Part shown: in pieces, positions 1-64,000 of the stretch | Layout: each line of letters begins with the position of its first letter | How positions within the stretch are numbered: the first letter of the stretch is position 1 | DNA from: Podarcis gaigeae | Lineage: Eukaryota | NCBI GenBank assembly: GCA_964106915.2 | Contig: OZ066914.1 | Direction: 5' to 3' (one strand) | DNA length: 64,000 nt | Notes under the pieces: generated by a model | Database searches by the model: none | What the model saw: only the letters and a program-made list of their open reading frames with translations | What the model was told of the DNA's origin: nothing | Made by a program: the position numbers and the translations under genes

Positions 1-109
1 AGAAGGGCGCTGCCCAGAGAAAGAAGGGGGCAGCCAACTCTGCCCGTTTTCCAGCCCAGGGAGGGAGAGGGCGCGGGAGTCAGTTGAAGTGGGCAAGGCA
101 GCAGTTCAG

Positions 110-198
110 TGGAAGAGTTCCTGCCTGAAACCCTGCAGAGCTTTCGGTCAGTAGGCAATATTGAACCAATGGTGCTGACTCAGCATAAGGCAGCTTCC
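110..198 (+). mobile_element. 3' part of a tRNA-derived squamate SINE (Squam3-like)
   Basis: cctgcctgaaaccctgcagag...ccaatggtgctgactcagcataaggcagcttcc matches the reverse complement of the 3' half of the SINE copies at 18817-19113 and 43264-43670. Confidence 0.6.
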
Positions 199-1695
199 GG
201 TGTTCAGGTGTTGCTTCTTCTCATCCCCAGCCTGCCAGCCTCTTTGGCTCTGCGATGGTCTGCCTGCTGGCTCTCTTTGGGCAACAAAGTTAGGGAGAAT
301 TGGATGCAGTTCTCACCACTGTGCCTTCCATGCAGAGGCAGCGCTAGTGAGCAAGAGGATGTATCAGCTTCCCTTTATGCACCTCCTTTCCCCCTTTGGG
401 CACTGTGCTGGTGGTAGTTGAATGTACCATCTTGAGAAGGGGTGGATGACCACCAAGGGAACAGAGGCATCTTTCAACCTCTGTCTCTCTGCCTGCCCAG
501 GCAATGCCATGGTACCCAGTTCTCCACATGTGGAGCCCAGAGGGCGAGAGGAAGAGCAAGCTGATGGAAGTCACAGCGCTTCTGTAGAGCAACTTTGCCG
601 GCTTCACTTCTCCCCACTATGCCAACCAATGAGGCAGAGGAAGGTGGAAAGAGAGGTGTCTGCTTCTGATGCTGAACTTGCCCGTGAGAAAGCAGAGACA
701 TGTCCGACTGCTGTTGCTCTGCAGAAGAAGCTAAGTTCCTCTGTGGAGCTTGAGACATTACTTAGACTAACCCATTGGAATAAATGGGCACGACTAACTT
801 CAATCTATTGATTTCATTGGGTCTACTCTGAGAATGAATGAGTTGGGTGCAATCCAGAATCTGCATAGATTTTCTAGAAAAGTTTCATGAACAGCATATT
901 TGCCAACTCATATCTAAGCTCAGCATCCTTGTGGATTTTCAATTAGAATCTAACCTTTTCTACATCTGTTTCTCAGAGGAATCATTATATATATATATAT
1001 ATCTGTATAGGGCAAGTGAATTGGACCAGTATCTTATCATGTGCTTTCACAGATACCTTCTTTATTTTAAGTCTGTTATGTAGAATGAAAAATGTTCCTA
1101 GACCAGGGCAGTCCACAAGTTGCCCTCCTTCAATTAGACTCTGGAGGTATCCTAAACAAAAAAATAGCTGTCACCTAAGGTAAATTATTTGTGTTCTCTC
1201 TAATCAAGAATGTATTTTTGGTCTCTAAAGCATTTTTTCAAGAACACTTAAATACCTTTCCAGTGTTGGCACAGACAAGGAGAAAATCAGAGGGAATCAT
1301 ATACACAAATTGTTTCTGCAAGGAAATGTATTACCTCAGTAGAAGACAAGTGAATTAATATGGGACTAGATTAAGCAGGAGTTAGTTTTGCCTTAAGAAG
1401 TATGTGCAAGTACATTAATAAAACAAGAAGGGAAGACAGCCCTGAACAGAATCTTTAAAGAAAAATGGGATCTGTAAGTTTGCATTGTGATGTGCAGCCA
1501 CCTGTCAGCACATCAGAGACAAGGAATGATGGGCAAAGAATATGAGTGAGTCTGATGTAACTGTGCAGAACATTCATTTGGACAGGACCTTCTTTAAATA
1601 GATCAATGTTACGTCTTGCCAATTTAATTACTTGTGTCTAGTCTGGTGGCTGCATTGCCTAAAACCAATTGTACATATTTATTCCTCCTAAGTCC

Positions 1696-1778
1696 AGTGG
1701 AGGACAGAGGTGCCTGGCGTTCTCTGGTCCATGGGGTCACGAAGAGTCGGACACGACTAAACGACTAAACAACAACAA
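1696..1778 (+). mobile_element. BovB (RTE) LINE 3'-terminal fragment
   Basis: gcctggcgttctctggtccatggggtcacgaagagtcggacacgactaaacgactaaacaacaacaa is the characteristic BovB 3' end with (CAA)n tail; flanked by aagtcc direct repeats (1690-1695, 1779-1784). Confidence 0.85.
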
Positions 1779-1901
1779 AAGTCCTAGTTTACTTGCTTTA
1801 CCATGTAACCATTAATGCATTAATTAAGTACTAGTAATAAAAGCATCAATGAGTTTTTCCTCATTTAGAATGTTTATGGACCGTAGGAATCCTTATATAA
1901 C

Positions 1902-1905
<4 letters not shown>

Positions 1906-1949
<44 letters not shown>
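1906..1949. repeat. (TA)n microsatellite, left flank of the Penelope-like insertion
   Basis: About 22 TA units abutting the element; matching (TA)n at 5268-5290. Confidence 0.95.
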
Positions 1950-1952
<3 letters not shown>

Positions 1953-1998
1953 GGTTTTGGTGTCCTCGGGTGTCTTCCCGTGTAAAAGTTGGGGTGTC

Positions 1999-2041
1999 TA
2001 GGCGACGTTTCGACGAGGTCTCACTCGTCATCTTCAGGCTG
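1999..2041 (-). ncRNA. Minimal type I hammerhead ribozyme motif (left arm)
   Basis: Reverse complement reads CUGAAGA-U-GACGAG-ugagac-CUCGUC-GAAA-C-GUC: conserved core, 6-bp stem II, palindromic ACGU stem III; stem I is weak. Confidence 0.75.
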
Positions 2042-4303
2042 GTGCTTTCGGCTTCTTGTTACTGGAACAGAGCGGGATCTCAATGTTTGAGTTCCTATAA
2101 ATACTGTAGAGGGGGTGTGGTGTCTAGCCTCCAATGTTCTGGGCAGAGAGGAAGTTCCCAGGCTAGTGTGCCTTTTCTTCTTTTGTTCCTTAATTACTTG
2201 AGAGATACCTTGAGTGATTTCTTGAGTGATATCCTGAGTACCACTTAGGTGGGTCATTAGGTGTGGATTAGTTGCTAAAGTCTTTGTGTCTTGACCTCTT
2301 GAACTTTGTGAAGAGTTTTCCTGAGAAGATGGCTGTATTGCACTTAGTTGTGCTTTGGCTTGGCTTCGTGTATAGGGGCGAGCTGTGGTTTTGTGGCTTG
2401 TGTCAGCCAGATCTGTGTAGGGATTGCAGGGGGGTGCAGCATCCGGAGGTGCCACCATGGATTGGCTACTGGATGGTGTCAGTAATTCATCTGTGGAGAG
2501 GGTCTGGGTTTGGGTCTGGTGTGGTTGATTGGTGTTGGCGTTCTGTGTGCCTCTGGATCTGGTGTCAGTTTTTGTGGGGAGGGCTAATTTCCAGGTGTCT
2601 GGCAAGCGGGATGTGTCGTCACGCTTGTTCATGTTGTGAGGGTGTTTCTCTATCTCGATGGCTTCCATGATTATTCTCTTGTGGTGATGTTCCGTGTTAA
2701 AGAGCAATTTGGAATCTGCAAAATTAATTTCGTGTCCTGTTTCTTTCATGTGTTGGAAAAGAGAGGAAGTTTTTTCTTCTTTTTTGACGGCATTCTTGTG
2801 TTCTGCGATACGTGCATTTATTCGTCTGTTTGTTTGTCCAATGTACGTGGCTGGGCAGACTTTGCAGGGTATTTCATAGATCCCTTGGTTTTCCAACTGG
2901 ATTTTATCCTTGGGGTTTCTGAGGATATTGGCTATTTTTTGGTTGGTGCAAAAGGCTGTTTTGATATTGTGTTTATGGAGGATTTTGCTAATTTTATCTG
3001 TAGTGCCCTTGATATAAGGAAGGAGGGCCATGCCATTGTTTTCTTCTGTGTCTTGGTTTTTGGGGGGTGTTTCCTTTTGGATTAGCTTCGTAATCCTGTT
3101 TTGCTGGTATCCATTGGCAATTAACACATTTGAGAGATTCTGTAACTCAGTTGTCAAGTGGTCTTTGTCAGCCAGGCGTTTGGTTCTGGAGATGAGAGTC
3201 TTGGCTACGGAGTTTATTTGTGCAGGGTGGTGGTGTGATTGTGCATGTAAGTAGCGGTTGGTGTGTGTTTTTTTCTGGTAGATAGTGTGTCCTAGGGAGC
3301 CATCAGGTTTTTTGTAGATTAGGACGTCAAGGAAGGGAAGTTGGTTGTTGGCTTCTATTTCCATAGTGAATTGTATTTTGGGGTGTAAGTTGTTGAGATG
3401 TGTGAGGAAGCTATCCAGTTTTTCCTTCCCGTGTGGCCAAATTACAAAGGTGTCGTCAACATATCTGAGCCAAAGTTTGGGTTTGTGTTCTGACTTGTCT
3501 AAAGCATTGGTTTCAAAGTGTTCCATGTACAGGTTTGCGATGACCGGTGAGAGGGGTGATCCCATAGGTGCTCCTTCTATCTGTTTGTATCTTTGTCCAT
3601 TGTGGATGAAGTACGTGTTGGTTAGGCAGTGGTTGGTCAGGTCCAAGATGTATTCGGGGGGATTGTATTTGTTTTGAATAGCTGTCAAGGCTTCATTAAT
3701 GGGCACTTGTGTGAAGAGAGATACAACATCGAAGCTCACAAGTAGGTCATTAGGATGTAGGTTTTGCTTCTTTATTGTTTCTATGAACTGGAAGGAGTTT
3801 GGTACGTGTGAAGAGATGGATTCTGCATAGGGCTGAAGTTGCTTGGCGAGAAATTTAGCGAGATTTTGTAGAGGTGAGCCTATGGAGCTGACTATTGGTC
3901 TGAGTGGTGTTCCTTCTTTGTGTATCTTGGGGAGGCCGTAGAGTTTGGGGCATCTGGATGATTTTTCTCTGGGGATGATTCTTAGCTGGATTTCTTCACT
4001 GATAGGAGAGGCTTTTATTTTGGATTTGGTGGTTTTTTCCAGATAGGTGGTGGGATCTGTTTTTATAGGTTTGTAGGCAGGATCTTGGAGTAGCTTTGAT
4101 AGTTTTGCTTGGTAGTCCGATGTGTTCATCACCACTGTGGCATTACCTTTGTCTGCTGGGAGAATGATTATGTTGTTGTCTTTCCTCAGGTTGGTGAGTG
4201 CTTTCTGTTCTTCTTTGTGTAAATTGCTTCTGGGTGGTTTGCTGGAGCAGAGGATGTTGGTGACTTCAAGTCTGATTTTATTGGCTTCATCTGGGTTGAA
4301 TTT
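2021..4303 (-). CDS. Penelope-like reverse transcriptase + GIY-YIG endonuclease ORF (N-terminally truncated, about 760 aa without stops)
   Basis: RT motifs YGLPKIHK, PLRPIVS, SFDVVSLFT, GAPMGSPLSP, RYVDDTF, LPFLDV; endonuclease GIYEIPCKVC..YIGQT..RIAEH. No Cys-rich RT-EN linker, consistent with Penelope/Poseidon rather than Neptune. The first ~24 aa of the listed 784-aa ORF come from the inverted arm. Confidence 0.93.
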   Translation of the reverse strand, partial: KFNPDEANKIRLEVTNILCSSKPPRSNLHKEEQKALTNLRKDNNIIILPADKGNATVVMNTSDYQAKLSKLLQDPAYKPIKTDPTTYLEKTTKSKIKASPISEEIQLRIIPREKSSRCPKLYGLPKIHKEGTPLRPIVSSIGSPLQNLAKFLAKQLQPYAESISSHVPNSFQFIETIKKQNLHPNDLLVSFDVVSLFTQVPINEALTAIQNKYNPPEYILDLTNHCLTNTYFIHNGQRYKQIEGAPMGSPLSPVIANLYMEHFETNALDKSEHKPKLWLRYVDDTFVIWPHGKEKLDSFLTHLNNLHPKIQFTMEIEANNQLPFLDVLIYKKPDGSLGHTIYQKKTHTNRYLHAQSHHHPAQINSVAKTLISRTKRLADKDHLTTELQNLSNVLIANGYQQNRITKLIQKETPPKNQDTEENNGMALLPYIKGTTDKISKILHKHNIKTAFCTNQKIANILRNPKDKIQLENQGIYEIPCKVCPATYIGQTNRRINARIAEHKNAVKKEEKTSSLFQHMKETGHEINFADSKLLFNTEHHHKRIIMEAIEIEKHPHNMNKRDDTSRLPDTWKLALPTKTDTRSRGTQNANTNQPHQTQTQTLSTDELLTPSSSQSMVAPPDAAPPCNPYTDLADTSHKTTARPYTRSQAKAQLSAIQPSSQENSSQSSRGQDTKTLATNPHLMTHLSGTQDITQEITQGISQVIKEQKKKRHTSLGTSSLPRTLEARHHTPSTVFIGTQTLRSRSVPVTRSRKHQPEDDE

Positions 4304-5267
4304 GGATCTATGAAATACCCTGCAAAGTCTGCCCAGCCACGTACATTGGACAAACAAACAGACGAATAAATGCACGTATCGCAGAACACAAGAATGCCGT
4401 CAAAAAAGAAGAAAAAACTTCCTCTCTTTTCCAACACATGAAAGAAACAGGACACGAAATTAATTTTGCAGATTCCAAATTGCTCTTTAACACGGAACAT
4501 CACCACAAGAGAATAATCATGGAAGCCATCGAGATAGAGAAACACCCTCACAACATGAACAAGCGTGACGACACATCCCGCTTGCCAGACATCTGGAAAT
4601 TAGCCCTCCCCACAAAAACTGACACCAGATCCAGAGGCACACAGAACGCCAACACCAATCAACCACACCAGACCCAAACCCAGACCCTCTCCACAGATGA
4701 ATTACTGACACCATCCAGTAGCCAATCCATGGTGGCACCTCCGGATGCTGCACCCCCCTGCAATCCCTACACAGATCTGGCTGACACAAGCCACAAAACC
4801 ACAGCTCGCCCCTATACACGAAGCCAAGCCAAAGCACAACTAAGTGCAATACAGCCATCTTCTCAGGAAAACTCTTCACAAAGTTCAAGAGGTCAAGACA
4901 CAAAGACTTTAGCAACTAATCCACACCTAATGACCCACCTAAGTGGTACTCAGGATATCACTCAAGAAATCACTCAAGGTATCTCTCAAGTAATTAAGGA
5001 ACAAAAGAAGAAAAGGCACACTAGCCTGGGAACTTCCTCTCTGCCCAGAACATTGGAGGCTAGACACCACACCCCCTCTACAGTATTTATAGGAACTCAA
5101 ACATTGAGATCCCACTCTGTTCCAGTAACAAGAAGCCGAAAGCACCAGCCTGAAGATGACGAGTGAGACCTCGTCGAAACGTCGCCTAGACACCCCAACT
5201 TTTACACGGGAAGACACCCGAGGACACCAAAACCTGCATTCCTGTACCCGTGAAAATCTACGAAAGC
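4304..5267 (+). repeat. Inverted arm of the Penelope-like element (GIY-YIG region to 3' end plus tail)
   Basis: Starts at the GIY codons (gg atc tat gaa ata ccc); ORF 4438-5166 matches the C-terminus of the minus-strand ORF except T/I (2595/4592) and R/H (2073/5114). Confidence 0.95.
5146..5188 (+). ncRNA. Minimal type I hammerhead ribozyme motif (right arm)
   Basis: CTGAAGA 5150-5156, stem II GACGAG 5158-5163 / CTCGTC 5170-5175, GAAA 5176-5179, GTC 5181-5183 (predicted cleavage after 5183). Confidence 0.75.
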
Positions 5268-5728
5268 ATATATATATATATATATATATAAATTTTAGAT
5301 TGTCCAAAAGAATACATATTACTGATGTTGCACTGGTGCAGAAAATAAAGCTTCACACTTAAAATTTAATACCCTTCCCAGATTGCACCATAATCCACCT
5401 AGGGCAGCATTTTCCCCCAACTTTGGACAGCTGGATGCTTCTGGGAAAATTATTTATCTAGAGGAATGTTTAATCCACTATTCAAATAATTTCCATTACT
5501 GCTTATAATGCAATGACATCAAAGTAGGCACTAGGCAAGTCTCTGTATATGTTTTCCGCAGTACAGCTCTGCTAAGAAGATCACTTTCTTAGTAGCCAGT
5601 CAATGTATTTCAAATCCCTGAGGATGGCCTCTGTTGAAGTCCTTAGCTGTATATGAGATACATGTAGACAGAGGGGCTGCTTCAGGTAACCTGGCCACAA
5701 GCTGTGAAGAGCTTTAAAGGTCAAACTA

Positions 5729-5729
<1 letters not shown>

Positions 5730-5783
<54 letters not shown>

Positions 5784-5908
5784 TTATTTATACCCCACCC
5801 GTCTGGCTGGGTTTCCCCAGCTACTCTGAGTGGTTCCCAACAGAATAATAATAATAATAATAAATAAAGTGATAAAAAATCCAACATTAAAAACTTCCCT
5901 GAATAGGG
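5730..5908 (-). mobile_element. L2-type LINE 3' end with long (ATT)n tail
   Basis: (AAT)n 5730-5783 followed by tttataccccacccgtctggctgggtttccccagc...aaaacttccctgaataggg; related copy at 52432-52560. Confidence 0.65.
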
Positions 5909-6061
5909 AACTGAGCTTAGAAATTAACAAGGAGCAAGTGCAGTCAACAAAACACCAGTGTAATATGATCATAACTCCTGGTCCCAGTTATCTATTTAAC
6001 CAATATGGTTTGAATTAAATTGTTTCTAAATCATCTTCAAAAGTATGCACACTTAAAACCT

Positions 6062-6150
6062 GGGCTTTTTTTCAGTGGGAAGTCACCAGAACTAAGCTCC
6101 AGAATCTCTCAGGTGGGCGCCATTGCCATTCTAAGAGAATAAATCTGAAT
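6062..6150 (+). mobile_element. Partial non-autonomous DNA-transposon repeat (lizard family)
   Basis: gggctttttttcag...ctctcaggtgggcgccattgccattctaagagaa recalled as a recurrent lizard repeat; a possible other-end fragment lies at about 30811-30842. Confidence 0.4.
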
Positions 6151-6275
6151 ACTCATGAGAAGTATTATATTATTTTCAGAAGTCATACTTTTCATACATT
6201 ATTATTTGTAGGATTTATTTCTAAGCTAAAGAGCTTTAGAAAGTGGCTGTAGAGAATGTGTAATGTGAGTGCCAA

Positions 6276-6310
<35 letters not shown>

Positions 6311-8719
6311 TATATATAAGCTAATTATTGGATTAAGGAGAGGCTGCTCTCCACCAGTGGAAAAACCAGTAAGAGTTAATTCACTATGGCAAAATAGATC
6401 CTGGCCCAGTGCTGTCACAAAGAGTGTCCCCACTTCTTGCTGTGTATAAGGGGGAAAGTAAACGATATGCACCCCTTATCACCCTGTCTTTGGCAACATA
6501 TGCATGCGTCCACATGTGCCTGGAAAACAGTAAAGTCAAAGCCAGCAACATATAACTATCTACCACAGCTTAGCAAATCCTGGGAGCACGCTATTGGTTT
6601 TGTACACTGGAAAGTGCCTCTGACCAAAGAAACTGTGTACCCGAGTACTGGCTCAGTGATCAACCCTAATTGCCACTGTTGTAGCTCCATAATTAGTGGC
6701 AACTCTTATAGCTTCAAATGGCAATCTTGTCAAGTCTGAAAACAGAAGATTAACTTGATGTTTGCAAGAATAGAGAAATGGCAACATCTACAGTTCTCCT
6801 ACAATTGATGATGTTAGATTATGTGCATAATACCTGTGCTTCCAGGGGAAACAGACCCTAGCCATGGTGCACTGATTTAAGGTAAGATAGCTGTAAATAG
6901 ACACAGCTGGAAAGAGACAGCAATGATAGTGCATATATATATATAGGTGTGAGGCAAGTAAAGGAATTTATGAGGGACCTTGACTATGGGTAGTTAAGAG
7001 GGGCTGCCCCTTTCTTGTGATCTGAATCATATGATTAATAAGTCTTAAGAATAACTGTATCTGTGGCTGTCTTACTAATTCTGTTTAGTGGGTAGCTATT
7101 GTTATAAACAGCTAGGCCTCTGTGTTGGAATACCTAGACATTCCAAAGGATATTTCATCTTTTGTTTATTTTTTTTAAAGTTATTAATTGTACATATTCA
7201 TTATGGATGTTTTCAATGTTTTGATGGAATTATTTCATTGCATACGTATCTTAATTATGTGTTGATAATGCTTTTAGAATTTATTTCACATTTGTAAACC
7301 ACTTAGGAGTCATTTCAGCAAGTAAACAGTATATAAATTAATATAACAAGAACAACAGTATTTGTTTGACCTAAGATGCTGTAATTGTTATGAAACATGC
7401 AAAAGAAGACCATAACAAATTTTTGTTAAAATACAGTATTGTTTCACTTTATTCTTGACTATAGCCAGGAGCAAGGCTTCAAAGCATGCCCAGGATCCTT
7501 CCTACATCCAGTGATGTCAGAAATGGCATCCTTAGATCCTTTCTCCTATATTGGTATGTCCCCCTGTTCATGTGCCTCCTTCACTGCTATTATGTCAGGC
7601 ATTAAAAGAGCTATACCTATAGCCCAACACAATCCATTCTTTCAGGGCACATTATTTTCACAGCACTCCACTGAACAAATATCATAGGTCCAACATGAAC
7701 CTTATATTTGAAATATTGATCTGCCATTTTTAGTAGCAATTTCCAATGGTTTTGGAAACCACTCACCTTTCACCCTGAAGCTACAAAACACTCCTTAGGG
7801 CGTCGGAATCTGTATGTTTGGAACATGGGGCGAGGAATCTAATTCACTTTGGGCCAACCTATGTGCATACAGGCTTTGACTGCATGATTGATTTCTGACT
7901 TTTACCTGAGCTATTAATAGCAATGTGAAATTCAAGTTCCCTGATGTATTTTATACATGTAGACCCTAATCAAATGTGCAGGGTTGGAGATGTTGAAGTC
8001 TGCTCAAGTGCACTGAAAGCACAGGTTGGGAAGGCATGCTCATGGTCTCCATATATATGGGTTGGATGCGACACAAGTATTTATCAACTTGACCTAATGT
8101 AGAATAATTTCCCCTCTTTCATTTCCCAGCAAACTTCCAAATTCAAGAAGACAGGGATCCTATTTGAAACAAATTTAAATGTAGTTCCTCGTTTTATTTT
8201 ATTTTTATTTGTTTAAGATACCAGGGAATTCTTGAGAGCTACATCTGTCTTGCAAATACCACAAATTGCAGGACTGCAATAAGAATGTCCATCTCCAACA
8301 GGAAACTTAGTTACTCCACAGGCTTCATGTAACTAAGCTGAGTACACTATACATGTACTGTTTTCTTTCTTAAACAGAGAAAACCCTAAGACTGAATTTC
8401 ATTTTCATATTCAACTGGTATTTCCCTACATTGTTGTTTTCATTGCAAAGGAAAATAGTAATAATATGTTATATATACGGTACATCATGAGATACCTATA
8501 CCCTTTCATGTAACTCCATTTCTCTTAAGAGCATTGCAGGGTTTTTTTTGTTTTTTAAAAAAATAAAAATAAAAAGTTGCACAAGGAGGTGAGAAATAAT
8601 GGAAGAGGACAATATGTCGTTTCAGCTTCCCCATAGCAGAAGGGATCACTATTTTATGGGCCATTTAATCAAGGTTGAAGCAGAATATGAAGAGATTCAA
8701 GTACTAAACCAAGTATGAC

Positions 8720-8827
8720 CATGTTGCTGGGCTACAGCTCCAAACATGCCTGACCATTGACCACGCTGGTGATGATGGGAGTTGGGAGTCCAACAACAGG
8801 TAGAGCATCACAGGTTCCCCACCCCTG
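8720..8827. mobile_element. Degenerate hAT-type palindromic MITE relic
   Basis: gggctacagctcc...gatgatgggagttgggagtccaacaac...caggttccccacccctg resembles the intact copies at 39184-39319 and 50111-50246; other relics near 15740-15865, 21255-21340, 25635-25790, 34950-35085. Confidence 0.6.
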
Positions 8828-10387
8828 TACTAACCATGCCCATTTCTTCCTTGGATGGTGCCAACTGCTTCTTCCCTCGAAATGGATTCCAGCCCTGTTG
8901 TCATTCTGGGATATAGGAACCCGTATGGGGATTCCAATGCATAGTAAAGTATGTCCCTCTTTACGCCTCTGACGTGTGGAAACAATGTTTCTGAACTGAA
9001 AATAAAGTGACAGGATATGCAAGATACTTAAAGTATTTCTTATATTTTGTTCCACACTTCAGCCAAAAAAGGCTCCTAGAGTGGCTTAAGATAGTTCCTA
9101 CCCTCAAGCTTACTATCTACTATATAGAATACTATATAGAGGTACTTTGGGAAGCTATTAATTCTGGAACGGGATAAAACTTCATAGTGTAATTTATTTT
9201 CCTGTGTTTCAATGCACTGTAGGACAGGAGTACTGACCAGACAGTACTTTAGTGTCATTTCAATAGCGTAACTGAAATGGTTAAATTTATTAATGTGCAA
9301 TACTCTTCTAGAGGGAGAACAGTTTTATTGCATGTATACATTTAACCTGTTTCCCTTTTTCTTTTAAATAGCTCACTGATATATTACATGATGTAATACA
9401 GCGTGGGAGTATTAATGTACTTATTTGAGATAGATTGTTACAGAACTTATGCATTCTTTTGTCTTTTTTTTGTATTTTCAACAGGTAAAAAATAAATTGA
9501 CCAAATTGACCCACTAAGCCTAAATAGGCTTTGTGTTTAGGATTCACACTGTGCAGACATCATCACACCAAATGGAGTGAATGTTTACTTGGTTAAAAAT
9601 GATGCTATCTGAGGAAAGGCTGGCTTCATCCCCGTCAATGTGCTGCCCATCTGACAGTCCAAGACTCTGTGATTCTGCTGATTCTTAGGATGGAGAAATT
9701 TGAAGACAGGTGGCACCACCAGCTGTTTCATCACATGGTGGGTAACATCACCATAACCCTGGAACATAGATGCATTTCTCCATAAACTGGAGTCCACAAA
9801 ACACTATTAATCAATTTCTGAGTTGTAAGAGGGAGGGAAGTTTTGGTTCGGGGAAGATGTTATGGAGTCTTGGATTGTCGGGAAGACATGAGGAGAATTG
9901 CTCATGTTGTTGTAGAAGAGAGAGAACAAATCCTTAACCGACGGGCAGGTAAAGGGGTGCAAGAGTAAATGGTTGATCACCTGACACAGCAGCACAGCTA
10001 GAGAGCTAGAAAGAAGATAAAAGTGTTTAAAACTGAGATACAGTAATTTCCCTAGGAACCACAGCAAATGAGGAACAACTATAACAAACTATTTTCTCCG
10101 ATCATTTGGGAGGCAGTGCATTTTATTTTGTATTTCTTTTGAAACCTGCACTGGTGTTTTTCAAGTAGGTGATTACAGCTACAGTTTTGGTATATCACCA
10201 TTGACTTCAAGAATGCTGCATTTAAATCGAGAGTTTACAAAAATTCCATATTTGAGAAAGAGAAGTAAGAATGTTGAGAAGCTGTGCATGTACTCACTGG
10301 ACGTTTTGTTCCCTGAAAGTCTGAGCATGCATCCAGGGCAGAATATAGCCATTTCATCATTTGCATAAACATACACTTTTCATACAA

Positions 10388-10736
10388 CACAGGTGGTGCT
10401 GTGGGTTAAACCACAGAGCCTAGGACTTGCTGATCAGAAGGTCAGAGGTTCAAATCCCCACGACGGGGTGAGCTCCCATTGCTCGGTCCCTGCTTCTGCC
10501 AACCTAGCAGTTCGAAAACATGTAAAAGTGCAAGTAGATAAATAGGTACCACTCTGGCGGGAAGGTAAACGGCGTTTCCATGCGCTGCTCTGGTTCGCCA
10601 GAAGCGGCTTAGTCATGCTGGCCACATGACCCAGAAGCTGTACGCCGGCTCCCTCGGCCAGTAAAGCGAGATGAGTGCCGCAACCCCAGAGTCGTCCGCG
10701 ACAGGACCTAACAGTCAGGGGTCCCTTTACCTTTAC
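10388..10736 (+). mobile_element. Sauria SINE, full length
   Basis: tRNA-related head (ggtggtgctgtgggttaaacc...ggttcaaatcc), body gcaagtagataaataggtacc, (ACCTTT)n tail. Confidence 0.92.
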
Positions 10737-11603
10737 ACTTTTTTAGTTGGCACACAAATGTGCTTTATTGATGTTGCCGCATTGGAACTGGCAAGAGTTA
10801 TCTTTTCTTAATCCCAGCATTACCCATGATGAGTTAACCAATCTGGTACTTGATGGCTACTACTATTATTGCAGTGTGGAGTTATTTTTCATTTCTTGCC
10901 TTCATGTGTGGAAATTAATTCTGTTACGCTATCTGCCAATAGTTGAAAATCCCAGAGGGACAGATTCCTACACCAAGGATGGAGCTGCCACCACTATTGC
11001 TGTCTATGTTGCTGGGGCTTGGTGGCTGCTGTTGTTCTTGTTGACTGTCTAGCCCATATACTAGATTCCCCAAGCATCCTGTTTACAGGGGGAGCTTCGG
11101 ACAATAGCATTAAAAATATGATGGGCGGCTAAAAGAATAGCAACCACACCTGCAAGAATAATAATCTCTCATGCCAATTTATATATATATATATATTTTA
11201 AAAAACAATTTTACATTTTCGGAAAGCTCTACAGTTTGCAAAAACCTATTGCTAGTTACTAGCATATTGAGACTCATAATAGTATGGCACCTTCTAGAAA
11301 TATAGGAATATTTAATTAAATAAAGGCTTGGTTCAAAGCTAAAATATAAAAACTATTGCACCAGAATGCTGTTACAAAACAGAATAACTTTCTAGTGATA
11401 ATCTTGAAATGTGGTGAGGATTGAAGGCCTTTGCAAAACTGGAAACAATTATACTTAACCCAGTAGAAGAAGAAGAAAAAGAAGAACTGTCTCCTTTTTG
11501 ACACTGAAATAAATTAGTATATAATCTAAAAAAGAAATATATTAGCAGCATGAGATGAACCAGGAACAATAGTTAACACTAGTAAAATGACCAGGTCAGG
11601 ATA

Positions 11604-11740
11604 ATAGAATCATAGAATTGGGAGGGACCACAAGGGTCATCTAGTCCAACCCCTTGCAATGCAGGAATCTTTTGCCCAATGTGGGGCTCAAACCCACAAA
11701 CCTGAGATTAAGAGTCTCATGTTCTACCGCCTGAGCTATC
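11604..11740 (-). mobile_element. tRNA-Lys-derived SINE with CR1-derived 3' tail
   Basis: Minus strand: gatagctcaggcggtagaacatgagactcttaatctcagg...gagccccacattgggc (tRNA-Lys(CTT)-like) fused to gattcctgcattgcaaggggttggactagatgaccc...ttctatgattctat, the same tail as the CR1 at 50920-51147. Confidence 0.85.
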
Positions 11741-11822
11741 ACTTCAAAGAACAACAACCCTGGCATTGTGAGATCAATAAATATTTGTTTTCACACCACC
11801 AGAAACAGCAGCTGATGCAAGG

Positions 11823-11965
11823 GTCAGTGTGGTGTAGTGGTTAGAGCATAGGGCTAGAGACACCCAGGTTCAAATCTCCACCAAACGATGAAACTCACTA
11901 GATGACTTTGAACCAGCCACTATTTCTCACCTGATCTACCGCACAGAGTTGTTGTCATAAGAAAA
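11823..11965 (+). mobile_element. MIR/CORE-type SINE relic
   Basis: A box tggtgtagtggttagagc, B box ggttcaaatc, core-like gatgactttgaaccagccac...cagagttgttg. Confidence 0.65.
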
Positions 11966-14077
11966 AGTGGGGCAGGAAACATGTATGGCCACTGTTGATG
12001 GAGAAAGAGGTTGTTGGATTCAGTTGTTTGGATTAAAGGTGGGAAAAAATGTAATAAGAGGGATTGGTATTTAAAATGTAACCCCCCCCCCGCCTTCCCC
12101 GTAAAATAGGTAAACTATTTTTGAAACGAAGGGAGGTTACTGAAGCAGTTTGTTTTACTGGAAGAATGAAACTTCCTTCCTAAGCTGCATCTCTTTGGAT
12201 TCCAGACTGCATCTGTTAACTTCATATAGGGAATTTGCAATAACTTTCCTATGTATTTCAAAGCATACATGATTGTTGATTTTGCTGTAGCAAAATAATA
12301 CTTGAATACATGAAAATGATTTGTAACAAAGCAGTTTGGTGATGTGCTGCATCCTTGGATCATTGCTAAGTACAAATAGAGATGAATGTGTCTGGTGACA
12401 TTCATCACAACAGCAGTGATACTGTTCCTTTCCCTGTTAGATAAATACAAACATCTTGAGCGCTATCTGCTGCACAAAGGTGGTATTACCTAGGAAGACA
12501 GAGGGAAAGAAAGCACTAGCCTATTGTAGAGCAGGTTTTATTTCCAAGTAACAGATAAGACAGGAAGCAGGCTGAAATGCATATAATACAATTAGAAAGT
12601 GGGTGGGGAGGGGAGAGAGATTACAAAAGCTGCGTTCAGATGATGCATTAAGAGAGAGTTTTTAAAAATGCTAGTCTCATATGCCATAATTTAAAGGAAA
12701 AATGAATTCCCTCCATTGCCTTTTAGAGGAACAATAGGGTTTAAACTAGTTATATCCTATTAAACATGATCATACCCAATTTAAATAGCATTAGATTTGT
12801 CACACAGTAGTGATCAAAATTTGGCCTAAAATCATACTTTCTGAGATTAACTAAAATATAATGCTCATATAAACCCTTTGGAGATATAAGCGGAGAGCAT
12901 TATGCGCAGGCAGTATTCTTGCTATTTCTATTGACCCTAAACAGTGTATTAATAAAAGACGTGCAGTGCAACCCAATACATGACTACTTAGAAGTAAGCC
13001 TCACTGAATGCAACAGGACTTGCTCTCAGGCATGTGGGTATAGGAATGCAGCCTTAAATTACATTTAAACATAGTAATTCCCTACTATGTTCACCCTTCA
13101 CCCACACAAGCCACATAAATAATACCATGCAAATCATGCCAGTCCTAACACCTCTTTCTCCATCAACAGTGGCCATAAATCACATGGTATAATGCATGGA
13201 TCTCAATTTACTACATTTGAAGTGCAGTGCTTTCCCATTTCCTATGTAAAAGTTATATGGCTATACTGTCCTTGTGGTTTTCCATAAGGAAGAATGCAGT
13301 AGCAGAAGTCTATGTGGTATTGTATAGCATGAAAGTGGATTCAAGTGTGGAGAAAGGCACAGGCAGGTGAAGGAAGGAACTGGTCACACCATTATAACCA
13401 ATAGCCTCAAGTCATAGGGAGCATTGGTACTCCGGTGCACTCAGGGAGCTAGTTGTATGAGGAAGGTGCAAAGGTGGATGTTACATGTGATGTAATGCCC
13501 ATGCCTACAAAAGGATCAGGGCCATGGTATTTCAACTGTACTTTACATTTCCTCATTCTGTTGACTGAATAAATAATTGCATATTCAATACTTAAATGGC
13601 TCTCTTCCATTGTCTCCCATTCTTTATCCCATGTGAATAACATCTGTGTGCCCAAGAAGTGGAGCAACATCAAGCCAAGGTCAAGACCCAGCAGACAAGG
13701 GAAGATGAAACAGAGAGGCAATACAGGTGAGGCAAAGCAGAGGTCAAAGATCAACAAGCAACAAAGAAAGGTGGATACCACCATGGATGGCCCAAGTGGA
13801 GCTTCGGCTGTAAGTCAAGTGAGGTTGGCAGGAAGCCACATCAAGTCTCACTTGTTCTAAACTGAATTCATTTTTCCTTTTAGTGTTGTAAACATCTGTT
13901 ACACATAGAAACGTGTTTGCTTTAAAACATCAAAAGCATCCAATTAAAACAGTGCAGAATTCTGTTTCCAAGGGGGAACTGCTTTCTCCTAGTAACAACA
14001 CCCAGTGGCACATTACCTGTGTAGTAGCTGGTATTTTAACACTTGACGCAACTTTATAGTGCTCCTAAGAAGACCTT

Positions 14078-14418
14078 GGGATGTGGGTGGCACTGTGGTC
14101 TAAACCACTGAGCCTAGGGCTTGCCGATCAGAAGGTCAGCGGTTCGAATCCACACGACAGGGTGAGCTCCTGTTGCTTGGTCCCAGCTCCTGCCAACCTA
14201 GCAGTTCGAAAGCACACCAAAAAGTGCAAGTAGATAAATAGGTACCGCTTTGGTGGGAAGGTAAACAGCGTTTCCGTGTGCTGCTCTGGTTTTGCCATGA
14301 CCTGGAAAAAACTGCGGACAAATGTCAGCTCCCTCGGCCAGTAAAGCGAAATGAGCGCTGCAACCCCAGAGTCGTTCGTGACAGGACTTAACTGTCAGGG
14401 GTCCTTTAACTTTTTTTT
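14078..14418 (+). mobile_element. Sauria SINE with 12-bp TSD
   Basis: Full head, body and tail; taagaagacctt repeated at 14066-14077 and 14419-14430. Confidence 0.93.
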
Positions 14419-16416
14419 TAAGAAGACCTTTAGGTGATGTTAGCCCAGAGTGCTGGGAAGTGAACTGCCTGCGAGATGAGAGACTTGGAGGCAAATCAAA
14501 GATGCGAGCAGACAAAACTTTATTAGCAAATAAAACCCTTTGAAAACACAGGCTTCCTAACCAGATATGCTGACCCAGCTTTGAACAGAGTGCTTAGAAT
14601 ACGCTCCTAATTAAAAGTGAAATGGATGCAATAATGGTAATCAATGCATTCAAAGCCTTTCTATGAGCATGAAAGGAGAATAAAAAGGGAAATATAGGAA
14701 AGGTAATCACCAGTCAGCTGAAGCTTAGTATTGGGGAAACTACTTGAGCAAATAATAAAGAAATTGATTGATCTTGGAGTATTTTAGGACCATCTGATGA
14801 CCAACATGCAGACTTAGTTTCAAAGGAATAGAATACATCAGTAAGAACTATCACCCTCCTTTAAGACTAATTAACAGGGTCAGAGAGCCTAGCTCAACAG
14901 GGTAACATTGTTCACGTTATTTAGGCATATTCCACAGATCCCATATAGATTTAGAGGTTGACAAAGGAGAGTGCTGCACTGCCTGTATTTGTAGCTTTTC
15001 AGGTTCTATCTGATCCTTGTTTGGTTATATTCTGTTACATTTATTTGTTGGTTTTAAAATGCATTGATGTGTTGTGAATTAGTTTTAGGCACAATTTTGT
15101 ACGCTGCCCCAGAATCTGAGGGAAGGTGGTTAAGAAGTATTTTAATTAGATGAATAAATAACATTTCATTTTATTTAGTAATAAAAGGGGGAGGGCTGGG
15201 TTTCTCTGTAAGTTTTCCTTTACCTTTTGTGCATACACACACATACTGAAGTGCCTACATATATACTGTATGTTGATACTCCAGCTGCCGGACCATTTCC
15301 TGTCCAAATTGCTGGCATGGGAATGACTCATGAACATATGAAAGTCTCTTCTACCTATATAGTTGAAGCAGATGCCCATGTAAGGGGGCTGGAGCAGGAT
15401 CATGCCTGCTGGCCAGACTCCTGATAGATGCATGTTTCTTATCAATGAGAAAGGGATCTTCATACATGCAGGTACACAATCGCCAGGCTTGTTTTTCCAT
15501 GCTACCAGTAAACCAGATTTGCTCAGGCTTCTCAATCACAAGTGAAATCTCTATGCATCTACAGCAGTATTTGTTCTGGCTCTTTTTTTCTTCTTTTTTT
15601 ACTAATTCCTAGTGCACAGCCAATAATGCTGTGGCCAGCAGGTACATTTAGCACTGAGGCATGGCCAGAGGTCATGATTCCACCTCACCAATTCTCTGGG
15701 CATGTGGGGTGGAGCTGAACACTTCAACGACTTCTCCAAACCTTCTGCTCTTCCTATGTTGGTGAACGACTACTGCTATCACCACTGATCACTGGCTATT
15801 CTCTTTGTGGCTGATGGAAGCTGGAGTTGAACAACATCTGGACGACACCAGGTTGAAGAAGGCTAATCTTGCCTAACAGAGTGTTGCAAACCTCAACTGG
15901 CAAAACAGACTTTGCATGGTTTCAGACAGAAGTGTTCCTCAATGCAGCAAGATGGATGTGCATAGATCCCTATGCTTGCAGAGCATGAGCTGAACCTCTG
16001 AATAATAATCTTTCAAAAACCAAAGGGCTGTATTGAACTGAATAGTCACACGACTATAGGAGAAAGCACAATGAATCCTGCTAGCATAACGGGGCTTTCT
16101 CTCCTACCCCATGCACCAGGGGGAGTCAGGAGAACCCCCCAGATCAGTGCATGGGGGGAAAAGAAGGGAGAATGTTGCACCAGACAAGCAGAAATTATTG
16201 TGCTGACAGAGGAATCATATTAGTGTGACATTGATTTCCTCCTGAAATGTTCAGACTCAGCCAGGGTTACTGTGGGATTGCATGTGCAGATTTTGCCACA
16301 TTTGAGATGCAAAAGTACCACCATAATCTTTTTCCTCCATGTATTGCTTCCATAGGCCCAAAAGAAAGTTCTGGGATGACTTCTGGCAGAAGTAAACCTT
16401 CATCTCCTGTGGAATA

Positions 16417-17131
16417 TTGAAACTGAAATACTTTATTGTCACTTGTAAAACTTGTATACAGTGAGATTACACGAGCACCCCCCACTCAGCCCTCTTAGAC
16501 TTAATTCCGCTCATTTACTGACACACACACACACACCAAACACAAAAGTCAGTTGCCCTGTTGTTATCTTTTCATTCAGCAGCCTAACAGCCCATGGATA
16601 GAAGCTGTTCTTTACCCTGCTGGTGTGACTAATCATGCTTCTGTATCTTCTGCCCAAGGGCAGGAGGTCAAGAAAGTGCCGGCCAGGGTGTGAATCATCC
16701 CTGAGAATTTTCCTCACTCTCCTGAGGCAACGTTCTTCCATGATGTCATCCAGTGGATTCACGGGACAGCCCATAATATATTGTGCTGTATTCACCACCC
16801 GCTGTAGGCACTTCCTATCAGTTGATGTCAAACCAGCGTATCACACCATAATGCAGTATGAAAGGACACTTTCTATTGTGGACCGGTAGAAGGAGATCAT
16901 CAAATGTTGATTGACATTGTTCTTTCGCAATACTTGGAGGAGATGGAGTTTCTTTTGGGCTTTCTTAACCACCTGGGTTGTATTGATTTTCCAAGTAAGG
17001 TCTTCACTGAGATAAACTCCTAGGAATTTAAAGGAAGAGACTCTCTCCACACAGTCCTCCCCGATGTACAGCGGGGCTAGTTCTCCTCTCTTCCTCCGAA
17101 AGTCCAACACCATCTCCTTTGTCTTGCTGAT
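16417..17131 (-). mobile_element. Rex1/Babar-type non-LTR retrotransposon 3' fragment (pseudogenised RT C-terminus)
   Basis: SKTKEMVLDFRR..VERVSSFKFLGV..DLTW..FYRSTIESVLSYCI(stop)..LQRVVNTAQ..DSHPG..GRRYRS..NSFYPWAVRLLN; AATAAA near the 3' end; in-frame stop at 16841-16843. Confidence 0.85.
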
Positions 17132-18096
17132 ACTGTATTAAGGTGCAAAAATATGCCTATTTTTGTTTCACTCACCATCTTCAGTCTTCCGTATGTTCTC
17201 TTTTTGCACACAAAAATAAGAAGTCATTCTTCTCGCCTTATAAAAGACAAAGCCTTCATCCTACTCCTCCTTCTGCTGCAATACTGGAGCCAATTAAGTT
17301 TTCATTCACACTAGGAGCAGACGAGCTTGTGAGTTGCAGTTTATCAGCAGGGAAGTAACAAATTACCAGTTTGGCTTGACTATAGAAATGCAGGAGATAT
17401 CCTAAACTGGCATGCTCGTTACTGGTCCCTGCTGGGCTTACATTTCCCCCTCTCTACATCATTCATCAAAACTAAATGTAAGTGCTTTGATACTGTTAAA
17501 TGGAGAAAATTAATTTATAGAAAAGGTAACAGGCAAACTGGCTTAATTAAAGTACTTGAAAGGTACTCTGATACCCTACCGCTAACTCACATCACTTGTT
17601 ATGCAGCTGCATGAGTTATATATATATATATAAGGTTTTTTCCAAATTATGTCAATGTAAGAGAAACTTCTTTTAAAAATTTACTGAGTCTTAGCACTTT
17701 GGGGAAATGCTTCATTACAAAGGATTCTTTACAGAAACAACCTGGTGAGAAAACCCAGCACAGAACACATTCTGTTCACAGATTCTGCCTCTTTCTTTAT
17801 TTTTAAAGAGAAGCTTAAGTTGTGGTTATCGGGGCAGCTCACCACAAATCAAACCAGTGTGCTCTACTTTTTATGAATTTAATCATTGAATTTATTTATT
17901 AAATGAATTTTAAGGCACACATGTTTTCCTACACTCATATTTTCTTGACACTTTTTTTAAAAAAAGTGTGCCGTATGGAGTGGCTCTAGAAAAAGATAAT
18001 GTGCATAAACTTATAATAGGAATTTATATGAAAAATAATGTTTGCATGTGTTTGTAAATGGGTACAAGAGAGGAATGGGCATAAACTGGTATAAGA

Positions 18097-18740
18097 TAGG
18101 GATGGGCAAATCTGTCAGTTTCGGTTTCTCTCAGTTACACATCTTTCCAGTCTTAAGTTAAGCCCCTCCACACGGAGATGACTGGCAGAATCCGAGACCT
18201 GGGAGAAGAAAAGATTGAAGAAGATTGGAAGAAATTTAGGATTTATTTACAAAAATATTGTAATCTGGTTGAATGTTAAGAAGGATGCTTGATCATAAAT
18301 AATTGGCCACCACTAAATTAGATTGGAATTTGATGATACGTGAGATCAAGGAAAATACAAACCTTTTGGAGAATTGTTAGACTATACTTAAATGAGTGGA
18401 TATAAGATTGTAAACAAGATGATAATTTGCTTGAAAAAAAACTTCTCAACAATGTAAGTGGGAGCAGGAGACGCGAGGAAGTCTAAACAAGTTATGAAAT
18501 TTTGTTATGATATAAGCAATGTTGTTTATTACCTATGTATTTTCTTTACAAAAAATCTTAATAAATATTTTTTTTTAAAAAAAAGTTAAGCCCCTCCACA
18601 TTTCAACATCAAACTTCATATTTTTTTAAGCTAAAAAGAAAAATAATCACAATTTTAATGTGATTTTCTCCTAATATTCATATGTTTGTAAACAATTTTG
18701 CCTAATTTCCCCCTTTTTTTTGTCTTTTTGCAAATGTTTT
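18097..18740. mobile_element. Old DNA-transposon relic (TAGGGATG terminus) interrupted by the L1 fragment
   Basis: agtcttaagtt..ctccacatttc is the reverse complement of the core of the copy at 23232-23661; right boundary approximate. Confidence 0.5.
18173..18582 (+). mobile_element. L1-clade LINE 3' fragment with 18-bp TSD
   Basis: Encodes ..EMTGRIRDLGEEKIEEDWKKFRIYLQKYC.. (L1 ORF2-like C-terminus), then 3' UTR, AATAAA and an A-rich end; aagttaagcccctccaca at 18155-18172 and 18583-18600. Confidence 0.8.
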
Positions 18741-18816
18741 TGCGGGTTGTTCAAATGGTACCAAAGTGATAGTTCTATTAGTTGAAGCTCTATATGGATT
18801 TCTGGCACAGAGATAT

Positions 18817-19113
18817 TAGGAAGCTGCTATATACCAAGTCAGACTATTGGTTCATGTAGCTCAGAAATGTCTACATTGACAGGCAGTGGCCTTCCAGGTT
18901 TCAGACACAATTCTGAGCCTGGGACCTTCTGCACACAAAGCATAGGAACACAGAGAGCTGATATACACATTAATCCAGCTAGCCAATATTCTTGACATGG
19001 ACAGCAACTTCTCTGGAGCTTCAGATGAGAAATTCCCAGCCCCACCTGGAGACACCAGTGATTAGGCCGGGGATATTTTCCATGCAAAGCAGATGCTTTA
19101 CCACTGAGCTGTA
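18817..19113 (-). mobile_element. Two tandem degenerate tRNA-derived SINEs (Squam3-like)
   Basis: Two taggaa..agctg tails (18817, 18943); tRNA-like head agctcagtggtaaagcatctgctttgcatg on the minus strand. Confidence 0.65.
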
Positions 19114-19812
19114 CAACCCTTATTTTACTAGCTGTGTGTGCCTGTTTTCAGCTTTATAACAATTCCTTTTACTTTCTTCTCCTGCCTTTCTGCTGAACTA
19201 CAGCAATGGCTTATCCTAGCATGAAAAGAGGAGCAAAGCTTCAGTGCAAAATCGTAGCTGGCTGCAAGGACAACACAGTAACTGGCTTGTTACTTCTGTG
19301 AGATCTTAGTGGCAACTTGAGCTACAGTAAAAAAAGATCTTTGTTGGGCAGCTCTTATCTGTTGGATAGTCACTAGAACACTGTGATATAGTTGGTGCAA
19401 TGTGTTCTAGCGATTTCCTATATTTAATGCTAAATATATAAGATGAAAGAATTATAGCCAATAACGCAGGCTTGCAGAGGCTAAATTTGTCAGCAGCTAT
19501 TAAGGGTTCTAGCCAGTCACTCCCAGAGTGATGCAGATTTTTCCAATTGATTTCTTCTCACATGACAGAACAAAGTTTAGTTGCACTCAAAATGTCGAAA
19601 GCGAACATTATCGTTTCAGGCGACCTGGCAAGTTAAGAACGAGCCATTTAAAATCTCTTAATTGTTCTAATAAGAGGGTTGCATTTGATTTTACGTCTTC
19701 AACAATAACTTGCTTTTTACATTGTGTGCCCAATGAAGGCAAGCAAATTGACATTTTATTGTCTTCTCTCTGATCTAGTAGAGAAGTTGGAGCTGCGTGT
19801 GTGGTAACGGAG

Positions 19813-19835
19813 ACACACAGACACACACAGACACA

Positions 19836-19868
<33 letters not shown>
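19813..19868. repeat. (CA)n microsatellite
   Basis: Seen directly in the sequence. Confidence 0.95.
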
Positions 19869-19871
<3 letters not shown>

Positions 19872-22800
19872 ATTCCTAATTGCATCAGAAGGGTAGAGCT
19901 TCTTTTGCATGAAGTTAGGAGTACCTGGTGGAGGCAACATACTGCCAGGTTCACTGGCAGCTTTTTAAAATGCTAAGCACTGAAAATGAAGAAGAAACAA
20001 GCTAGGTGGTCTTGTAGGGCATTCTGAACTTAACGGGTAATGTTTCAAAGTAGGCATGCCTCAGATTGGACTGTTGAATGGTGTAAAAGTCAGTGATGGG
20101 GAGGAGACTGGCCTGTTCATTAGACTACTGCCTAGTGTGGGCTATGAAGAGGAAAATCCAGCTTCATAGGGAATATTAATCAGCTGGCCAGTGTTTTGAC
20201 ATGGAATGTTTCATAATGTGAAAGAGGGAGCAGGGCCAGGTGGCTCAGAAGTCAATGGTGCTTGCTATTGCAAAGTTTTATTTTTCCCAGTTGAGAGTAT
20301 GAGTAGTTGCTGTTCACTTCTGTGGAGCAAAGCAACATACATTGAGAGCCTATTAGGGGGGCTGCATGTGTCAGCAAAGAGAAAGATTCATTCCACCCCC
20401 GCCCCCAGCTGCCATGGGTTGCTGTAATCCATGGGCCCTTTCCATTTTAATGATCATCGTTTTGCTAGAGTGTGACGTACATCTCTGACCATGTAAAAAA
20501 TGTTTTCCTTTTTTGATGGATTGAAGGGACAAAGTCAAAACAGGAGGAACTGTATAGCCAAGTAAGTACATAGCTATAAATCAGTCCTAGAGTCGTTTAA
20601 GACTGTACGCTCTTTCTGAATCAGAGTCAGTTCCATCTGCCAAGTGCTCACTTGCACAACCTATTTTTCTCTTGCCTTGTCTCTCTCAGCTGCATAAATA
20701 AATCCTAGTCATTTACAATGAATATGTATTGCTGCATTTCAGATGGGGTTGTGTCAGATGGTTGACTTTGTCTGAAACCCCATGTACAATTGTTTTAACC
20801 TGTTGTGAATTCAAATTCCCGATATGGAAGAAAAGCGGGCTATAAATGTTAAAACAAATGCATTGAACATTATTCTATTTTCAGGTATTGTATGACAGTG
20901 ATGTGTAAGTACTTTCCCCATTCTTTAATGCCATTCATTTTCTTCATTAGCGGGCACACTAGTTTGATTATCACACCATGCAAGTTATATTCATTTTATT
21001 GCTCATTTGTTGGACTTATATTCTATTTGTGATTTGCAGTTGTTTGCTTTGGGTCTCCCCCACCTTTACTTCTTTTCATTACTGTTTTGTCACCGCCTAT
21101 AGCAGTGCCATCAATAGAACCAACTTGGGCAGCTACTCAAAAAAATGGTCTTTCTTCTTCTCCAGACATTTCATTTCATGTCAGGGGGTTGGGGGTCACT
21201 ACTAAAAAAACACCTCTCCTTTTTTTTTGCTGAAATACTGTGATTGCTGGGGCAATCTGGGGAGGAGGAAATGGCCAGCAGCAGTAGTGACCATGGAACC
21301 CAGCTCATGCCAGTGGAGACCAGTAGATTGCCCACCCCTGAATGGTATGGAAGCAACAAAACAGTGCCATCTCCTGTTTGTGAGCTTCCCATAGGCATCT
21401 GGTTGGTGACTATAAGAACAGAATGCTAGACTAGATAGCATTCTAGTCTGTCTAGATAACTCTGACCCAGGAGGGTTCTTCTTAAGTTCTTCTATCCCTT
21501 CACACCTCTGTGCATTTTGGAACAAATTAAAATGGAACCTCATGAGCCCCATTTCCAATTGCTCCAGTGTTCTGAAGTGAATGCCCATCCCTATTGTACA
21601 ACCAAGTAGATTCCCTCCCCCACATCAGCTTTGATTACATATGCATGTTTTCTCCTGGTCTTGCGAACTGTGTAACAGGAATACAAATTGTGGTCAGACT
21701 AGATCTTAAAAAACAGTTTTCAAAATTAGGCAGTGACCTTGAGATTTTGCCCAAAGTCTGATCCTATTAGTTTCTGTTTGGGGGAGGAGTTCTGAGGATT
21801 CATTCAAAGCTCAGAGGCAACTTTCGTATGCTCATCTGCTGCCCATTGGTTTCCCCAGTCGTTGCCATATTACATAAACCTAGATTGCATCCCCAGAGCT
21901 ATTCCCAGCACTGAAGTGACTATGAGAACTCTTGCAGATGAAGTTGTACTATGTACACATCAAAGTCATAGTAAAATGAAAGTGATTGCAATAGCTTAAG
22001 TAATTTATAAAATTAACCTATTTATTATCCCAGCTCAAACAGTGGCTAAGTGTGAATGTGTGAGTAGGCACAGCAAAAATAACATGTGCTTCAGTTCTCC
22101 TGCTGTTGCTTCACTACCCGGAGGTAAGTCAATAGATTGGCTTCACATGACATGTGAACTGGAAATCATGGTTTGCATCCGCCAGACAAACAGCAAGCAA
22201 TAAGCCAAGAACAAACCTTGGCTACAGCTCATGGTTTGTCTGGAAGAAGATGAGACGCCAGCCTAGGTTCAGATGTAACACTAAGCCAAACCATGGTTTA
22301 GCTCCAGGTAGTGCAGCAACAGGATGACTGAGGAAGGAGTAGAGAAGCCGCAATTGTTGCCATGAGTACCCACACACTTGCATGTTCATGCTTAGTCATG
22401 GCTTGGCTTAGTGATACATGCAAACTGGGCAATTGTGTATTACCATATTACTGTTATAATAATTTGGTAATTTAACTTTGTATTCTCCCTGTGAACTCTT
22501 TTGATTGTACTTTAATTTTTTCTGTTTTCTTTGGATAATAACCTATTTTATTATTTAATAATAAATTTTCTTCTAAAAAGAATATGAATCACCACACATT
22601 TCTCTTTCAGTTTCATTCATTCATTCATTCATTTTAAGCTTAGTGCTGCGATTAGCTTCTCTTTCTTCTGCTGGCTCATAGGTAGGACTCGGCTCCAAGT
22701 TTTACCACAGGTTTATAGCTTCACATTCATTCATGTCTAAACTTGTTCAGGCAGAATGCCATCCTTTACATTTGAAAGCATTCAAAATTAACAAAAATTC

Positions 22801-23231
22801 ATGGATTTTTCTCCATTGAAGCGAGGCTTGTATCTATTGAACTCTGACCAAGAAACAGAAAATATTTAAAAAATAGGAGATGAACTGGGGATCCATTTTA
22901 AAGAAAAACCATGTGCTGCATCATTTCAAAGGTTACACTAAGACATGTGGTGATAGAAACCTGGCATATACTTCTTTGTGACAGCTGGTAGAGTCTGGCA
23001 TGCCTCCTTTTGGACTGTTAATTCCAGTTAAACGCACTATTACTCCTGTGCCTGCTGCCACTCCTTTACCTGTCTACTGCTAAATGGGTTCTTTGGAAAG
23101 ATTCCTCTTCTTTTTTCTCCTTTTTTCAATAGTGAAAAAAGACATCGGAAGAAGACAGCAGTAGGTGAATATGTATACAGGAAGGTGTGGCTAATAGGAA
23201 AGAAATCTGGATAGGGTAGTTGAACTGAAGA

Positions 23232-23661
23232 TAGGGATGGGGGATAAATTCAATTTTGTTTGCATTTTAATGAAAGACTACCTAATTTGCACCATTTCAT
23301 ACCAAATGTGCACATAATATGCGAGCCAAAACAACTATCCTTTGAAATTCGCCCTGCTCTGAATTCTGCGATACACTTCTCCAAGCAAGCCATGTGTACA
23401 AAAATGCATGAAAATGACATATTAAATGCATTATGTCAGGAAAAACAGCTAGCAAAAATGTGTATATTACTCCAAAACTGAATACAAAAATGTATATAAT
23501 TGGAGAAACTCACAATGAAACGCTGATGAATTTTCATGAGGATTGTTGTTGTTTTTTTAATGCAAATTGCTGCAGAAATGTGGAGAACCGAATTTAAGAC
23601 TAAAATAAAAATAAAAATGAGAACTTGCGTGAAGCTGAAAGTGATGGCTTTGTCTGTACCA
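23232..23661. mobile_element. Old non-autonomous DNA transposon (TAGGGATG terminus, hAT-like)
   Basis: Homologous in opposite orientation to 18097-18740; right terminus degenerate. Confidence 0.5.
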
Positions 23662-23967
23662 GCCACACACAAAAAAGATAACAGGAGGTTTAGGAAAATG
23701 CCAAGGTTTGCAAGAGTAATAAAGAAATCTTTGAGGGCAGAAACTTCTTGTGGGGGGAACTTTTACCATAGCCCAATGAAGACTAAGCCTGCTCAGTGGT
23801 CCTGGGATGCTGGCTCACTCTTGAGTAGGCTGGTGGGTGGAGGAGGAAAGACAAATTCCAGAGAGGGAGATAACAGAACATAGAATCTTAGAAGAGGATA
23901 TGGCTGCTGCAGAGACATATTTAGGGCATTGTGAGCGGTGTGGTTGTGCTGGGTGCACAGCTGAGGA

Positions 23968-24373
23968 GGGAACCTTCTCAAAGGCTGGTAAGTGCTTGCC
24001 CAGCCTCAGGAAGGAGGTATGAGAGCTCTGATAGGGTCCTAGAGTCCTCCTTTCTCCTTCCCAAAGCCAGGCAGGTGCTTACCAGCTTTGGGAAGGAGAT
24101 ACAAAGGCTCTAGGACCCTATCAGAGCATCACACTTCTTTCTCAAAGGTTGGCTTAAGGTGGCACTACAAGGTCTGTGGGGAGAAAACAAATATTCTGAA
24201 TCTCAGAAGCCAGAACAGCAAGAGGGATTGCTGTGCAGTGAAAGCAGCAATCCCTCTTGCTGTTCTGGCTTCTGGGATAGCTGCGCAGCCTGCATTCACT
24301 CCATAAGATGCACACACATTTCCCCTTACTTTTTAGGAGGGAAAAAGTGAGTCTTATAGAGCAAAAAATACGG
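23968..24373. mobile_element. Tc1/mariner-type non-autonomous element end with internal hairpins
   Basis: Terminus gtcttatagagcaaaaaatacgg followed by TA; internal inverted repeats 24025-24127 and 24204-24274; left boundary uncertain. Confidence 0.6.
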
Positions 24374-26951
24374 TAATTAAATAATGTCATTAATACTTTT
24401 CCACAGTTTTTATTGTGCTTCTGAAAGTTGGCACAAAATGAACTGCAAATTATGGCACTTAGTGGCAAGTTTGGCAATAGTTCTTCATCCCGCGCTAATG
24501 TACAAGAATGCTCACTGAAAATGTAAACTCACAGCTTATTGTTCAAGAAGAAAACAGAAAGGCATTCTGAAAGGCTTTAGATATATATGACTACTTTGTG
24601 TGTGTTTCATGCCACTTATATCCAATACCATCGCATTTCCCCACAGCATTTCTTGCTGGCCCATTCCCAATCAATTTTGCCCTTATTTTCAGAAAATGTC
24701 CACTAAATGAAATTGAAGCAAAACACAAATCTGTTTCTTTCACCTGTTTCCTCACTGGATTTGGTCTGTCATGGGCACAGTACCAGCTAAATGGCTTTAT
24801 ACTGCCATCTCCTGGTATTTTATATCACAATTCGTGCATTTTTTAAAAATTATAAAAAAAACCCTGCAAAACTTTACAGCATACTTTATTCTGCACATAT
24901 GAAGAATGGAAAACAATGGAAGTACATTGATTTAGAAAAAAAGCATTTTTTGCAGTTTGCAGACAGGGAAATTACATTTACACAATTGCTTTTGTGTAGA
25001 TATTATTATTATTTTATTAAATATCAAATATTAAATAAATATTGATTGATTTTTTTAAAAAAATTGTTCCTTTTCCAAATAAAAATTCCACTAAGGCAGA
25101 TTACATATGAAAATAAGAGTACTGTATATCAACTGTGGTTGAATATAACACCTCCACTAAAACTCCCAGGGACAATTCAGATAAAATGTTCAATTATCAT
25201 AGTTTATAAAAACAGCAGTAAAAGATCCCCACAACTTAACAGCACTGCGTATCTAAAAGTAGCTATTACTACTACTATTACTAACTACTACTTTATGTGC
25301 TACTTTTCTGCTATTCTACCTAGGGCAGCTTTCATCATCGATAAAAACAGTACTATATAAGCACAAAAATACACAGATTGGTAAAACATATAATCACCAT
25401 TAAGGTGAGTACACATTAGTGTTGTACTAAATGGGACTTTTTTCTAGGCATCCCCACCCCCCAGTAAAATATCAATAGGCAACTGCCTGGTGACCACTGG
25501 TTTACTCCCAGTGTGAACTTTTAATACTTATATCTTTTTTCATTGTATGCCCTTAAACAAAGCTGTGTGGCCATTTCCTTTTCAAACATTCATGTGGTCA
25601 CATTCCCACATTAATTAATTTGGCAGCTTAGCTTGGGGTAGCCAACATGGTTCCTTGCAGATGTTGTTTTACTCCAGCTTCTGTGAGCCCCAGCCAGCAT
25701 GGCCAGTAGCCATGGATGATGAGAGCTGGAGTCCAGCAGCATCTGAATTATGAGTGTTATGATGGGAGTTGTAGTTGAACAACTCTGATTACTCTAGGCA
25801 GTCCCTCACAAGTGTATCTGTTTAACATTTGTCTACAAGCACTTGCTCATGGTAATTCCATTTGCACATGATGTTAAATGTCAAGTATGGTGTGGCCCAG
25901 AATCTGTATATACACCCAATGCAGTGATATCACTGTATCTTTCTCTGGAGAGAAAGCCATAAATGGTTATACTAGAATTGGTAGGTTTTTTTAAATGGGT
26001 TTTGTTTTGTAGGGTTTTCTTTTTTTAGTCTACGCAGCTGAAATCATTCAACAGTATTCCCCCTTGTAAGATGTTAGAAGGCAGAACTGTTTTACAAACC
26101 TGAAACGAAAGGTACGCAGTTAATGGGGAAAGTGTTCCATAAGCAATGCTTAGAGAGAAAAGGAATGAAGGAAGAAATTACACTTGAAATCTCTGGGGCA
26201 CCATGTGAGTGCACCAAGCACACAAGAAAAATGTTACTGATAACTCTGTCACTCAAAGTAGCTGGAAGCAGACTCTGAAGATTAGAACAGGGGCTGCTAT
26301 GCATGCCATCATCCAATCATCATGTGTGCAAAACACTTCAGCTAAAACAGAACTCTATTCCGCCCCCCCTTGCTATTAAGAATACATTCTGAACTTACAT
26401 TATATTTTTTCAGACAACGTACTTCACTTGAAATAAAATACATTTCAGGACTCCAGTGTATTGGAGATTTTTGCAAAACATTTTCAATGTTTCTTAGGGC
26501 TTCCTAAGCAGAAAACTCTGTATTCCTTGTGTGATTTCACTGCGCTACTTTAAACAATCAGCTAACTGATTGCTTTAAAATGTCAAAAACAGGAGGCCTA
26601 TATTCTCTCAGATAGGCCCTTTCCCCAATTTTGGGGTAGTTTTCATTTTCTCTTTTCCTTCTTCTCATCATGCATTTCAGAGAGCGAGCACAGGGTAATG
26701 GTTAGTGTGTAGGATGAGGACCAGAAAAGAACACCGAGCTCACCCGCCCCTCTCCCATGCAGAGCAGGGCTGTTATGAGCATGAAATGTGGGGTGAACTT
26801 TTAGGATAATAACGCCCCCTTGAGCTCCTTGGAGGAAAAGCAAGTTGGAAATGTAATAAATAAATAAAGTGAGACTAATATTGAATTCTGTTTTGCAAGG
26901 AATAATGTAGAAAGTGTTACTTTTTTGCACGAAGACAGACAGCATCATGTA

Positions 26952-27305
26952 AAAGGGACCCCTGACCATTAGGTCCAGTTGTGACCGACTCTGGGGTTGC
27001 GGCGTTGATCTCGCTTTATTGGCCGAGGGAGCCAGCGTTTGTCCGCAGACAGCTTCTGGGTCATGTGGCCAGCATGACCAAGCTGCTTCTGGTGAACCAG
27101 AGCAGTGCACGGAAACGCCGTTTACTTTCTCGCCGGAGTGGTACCTATTTATCTACTTGCACTTTGATGTGCTTTCGAACTGCTAGGTTGGCAGGAGCAG
27201 GGACCGAGCAACGGGAGCTCACCCCGTTGTGGGGATTCGAACCGCCAACCTTCTGATTGGCAAGTCCTAGGCTCTGTGGTTTAACCCACAGCGCCACCCG
27301 CATCA
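26952..27305 (-). mobile_element. Sauria SINE with 13-bp TSD
   Basis: Full-length copy; acagcatcatgta at 26939-26951 and 27306-27318. Confidence 0.93.
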
Positions 27306-30300
27306 ACAGCATCATGTAGGTCAAATTCAAGCAGTTTGAAAGCTTGGTCCATATATTTCACAATAATTATACCTAATGATTCCCTTTAGTTACATTCCAC
27401 ACAGCTCTGGTTATATGTGTAGTAGCTAGAACTCTCTTCAGGGTGATCCTGGGGATGATAGTAGTATTGTATGTGATCTGTCTCTCCTGTTTTTCTATTG
27501 CAGGCCCACAACCCTAAGACCACAGATGCAACCATCACAGGCCAAATTTGCTACTGTACTGTAATCAACCTAGTACCAAACTGGCTATAGCAAAAATAAA
27601 GCACAGTGACCAAGTTTCCTGGGGCAGAGTGAAGCTCTGTTCTTTTGCTCTCCATTTTGCCCAAGCGAGCCAGGCATGTCCTTCAATCAAGTTCCCGAAT
27701 ACTGCAAGCACAGAATATGTTCTCTGGCAGGAAAACTGAGAAATTCTGATGGCAATTTCCACCGGCAATAACCATCTCTTCCTCCCCACAAAGTAGGGGG
27801 TGTCTGCCAGATCCCCAATTCCTGGTCAGGAAAAGTAAACTGGGTAAGAGGAATAGAATGACTATATTCTGAACAGGGGCTGCTAACACTACAACATTTT
27901 GTTGCAGGTCTCCTTTGGGGAAGCATTGTTTGAGAAAGCAAGATGAGCTCTTGAACACCTAATCATGACAGCAGCTTGGCAAACATATGGTTCTAATTTG
28001 GATTGTTACGCTCACAATGTCAAAGTGGTATAATCAACCCCCTGTTTATAGAACCCATTACATTCTTCTGCTTCTCTTAAAAACCTAATGCAACATTTAT
28101 GTAATATGAAGGATCTTATTCTTGTAATGGGCTCAGTTTCCCCCTGAAAGCCTCTATAATCACTTGCCGGAGTTCAGAGATCAAAGTACCCTGGAATATC
28201 CACCTCTTAGAGTGAATCATTAACTCAAATATTCTAATAATAGTAATCTGAGTTTTTAAAAATGTCATGATTTATCTGATTATGCAAACAAATTAAAAGA
28301 CAGTCTCCTGAACCGCAAATCACTTGCTAATGCAAAGTCCTGCTTTCTGCAGAATGAATTAGAATTACCTGCAAATATTTGAAAACATAAGTGCCATTCA
28401 AGTTGATGCCTCTCATTTACAATTTAAAAGCCCTGCAAAGATCAAAGGAACTTGTGCAGCTACCTAAAGATTTGCCTTTTAAAACCCTACCTGCATACAT
28501 TTGCATTTTCCATACTTTATGAGATTTAAAAGTGTCACCGGTCTGGTACCAAAGTATTAACTCATACGAACTGCTGCAATGCTGATGGATATTTTTGTCA
28601 TGTTGAATTGATTGTTGCTTGCCCAATCAACTTTTTAAATACACATGTGTCTTACAATAAGTTTCACAAATCCTACTGTGAATGCTATTTTCCAGTGTTT
28701 GCTTCCACAAAGGCTATTTTGTGTGGGGTTGGTAATGGACAGAATGAGGTTGCCTAAACATTAAAAAAAGTTCTGTATTCAAATAACTGTCCAGTGTGAA
28801 AGGCTTTGCAGTTTTCTGAGGTAATTCAGACTTTACATTTTAAAAGTCACATAGTCATTACTAACTCATTTGTGTAGAGGAAAACCACAGGGTAGGAGCA
28901 GTGAAAGCTGGGCCATCAGAGCAACCAGGGCTCAGCCCTAGACAGTGATTTTTTTCTCATGTTTCCCTGCAAAATTTGAAAGCCATCCTTTCACAATCCA
29001 TTTCAATGTAGACAGTCTAGCTAAGTCATGCCCATTGAGATCAATTAATGAATGTAAGTTACTTAAGTCCATTGATTTCAGCAAGTCTACTTGAGTATGA
29101 TGAACAATGGCTATCCCCTGATCAATTTATTAAATATGAATATAATCAAAACCTCAATATAGGCATCTTTCTGAGATCTTGAAGAAAGTGTAAGATAACA
29201 TACAATTTAATAAACAAAACCTACCACTCACTGTCAGAAAAAAGTATATTTAATATTTTCCTTTTCATTCCCTGCAATATTTTCATTTTCATTACATGGC
29301 AAAACCAAAGTAGCCTCGATTTTTTTTTAACTCACAGTACCATCAATTCAAATTTGCCCTCACCAATTCACATTGACCCTGAGTAATCAACTAAAGTTTT
29401 GATTAAACTACTGATTAAACTTTACAGCCCTAATATTAACCCATTCCTTATGGCTAAACTGTAGCAATTATCTTGTTATTTTCAAGAAAGCTTGTTTTAT
29501 GCTGAAGTGTTTTCCTCTGTATTCCAATTCATGAGCAGTCAGTATAATTTGGCATCTACTGAGCCCCTGTATAGTTGATTATATGTGATATACAAATTTC
29601 AGGGAAATGGGCTTGAAGCACCCAGGTTGTACTGTCAGCCACAAATGTGGACTGTTAAATCTTAGCTTCTCAGATGCATTGAATGATGGTTCGATAAAGG
29701 CTATTCTAGTGGGTTTCAGAATTCATTGCTTATTATCTTCTTCTTCTTTCCCCGCTACTAGATTTACTTGGCCTTCTAAGGGCATCCTTTATAAAGCCTT
29801 TTTGCTTTCTTGTGTTGCTTCCCTTGGGATACATTCCTGCTTTGGATAAGCATGGAAAGCAGCAGTTTCCGTCTGTTTGATTTCCTCCCACGCTCTTTGC
29901 TGCTGCTGAAAGTAGAGAGCTGGCCAGGGAATTCAATATTAAGACAGCAACTCAGATCCTACAACCTGTGTTGATCTGTTGCAGTTAATATTTGCCTCCA
30001 GGGTGCCCCGGAATTGCATGAACACAACTGGACAGGCATACTGTACAGTTTCTGATGGAGCAGAGCATGCTTTACAAACTTTTAGGATCATCATGCCTGC
30101 AAAATCTTGATCAGAAAGTGGACTACAAAGTGAGGAGATAGATTTCACTCTCCAAAAATTCATCATTCTGCCCAGTAACATTCCTCCCCTCCTGCCCCTT
30201 GCCATTCTTTCATGTAGCTCTATATAGCTTGCTTGTATGTCTCATTCTTTCTCCCTATTCATCATAAAGGGTCTTAAGCAATTTCTTGGCAACTGCAGCA

Positions 30301-31294
30301 AGAAGAGGAAAGGGGAGCTGTATCTCGGTTCATTTGTCCCACAAGAATAAATTTGAAGACATATCGCTACTTTCTTCTGACCGTAATGCATCTCAGGACC
30401 TTCGGGGTGGCAGCAGAATGTAGGCTCATCTTTAAATTCACAATCTGAGTAAGGATGGGGGGGTTTTCATCATCATTTTTCTTTCAAGTATGCTCTGCCT
30501 GATAGAACAGCACATTCTCTCTTTCAGAGAAAATGGACTATTTCAGGAAAGAAAAGTGAAATCTAAGCTACGCCCCCTATAATTCCAAGTGGTTCTGTGA
30601 TATATGAGGAGCAGGCACAACCTTTATTCCAAGAGTTGCTAACATTACTGGTCTCCGCTGTCATCTCAGACTGGAGACTGTTGATATGGATGATGGAAGG
30701 CACTAATACAGCAGAGTCATATAACCTATTCATCCTCGTATAATATATGTGTCCTCTGTTCATGCATGATGCAGGTGAATCACTTTGCTGCAGGGCTCCC
30801 CTCCCCTGCCCCAGAACCTCTTTTTCTGGAAAAATAGCACTGCTTTGAAGTCTTCTTATTTCTGCTTCTGTTTCTCCATCATTGGCTGAGCAAGATCCAG
30901 CTGCTCAGCTCCATTCCCTTGCTTCAGGGAACAGAAGTCCAGCAACTTCATCAGCAAGGGAAAACTTGCCTCCATCTTGAGTTGAGCAAATTCCAGCTGC
31001 TCTGTCCTATATCTTTCCCTCAGAGGTTATCAGCAGGCTCTGACCAAGGATAAGAACACAACAAGAGATCTGAACTTGTTGGATAGCAAACATTTGTTCT
31101 ATCATAGGAATACCATGTTACTCCCGCTGTTGGAACAAGATTTGATTTTTTTCTTCTTTTTTTTACTGTGGGAATCTTCTGTAAGCTGCTTTGAAAGTCT
31201 GCTGGGGCTATAAAGTGGTAAAGATAAAGAGAGATGGGCTATTGTCCTCCTTTGGATCTCTATACACCTGGGATTTCAACTGCCCACATCAATT

Positions 31295-31645
31295 AAAGGT
31301 AAAGGTAAAGGGACCCCTGACCATTAGGTCGCGGATGACTCTGGGGTTGCGGCGCTCATCTCGCTTTATTGGCTGAGGGAGCTGGCGTACAGCTTCCAGA
31401 TCATGTGGCCAGCATGACTAAGCCACTTCTGGTGAACCAGAGCAGCACACGGAAATGCTGTTTACCTTCCTGCCAGAGCAGTACCTATTTATCTACTTGC
31501 ACTTGATGTGTTTTCGAACTGCTAGGTTGGCAGGAGCAGGGACTGAGCAACGGGAGCTCACCCCGTCGTGGGGATTCGAACCGCAAACATTCTGATCAGC
31601 AAGCCCTAGACTCTGTGGTTTAGACCACAGCGCCACCCGCATCCC
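31295..31645 (-). mobile_element. Sauria SINE flanked by a 38-bp direct repeat
   Basis: (AAAGGT)n tail at the left end, head at the right; 31254-31291 is identical to 31674-31711. Confidence 0.93.
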
Positions 31646-32689
31646 TATACACCTATACATCTCTATATACCCAGGATCTCTATACACCTGGGATTTCAAC
31701 TGCCCACATCAGCTAAACCCCTTTGGAAAAAACCCTAAAAGATAAAATAGGCATGGTTGAAAGTGTGTCAGTAGCAGACGGTCTGCTTCATGCAGATGCT
31801 AATCTTCTTAGAACAATGCTTATGCAGTTTCCTTCTCAAACAGCTACAAATAAGGGATGGTATAAACCTGCTTCAGGCATCTTTACAGGCCCAGAGCACT
31901 CTTCCTTCGTAAATGTTGTCCTGGCAACCTGAATTTATAATCTCACACAAAGTGTTATCTATAAGACTTGACACAAAATTTAATTTTAGAATACGTCTGT
32001 GATAATTTGAAGTGCTGCATTTTATTTTTTTAATAGCATGATTTATTTTTCAGGTAAGGCTACCCAGTTGAAACCTTGACAACAATTGATTAAAACTTTA
32101 GCTACACACTTATTGAATCACAGCACAAAGCAATTTTTAGAGGAACTAAATATATGAGCTCCCAATGGAAATTATCGTTCAGGACTTTTGTAAAGTTCAA
32201 ATATCCAGAAATTCTCGATTCCTTTTATTCATATATTGATTAGCTTTTGGTTGAATCAGGCATGAATCTTCTCTGGACTGTTTGTAATGACCTTAGAAGG
32301 CTAGCACACATCACCTGTTTATATAGAACTATATTTTCACCCTCTATTTATAACTCTCCAGACTTGAACAAAGTATTGGACTACTACTGACCTTTGCTGG
32401 GTCACACCTGTGTAGATCTCTGAGCAATATCCAGTTTGGTGCTATAATCCACTAGAGTCTGACCTTTCAGAAAGACCAAACATATAACCCCAATATTAAG
32501 AAGCACAGAACCAAAGAAAATAGATTATCAGGACCCCGAGTATGGAACCAGAAGACCTCCATGTAATGCATAAGTAACAAAGCAGCATTTCAGTTTTCAG
32601 TGTGAATAAATTTAATATTCACTTCCATTCACATTTTTAAATGTCAGAATAGTACTCAAATTAATGGGTTAGACATCTATATTTCCTAA

Positions 32690-32892
32690 CAGAGCTTTCA
32701 AAACTTTTCATGTTGGTGTCACACTTCTTCTGCATCATTTCTCAACGCAATAATTCAGTTTTACTAGCAAAACAGAGGTTAAACTAACCCCTTTCCAGCC
32801 CCGGGAGGAGCATAGGTAGCGTTTGCGTGGCACACCTACAACATTTCAGCTGACACACTAACAGGTCGCGACACACATTTTGGAAAGCTCTG
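32690..32892. mobile_element. hAT-like MITE
   Basis: TIRs cagagctttcaaaa / ttttggaaagctctg; no intact TSD. Confidence 0.6.
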
Positions 32893-33597
32893 TCTGTGAA
32901 GTAGAGGAATTAAAGAGTCCTGCAGGTGCTAGTTGGAGTTAATTGTTAGGTGCCTACAGATTTTAGCTCAAATGCCTGAAGGCTGAATTGATATTCTGGC
33001 AAGGAAATGGTCCGACTATCTCCTGCTATTCATTTCATTGTCAATCCATATATGTTATGGAGGGAGGTAGAAATAGTTGCACCTGGAAATAAATGGATGC
33101 TAATTCTATAACTCTAAATATGACTGAGTTCAGTGGGGGTTTTGAATTTTATTTTCCTCATTTATATCAACCAGAGTTAAAGTGATTACTTTTTTCTGGG
33201 TTGTATTTAAAACTAATATAAGCTGGTGTGTATACACACGCACACACCCACCCACCCACCCTGTGTATACTGCAATTTCATCAAAAGTATCAAAGCAGTT
33301 TACAACCATTATATATGCAAAATAAAAAGCACAGGTTATTCTTATTTAAACAGATTGCCAATTTACTATTACAGAAAGTGTTTAATCTCACTTGTCTGCA
33401 TAAGCCTAGATGCAAAGGAAAGTTTTCAGCAAACATTTAAAAGTCAATATTGAAGATGCCTGCTAAATCCCTGCTGGAAGAACCTTCCACAGGACTAGAC
33501 AAATTACACTAAAAGTTTGGTTTTGTGCTGATGCCACATGAGCCTCACTAACCTGGGACACAACCAGCAACACTCCTACAGATAGATGATCCCAGTG

Positions 33598-33705
33598 ACT
33601 GAGCTAGGATATAAGGGTTCAGGCACTCTCTAAGTGACTTGGACCCAAGTTGTAAATTAATACAAAGACTTTGAACTTGGCTTGGTAGCAGATGGACCGC
33701 CAGTC
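33598..33705 (-). mobile_element. L2 ORF2 C-terminal fragment
   Basis: DWRSICYQAKFKVFVLIYNLGPSHL resembles the L2 LHWLP..RI.FK.L.L.YK..LGP.YL motif. Confidence 0.6.
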
Positions 33706-35349
33706 AGGCCCAGGCAGAGGGGGTGGCCAGCTGTGTACACTTGCCCTGGGCCTTGGAGGGCTAAACCAGCTGTGGAGTGGGGTGCTGCCAGGGACCGGCT
33801 GCTTTTTCTTCTTTGAGCTTATAACTTTACTCTTAAGAAGACTCCTGCCCCAGGCCTCAGACAAGCTCTGCACGGTCCTGCAGCCAGTGCAGATGTTTTA
33901 ACAATGGTGTCTCACCAGAGCTCAGATGTCCTTTGAACCCAATCACCCCACCAACCATGAAACATTCATGGATCCCCTTGGATTAATGGATCCACTTGTG
34001 GATTAATTTCCACAGATCTAATTTCTCCTCTAAGAGAAACACAGCAATGTGGCTTGAAGATGAGCAGATTAAGGATATATCCAGGTAGATGTTTGGGTCT
34101 CCTAGAAAGGACAAGAATAAGATAACATTAATGTCAGATATAATGTGTTTTCATGTGTCCTGACACCATGATGATCACCATTTCACTGCCACATGTAATT
34201 GGCTGATACCAGCTGGTGAAGAAACACAGAATGTTGTGCTATTTGATATGAGTTACTTCAATTAAATTATTAGGCACAGGGAAGCTTAAAAGCTGGCTAT
34301 TTTGAATGACACATGTATATTTAGTGTCACTTCTAGCCAACGTAGCCATATTCTTCTTCTTCTTCTTCTTCTAGATTTACTTTGCTTTCACATTTTCCAC
34401 AAATGCACTTTTACATTTGCCCTGATGTATTCATGTTCATCGGCAATACATGTTGCCACTAACACACCTGTCTGACTGGAATGTATTTCATAATGCATTG
34501 CTTATTCAAACCCTTTGGGTTGTTTTTTTTTTTTATTGGCCGAAAGCCCATTTGAGTTTGCTGTTCTTCATTCTGAACATATTGTTTCTTTCCTAGGAAG
34601 GCTCAGCTTCAAAGTACAAAGCTCTCTTTCAGGTGGAGGAGTCCCAGCTGCCTGATCCCATCTAAACCTGACAGCTGCCTGGCCTTTTCCTCAGGCGAAG
34701 TTCTTCTTTTGGCATGGTTGCTCTTTGGTTGACAAGTTCAATAACTACTGCATACGTTTGGATGAATGATGTCGCTGGTTGCCTTGAAGGATATGTCGCC
34801 AGGTTTGTAAACAAGAGAATATGCATTAACAGGCAACAGTGGCTTGGATTCTGCTGTGAGAGCAGAAGGTGCTTCTACTAGTACAGGAGAGGTAACCAAT
34901 TCTATTTCCCACCTGCACCTCTCATGCCCTATCAAAACAAGTCCCAGTACAGGAGTGGAGAACCTGTAGCCTTTCCAGATTTTGATGGGCTACAACTCTC
35001 ATTGTCCCTGATCATTGGCTTCTTGGCCAGGGCTGATTGGAGTTGGACTCAAATATGCTGGGAAAACCACAGGTTGTCCACCCTTGCTCTACTCGGTAAG
35101 GGCACCTTTCAGATAAGTTTTTCAGGTGTTGCAGAGAGCTGCAGTTTGTGTGTAGAAGGACAGGTTGCACCTGTGAAGTGTGTTTTGCTTGGGTTGCAAA
35201 ATCTTTGGATACCAGTTATCAGCTTTTTGAAATTGTCTTTTCTTGCAAACTCAACTTTGCAAATGTTAATTATGTATCAAAGTGCTTTGTTTTTGTTTTC
35301 ATGTAAAGGAAATGGATGTCTCTCAACTTAGAAATAAATGTTCTGAATG

Positions 35350-35583
35350 GCAGTTCGAAAGCACGTCAAAGTGCAAGCAGATAAATAGGTACCGCTCCGG
35401 CGGGAAGGTAAACGGCGTTTCGGTGCACTGCTCTGGCTCGCCAAAAGTGGCTTAGTCATGCTGGCCACATGACTCAGAAAAACTGTCTGCGGACAAACGG
35501 CTTATAAAGTGAGATGAGCGCCGCAACCCCAGAGTCGTTCGCGACTGGACTTAACTGTCAGGGGTCCTTTACCTTTACCTTTT
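35350..35583 (+). mobile_element. 5'-truncated Sauria SINE; small opposite-strand fragment at about 35631-35667
   Basis: Body from gcagttcgaaagcacg to the (ACCTTT)n tail. Confidence 0.9.
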
Positions 35584-38040
35584 AAAGGGGGATTTAAATG
35601 TAAAATGTATACAAAAATATTGCATCCCCCCCCGGGTTATGTGGCCAGCATGACTAAGCTGCTTCTGCCTCACCTCTTTTTTCCTTTTAGACCTAAAGCA
35701 GCCCTCAGAAGGCTACCCAAGTGGTTCCCTTTCTCTGCCAAAAACATATCTACCTGTTTGACTCTTTGAGTGTGCATGCAAATTGGGGGCTAAGCTGGCA
35801 GATATGGTCCTCCCCACTTCTTTTATTGAATATCAGGAGTAGAAGATGAGAAACAGCTGCTACATCACTAGCCACTCCTCAATGTTTTAGCATAAGCAAC
35901 CACCGCCCATTGCTTGGGCGTCTTATCCAAGAGATATTTTTCAACAGCAAAATAAAAATACAGAGGAAAATGGATGTTTAGAATTATTTTAATGTTAAAT
36001 CTGTCTTACAAAAATACACTTTATTTTAGAAGAAATTTTCAGGCTTTTGTAAACAAACTTGTCTCTTTTACACAGGCATTGTTACTACTGTTCAGCCCAA
36101 AGGGCAGTAATAATATTTTTTTCTAAAAAAAAAACCCTGGCTGTTCTTATAAGAGCACAAATGGGCATTTTGAACCATTAGTAGTAGTTAGGTAGTATGT
36201 TTAAAAGCTTTTGTTAAAAATATGTTAATGATTTTCCTCTTATCAGTAGCATCAGCCTTGCGAATAAGCCCACAAAGTTTAGTAGCCAATGTTTATTTTA
36301 TTTTATTTTTTACAAGTCTGACAAGAGGCTATTCCACTATGTTTCCATGCTGGTGATGGAGACATACAACCCTCTTACTTCAAAGTCAGCATGGGAATGC
36401 AGGGTTCTGGACAGGCTGGAAGAGGAAGGACAGAGCTGATGAATAGGTTCCTTTTCCTCCAACCCAGCACAGAAACCAAGCAGATTGCTGAGGAGGAATG
36501 GCAAGACCTACCACCTCCTGCATGGAATTCTGTGCCCTTGGCTTGCATGACATTCCATGTTGCCACACAAGTTGTAAACTGTAAGGCTGAGTAATGCCTA
36601 GGATACCACAGTAAGATTTTATTCCTGAGCATTCTGATTTAACCGGCCCTGGTGTGCTTTAGAATGACATTAACTGCCTTACATAGCAGCCGTACATTGA
36701 ATAAACAGAGATGCTTGGATTTGAAAATTAGCACATTAAGCAACATCAATATAAAGCATACTTTGTTATGTACATTTTCAAGAGAACTAGGCTTTCCACT
36801 TCTATTTTCATACAAGGCATCTTAAAAGTGTAAATTCAAGAGATAGCACCCAATTGAACTGAAACATTTTACAGCATAGTCCGTCTGGATATTCTGCTCC
36901 AAAGAATACCCTTTTGCACAGCCCCTCTTCATGACAGTGGGGTTTATTATGCAGGTGAGGGAGTTCCAGCTGTGTGTTGGAGCCTGCATGTCCAGAACAA
37001 GCAGTTGGCTTGCAGCAGATAAATGGTGCTCACTTCTTCTTTCTACCCATATGGTTAAAAAAATGCATAAACTATGACAGCATAGTATGTGCACACGTAT
37101 AGGAACACAGCTACAAGGTTAGTGTGTGGGGTAGTGAACTGCAAATTCAGAGATCCAATGGTGGACACAGAGTCTCAAGGTTAGTATTTGGAAACCCTGA
37201 CCTCTAAATTGCTGTAACCAACTGTAGGTGGCCAGTTATCACCAAAATAACATTGAAAGAGCCCCAAATCCCAAAAGTGTAAAGGATCCTGGAGTTGTGG
37301 GTGTGAAGCAGATGCAGTCTTGCCAATGCAAAGTTGCAACAACCTTGGCAGAAGGTAAATGGCTGCTTAAGAAGAAGTTCACGCGCTTGCGATGCACTAT
37401 AGGTCTGCTTCAGGGTGGCTGCATCCTACCTGGAGAGGCCTTGGTGTGGGGAAGCATCAGAAGCAGAGCTGCTTATGGACTCGGGAGCCTTAGCTAGAAC
37501 AACTTGAAGATTAAAGTCTTGCCTCACTATACACTGTAGGATATAGTAATCCCTTGAGTCATATTCATTTGATTGCTGACTTTCATGATCTCACAAACCA
37601 AATGCTTAACTTCTGTTAGTAGTTATCAGCATAAATATTCATGCAGGGGCCCAGTAGAAAGAACTGTAAAACTACCCAAATGTTCAGGAGGAGCTATTTA
37701 AATATTAGGATTAAGGACAGAGGATGACTTCATTTTAACAGAGTTTGACTGTTCTGTTCCAATCAAGCTTTGCCCATATTGGATTGTCTCTTGCATTGAA
37801 CATCCGGGCTGCTTGTGCTTTTTCTTAAAGCGAAATTATTTGCAAAATGTATGTCCATCATGCATTTCAAGGACTCAAGTCCCATGCGGGTATTTTTGTA
37901 CAGTTATATGCATAGTTCTAGGTCCCTGCTCATGTGCTGGTTACTTAAGGAAACCTGGACTGCCCATATATAGATATGACATTACATGTATAATTAAAGG
38001 GGTGGGGAATCAAAAAGACTGGGTGGGTGAGCTTAATATA

Positions 38041-38109
38041 TCATCTATCTATATCTATCTACATCTATCTATTTATCTCTATCTATCAATCTATCTATCA
38101 TCATCTATC

Positions 38110-38149
<40 letters not shown>

Positions 38150-38150
38150 A
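38041..38150. repeat. (TATC)n tetranucleotide microsatellite
   Basis: Imperfect array seen directly. Confidence 0.95.
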
Positions 38151-39183
38151 TGGGGGGATACTTATAATTCAGATGCTATTTACCTGTTTATGAAAGGATA
38201 GTGCGGATGAAGTGTACTGTAATGGAATAGTCTACTGTTTCTGGTAAAAAGAAGAAGACCAGACTATATTTATTCCAATTGTAAAAGACTTTTAAAAAAT
38301 TAAATAGCATGGGCATCAACTTCTAAGAAGGAGAAAGCCCTTATGTCCCTTTAAGAGCTCTAAAATAGAAAACATTCAGCAAGGGCATTTTCCCCCAACC
38401 ATTGCAACAGAATAGTGGGGAAATTGGCCTGTTTGGAACACCTGTTTTCTTTAGAATTGACAAAGGGTCATAATCCGGTCCTCCTTTAGAATATGATTAT
38501 TCTTTCCAAAGCAATTGAAAGATAATTATTAAAAGTGCATGTAACATTTTGAAAATTACAGGAGTGCAATAGAAAATGAAGGAGGGATGTATGCCCAAAA
38601 TGTGAACAAAATTCATATGAACCAGTCACTAAATAGGACCTTTTCTGACGCTTTTTCTTGTGCCTATGATGACCACTTTGTTATAAATGGGTCAGCAAGA
38701 GGCTTGTTAACTGCATGCAGGCCACCTCTACTCAGTCTGAGCTGTGTAGCTTTGTCAGAGGTGTGCAAAATCCCCAAGTCCGCTTAAGGGAAATATAACA
38801 GTTGACTTATTATGAGCAAGGAGCTGTCATGGGCACAAGGGGGAAAATGTCCATCAAAACAAGGCACTGACCCCCAGACTGTGAGGAAGAAGTGGAATGT
38901 GTTTCATATTCTTTCAAACTGCCTATCAACATACCCTAGCTTAGTAGGTTTTTTAATAAAAAAAAATACACTCTGACATGCTGGTTCATTTTGTCTCCAA
39001 AACTGGTAGCTGTATTTAAGCTTCCTGTCAAGAAAAGCCACAGAAATTTGGATGGTTGTGAGTAGGACCACAAAAGTTGCTTCACCGAAGGGGAGAGGTT
39101 TACTTAGGGTTAAACCAACCTGTTCTATATTCTTCCTTGACTATAAGCAAAATTTATGATGAAGGGTTTGTGATAGCTAAGAG

Positions 39184-39319
39184 CAGGCATCCCCAAACTC
39201 GGCCCTGCAGCTGTTTTGGGACTACAACTCCCATCATCCCTAGCTAACAGGACCAGTGGTCAGCGATGATGGGAATTGTAGTCCCAAAACAGCTGGAGAG
39301 ACAAGTTTGGGGATGCCTG
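39184..39319. mobile_element. hAT MITE with 8-bp TSD
   Basis: TIRs caggcatccccaaact / agtttggggatgcctg; near-palindromic body; gctaagag at 39176-39183 and 39320-39327. Confidence 0.9.
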
Positions 39320-39499
39320 GCTAAGAGAATTAAACATTCATCTACATTGTGAAATGTATGCCACAGAGCATTACCTTCATGTGGCTTAACTCAGGGATTA
39401 ATATATACATATTATTATTATTTTGGAATGCTGAGGAATCATTATTGGAGCATCGTTAATCTTGACTGATTTTCCCAATTTATTTCTTTTTCCTGATTT

Positions 39500-39675
39500 T
39501 TGTATTTATTTATTTATTTATTTGTTTGTTTATTACATTTATAACCCAGCTTTCCTCCAAGATGCTCAGGGTGACCTACAGGGTTCTCCTCCAATCCCCA
39601 GTTTATTTTCACAACAACCCTGTGAGGTGGGTTAAACTGAGAAATAGTGACTGGCCCAAGGTCACCTAGCTGAGT
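39500..39675 (-). mobile_element. MIR/CORE-type SINE relic with (TTTA)n tail
   Basis: cacaacaaccctgtgaggtgggt...gactggcccaaggtcacctagctgag. Confidence 0.7.
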
Positions 39676-41467
39676 AGGATTAATTACTTTTAGATATGAA
39701 AGATGAGGCCATATGTTACGGCGACATACCACATTGCGAAAATGTTTTCACACGCGCGCAAGCACACACCTCTTATTCCCGCTCTAAACAATGTATATGT
39801 CTACTTAACGAAAGCTTTGTCTGACCATTTTAGAAACCCCTCTACTGTGAACTAATGTTGTTTTGCTTTATTATTCTGCCCGTGTTTGGAAAAGTGGCTT
39901 AAAAAACCCTCCCAAAACTTGCTCAGCTTAATTCAAAATAAAGATTGCAGGCTTACATGACGACCAGCAGTCAGATACTGTAGCACCAGTGATAATGTAC
40001 AGGCACAACTTGCGAGTAACCAAGGAGAGCAGATAAATTTAGAGGGCTCTTGGGAACTTTCCCTGCTCCACACTTCAATGATGAACAAATTTAGAAAGAT
40101 CCCACACTGTTTCAAGAATTGGCCTGAGTCACTCGACAGCCCTTCTCAAGTTTCAGGCCTAAGTGGAGAACCTCCTCTCAGTTTGGCTGCATCTCCCTCC
40201 AGAGCCATTTGGCTAAGCTGATTTGACAGCAGAGCTGTGGTGCAAGTCTGTGGCTGCATTCACATGGCCAAAGATGGGTTTGTTCTGAAGCTGACATCGG
40301 GGTGCTTTGCTCATTTCAGTACCATGGGTACAAAGTTACATGACGGCTTCCCTCAGCATCTGCAGTAGAGAGACGATAAAATAGACATGCTTAAGCTACC
40401 TTGTGAGAGAGGCGAAGCAAGCGGTTGTAGCACAACAGGTTTTTACTTGTCGCTACACTACATTGTCTTTCTCACACACAGCAAAAAGTGATCTGGCCCT
40501 GGACTGACTATGATTGAGAGACACAGGATGGATGTTATTTTGATTCATTTTGAGCAAATCTTGACTGGACAGAGGAAATTCTTGCCCTTTCCCCCTGTGA
40601 CTGTCTGGGGTGGGGAAAAACTAAATGGTACATTAAATGGACATAAGCATTTAATGGGTTTTGTTTTACTTTGAAAGTAAAAGCGGTGCGTGATCATGGT
40701 GGTGTATTTTCACCAGGATAGTAGAGCAGAGGGGGGAAATGTCAGTTCTCTCCTGATCTTCCTCACAGCTACTATTTTTTTTAGAATAAAAACATAATAT
40801 GCTAAATGCAATTAATTTCTTCTTGTCTGGCCCACGGACTGACAAGAGGAACCACACTGTGTTGATCAAGAAACAAAATGGGTACAACCGCTCTAGCCTT
40901 TGGGTATGTGCTTCTCCTGTAATTTGTGTACGATCCTTTAATGCGCAATTTTAGTGGAAATCCTTGAATCTGCTAGCAGAGGCCAATGAGGTTTTGGCTG
41001 AAAAAGAGAGAGGGCGGTGTGACATGGCTTAGCCGTCCAATGGTAGCTAGAGGCTGTGAGCCTGGTGCATTATGATAGTCTCCCATTAAGAGGAGACACC
41101 GGGTGTTTGACAGCTCAAGTTCCATCATGTGACATAGGTCTAGGAGGCATCAGTATCAGGGCTTGGCTGCTTAGGTTTAGCATTTCTTGCACGAAAATAG
41201 CTGCCACACCAGGTGCAACTTTCCCCACCGTGTTCAGTTTCAACTGCAAAAATCCCCTTTGAATAAGCCTCTGGCAATGGAAAACAAAGTGCAGATCAGG
41301 GTTAGTCCTCCCCCTCCCCTTTCCCTTTTTTATGTAATTGCATGATTTCAATGTAAACATTATGATATAAGTGGCAGAGAGAGAGAGAGAGAGGTTACCT
41401 ACAACTGTTCTATAACCAGTCCAGTATTTGTGCAAGCTTCTCTTCTGAATCAATGTCCACAATGCTT

Positions 41468-41500
41468 TTAAAGAGACAAGTGTTTCTCCCTTTCTCTGTG
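41468..41500 (-). CDS. TCF15-like bHLH gene, coding exon 2 (HREREKHLSL*)
   Basis: Acceptor tgcctttattctatttgcag| then CAC AGA GAA AGG GAG AAA CAC TTG TCT CTT TAA in phase 0; a short charged C-terminal exon at the same position as in SCX/TCF15. Confidence 0.8.
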   Translation of the reverse strand, partial: HREREKHLSL

Positions 41501-42396
41501 CTGCAAATAGAATAAAGGCATCCATTATAACGAGGCAGTGCACATAAACCATACATTAAAGTTTTATTTCAGTTCAGTTGTCAGTGGCCATCTCACCCAA
41601 ATTTTACCTGTTAATATAAAAGGTCCTAGCCACCAAAGCAGAGATAAGCTTCACCTGTGCACTTCACGGTTGGTTGGGGTTTAAACGCCTGAACATTTCA
41701 AACACTGACAGTCTCAGTTTTGAAATATGAAATTTATGTATATAAATTCTTTTCAGTGCAAGCTATAAAATAGACCAGGCACAATGAAGCTAAAAGAAAG
41801 GGGGGAAATATTCTTTTTTAAAAAAAATATTCTATTGAGGAAGAGAAAGAGAAAAATCTTCATACAGTATGGAACAAAATAAAAGGAAAACACACAAAGG
41901 CCCCAAATGTAAACAGGATGTTACACTTGGCAGGTGATGATGCAAATCCCCAAAATAAGAGGGAAATGCAAATTATTTTTCCCAGCTACAACACAAAGCA
42001 AACTGCAGCTTTTGCACATTTATTCAAGCAATGCTCACATGAAGGGAGTGAGTTTTTGTAAGGAACATGCTTTAAAAAGAAGGAGTGTGCGCGCACACAC
42101 ACATGGTGCCCGAACAGTTTCAGACAAGGATTGTCTGTTCTGTACATATTTTGGTTCCCCAACTGGACACACTGAGTTAACGAAAGCTCTAGTTCACCTT
42201 TCTGATACGTTCCTCAATTTGATGCCAGTTCAGGTGCAGGCTTTAAAGCCGATGACCAGAGCAGAGGCTCACCTTCCTGCAAAATTCTCCCTTGCTACAC
42301 CTCTGCTGAAAACAACCCCAATCCGTGCAGGCCACAGCTTGCGGTGTATATGTTTGGGGGATGGGGATGTTACTGAGTGCTAGATGCCAGCCTTAC

Positions 42397-42882
42397 CAGC
42401 TTCCTCTGGTTGCTCAGGCAGAAGGTACAGATTGGTCTTGGTGCTGTTGCTGTGCCGCCGCCCTGCAGGAGAGGCTGGTATTGCAAGCAGGGCTGCCTGG
42501 AAGGCAGCTGTTGCTCCCCCAAGCTCTCGCTCAGTTGCGGTGGCTGCTGCTGCTGCTGCTGCTGTAGGAGCAGCATGTTAGCCAGGTGGGAGATGTAGCT
42601 GGAGGCCAGGCGCAAGGTCTCTATCTTGGACAGCTTGCGGTCTGCGGGCTCGGTTGGGATGAGGGTGCGGAGGGTGCTGAAGGCTGTGTTCACGCTGTGG
42701 GTTCGGTCCCTCTCCCGGGCATTGGCAGCTTGCCTCTGCTTGCTCAGCCCGCTCAGCCGAGGGCTCTTCCGCTTGCGCTTCCCTTGGGCTCCGGTGGAAG
42801 TCAAGGATTTTCCGGAGCTGCTCTCGCTGCTGCCGCTCTCCAGTTCCTCCAGGTCGGATGCAGCACCCCCGCTCGACTTCAT
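42397..42882 (-). CDS. Paraxis/scleraxis-family bHLH transcription factor (transcription factor 15-like), coding exon 1
   Basis: b[61 protein letters not shown] and family motif [11 protein letters not shown]; Kozak-like ctcaccATG with upstream in-frame stops; donor CTG|GTAAGG at 42396 right after NQRKL; spliced product 172 aa, intron 41501-42396. Confidence 0.93.
42544..42564 (-). repeat. (CAG)7 polyglutamine tract inside the bHLH gene
   Basis: Seven CTG units on the + strand directly after helix 2. Confidence 0.95.
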
Positions 42883-42899
42883 GGTGAGCCCAGCAGCCC

Positions 42900-43170
42900 C
42901 TCGGCCCCATCACTTTTATGCACAGCAGCTGCCACATTGCTCCTGTTAGCATCAGCCGCTGCTCTCCCAACTCCCCTCCAGCAGCAGGGTCATTTTTTGA
43001 ATGGTTGCTCCTTTTAGATCTAGCATATGGTTGCTCTGTAAATAAGGCGAAGGAGGTGGAGCTGCCACCTCAAAGTAGCTGCACAGCTACGCCGGAGCTG
43101 TGCACCTGTTTCCCCCTTGTCATGTAAAAATGTGCAAGCTCTCTGGGAAGCTGCAGTGAGCATGTGCAGT
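42900..43170 (-). promoter_or_regulatory. Putative proximal promoter / 5' region of the bHLH gene
   Basis: TATA-like CATAAAA (about 42915-42921) and TATTTA (about 43039-43044); E-boxes CAGCTG 42926-42931, CATATG 43024-43029, CACCTG 43103-43108, CATGTG 43161-43166; motif matches only. Confidence 0.35.
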
Positions 43171-43263
43171 GGGGAAATGGAAGCCCTTTCCCCAACCTTT
43201 GCCCTCAATTTCAGTAAGTTCACAATTCACAGTGACTACATATTTAAAAGGTTGAAATACTGT

Positions 43264-43670
43264 ACATAGGAAGCTGCAATATACTGAATCAGACTATACT
43301 GAGTCCATATAGCTTGGTACAGTGGTACTTCGGGTTACAAACACTTTGGGTTACAGACTCCGCTAACCCGGAAGCAGTACCTTGGGTTAAGAACTTTACC
43401 TCAGGATGAGAACAGAAATCGCGCGGCGGCAGCAGGAGGCCCCATTAGCTAAAGCGGTACCTCAGGTTAGGAACGGTTTCAGGTTAAGAATGGACCTCTG
43501 GAACGAATTAAGTTCGTAACCAGAGGTACCACTGTATTACCTATAGTGGCTGACAGGGCCTTTCTCCAGGATTTCAAGAAGGAATTATTCCCAGCTGTAC
43601 TCTGAGGACACCAGGAATTGAACCTGGGACTTTTTGCATGGGAAGCAGATGCTCTACCACTAAGCTACAG
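43264..43670 (-). mobile_element. tRNA-derived SINE (Squam3-like) interrupted by a mariner-type MITE
   Basis: Minus-strand head ctgtagcttagtggtagagcatctgc...ccaggttcaattcctgg; tail gcagcttcctatgt; MITE inserted at 43320-43534. Confidence 0.75.
43320..43534. mobile_element. Tc1/mariner (Tigger-like) MITE with TA TSD
   Basis: TIRs cagtggtac(t/c)tc..gttac / gtaac..gaggtaccactg flanked by TA. Confidence 0.88.
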
Positions 43671-43986
43671 TTATTCCCTGGTTTCTACTGTTAGGAAAGA
43701 CATGCATTTCTGGGACACATTTTTAAAAGTGTATGTGTTACTCTCACATCCAGGTACATTCATGCTTCCCCAAAATTCATATACCTGCTTCCATCCATTT
43801 CCACACACAAATACTCTGTGTATCCAGCTTCTTTTCAACAGGCTTTTGAAGGAATAGCTCTAATATAATAATTCACAGATTAGCCTTTTTGTAATACTTT
43901 GCAAAGCACTCATAGTACCACTAATATCTTGACTTAAACTGATGGGCATCTTACCTCAGTCATACAGTTTGCATGACTGAGGTTTT

Positions 43987-44240
43987 NNNNNNNNNNNNNN
44001 NNNNNNNNNNNNNNNNNNNNNNNNNNNNNNNNNNNNNNNNNNNNNNNNNNNNNNNNNNNNNNNNNNNNNNNNNNNNNNNNNNNNNNNNNNNNNNNNNNNN
44101 NNNNNNNNNNNNNNNNNNNNNNNNNNNNNNNNNNNNNNNNNNNNNNNNNNNNNNNNNNNNNNNNNNNNNNNNNNNNNNNNNNNNNNNNNNNNNNNNNNNN
44201 NNNNNNNNNNNNNNNNNNNNNNNNNNNNNNNNNNNNNNNN
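43987..44240. other. Assembly gap (254 N)
   Basis: Run of N. Confidence 1.
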
Positions 44241-45140
44241 AAGAATATATAAAAGCTAAATGGAACGGAGAGAATTTTTGATGAATAGTTTTAATGTAAT
44301 TAACTGGTGCATTTGGAATTAACTTAGCACTGTCTATTGATTTTTCCATACCTAAAATAAGGCTGCCATATGTCCAGATTTTTCTGGACATTCAAAGGTG
44401 GAATTGACATCTGGGGAGAATTTCCAAAAGGTGGTGCTTTGTTCCAGATTTTATACAGGTCAATCAACAGAGGCACTACTAATATTAAGCATATGCCTTA
44501 ATTATTTGGGGTTATAAGTTTATCACCCATGTCCTTGAACTACAGCCCTTCATCCCTTGTTGATTTGGACTGTGTTTTCATTCTTTCCAAACTTCATCAG
44601 GCAATTCTAGGCCCTGTCAGCCCTCTACTGCCCCAAACTTTCCCTATTGCCAGTCCCCCTGTCCCAGTCATTTTGTCACCTTCCTGTTTACCAAAGGTAC
44701 CTTTTCGGCAGATGTGTTAAGGGTGTCAAAGCAGGGTTGGCCGATCCCATTTCACCACCTGAAATGGGAAAGTTCTGCTTTCCCACCCCTGCTGCCGAAG
44801 CCTTGCTTACCGGGGTCTCACATCATTATCGTCTTCTGGTGAGATCTCAAGCAATCACATGACACTCTTTAGATCTTTGTAAGATCTTTCTCGAAGCTGC
44901 TGCTGCTGCATGACCTTGGTGATGCCCCATGGGATTCCTCTGCCTGAGGTGACTGCTTTAGTCCACCTCATAGACAGGCGAGACCTGTGTGAAAGAGATG
45001 ACTACTCCTTGGGCCTCAAACAAGAGATGTTCAACTTGAAGACGCCTGGGAATGGTAGTTTATCGAGGTCTCCATGTTCAAGGTCCCAGTAGTCCTGGCA
45101 TCTTACATTTCCTATTATGTTTGAGCCACTAACTTAACTA

Positions 45141-45366
45141 CAGTGGTACCTCAGGTTAAGAACTTAATTCGTTCCAGAGGTCCGTTCTTAACCTGAAACT
45201 TTTCTTAACCTGAAGCACTACTTTAGCTAATGGGGCCTCCCGCTGCTGCCGCACCGCCGCCGCACGATTTCTGTTCTCATCCTGAAGCAAAGTTCTTAAC
45301 CCAAGGTACTATTTCTGGGTTAGTGGAGTCTGTAACCTGAAGCGTACGTAACCCGAGGTACCACTG
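45141..45366. mobile_element. Tc1/mariner (Tigger-like) MITE with TA TSD, opposite orientation to 43320-43534
   Basis: cagtggtacctc...gaggtaccactg flanked by TA; body is the reverse complement of the 43320 copy. Confidence 0.88.
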
Positions 45367-47223
45367 TATAAGGCTTTCAGATTTAAGCAACCTTCTCTTA
45401 TGCAGCCCTTTGTTGCTGCTGCTTTGATCGCAAAAAGGTCAACCCATGAGAGAGGAAAAGGGCCTTGGTGAGCACAGCTCAGAAAAAGCCAAAATTATTC
45501 ATGAGCTGAACTGCAATTCAGAGTGATTTGGGTTCATGCCATTAATTTCCAAGCTGTGGGGGGGTCATTTCTGAATCACCCCCATTCCGAAAATCTGCAA
45601 TGTCATGCCATGAACTGTTTGCCTCCCGTCTCAAACAACTGGTCCCCAAGATGGGAAGGTGTGTCTTCATGTGCATCATATAGTGCATGCAGCCAGGTCA
45701 AGGGTGTCTGGATAAGCACTGCAATGAACTTTTGTATAAACACTGACCAACATGCCAATATAAATGCCTTTCCTGCATATACATAGACCTCTTATCATTT
45801 TGAACTGGACAGATGATGGCTGGATGAACTTCTATCACTTTTTCTTCCAAGCACCAGTCATGCATACTTAATATGGACCATTTTTGGCCGTTTTCAAAAC
45901 ATGCCTTCCTCAACCATTTACTTATTAAAAGGTTAGCATTTGCACTCATTCATTATGCATGGCTTTTCCATAAAAAATGACAGCGCCATCACACTTTAAA
46001 GCCCCAGAAAGGTCACAGTCCAGGTTTTCCCAGCTGAATCATGTGACTGGCACTCAAACTAATTGCCAGAACTAAATAACCATTTTTACGTGACCCCCCT
46101 TCAGAAGATTATTGTCATTGTTTGTCTAAATATTGATCAGCTTTTCCACTCTAGTGTTGAGTTACCAGAGATGCCTCCCTCTTATCACAAATGCAAATGC
46201 TCCAAAATGGCCAGCTGCTTTGACATTCTTGGCCTAGAGTGTCATCATGCCATCTTGCAAACATTGCTAATGCCTATTTGTGGTTTCGTGACTGCCACAC
46301 AATAGTCTCACTATTGCTGTGTGATGCAGTCCTTCAGGCTCAGCATTGATGTTTCATGGTTTAAGCAGAGAAATCCACAGAATTGAACATAGCCAGAAAA
46401 ACACACTCCACAAATTGTGCTTCTTGTGCAATGCATTCATTATTCACTAATATAATCATTGAAATGACATATTGATAATTGATTTTAGCTAGGCTTCATG
46501 TGGCTAATTCCAGGAGAGCAAGGAGGGTTTTAGTTTGTGTTTCTTGAACAGTACTACCCAATGCAACATTGGCCACCTTGTACTTTCTGCCTATTGATGG
46601 GCAAAATCTCCTTTGCTTAATTTGGAACCAACTGGTACTGAGAAGCTTTTCATGAGGCTTTCGTTCTTTTCCAACAGTGTGGAGCGCAGCTGTATAGCTA
46701 CTAGCCAGAGGAAAGCCCCCAAGAGGGAATATGGGAGAAATATACGAGAAGATTACAAGCCAGTAAATTTTCTCTAGGTTTGGAATGTTGTTGCATGCAC
46801 TCTTAAAGTACCATGTACATGACCATATTGCTCCCTGGGAGTCTCTTTTTAGTTTAAGCTGCCCTGTGCCAGCCATAGCTGAGAGTCTCCTGGAAATCCA
46901 TCCAGCAATATTCAGACAAATACAGAAAAATAAATCGAAGAACAGTCGACATTTCTTGCCAGATTCCAAGCAATTTCTGTAGTTCTTTATGTATACTTGC
47001 AGCATCATGGTCATATCATACCAGTCCTTGTATTTTTTGTAGGATTGCCCTTTGCTGTTTGACATCTGAATCCAGGAAAATGGGTATCACTGAATATTTC
47101 CCTCTCTCATAACAAAACCAGCCCAACATCAACACATATAGGTTTCAGGGGTTGGTTTTGTGATAGGGAAATTTAATAAGCACAAGCCAAAATGGCAAGG
47201 TGTCAAATTTTATTCTAGCATTT

Positions 47224-47923
47224 CATACCCTCTAACATTCCTCAGATGAAAGTAGGGACATTTCTCACTCCCCTCCCCGCACAACTGACCCCCCCATTTT
47301 TGTTGCCCCCCCCAGCATTTCTTATCAGAAGAAGGCTGAGTGCCACCACCACTACAGCAATGGGACACACCACACACCCCCTCCACCGTCCCTTAATCCC
47401 AATTTTATTTTTTATTCTTTTCTTACAAAAAGAAAAACACACAACAAACAGGCATGGTTAGACATGGATGCACAAAGCATTTTAAAACAAGCAAGCAAGC
47501 AAGCAAGCAAGCAAACAAACAAACAAACAAACAAACAACTCCAAGACTCCTTGCACTCTGCTCTGCTCCATTTTGCTTCTCATCCAGGGCGGCCCTGCCA
47601 TCTACCTGCCCCTCAGAATCAGTGCATCCACAGGGCCTTGGCAGCTGGGCCTTGGCAGCTGCAGCCTTCCTTACTCCTTGCCCACTCTCCAGCAGTGACT
47701 ACAAGCTGCCCAAGGGAGGAGGCTCACATCACCGGCCATGGAGAGGCTCCCTCACAGCCACAGCTGCCGCCACCACCAGCTCTCCGGACAAGCACTGGCA
47801 CACACTCCTCTCTGAGCTTAGCAGCGGTGGCTCTGGAAGAGGAAATAGGGACACTGTGAGATCAAATTAGGCTTTCATAGTACCAGGACTGTCCCTGGGA
47901 AATTGGGACACTTGGAGAGTATG
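47224..47923. mobile_element. Non-autonomous TIR element of about 700 bp with 6-bp TSD
   Basis: TIRs cataccctctaaca / acttggagagtatg; gcattt at 47218-47223 and 47924-47929; internal (AAGC)n(AAAC)n at 47486-47537. Confidence 0.7.
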
Positions 47924-49192
47924 GCATTTTAGGACCTATTTATCATAGAAAGCTTGGAGACCACACCAGCCAGGAAGTTGGACAGAAATTTCATTGTCTC
48001 TTTTAAACAGGAACAGCTACAGGAAACCCCTGATTCCACCAAGATACAGCAAATTCCAGCGCCATCTAAGCCCTATGCAGGACATTACAATGCAGCCTTC
48101 AGAAGGGGAATGGGAAACCAGGTGGAGGCAATGTGCTATCTCTGCTCCCCTCCCCCCATAATTCCTATTATCCTCAACTTGTGGAGGGTGACTGTGGAAG
48201 GTCCCTGCACATTTTAGAACTCTGATTTTCCATTGTTCTCAAAAGCATAGGGAGCCTCCACAGATACTGGAGGCTGCCCCCTGCAGTCAGCTCCCCACTT
48301 CCAAGTTAAGGGTAATGGGTACAATGACAGAGAGGTGTCAGAGCTTCCATGCTCATCCCCACTGCACTCCTCATGTGTTTTCTGACCAACCGGCATAATG
48401 GCACTTTCCACACACCCTTCCTGAACCTCTTTACTTCTTTTTTTCTGAATTAAGGAAGGGAAACTTGCAGAAGGACTTGAAAGGAGTGAAGCTTTGCAGC
48501 TGATACAACAAAGAGCTAATCCAGTGATTAAGGACAAGAAAAGAGACTTAATGATCCTTGTTTTTAACCCCAAGACTGCTTGAAAGTTCATCAGGAAATG
48601 GCTAGAGAACTCAGAGAGGCTTGTAAAACATCCAAAACATTGGTGGCTTTAATTGCTTCGTTATTGATTGAGATAACATTTAGGAAGGCGCTGTGGGGAA
48701 TGAATCGCCTTAAGGAAGGTGTAATAGCTCAGAGCTGGCATTGTTGCTTGCAACTAATAATATAGGCAAGACTAAGTCTGTGCAAATCTCTCATCATTTT
48801 ACAGGCAACATTTTAATACCCAACTGACAAAGTACAGTCATGGAATTAATAGAAAGAGCCCAAAATTTAATCCGACTCCATGTCATAAGGGCTCTTCCAT
48901 AATAAAACTTGTTTATTCAGTTTTCATTCTGATTCACCTGCACAAAGCTTGCACCACTCTGTGAGGTCTTTATTGAGCATTGGTTCTCATTGGTTTATGG
49001 GCCGGTTGTACAACAACAAGCATTTACCCTGCACTCATTTTGATTTGCTTGTTGGGTGTTTACCTGTCATTTCGGTGTATTTCACCATCACTTTGCTAAC
49101 CACAAAAGTCTGGGTCTTTTAGACTGGATTTGTCGTGCTATGATGACAAAGCACATTGCTCTACTTGAATTTCATAAACCTACAGTCTGAAT

Positions 49193-49559
49193 GGGGGACG
49201 CAGGTGGCGCTGTGGGTTAAAGCCTCAGCGCCTAGGACTTGCCGATCAAAAGGTTGGCGGTTCGAATCCCTGCGGCGGGGTGCGCTCCCGCTGCTCGGTC
49301 CCAGCGCCTGCCAACCTAGCAGTTCGAAAGCACCTCCGGGTGCAAGTAGATAAATAGGGACCGCTTACCAGCGGGAAGGTAAAACGGCGTTTCCGTGTGC
49401 GGCTCTGGCTCGCCAGAGCAGCGATGTCACGCTGGCCACGTGACCCGGAAGTGTCTCTGGACAGCGCTGGCCCCTGGCCTCTTGAGTGAGATGGGCGCAC
49501 AACCCCAGAGTCTGTCAAGACTGGCCCGTACGGGCAGGGGTACCTTTACCTTTACCTTT
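49193..49559 (+). mobile_element. Sauria SINE (distinct, CpG-rich subfamily) with 12-bp TSD
   Basis: tacagtctgaat at 49181-49192 and 49560-49571; diagnostic differences (aagcctcagcgcc, gggaccgcttaccagc) from the other copies. Confidence 0.92.
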
Positions 49560-49601
49560 TACAGTCTGAATCCCTCCTGCAAAATAATGACAGTCTGGAG
49601 G

Positions 49602-49637
<36 letters not shown>

Positions 49638-49942
49638 TAATTAATTTATACCCTGCCCTCCTCAGCCAAGACCGGGCTCAGGGCGGCTAACAACCAATAA
49701 TAAAACAAGTTGATTGAAATACAACTTAAAAAACAAGATTAAAATACAACATTAAAACATTAAAATGCAGCCTCATCATAGGAGGAAAAAAGAAAGGGGG
49801 GGGGGGAATCAAATTGATTCCAAGCCAAAGGCCAGGCGGAACAACTCTGTCTTACAGGCCATGCAGAAAGAAATCAGATCCTACAGGGCCCTGGTCTCAT
49901 GAAACAGAGCGTTCCACCAGGCCAGAGCCAGTGTTGAAAGGC
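49602..49942 (-). mobile_element. L2 LINE 3' fragment with (ATT)n tail
   Basis: (AAT)n followed by tttataccctgccctcc...gggctcagggcggctaacaa...gagcgttccaccagg; same 3' end on the + strand at 54108-54203. Confidence 0.7.
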
Positions 49943-50110
49943 AAGAACACCAATTCAGTAATCAACACAAAATGGCCCCTGCAGATCACTGTTCTCCTTA
50001 AGCAGATAGAAGGGGTTTGAAGAGCTGTGTTAAAAGGGGGAAATGGCTTGGGATTCCTTATACCAAGGATGATAATCCTGTGGCCCTTGTGATGTTGTGA
50101 GGCTATAGCT

Positions 50111-50246
50111 CAGGCATAGGCAAACTCGGTCCTCCGGATGTTTTGGGACTACAATTCCCATTATCCCTGACCACTGGTCCTGTTAGCTAGGGATGATGGG
50201 AGTTGTAGTCCCAAAATATCTGGAGGTCTGAGTTTGCCTATGCCTG
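50111..50246. mobile_element. hAT MITE with 8-bp TSD, nested in an older relative (about 50064-50328)
   Basis: TIRs caggcataggcaaactc / gagtttgcctatgcctg; ctatagct at 50103-50110 and 50247-50254. Confidence 0.9.
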
Positions 50247-50724
50247 CTATAGCTGCTTTCATCCCTGACCATATTGATGGAAGTTAGCATCCAGCAACAG
50301 AAAGCAAGTGATGGATTCCCCAGTTCTGACGTATATTATGAACCCAGAAAACCCTAAGATTTCATAGGAAGCGTCCTCAAGCCACAGTTTGTGAACCACA
50401 TAGAGTTAATGACTGGAACAAAAGAAATAACATGTAAAACTAATAATTTCATTTTATGCCTTCATTCAACTGCACCTGAATGCTGAAATTATGAGTCTGG
50501 ATCCTGCACTTTATAAATTTCTTTCACAACACCAACACTTTGGGATCATCTAAGGCTGCATACGCTAAAAGCACATTCACAACATATCACTCTGCCCCCT
50601 CAAGAACTGCAGGAGCTGTAGTTTACCACTCACAGGTGGAATCTACACACATATAAAAAAACGCTGTGAAAAATGCTTTTAAAAAAAAAGTTTTGAAAAA
50701 TATATTGAATTTGTCATAGCTCAC

Positions 50725-50757
50725 CATCACCATCTAGTGTCACATTTATATATTGCA
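50725..50757 (-). promoter_or_regulatory. Candidate CTCF site with upstream module
   Basis: Minus strand TGCAATA-N7-GTGACACTAGATGGTGATG; motif match only. Confidence 0.4.
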
Positions 50758-50919
50758 CTTTACAACTTAAAACATTTTATTTGTAGCTGTATAGCCAAGT
50801 CCACAGAGAAACAGTTCCTAGGATTTCGTGGGGTGGGGAGGGTGCTTTAAATGACCTTCAAATGCCTGGTGCTAACTCACAGATAATTTCCCAGGCACAC
50901 GGGTTTATCTACATGTGAT

Positions 50920-51147
50920 TCAAGTTACAAGAAAGGAGATTCTGACATCAGGAATAATTTTCTGATGGCAAGAGTTGTTAAGCAGTGGAACAGACTCCCT
51001 TGGAAGGTGGCGGATTCTCCTTCCTAGGAGGTTTTAAGCAGAGGTTGGGTGGCCATCTGACTTGGATGCTTATTTGAGATTCCTGAATTGCAGGGGGCTG
51101 GACTAGATGGCCTTTGGGGTCCCTTCCAACTCTACAATTCTATGATT
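50920..51147 (+). mobile_element. CR1 LINE 3' fragment
   Basis: cagtggaacagactcccttggaaggtgg...gggctggactagatggcctttggggtcccttccaactctacaattctatgatt (CR1 3' UTR with ATTCTRTG end). Confidence 0.9.
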
Positions 51148-51257
51148 TGATGTGTAACGTTTACAATTTATGAATGGTTGTGCTCTAGCAATGACCTTTG
51201 AATTTTAATAGATTAGTTACTGCTTCAAATACTGTACGGACAATTTGAAATACTGTA

Positions 51258-51513
51258 CAGTGGTACCTCGGGTTAAATACCCGAGGTACTACTCAGGTAC
51301 AGTGTTACAGACTTCAGGTTACAGACTCCACTAACCCAGAAATATCACCTCGGGTTAAGAACTTTGCTTCAGGATGAGAACAGAAATTGTGCTCCGTTGG
51401 CGCAGCGGCAGCAGGAGGCCCCATAAGCGAAAGTGGTGCTTCAAGTTAAGAACAGTTTCAGGTTAAGAACAGACCTCTGGAACAACTTAAGTACTTAACC
51501 CGAGGTACCACTG
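51258..51513. mobile_element. Tc1/mariner (Tigger-like) MITE with TA TSD and rearranged left end
   Basis: Same family as the 43320 and 45141 copies; extra inverted TIR copy at about 51279-51292. Confidence 0.85.
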
Positions 51514-52384
51514 TATATAAATTCTAGAAATGAGGCAATTTATTTTTATTGCCTGTTACTTACTGGACACTCAGAAACTACAAAAGGCCAAGCAGAAGTG
51601 GTGGCTGTGGTTGTGAATACCTTAAGAATATTAGTTCCTCTTGCCAGTTTTGCACTTGGTTTTCGGGTACTATAAAAGGAAGATCTTCATGCTTTTGATG
51701 TATTAAACTGCCTGCTTCCAGAAAACTGGAGTATAGCAAGAGCTTTTATGGATGCACATTTTCAGTGCTCCTTTTCATGTACTTGAAGCGACACTGTGTG
51801 AATGCAAAGGAAGCCAATAAAGCATGAAAGAATAATGTAATCCGGTGTATAATTACGAGCCTGCTTCTCTTACGCTTGTGCCCAGGGCAGTCTGCACTGC
51901 TCCCTTCCTCTCCCCACTGCTTCCTTGAGTGGCCTCTGCAGAGGTACTCAAAAGGGCTGATCTCTTTTAGGTATTCCACCTTGTTCTGCTTTTGCCTTAC
52001 ACTGAAACAGGCTTTTAATCTAGCTAAATGACTGGAACTGTGACCCTGAGCCTTCGTTCTAATTGAGCTTTTCACCGAATTAGGTCTTCGCTACGCTGGA
52101 TTGAAATCAGCCCAGGGAGGAACTCCCTTGAAGTCTTGTAAAGACATGCCGAATTTTCAACCCCTGTAATTAGAGCGAAGTCAGGAGCTCAGCATTTATC
52201 ACTCCATTACGCTACGTAGCTATCCTATTCACGCCAGATACAGGGAGACTGTGAAAGCAGTTATTCCAGCCAGCCATTCTTGCTATCTCTTAAACCCATT
52301 GAAGTGGCTACATATGCAGCACACATGAAAAAGGAAGCCTGCCTTTTTTAACTGTGAGAATACAACACACTGTTGTTGTAAGGC

Positions 52385-52746
52385 AATATTATAAAATGTC
52401 CGATAAAAATAGGGACATCCTATTCCATCATCATCATCATCATCATACTAATAATAATATTTATACCCCTCCCATCTGACTGGGTTACCCCAGCCACTCT
52501 GGGTGGCTTCTAACACATATAAAAACATAAGAAAACATTAAAGATTAAGAAGCTTCCCTCTCCCATCACAAGTCTTCTAAAGGTTGCATAGCTACTTATC
52601 TCCTTGGCTCAGGGGTCTCGTAACTCCATACCCTCCAACATTTCTCCAATGAAAATAGGGGTGTCCTAAGGAAAAGCAGGGCATTCCAGGACGGCTTCTG
52701 TAAATCTGGGATTGTTCCTGAAAAATAGGGGCAATTGGAGGGTCTC
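52385..52746. mobile_element. Composite repeat: CATACCCTCCAAC-type TIR element segments surrounding an L2-type 3' end
   Basis: gataaaaatagggacatcc (52401-52420), L2-type tail 52432-52560, cataccctccaacatt...ttggagggt 52627-52743, related to 47224-47923. Confidence 0.55.
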
Positions 52747-54107
52747 AGCTCCTGATTCCCATGACCTACCCCTGTAACTTAGCTGGTAACTGTTGGGTCT
52801 TCCAGGCCCTGCCCCTTTCCTAGGCCACACCCCCTTTCCCAGGCTGCACCTCTCTCCAGCTCTGCTCTGCTCTCTCCTCGAGCACTTTGCCTGGCTGGCA
52901 TGTGTCCTTGAACTACTTGCCCGGGTAGATGTGAAAGTGACCACACAAATGTAAACGTGACATCTGCTGCTCTGACCGCTTTTGCCTTTGGCTGCACACA
53001 CTCTTTACCTTTCAACTCTCAACCACCACTGGAAGATTGCCCAGGAGGAAAGCAGCTCTCGACTGAAAACATTTCCCCGTTCCTGCTTCCCACCAGCTGT
53101 CCTTGTTTTAAAAAGGAGATACACTTCAATACGTTGGCTGACATGTGTTAAAATGGAACATGACCAAAGTAAGATGCCCTATTCATTTCATAATATCGGA
53201 AGACAATGTGCTGGTATGCTGGGGGCTATCTGATTACATTTGATTAATGAGCATCTTGGGAGGCTTTTCATATGTTGTTAAAAAACAGTGAGGAAAACTT
53301 GAAATGAGTGGCCTGAGTAAAAAGGACATGCTCACTCATAAAAAAAAATGACCCAGGGGCCTATTGGCACATGCTGGGTACTTTTAGTGTGCATACCTAC
53401 AAATAAACCATAGGTGAATTAATGTGCCTTATATAGAAGTGTTCCTACAACACAGCTTATTCCATAAAAAGGCATTGTAAAGACTTCATTTTTTAAACAA
53501 AATCAACCTTCCCAACTTACTATCGTAACAACATTCAATATTCAGCATTATTCCATATTCAACAGTATTAATCTTCAGCACTAAATCTAGTTATAGCTAA
53601 TAAGGTTCAATAAAATCTCACCCTCTGAATTTTGCAAGTCCATCTGAAAAGCAAACAGAGCGAAACCTGAAACTAAACCCACAGAGTTATAACACAATAG
53701 GGGAAATCTGTGTGTTCTTATTTATAGCTACAGTTCTGCATTTTAACCTATTTTCTCTACTCTTGCTTAATTTTTGAATGCATATATATCCAATGACCTT
53801 TAATCTAGGAAACCTGAAGAGCAAATCTGTGGCCAGTGCTCCTTTATATAAACTTTCCTGGCACATAGAAAACTAGCATGCCAAGGGGGAACGATGGAAC
53901 AGAACACTTTTCTGGTGTTGGAATTGTTTTAATATATGGGAGTGCATTCAGATATTGGATAAGCGGTATAGCCCAGCCCCAAGAGCTACACCATATCATG
54001 ATCCTGATAATGCCGACAATTTCTTATTATTTGCCACAATCTGCCAAGAGTTCTTATAAAGTTATTTTATTGCTCTGATTTTCAAAAACTCCCTAAGGAT
54101 CTTTTAG

Positions 54108-54162
54108 TGTTGTTAGCTGCCCTGAGCCCAGCTTCGGCTGGGGAGGGCGGGATATAAATAAA

Positions 54163-54203
<41 letters not shown>
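54108..54203 (+). mobile_element. L2 LINE extreme 3' end with (TTA)n tail
   Basis: tgttagctgccctgagccc...gggagggcgggatataaataaa(tta)n. Confidence 0.7.
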
Positions 54204-54205
<2 letters not shown>

Positions 54206-55664
54206 AAAGTAAAGTTTTATTTTTGGCAAAGGAAATGTGTAGTTTCATTCTGGAAAGGTGCCTTTAACACATTCGGCAACTGAACTGAAGCAGCTCGTAT
54301 GATTTTGTGCAGGAAATTTCTTTCCTGAGAAGCCATTTAAATGAAGTTCTCGACTTGTCTTGATAACTTTTTTGGAGCAAGGGATAGGCTGCCTTGCATA
54401 ATTCTTTGCCTGCCAGGCATATCTACATGCTGACCTGCTGTATAAGTTGCCTGTCTGAGAGGGGATATACAAAAGGATTATACCTTCCTTTCAGGGCAGA
54501 CTCAGACAGGTATCTGGTCTGGAACACATCCCCTTGTTTGATGACCTGCCTCTAAGGCATCTGTCTAGTTATCTTCCTGCTCAGCTTGGAGTTGTGTTAC
54601 TGGCAGATTGAACTGTTGCCTGCCTGGGGGGTACTCTGACAAAGTACCTACTAGGCAATTCTGAACAATTATTCAGCTCAAATGTATCATCTTTCTGAAA
54701 GGTAGCAACTGCGTTGCAGTTTCCATCATTGTATTTTCATATTGCGCCTTCTTCTTGTGCTCAGTCTCTTTCACCTTCGCTGCGTATTTACAGTGTATCA
54801 TCATCATCATCATTTTAATTAGTGGTAGTAATATGTCCCCATCTAAGTAAAACACACGCCAACGATACTAGAAGCAAAGAGAGGCTTTGGCCTTGAGGAG
54901 AAATCTCAAGGAGAGACATGTAATCCGTTATAGTGATACACCTGAGGCATAACACCTGCCTATAATTTGTCACCCCATCCATGACGGATGAATTTGGGGT
55001 GTCCAATGTCATGCCACTGCCCAGTTTCAGAGGCCACAATCCAGACTGGTTCTGAAGTGGGAGACAAGGACTTACCATGGTGATGCTCTTTCCGCTTTCT
55101 TCATTTTTAACACAGGGGTGGGGAATCTTATTTAGTCCGAGAGCCTTGTGGGCAACCTTCCAGGACAAATGTGGGCAGAGCAATGGAAAGAGCTGTGCTC
55201 CTCCCTGTATGGTTAAAAAGATTGCGACAGAAACAACCTCCACTTCCAGGATGATCTCCTCCTCTGAAAACAGCACAATGAAATCCCAAGATGGATTTGG
55301 CGATTCCTCTTGGGCTGTATTGACATATGCCACCCTGGCTTAGCAGGGACTCAAGGGGCCTAACTTATACATTTGTAAGACCCCAAAACTGGGGGTTCTG
55401 GGGTGTGACAAGGGCGTGACAGGACAAGAAGAGACTTGTATATATTCCAAACACCATCATGCTCAGTTATATGATGAGGCAACCTGCTCAGCCAGTGAAA
55501 AGGGTGGTGTAAGTAAAATTCGTTTGGAATAGAAGTATTTTAAGCTACCATACATTACGCCTGCATAAATTGTGCCTGATTTCTATAGCTATTATTGCTC
55601 TGTATGCTGTATAGGACTCTCATAACCACCTTCAGTATGCTTTGGATTCTGGCACCTGACAGTG

Positions 55665-55886
55665 TTTAACTAAGTTGTTGCATGCATGGCAAGAGGTCCA
55701 CTTGCACAATGGGAATTCCCTTCTCCTCCCACACCCTGCATCCCATAAACCTGCCCCAGAGGGTTGGGAGAACTCCATACAGGCTTAGGGGGTGCGCAGC
55801 AGCAGGAGGGGATGAAATTCCATTGTGTGAGTGGCCCTTGTTCCGTGCATGCACACCTCACTTAGTACCACGTTGAATTCCACCCA
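55665..55886. mobile_element. Degenerate palindromic MITE-like repeat
   Basis: Imperfect inversion (tgcatgcatgg..ccacttgcacaatgggaatt / aattccattgtgtgagtgg..ccgtgcatgca); related relic near 16024-16240. Confidence 0.5.
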
Positions 55887-57995
55887 ATGTGTATTTATGT
55901 GATGAGAGAGAGCAAGGAAGAAAACCTTCATACAAAATGTAGCATAGTATTTTAGAACTACTTGTTGCACCACATCTCTCAAGCATGTGACTATACAGCT
56001 TGAAATTGATAACATCACTGTCAAACTTGCATTTAAAAAATAGATGCCAGTAAATTGGCATTGCTTTAAAAATTGAGGTAAAGGAAAATAGATGCTGCAT
56101 GCAGTGTATTCCAGAAGCATATTCAGAAGCATCATCCATAAACAATCCTAAAATATTTATAAAGGGCGGTCTACTGCAACTTTATTTTCCACAAAATAAA
56201 TGCCATAAGCCTGAGATGTGTAATAAAGGTCTGAGATTTATTAGTGGGGAAAATCGAGCAGACACTGCTAAATTATGAATGATACTGGAGTTTTCTTATC
56301 CTCTAGAGAAAGATGAGATGGGATTAGGGAAGAAACAAGAAACTAGATAATCAAGAACCACATTTTTTGTGTGGGGCGGAGCAGGCATGGTAAGACCATT
56401 TCTGATGTCAAACTGTTACTGATCCTATCAGATGGTGTCATGGGCCAGGAGTTGGCTTCACCTGCTGAGCAGCAGCCCGAAGGAGCAGAGGGCGGAGTGA
56501 TCAGCCTTCTTGCTCTTGATGAGAACCATTAAGCAGGGTTTCCAGCCTCAGTCAGTTCCTGGAAACAACATTCATCGTTCCTGACCAGATCTTGATGCTT
56601 CTTCCTTTTTGTGATCTTGGACCCTCAGCTTTCTTAACCCCCGGATAGTCTGACTACATGAACTGAGATACTCCTGACCTTAGGACTGGAACTTGTATAT
56701 GGACTCTGCCGCTAGGCAAGTACCCACCCTGAGACTTGGCTGGTTGGCTGGCTTCTCCCTCCACTGACAGGACTAGAATTCATTCTTATTCTAAAGAGGT
56801 TCTTCTGTACTATGACTTGTCTACAAATAAGGACAATTTAGAAGTAGGGGATGGCGTGGTAGGGCTGCACTGCTCACCTGAGCTCTCCCTAATTTAGTTG
56901 CCACTGCATACCAAGACGGAGAGGTAGAGGAATGAGCTTGTGCAGCACAGGAGTGCGGGATGAGAGCATGCCTGCCCCCCTCTCTCCATCCTGGTATTCT
57001 GCAGCAAGTCAGCTGAATTGAGGTCAAATGAGTGGTTGAGCCCCACCATGATCTCTGCTACTGCAATCTAGAAGAAGTTAAGTCACCAAAGGAGCGCAAG
57101 TGGAACGCACATGTAGGGGTGTCTCGCTCGTAAACAGCAATTCCAGATACCAACGAAGATACCAACGATTCAGTACTGCTCAGCCAGAAAATGGGAGTCT
57201 CCTCAATTCTGCAACATTCCCTTCATCTTCCTGTAGGATTGTGGCAGTACCTGTCAAGGTGAAGTGGCAGTTCAGGACCATGTCTAGCTTTAAGGTGGTC
57301 CGCGAAGCCAAGCTGCTGGCCCAACCCAATTCTTAATTTATGTCATGCACAGGAAATCTGGATGAGAAGTGATTAAGGATTTTTGGGGAAAGTGAGCAGT
57401 ATGTTACATCATATATAGGCCTCCTTACTTGTGTAGATCAACTGTAGGAATCTTGTCCTGGGGCCCAGGTTTTGGATCTGGTCCTTTTTGAGATCACATG
57501 TTGCAATACAAATACATAGTGAAACACACTCCAAAAGGAAAAGCTGATTTGTTTGAAGATACCTTTTTAAAAAGAGTCTAACTCGTATATCTTCACTTTG
57601 AGGGTTAACAGAAAGAGTACAGCTCACAGGAGAACTGAAAGCATGTACAACCACCAGCTGCAGCACAGAGTAATGCCTCAGTATTGTTGATCAGATGTAA
57701 CTCTAATGGAAATAAACGGTGTCCTCTTGGCTTACTCTTTCGATATATCACCTCCTGTTTCCCAAAATGGTTTCACTCTATGAGGAAATAAGACATCAGC
57801 AGGACAAACAATTTTCCATGAAAGAGGCCTATAGAGAGTCAATGTCTGTGATTTCCCAAAGTGTCAGTTGTGATTGGGATCTCTGAAGAAAGGAGTAGAC
57901 TAGCAAGAGTCTTGCTGATGCAAGCCCAGGTATCCGGGTTGGAGGCAAACTGCTATTGGTAGGAAGTATATGTCACATTCAAGTAACCAATGCAC

Positions 57996-58124
57996 ATTTA
58001 AAGCACATGACTTCCCCAAAGAAAACTGGGAACTGTAGTTCACCTCCCACAGTGCTACAACTCCCCGACCCTTTAGAAATCTACAGTTCCCAAGATTTTT
58101 TGGAGGAAGCCATCTGCTTTAAAT
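57996..58124. mobile_element. Palindromic MITE
   Basis: atttaaagca..cttccccaaagaaaactgggaactgtag / ctacagttcccaagattttttggaggaag..tgctttaaat. Confidence 0.65.
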
Positions 58125-59685
58125 ATAAGCTGTTGATAGCTTTTAAGATGATACAAATGATTTGGTATGAAACTGTGTATGTGCAATGTTTGGGGCCCAG
58201 TGTCAGTAGTTTTGGGATGTGCTTTATTGGCTGTATCAAGATAAGGATGTTGGTGCAACGACTCTTTCTCATTCCCTCCTCTTCATTGCATTCCCCAAAA
58301 AGCTCCTCTTGAGGGTCAGTAGTCCCTCTAGAATGCTGTCCAATGGGATGTGGTGAGGCTGCAGTGGGTGGAGGAAACTGGTTGCTGATTTTCTGCCTTT
58401 TTGTGGCAGTCCCACGTAGTTCATCTTGCATCATTCTGGACCTTTTGGGCAGTACAGAAAGCTGCAGTGAGGAAGTCCACCTTCTCACGTTCCTTTGGAG
58501 ATCACCCATTGTTTTCCCACTGTGAGGTAGATAATTATTAGTCCCATTATTTGTAGGAGACTCAGCTGTATCAAATGACCAGGAGGTCATGTGGCAATGT
58601 CTTCTCGTGTTGTATCATCTTACGTGGAAGATCATTGTATTGAATGTGTGTCCCAATAAAAAAACTTGCCATCGTGTGGCACGTTTTGCCAAGTTCCTTT
58701 ACATATAATTTTGCCGATGTCCTTTACTTATAATTCCCCCCCCCCCAACATAAGCACTCCATTTGGACTATTGTCTGAGAAAACTGTACCACATGAGATG
58801 ATGCACACACATTTGAGTCTACTCTAAGGTTGAGTTTTTTACCATACTTGTGCGTAAGTTAAGTTGAAGCCTGTGAGAGGCATAAAATGTTTTCAGTCCA
58901 AACATTTCAGTTTAACTAGTTTGCTGAACTACCAGATCAAAGCAAGCCACTTTGCAAAAACCACACCAGTGAGTCAGAATATACATCTAGACAGTGCTTT
59001 TTCTGGGGGTACGCATACCCCTAAACAGTTTGTGAATCTAAGTTTGGCCTCATTGAGAGGCAGTATTTCAATATGAATAGGAAAATGAGAGTATCCCTAA
59101 ACATTTTTTAAGAAAAAAAGCACTGCATCTATATCTAAGCATAGCATATTTAAATAATTTATGTAGCACCCTAAAAGAGTCTCTGCTGTCCAATAATATA
59201 AAACAGGTTACATAAAAGAGGAGTAACTCCTCTGGTAGACCCCACCTATTCTCTGTCACCCCCTCAAGAAATGGCAAATGGATCAGATTCGCAGAAAGAA
59301 CAGGTGAAAGGAGGAACAAATTACAGTTAGAGGATTTTCAGGGCCCCCAATGGCTTTAGGGCTTGGCATTTTTATATTGCCTAGCAGGTCTGGCCATTCT
59401 GGCCATTCTAACTCCTCAAACCGGCCAACCTAAAGCTTCTTAGCTATGGCTTTTTTTCCTGCTCAACTTGTGCTGTGGAGGAGTGTGTGTGTCATTGTAA
59501 TTGCCAGACTCTTCAAGTTGGCTTTGAACCCTATGAGAACAGGAGAAAAGCAGGTGTCATGAATCTGCCTGCTCACTAGGAAGATGGCAAGCCCAAATGC
59601 CTAGAAGCCTAGCCATTTCCATACTCCAATTTTTTCATTTATTGCAACTATTTATTGCTCACTTTTGCCTTACATGTGTTGTATA

Positions 59686-59718
59686 TGCAATATAACACTG
59701 TGATACTAGATGGCGCTG
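59686..59718 (+). promoter_or_regulatory. Candidate CTCF site with upstream module
   Basis: TGCAATA-N7-GTGATACTAGATGGCGCTG; motif match only. Confidence 0.45.
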
Positions 59719-60020
59719 TGGAGTCCCACCTTTCCCAACTGGATTTCCCTGTATGAGTTTACAACATGTTTCACTGAATTGCTTCTTTGATCTGAAACTG
59801 TGAATGTGCCAATTCTATCCCCAAAGGAGATGAATTTGTGTTTGGTTTTCACCAACACTCAGAATCACAATTAACACATTAGCAGTTTGTGTGCGCACAG
59901 GTGTGTGTGTGTATGTGTGTGTGAAAGAGATAGAGAGAGGGTGTGTTTCTTTTTTCAGGGGGGTACTTGTAGATTTTTCAAAAATCATTTGTTCCTCAAG
60001 CACTTGGTAGAATATACCAC

Positions 60021-60039
60021 ATTCCACAAGATGGCAGTA
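60021..60039 (+). promoter_or_regulatory. Candidate CTCF core site
   Basis: ATTCCACAAGATGGCAGTA matches the CCASYAGRKGGCRS consensus except at two degenerate positions. Confidence 0.5.
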
Positions 60040-63000
60040 ACTTCCTTCTTTTAAAAATGACTTTAACTTTCTTTTAACCTTGTTCTAAGTAAAGTATTTC
60101 ATCAGTAGAATTTCTTCCAAGCAAAGATTACATTTTCCCTCTATAGCTAAATTGTTCAGAACGTTATTTTAAACAAGACCTAGAGAAGAAATGGAGTAAG
60201 CTTTTGTTTTTAAAAACTCTACCATTGGTATTTCCTAAATTCATTGTCTCCGATTGACTGTGAGCCCCCATTTTCATTTTCTTTTTTACGTTATATAGAC
60301 AGAGAAAGGCATTGTTATGGAATTTTTATACCAGTTGTTCTAATGGACTTTGCATTGCAATCTTCAGATGGTTATAATTGTTAAAATCCCTTTCTTTTAC
60401 ATTGTATACTTTCCTATCTTTATCGGTCCTTCTGTTTCCCCTATTTTCTCATGTTCTTGAAATCACAATGGAGTACAAAATTCTGAGGGGGATCTAGAGA
60501 GAGCTATAATACTGTGCAGGCACAGTGTGTGTTTCCATCAGATCAAGAGCCTGTTGGATTGCTGGCGTTTAACAGTGCTTTTATAAATATTAGATTACAT
60601 GACCGTAAAGTCAGTTTACAAAGACCTATTTGTAAGAAGTGTGCTTTTAATTCTCTCCATGAAATGCCTGGAGAGTAATGTGGGAATAAATTTACAGTGA
60701 AGAAATTAAACTGTGCTACAGCTGCAGCCTTCCCGTGACTTATTTTGCAGGAGCTCTGTTGAATTCAGTTAGCACTCCTTAGAACCAATTCATGTGGACT
60801 GATTTTGACATGGGCCTGTAGAACCTCATAATGCATTGGGGGAATTACTTGTTTATAGGGTTGCTACCTCACAACCCATTTCATTTCCATCTAAAGCAGG
60901 GAACGAGGCAGCTGTTGTGCCATTTCCCTTCACAGTCATGTCATTTCTTCATTCCCCTGTCAAGAGCAAGTGTGAAGGTCTGCTGCACAGCAGGTGAAAG
61001 AGGTAGCAAATGAAAGGACCTCAGAGGGAATGGGCAAGGCGATGCTTCCAACCTTCCTGTTTTAACAGGAAGTCTGGAAGGCCCCGTTCAGGTTATGAGT
61101 AGGCAACCCAACTGGTTTGAAATACTGCCCCCATCAGTGTGGAATGTTTTATATATTAGTCAAAAGCTACTAGTTTAGCCTTCAGCCTTCAGGTGTTTTC
61201 CATGTGGGGAAATACTTTTCCATGAAAGCCAAGGAAACAGTTTCTCCAAGTGCATTCTTATGTGGTAGGGGGGCAGGAGAGTCCTGTAAGGCGTGCAGGG
61301 CTGCGTAATAATTGACCATGCCCACAAGTGTATTTCTTTTTCCCATGGCGCTGGTTTAATGCATTCTTAAATTGCAGCCTTGGAGACTTGCACTATTTCT
61401 TTAAATTTGGACACCAGCAGACAAGGCAGCAGAGCTGTTCCTGCTTGTTCCTTGCCCATCCAATCCACTCTTCCTTTCCTCTTATGTAGGATACTCAAAG
61501 TCTAGTTCGTTACAGCAGCTGGAAAGTTCAAATGCCACTGAAAACAGGCTGCCACACATCCTTGCTCACCCTAGCCTCACTATGGCACTACATAAATAGA
61601 GAGGGCACTGCAGATTAGAACACACTCAGTACTCTCTTGCAACTGTCAATTGCAGGGGAAGATTAGTAAGAGTGGACCACATTGTGTGGACAACGTTGTG
61701 TGTGTGATGTCAGGACATTAGGAGGAGCTGGGGACAGAGCTGAATGTGGCAGCTGTGCAGCTTCAATGGCGGCAGGCTCCTTCAACCCTTCTTCCCCTCT
61801 GTGGCAGGAGGAGAAGGAGCTGGCCGCTGGAATCACACTGTGGTCAGCTTCACACTTTGCCTCAGTGCTTTTGGGATGTTGAGGTGTTTGATCCCCACCC
61901 CCCAAATTTAGGTGAGACAAAAGGGTTTGACCCCCCCCCCAGGAGCTGGCACCCTTGCTTGCAGCCTACATGGTACTGGATGGAAAGCATGCATTACCCT
62001 GCTCCCCCCCCTTTTAAATAGAGACCTCAACTTTTCTTTCTAGTTTAGCATATGCTTGCAGAACTGGGGGTTAGTGTGACAGCTGCAGCCCACTTGGCCT
62101 TGTTCTTTCATGCATATTGAAAACATGCTGGTTATGTTTAATCTGGTGGGGTTGAAATTGTGATGGTTTATCCGTTCCTCAAAAAAAAAAAAAAAACAGA
62201 AACCCTGCAGTTTTAATGTCATCTTTGCTCCTCATGTGGGTTTGCATTCTTATAAGAAGAGGAACTGAAGGAGTAAAGGAATGGAAACTAGTTCAAAAAC
62301 AATTTCCTGGAGGTTGACAGCTATATACAAACCTTATTAATTTATCTCACAGTCAGTGCTGGGGATTCGGAAAGGAATGAATGTGGAAAGGTGTGCCGCT
62401 GAGGGAGTTGGGTGTGTGTGTGTGTGGAGGCATGATGTGTGACTGTAGGTATTTATGAAAGGTATGGCTTCTGGCCTCTTGTTTACACACAACTGGGTAG
62501 GAAACTCTTCTTGATTTGCAAAATGAATTTTAGTCCGAGGTAGGCTAAAAGCTTCATTCATTCCGATTAAAGCTCCCTGAAACTATCAGGTTTGCAGCCA
62601 TTTGTTACACTTTAAGTAGCAGTGCATAAATGCCTTTGCTGTTGGTATACAATTTAATCCCTGCTGACAGCAGCTCCATTTCTGAGAGTTTCAAGCACAT
62701 CACTTTTATTCGCCTTTTCAAAACATCTCTGTAAGCCACCAAGCCTTGCTGATTATTTTATTCCGCTGGGTTCTGGTGGCAGGAAGGCGGCAGGAGCCTT
62801 GCATCCCAGCTCAGACAAGTTGTCAGCGTGAATTGGTCTTCCCGTACTAACGTGAGCAATATGTGTGAGGGCTGTGCGCAGGGGCTGGCATTTATGCTTG
62901 GGCTTTATATTCCCCAATAGTATCTGTATTTGTTATAATAATCTTTCTCTGCTGGCCTGCTGTAAGGGAGGTGGGCAGTTATTGGCCTTGTTCTTTGACC

Positions 63001-64000
63001 TTGGAGAATACTTGCTCTTTGACAGCTTTCCTGGATCTAAGCTTACTGCTTAACTAGAAAACTGCAAATCCTAGCAAGCCCATCGTGCCACAAAAGGACC
63101 AATCCTTTGTACGTACGCCTCAGATCTGAGACCCACTGAAGTCTAATTCTTTCTTGTGAGTAAGCCTCAGATCTGAGGCCCAAAGCAGCCCAAATTAGTT
63201 AGTAAAGGCATATCCTGATTCTTCCTTTGTGATCTTATAGCATGCTATGGGAAGTCAGGGCAGCTTCAGTCAAAGGAATTGTGGTTTTGTAAGGCTGCAG
63301 CACTACATATACCTAGAAGTCCCATTTGGGGTTTGCTTCTGAATAAGACATGTATAGGATTGCACTGTAAGTGGGGGGGGAGGGGTTAAACATTTTATCA
63401 GGGACATCTAAGACCTATATAGAAAAGATTTCTGTTTAAATGTGATCCCACACATCCTGCCAAGTCACTTCCCCAGGAAGAGCAGGAGATGGTGCTTGGT
63501 GGGTCAGGACTCAGAACCCATAGAAAACTTTTTTTTCATGTGCTTGCAAGTCCCCAGCCACCTAGTAGTAACATATCTCTATTATATGAAGCGCCCACAG
63601 ATCAACCCAACCCAAACTACAACTGTCTCAAAATCATTAAGGAAATAACCTGCATACAGAGAAAATATCTTCATAAAGTGAGCCAATCCTCAACATACAG
63701 GTCAGGCCACACAGATGTGCATTATATGAACAAGGAACGAAGTGTATAAAAATCTTTGGGGGTTGGGGGGGGAGAGAATGTGTCCGTTTTAGAGATAAGA
63801 ATGCAACTTCACATGATTACTTCTCCCCCCTTCCCCCCTCTCTCTCACTCACAGATTACACATAGCTTAGTCTAGCCTCAAAAATAACACTGAATCAGAG
63901 CAAATAATTTGGGCTACATTTGGATCTAGTTCTTGGAAAGCAGAAGCTCTGGCTTTTAAGTAGTTACCAGAGGAATTTGTCTCTCCTCCATGTGCTGCTG

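Follow-up and report, generated by a model that had tools for sequence, protein, structure and literature searches.

Where units meet in a young Penelope-like element (PLE) of Podarcis gaigeae, a hammerhead motif overlaps both the likely start codon of one unit and the stop codon of the unit upstream. The overlap runs through the family, and genomic arms of the element begin in excess at two nearby positions, 42 nt upstream of the AUG (-42) and directly after the predicted cleavage site (+29). On balance, we favor the view that the hammerhead cuts a minority of the element's RNAs and that the stop codon lies in loop II through tight packing and is not a switch. One 150-nt stretch appears to combine a protein tail, a promoter, a leader, a ribozyme, a start, a stop and a reverse-transcription signal. 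The arrangement is a variant on the known PLE hammerhead: the start-codon overlap is already published for PAc of Anolis carolinensis (Frangieh et al., 2024; PMC11167929), and in the open literature the stop-codon overlap and genomic ends at the cut are apparently unreported. A search of the PLE literature found neither; subscription papers, Repbase notes and supplements could hold them.

The window, i.e., the whole 64,000-nt stretch analyzed, contains an insertion of the element with the following features (signed positions count from the A of the AUG):

1906..1947 (left flank) and about 5268-5290 (right flank), no strand: (TA)n target microsatellite, from sequence.
1948..4305, minus strand: main arm of a Poseidon-type PLE insertion that is truncated at its 5' end; it runs from unit nt +692 through the unit's end and on into +1 to +84 of the next unit (blastn against the natural unit in locus L032, 99.7% identity).
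1999..2041, minus strand: mirror copy of the hammerhead, identical to 5146-5188, where the RT-bearing frame truly ends.
2021..4303, minus strand: remaining ORF with the RT, a GIY-YIG-like endonuclease and a 185-aa tail; stop codon at 2021-2023.
4304..5268, plus strand: inverted arm, unit nt 2114 to +113 of the next unit.
5084..5091, plus strand: TATA-like box in the coding tail, encoding VFI, 30 nt upstream of 5114; putative promoter element.
5114..5114, plus strand: likely transcription start, -42 from the AUG; 207 genomic arms begin there.
5146..5188, plus strand: hammerhead motif, minimal type I, with a 2-bp stem I, a 6-bp stem II and no loop III (sequence, folding, descriptor search).
5156..5158, plus strand: AUG spelled by A9, G10.1 and the U inserted between them; probable start of translation in the next unit, being the first Met of a 1000-codon open frame in tandem copies, in the PAc register.
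5164..5166, plus strand: stop codon (UGA) within loop II that closes the frame of the upstream unit; 5 nt separate it from the AUG before it.
5183..5184, plus strand: predicted cleavage site, after +28, by hammerhead numbering.
5184..5268, plus strand: start of the next unit, in which insertions have their two 3' end points, at +84 (5239) and +113 to +118 (5268-5273).

The two arms meet head to head, overlapping by 2 nt. An earlier sequence-only reading of this DNA had noted the identical mirror copy at 1999-2041, and the copy is indeed there, within 936-nt arms that differ at 2 positions. The same reading assigned 5146-5188 to the last codons of the ORF; the frame does end in PEDDE*, but the plus-strand copy sits in the 5'-truncated inverted arm, which holds only the last ~288 codons. 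In the protein, the RT is recognized as RVT_1 (E 4.6e-16), and the GIY-YIG-like domain scores just under the Pfam cut-off (20.6 bits against 22.6; E 3e-4 to 6e-4). Positions 1700-1780 of the window carry what we take to be a likeness to the 3' end of a Bov-B/Sauria SINE.

The element has the hallmarks of an EN+ PLE: a single 991-aa ORF with an RT and with GIY-YIG at its C-terminal end, and tandem or partial-tandem units forming pLTRs, an inverted 5'-truncated arm and an optional tail, all of which are seen. Placement in the Poseidon clade is likely and relies on anatomy shared with PAc. The two-arm structure, the tail on one arm and the microsatellite target match head-to-head PLE insertions described in the parts of PMC8557442 and PMC3846280 consulted, which also report a TATA/Inr and a pLTR including the first ORF codons for A. 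vaga, a further likeness. Unlike in those elements, the promoter region here doubles as coding sequence of the upstream unit. A non-LTR retrozyme, built of short non-coding tandem units, does not fit: the unit is 2,965 nt long and fully coding.

The 34-nt motif, with at most 2 mismatches, occurs in 7,091 copies in the genome (control 0), and between two loci the full units show 0-1 differences over 2,965 positions; by this sequence measure the family is very young. The nearest named protein, from Podarcis muralis, is 94% identical. Because the family is so young and abundant, its insertion junctions form a large natural record of RNA ends, pointing to the likely transcription start and giving a hint that cleavage takes place in cells. 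The viral contigs searched yielded no relative, and a pattern search of the genome for other AUG-type hammerhead families gave one match, a variant of the same Podarcis family. Pieces of the element also occur in four squamate gene models (P0122, P0124, P0136 and P0139; ACOT12, TRAX, P2Y1 and an olfactory receptor), probably as annotation artefacts, and a -42 to +113 mini-copy lies at L031:3817-9120 inside an apparent LINE (ORF1-like frame split, 1,131-aa frame downstream) adjoined by LTR-element-like frames, all labels given by eye.

Base by base, the motif has the anatomy first proposed for it: a core CUGAAGA (5150-5156) followed by an extra U (5157), stem II made of GACGAG (5158-5163) and CUCGUC (5170-5175) around a 6-nt loop II (5164-5169), then GAAA (5176-5179) and CGUC (5180-5183), with a palindromic ACGU at 5179-5182; the predicted cut lies 17 nt downstream of the stop codon. 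Searched with a hammerhead descriptor, the window yields 2 matches; 100 shuffles average 0.03. Folding and covariance tools, to which the sequence-only reading had referred the fold, bear it out in part. Stem II pairs with a probability of at least 0.98, whereas stem I, which had been put at about 2 bp and is exactly that long, pairs with a probability of 0.003; z-scores of the motif region are unremarkable (-0.89 to +0.14), and an Rfam search of 1-9000 gave no match at E≤10 to the canonical type I hammerhead models with their full stems and loop contacts. A search for a longer stem I found, as the best upstream/downstream duplex, a weak and broken one. Folding assigns about -3 kcal/mol extra to an intermolecular helix through the ACGU palindrome; cleavage by hammerhead dimers has been described (Luense et al., via the review PMC6765202, seen in part).

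The identification as a PLE minimal type I hammerhead with a palindromic stem III, likewise made in the earlier reading, is supported by the features that define minimal hammerheads: the CUGANGA...GAAA...NUH core, G10.1-C11.1, a nucleotide that separates positions 9 and 10.1, and a palindromic 15.2-16.2. These, together with the long stem II, are also common to the PLE ribozymes in the consulted sections of PMC4209133. Helix I is 2 bp long in place of the usual 4-5 bp, as it is in the Penelope element of D. virilis, described there as an atypical variant. The same sections record low activity of minimal hammerheads in vitro and, while the Podarcis motif overlaps both a start and a stop codon, mention no such overlap. 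The function of PLE hammerheads is called unclear in the part of PMC8557442 consulted.

The AUG at 5156-5158, absent from the sequence-only reading, is likely the start codon, to judge from the tandem copies at L032 and L033, where it is the first AUG of a 991-codon frame. This frame measures 2,976 nt and the unit 2,965 nt; it exceeds the unit by 11 nt and so ends at the UGA 5 nt past the AUG of the next unit, leaving the element without an untranslated spacer. The 11 bases hold both the AUG of the next unit and the stop of the upstream frame, which lies 8 nt past the A of the AUG. The ORF ends CCT GAA GAT GAC GAG TGA, with the stop in loop II, as had been read from the window; nor does the family's frame stop well upstream of the motif, which the earlier reading had named as grounds for abandoning the idea. 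The loop-II stop 5 nt after the next AUG is found in 12 of 12 complete units (10 loci), and the frame is open up to it in 54 of 54 arm readings, some loci being counted twice.

The frame reaches loop II through a long tail. All 185 codons past the endonuclease are open in frame, as in 9 of 20,000 shuffles, and the other two frames contain 10 stops each. In the agamid-like protein P0135, which over 97 aa shares 86% identity with a protein named from Phrynocephalus forsythii, the tail is 40% identical, with 66 gap columns of 252 and large in-frame indels, and ends in the same seven residues, HQPEDDE; P0135 is known from protein alone, and a loop-II stop is presumed there. Purifying selection on the tail amino acids was looked for and not found: the tail has 2 synonymous and 14 non-synonymous differences, against 10 and 11 in the core (37 of the 40 listed differences, of about 310). 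An open tail frame of this length is unlikely by chance; the tail amino acids are not conserved. The identical ending in lacertid-type and agamid-like families would fit selection on the position of the stop as well as inheritance.

Other relatives end elsewhere. In PAc, an active Poseidon element with a single RT + GIY-YIG ORF, the stop lies 126 nt upstream of the AUG, as read by eye from the junction in the Methods of PMC11167929. Of 17 metagenome loci with an endonuclease-end stop and a downstream sense hammerhead, drawn from 79 and including some of the same family and perhaps some dead copies, 15 stop 20-457 nt upstream, one in the core UGA, one two nt past the cut and none in loop II. 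Among 121 proteins, a C-terminus compatible with the protein's own N-terminus in a shifted frame is found in two, the Podarcis element and P0005, which runs 24 codons past its own AUG and overlaps over 25 codons (null maximum 5 in 1,500 pairs). Judged by sequence, unit overrun does occur in other families, with a different stopping place. Given an active PAc whose stop lies that far upstream, and the varied stopping places of distant PLEs, the element class does not need a loop-II stop. The C-termini of P0005 and P0013 (the latter by eye only) read through the whole hammerhead, and at L076:1661-1700 the frame of a distant PLE stops at the hammerhead-core UGA directly before an AUG. A start-codon role of the motif AUG in all PLEs was rejected: the AUG is present in 9 of 22 sense motifs of distant loci and opens only 3-14 codons. 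Several closer proteins, examined by eye, begin with peptides in the expected register.

PAc is the closest experimental reference, and the comparison draws on the consulted sections of PMC11167929. The two elements share the AUG at A9-U-G10.1, a cut 25-26 nt past the AUG, 3' end points near +84 and +111-118 and AT-rich targets. They differ in the spacer, since a non-coding pLTR of 126 nt separates the stop from the AUG in PAc, where the Podarcis element has no spacer and overruns by 11 nt; in stem I, 3 bp in PAc (by eye) versus 2 bp here; and in their ends, as the PAc study found no RNA ends at the cut, whereas some Podarcis genomic arms begin there. The PAc ribozyme cleaves with the protein and not without it, with a C3-G8 rescue, and PAc reverse transcription starts at 111-118, the region that the protein binds and primes in.

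The 5' ends of the Podarcis arms are suggestive of cleavage. The 207 arms at -42 compare with about 20 per position (an estimate from 706 matches), and all 30 fetched are true ends; transcription likely starts here, presumably directed by the TATA-like box. At +29, 58 arms have a non-reference base directly before this position, about 2.5 times the local mean of ~23 per position, itself estimated from the 743 matches spread across 43 positions, with 75% capture; 28 of 30 fetched arms are true 5' ends, with 19 junction types. As a unique peak, +29 is rejected: 64 matches fall at +44 (of 30 fetched, 26 prove to be true ends, 4 of them partners of +29 arms), and the two positions tie at 10 each in an unbiased sample of 100, in which +30 has none and +28 has one. 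Another 38 matches fall at +26.

The +29 junctions resemble those at -42, which suggests cleavage in vivo. Arms whose inverted partner extends beyond them on the upstream side make up 1 of 24 at -42 and 4 of 22 at +29, but 12 of 24 at +44, 17 of 22 at +26 and 20 of 30 at neighboring positions (Fisher p 0.0007, or 0.003 by locus). Microhomology of at least 3 nt is present at 1 of 27 junctions at -42, 1 of 24 at +29, 8 of 24 at +44 and 7 of 22 at +26; +29 differs from +44 and +26 taken together (15 of 46) with p 0.007, a comparison in which +44 and +26 were selected as peaks and repeated identical junctions may share a parent, hence may not be independent. A further caveat is that a self-complementary GC opens both the -42 and the +29 ends. 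Several loci are perfect palindromic mini-insertions, in which arms are joined end to end at -42 or +29 with a 2-nt GC overlap (L174/L175, L180/L181, L186/L187, L190/L191; L134/L135, L139/L140). L136 and L152, two +29-starting arms, have the same 40-nt non-element sequence upstream, so they may descend from one parent or from a repeat target.

Fewer than 1 in 100 motif-bearing arms are affected, and a reverse transcriptase stopping at a structure would leave the same footprint at +29. In raw RNA reads from four runs of a related organism, which are of low depth and from both strands, no pile of ends was seen at the cut, a result that carries no information because the libraries were fragmented. 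At the other end, 168 of 402 arms finish at +84, 105 at +113 and 76 at +118. Among 20 long copies found with an internal probe (L032-L051), 10 contain a complete unit. Every one of these runs across +29 and -42 seamlessly, their 5' ends ranging from -81 to -1651 and none falling at -42. Since all 10 extend upstream of -42, long cDNAs come from templates that exceed a single unit, be they circles, multi-unit transcripts or read-through transcripts. Two loci contain two identical full units.

Under the favored reading, a promoter in the coding tail would start the RNA at -42, and translation would begin inside the 5' motif and end inside the 3' motif. With a disordered 185-aa tail whose frame is kept open, the frame would have to cross the promoter and the 5' leader, and loop II is the first unpaired, and so the first cheap, place to end, which is most likely why the stop lies there. 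The element's protein would prime at +84/+113, as PAc does. Cutting would need assistance, whether by a second copy pairing via the ACGU palindrome, by the element's protein, as for PAc, or by both. Cleavage after +28 would strip the downstream frame of its cap and AUG, the upstream frame would keep 17 nt past its stop, and the cut RNA end would sometimes be reverse-transcribed.

The loop-II stop could alternatively be functional. In a reworked form of the coupling proposed in the sequence-only reading, ribosomes terminating in loop II would keep the 3' hammerhead unfolded, so that translated RNA retains +84/+113; we regard this as unlikely. It would account for a loop-II stop in all complete units and probably in the diverged relative, and for the seamless passage of all 10 full-unit copies across the cut site; a cut at the 3' motif would, moreover, detach the region where insertions end and where the PAc protein binds and primes. 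Yet PAc is active with a non-coding 126-nt pLTR, none of the 17 distant loci stops in loop II, and the PAc ribozyme stays uncleaved without protein, so no shield is needed. Because natural relatives differ in where they stop, the coupling idea is directly testable. A ribosome that terminates on a tandem transcript might instead reinitiate 5 nt before the stop, at the AUG, and translate successive units, as the AUG-N5-UGA geometry and the tandem full units in L032 and L033 would allow. Viral reinitiation signals lie 40-80 nt upstream of the stop; the sole nearby UGGGA here is ~130 nt upstream, each unit has its own likely promoter, and the literature search gave no support, all of which makes this reading very improbable.

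The long copies raise a different prospect, which seems doubtful to us: two successive hammerhead cuts would free the 2,965-nt unit, ligation would restore the AUG, one lap plus 11 nt would be translated, and a rolling template would rebuild tandems with the promoter upstream. The extension of 10 of 10 full-unit copies past -42 and the two loci with two identical full units fit this cycle; circles were proposed in PMC4209133, and PMC2377424 sees no obvious way of regenerating the pLTR (both seen in part). However, multi-unit or host read-through transcripts would give equally seamless copies, mutating the PAc ribozyme leaves insertion in vitro normal and RNA-seq revealed no ends at the cut in the consulted sections of PMC11167929, and no circle was seen, a circle junction being identical to a tandem junction in short reads. 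Ribosome shielding and the circle could possibly coexist, and in the boldest combination, which we hold to be quite improbable, a fully coding RNA circle would arise by hammerhead cutting in vivo and ligation of the 2,965-nt unit, be translated for one lap plus 11 nt from AUG to UGA within the ribozyme and undergo rolling reverse transcription, with ribosomes at the start and stop gating the folding. Conversely, the ribozyme might be inactive in vivo and kept as start-codon context and protein-binding structure, the +29 ends marking an RT stop or a joining hotspot. The stem I pairing probability, a +44 peak that equals or exceeds +29, the survival of 7,091 intact motifs with most cDNAs passing through them and the low in-vitro activity noted in PMC4209133 would all agree with this; nevertheless, the excess sits precisely at the predicted bond, with 1 end at +28 and 0 at +30 in the sample of 100, the junctions have less microhomology than at +44 and +26, a block at stem II would place ends near +21, and the PAc homologue cleaves with protein and shows the C3-G8 rescue. 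We consider inactivity rather unlikely.

The protein termini that overlap the motif are both predicted to be disordered: AlphaFold pLDDT is below 50 at residues 1-30 and over most of 814-991, including 941-991. An xTRS/xLRS motif, defined after the tails had been viewed, occurs in 20 of 29 homologue tails of at least 30 aa (shuffle mean 3.7, maximum 9). It presumably recalls the chromatin-binding arginine motifs of retroelement proteins; the literature search found no report of a chromatin motif in PLE tails, and subscription papers, Repbase notes or supplements could hold one. The Podarcis tail has three copies of xTRS/xLRS, two of them in the last 21 residues, and xTRS, xLRS or RRSTR is found near the C-terminus of many Poseidon-like proteins (P0003-P0121 tails), corresponding to 5101-5137 in the window.

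Follow-up and report, generated by a model that had tools for sequence, protein, structure and literature searches.

Jawed vertebrates are credited with two genes of the paraxis family, TCF15 (paraxis) and SCX (scleraxis), and three papers describe both as derived from one parascleraxis gene (PMC8802780, PMC4458041, PMC10069465). Is a third one hidden among them? The question is raised by a bHLH gene of the paraxis/scleraxis type in the lizard Podarcis gaigeae, coded on the minus strand at 41468..42882 of a stretch of 64,000 nucleotides (the window), which the original prediction took to be a probable paralogue that is neither TCF15 nor SCX. We consider it probable that this gene, called the third gene here, is an intact, spliced, third paraxis-family bHLH gene of jawed vertebrates, separate from TCF15 and SCX, likely sister to both and likely an E-protein/E-box factor.

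Gene structure and transcripts

The two-exon coding sequence of the third gene specifies a product of 172 amino acids with the C-terminal end HREREKHLSL, and the gene continues past 41468..42882 by way of an untranslated third exon. Its features are, in the direction of transcription:

42913..42920, minus strand: TATA-like element, 30 nt upstream of the ATG, read from the sequence
42882-42397, minus strand: coding part of exon 1, residues 1-162, with an open frame from the ATG at 42882, covered by spliced contigs; from N to C terminus it contains an acidic/Ser N-terminus, a basic KRKRK stretch, the bHLH domain, poly-Q and a Cys motif
42583..42738, minus strand: bHLH domain, residues 49-100, Pfam PF00010 (HLH), E 7e-21, the sole HLH domain found
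42400..42429, minus strand: ten-residue family motif, residues 152-161, whose CxFC is present in amphioxus too
41501..42396, minus strand: intron 1, GT..AG, phase 0, 896 nt, with the donor position of TCF15 and SCX
41403..41500, minus strand: exon 2, the last 10 codons and the stop (41500-41468), then 65 nt of 3′ UTR
40360..41402, minus strand: intron 2, within the 3′ UTR, GT..AG, beginning 65 nt past the stop and supported by one contig in X1 and one in X5 that align in separate pieces
about 40359-39800, minus strand: exon 3, untranslated; 41403 is joined to 40359 in contigs, with AATAAA at 39867 and further down

The position of the TATA-like element would imply a very short 5′ UTR. Splicing of intron 1 is seen in contigs from two of the four sequencing runs compared (X1 and X5, two studies of related species, the RNA status of the runs being a guess), which join 41500 to 42397 with an exact skip of 41501-42396; such intron-less contigs are evidence of splicing, and of neither tissue nor level. 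The coding exons have no coverage in runs X2 and X3, and two raw-read runs from another species (X19 and X17, of which 12% and 6% were read) had zero reads on exon 1, blanks that are uninformative on expression. The related species differ from Podarcis gaigeae at far fewer positions in exon 1 (6 of 487 letters in X1, 5 of ∼486 in X5) than in the 3′ UTR exon (22 of 536 and 22 of 560, respectively), and their amino acid changes fall at residues 124 and 128, leaving the bHLH unchanged. The best database match of the protein is a Podarcis lilfordi ‘transcription factor 15-like’ protein, likewise of 172 amino acids and 99% identical.

Three further observations concern the surrounding DNA. Run X1 also has a low-depth contig within the 3′ UTR intron (40360-41402); a high-copy short interspersed repeat lies at 43318-43536, ∼440 nt upstream of the ATG; and the region 2021-5166 contains, on the minus strand, a reverse-transcriptase ORF of 792 amino acids with a GIY-YIG-like end, accompanied by an inverted partial copy, in the manner of a Penelope-type element.

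Position in the paraxis family

A search of the same genome with the bHLH of the third gene returned 42 matches: the gene itself on contig C1 (100%), one match on C15 (90%), one on C16 (86%), and others at 61% or less. Both the C15 and C16 genes start M-FA-LR...YP...LSEDEE, and their best database matches are named TCF15 (C15) and scleraxis (C16). The genome thus has three separate loci, as the original prediction had proposed.

The proteins are also told apart by a few positions, which we counted in the best 120 matches to each of the three queries. An MxFxxxR start is found in 102/120 SCX and 105/120 TCF15 matches and in none of the 120 third-gene matches; similarly, the N-terminal YP[DE] motif is present in 98, 78 and 0, respectively. 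The N-terminus usual in TCF15 and SCX, in the form M(S/A)FA.LR or YP[DE], which had been noted as missing from the lizard sequence, is absent from all 120 best homologues. The residue after RERDRT is H in 118/120 third-gene matches, N in 119/120 SCX matches and Q in 119/120 TCF15 matches, and the glycine of HLGN is present in 120/120 SCX matches, while the third gene has HLAN. All of the motifs on which the prediction had been based are found in the protein, including the exon 2 sequence HREREKHLSL. The three lizard proteins share the sequence ANARERDRT without a difference, such that the third protein has an intact ANARERxR basic region, and the CxFCL motif is present with the intron directly after it. 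The GT donor of lizard TCF15 and SCX has the same place and phase, one residue past the ten-residue motif, which bears out the claim that both motif and intron position are kept.

Phylogenetic analysis, with rows hand-picked from 360 matches to span the main lineages, likewise separates the three genes. Third gene, TCF15 and SCX group together against Twist, Hand, MyoR and PTF (SH-aLRT 86). In a quick tree of 71 rows, the third-gene clade contains 25/25 chosen orthologues (SH-aLRT 100), and a tree of 64 rows resolves three clades overall, that of the third gene having 15 rows and support of 99/98. Sharks represent only the third gene in these trees, shark SCX and TCF15 being absent among the matches listed. 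Nine species were found by all three queries and have all three genes, among them Latimeria, Protopterus, Amia, Erpetoichthys, Huso, Bombina, Pelodiscus, Sceloporus and Varanus. The third protein nests in neither the TCF15 nor the SCX clade. It also does not lie in the SLC52/FAM110 neighbourhood of TCF15, has no SLC52 neighbour as SCX does, lacks the RHTAN, RTNSVN and HLGN residues of SCX, and is neither the sole TCF15 nor the sole SCX candidate of its genome.

To root these clades we used amphioxus and five invertebrate-type proteins. SCX and TCF15 form a clade without the third gene (98/94; 982/1000 bootstraps), and alternatives to it have a p-AU of 0.039 under LG+G4, the only model used for the AU test and one that rejects true clades more often. 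A mixture model on 22 rows agrees at lower support, with SCX+TCF15 at 92/90, the third-gene clade at 81/95 and the vertebrate root at 77/86. The three genes group against amphioxus at 93/86 (LG+G4) or 77/86 (mixture model), a rooting that rests on ∼170 columns and long invertebrate branches. The third gene is found across jawed vertebrates and is younger than the amphioxus split, and by these trees it is likely to be the sister lineage of SCX+TCF15.

Three cyclostome proteins, added singly, joined SCX+TCF15 in 549, 851 and 797 of 1000 bootstraps, the third gene in 78, 19 and 37, and branched off before the three gnathostome genes in 31, 15 and 14; a fourth protein, from hagfish and with a long branch, was not included here. 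Because the cyclostome proteins lean towards SCX+TCF15, the split between the third gene and SCX+TCF15 likely predates the divergence of cyclostomes. None of the three proteins tested grouped with the third gene (best 78/1000), and therefore an early origin requires either loss in cyclostomes or an unsampled copy.

Amphioxus, too, carries RTHSVN, TEPADRK and YISHL, as well as the pre-basic stretch of the third gene. Among the new representatives, the residue after RERDRT is most often H (82/136). Of 62 core residues, amphioxus shares 54 with the lizard third protein, 48 with lizard TCF15 and 46 with lizard SCX; for the coelacanth proteins the figures are 54, 49 and 48. The mosaic of TCF15-like and SCX-like motifs that had been described is therefore real as to the motifs, but is better read as retained ancestral states, since amphioxus shares the odd residues; SYISHL, which had been taken as a mark of SCX, is also carried by coelacanth TCF15. 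Jawed vertebrates have three genes, not two, and the overlooked third is the most ancestor-like.

The species range is wide. The best 120 matches, 105 of which have organism names, come from squamates, tuatara, turtles, amphibians, lungfish, coelacanth, ray-finned and cartilaginous fish and three marsupials, and 60 columns are invariant in 28 orthologues from sharks to marsupials. A profile search added divergent H-type proteins, among them six from birds and one from echidna. In a tree without cyclostomes and invertebrates, the echidna protein and five of those from birds join the third-gene clade (100/100; 98/93 within the amniote group), with alternatives in that tree not rejected (p-AU 0.079); once cyclostomes and invertebrates are added, the bird and echidna proteins fall outside the third-gene clade, in a long-branch group that also contains a hagfish protein. 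They score best against the third-gene profile, and we consider them likely orthologues. In four bird proteins (P0393, P0403, P0409 and P0427; three named neoavian, one unnamed), the otherwise fixed loop has become TRPADRR, which would be a sign of fast change in birds. No placental or crocodilian orthologue is found among the 14 named of the 24 vertebrate-type H-class representatives listed. From this absence among the matches listed, the gene was likely lost in placentals, in agreement with the original remark that no human orthologue is known. By contrast, the view that the gene is retained in non-mammalian vertebrates has to be widened, because three marsupial proteins lie in the third-gene clade and the echidna protein likely belongs there.

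The third gene lies in the Hox/neurexophilin paralogon

Synteny was read in one genome (G000), over 100 kb on one side of the third gene and 300 kb on the other. One flank on C1 has a MATH-BTB-BACK (SPOP-like) gene and a neurexophilin gene, whose last exon is ∼65 kb away, and the other flank has a tandem-EGF gene; we take these to be SPOPL, NXPH2 and a VWDE-like gene, and the Hox cluster of this contig is presumably HOXD. The four best neurexophilin matches fall on C24, C25, C1 and C2, the same four contigs as Hox9. A search with one exon of the EGF gene gave a single paralogue; it is on C24, at 1.3 Mb from the neurexophilin gene of that contig. TCF15 and SCX each have SLC52 genes at a distance of 0.12-0.15 Mb (0.14 Mb for SCX, on C16), and FAM110 genes are on C15 (0.2 Mb from TCF15), C16, C3 and C17, not on C1. 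TCF15 and SCX have the appearance of an ohnologue pair, in a paralogon that is defined by these two markers in one genome. The third gene sits in the Hox/neurexophilin paralogon and outside the SLC52/FAM110 paralogon. An ohnologue from the two rounds of genome duplication would be expected to share the paralogon of TCF15 and SCX, and in this genome the third gene, on C1, is on none of C15, C16, C3 and C17; its description as a plain whole-genome-duplication paralogue thus finds weak support or none.

Several neighbouring genes deserve mention in their own right. The tandem-EGF gene (G000:C1:98358000-98424000; L031, L039, L044) is likely another retained paralogue that has been little studied, adjacent to the third gene. 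SCX is adjoined by two SLC52 riboflavin-transporter genes in tandem (G000:C16:1009000-1028000). Adjacent bHLH pairs occur on Hox contigs (G000:C1:134227254 and 134244195; C24:34016004 and 34039838), and the Fer3/PTF-like L009 and Twist-like L012 suggest a second Fer3-Twist pair on C1.

We lean towards a small-scale duplication before the genome duplications, which would need no extra steps in jawed vertebrates. A single chordate parascleraxis gene would have been duplicated before the lamprey/jawed-vertebrate split; one copy would have given rise to SCX and TCF15, and the other would survive as the third gene, which would have retained the ancestral bHLH, changed faster in birds and mammals and likely been lost in placentals.

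A real, though less probable, alternative is that the first round of genome duplication split the third gene from the SCX/TCF15 ancestor, that the second round split SCX from TCF15, and that the third gene later moved to a Hox chromosome. Two rounds followed by a single loss would produce the topology (third gene,(SCX,TCF15)), the split likely predates cyclostome divergence as the first round does, the three genes group against amphioxus (93/86), and a later move of a first-round copy would give the same synteny in one genome. However, a first-round copy is expected on C3 or C17, the other FAM110 contigs, and neither has a paraxis-type match; moreover, the paralogues of the C1 neighbours map to Hox contigs, and the extra move must be assumed. 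Slightly less probable again is a specific form of the history in which the third gene is the in-place descendant of a Hox-linked ancestral parascleraxis gene, TCF15 and SCX descend from a copy made before the genome duplications, which was relocated and acquired a new N-terminus, and the third gene retained an older, separate role, since lost in placentals.

Function, names and known relatives

Factors of this family bind CANNTG as heterodimers with E-proteins. Since the basic residues of the third protein are identical to those of TCF15 and SCX, we expect with good confidence, by analogy with the family, that it pairs with TCF3/4/12 on CANNTG sites, and the KRKRK stretch is a likely nuclear import signal. 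The acidic/Ser start and the CTFCL motif are kept across the 28 orthologues. The helices align with the structures of Twist1, TAL1 and NeuroD1; a PDB sequence search returned only these and ASCL1, with no paraxis-family structure among them, and the ESM Atlas returned only TCF15 and TCF15-like clusters. Family knowledge also makes a role in a mesodermal/connective-tissue programme overlapping that of TCF15 and SCX somewhat probable, overlap in somite derivatives being the simplest guess. A non-somitic role is possible given expression in other animals: amphioxus ‘Tcf15-like’, which may differ from the amphioxus protein in our trees, is reported to be enriched in neural plate (PMC11136973), and Hydra parascleraxis is reported to mark somatic gonad cells (PMC10069465).

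The locus has two features that may limit the output of the third gene. One is the junction within the 3′ UTR. Nonsense-mediated decay acts on mRNAs with a junction more than 50-55 nt beyond the stop, and with a junction at 65 nt the mRNA could be subject to decay. The other is a putative antisense RNA:

42883, plus strand: donor of the first intron (42883 to 44873, GT..AG); the RNA overlaps exon 1 of the third gene
44873..44977, plus strand: middle exon, in one X1 contig, with splice ends read in the sequence
46678..46935, plus strand: last exon, preceded by a GC..AG intron (44977 to 46678), with AATAAA at 46929

The plus-strand introns of one X1 contig suggest a spliced antisense RNA over exon 1; the model rests on this contig, and a contig from a second species stops at the same donor. 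Over the whole model (42883-46935, plus strand), the longest ATG frame has 99 codons. It is conceivable, if improbable, that the third protein dampens the targets of the family by competing for E-proteins and E-boxes, with its own output cut by mRNA decay and antisense RNA. The N-terminal motif common to TCF15 and SCX is absent in 120/120 best homologues, which together with the 3′ UTR intron and the antisense contig would suit such a dampener, but amphioxus likewise has no such motif, which makes the absence ancestral, the third protein retains both the acidic/Ser stretch and the basic region, and a single contig is behind the antisense RNA.

The names given to orthologues of the third gene are mixed. 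Database labels include ‘transcription factor 15-like’, ‘scleraxis-like’, zebrafish si:ch211-246m6.4 and Xenopus ‘Sclerax2’; the entries of zebrafish, Anolis and X. laevis carry the name ‘transcription factor 15’, and those of axolotl, bilby and echidna the name ‘scleraxis-like’. The frog orthologue is XP_002937913, which is tabled as ‘Sclerax2’ in PMC3842043 (support 74/59). Another paper reports that zebrafish has four genes of the paraxis family and lancelet two, and describes a chicken ‘Scleraxis2’ on the same contig as Scleraxis1 with support of 91/97 to scleraxis (PMC2862960); judged from that description, chicken ‘Scleraxis2’ is probably not the third gene. Full-text literature searches, supplements aside (single-cell marker tables may name the gene), gave reviews and surveys and, among the papers listed, no functional study of the third orthogroup; they found no paper that treats it as one or gives its synteny, none with ‘ch211-246m6.4’, and only an amphioxus atlas with ‘tcf15-like’. 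The gene is thus little studied, as had been supposed. It is mislabelled rather than unknown, and its range, and probably its origin, differ from those originally predicted.

Taken literally, the labels ‘TCF15-like’ and ‘Sclerax2’ would make the third gene a divergent copy of TCF15 or SCX. The 90% bHLH identity to TCF15 and the placement of the frog protein in Scleraxis (PMC3842043, support 74/59) agree with this reading. Nevertheless, we consider it very improbable and largely refuted: the third gene is sister to either gene alone in only 8/1000 and 5/1000 bootstraps (p-AU 0.039 under LG+G4), the residues in common are ancestral, and the N-terminal motif of TCF15 and SCX is missing. A pseudogene or assembly artefact, which would agree with the lack of reads on exon 1 in the two raw-read runs of another species (uninformative on tissue), is refuted for practical purposes by the open frame, the canonical splices, the spliced contigs from two studies and the 60 columns that stay the same across those 28 shark-to-marsupial orthologues.

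The mixed names are a practical trap, as expression tables may merge the third gene with true TCF15 or SCX. If the gene is expressed in somites or tendon, it could be an unnoticed backup in studies of tcf15 or scx loss in zebrafish, frog, axolotl and lizard, a backup that mice would be without.

Compared with TCF15, the third gene has a closely similar bHLH (90% identical in the lizard), the same 12-residue basic-region sequence, helix-2 HLAN, the CTFCL motif and the intron donor position, but it differs in having H for Q after RERDRT and TEPAD for TEPVD, in the lack of the MxFxxxR/YP[DE] start, in its own short tail and in its paralogon. With SCX it shares 86% of the lizard bHLH, the TEPADRK loop, the CTFCL motif and the intron position, but has RQAAN rather than RHTAN, H rather than N, and HLAN rather than HLGN, with an N-terminus, tail and paralogon unlike those of SCX. 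The database entries are the same orthologues, but under automatic or table-only labels. Finally, the parascleraxis proteins of invertebrates and cyclostomes (amphioxus ‘TCF15-like’/‘SCX’, lamprey) have RTHSVN, TEPADRK and L[ST]G[LV]SKQRQ in common with the third gene; however, the third gene sides with the vertebrate genes against amphioxus, and the cyclostome proteins tested lean to SCX+TCF15, away from the third gene.
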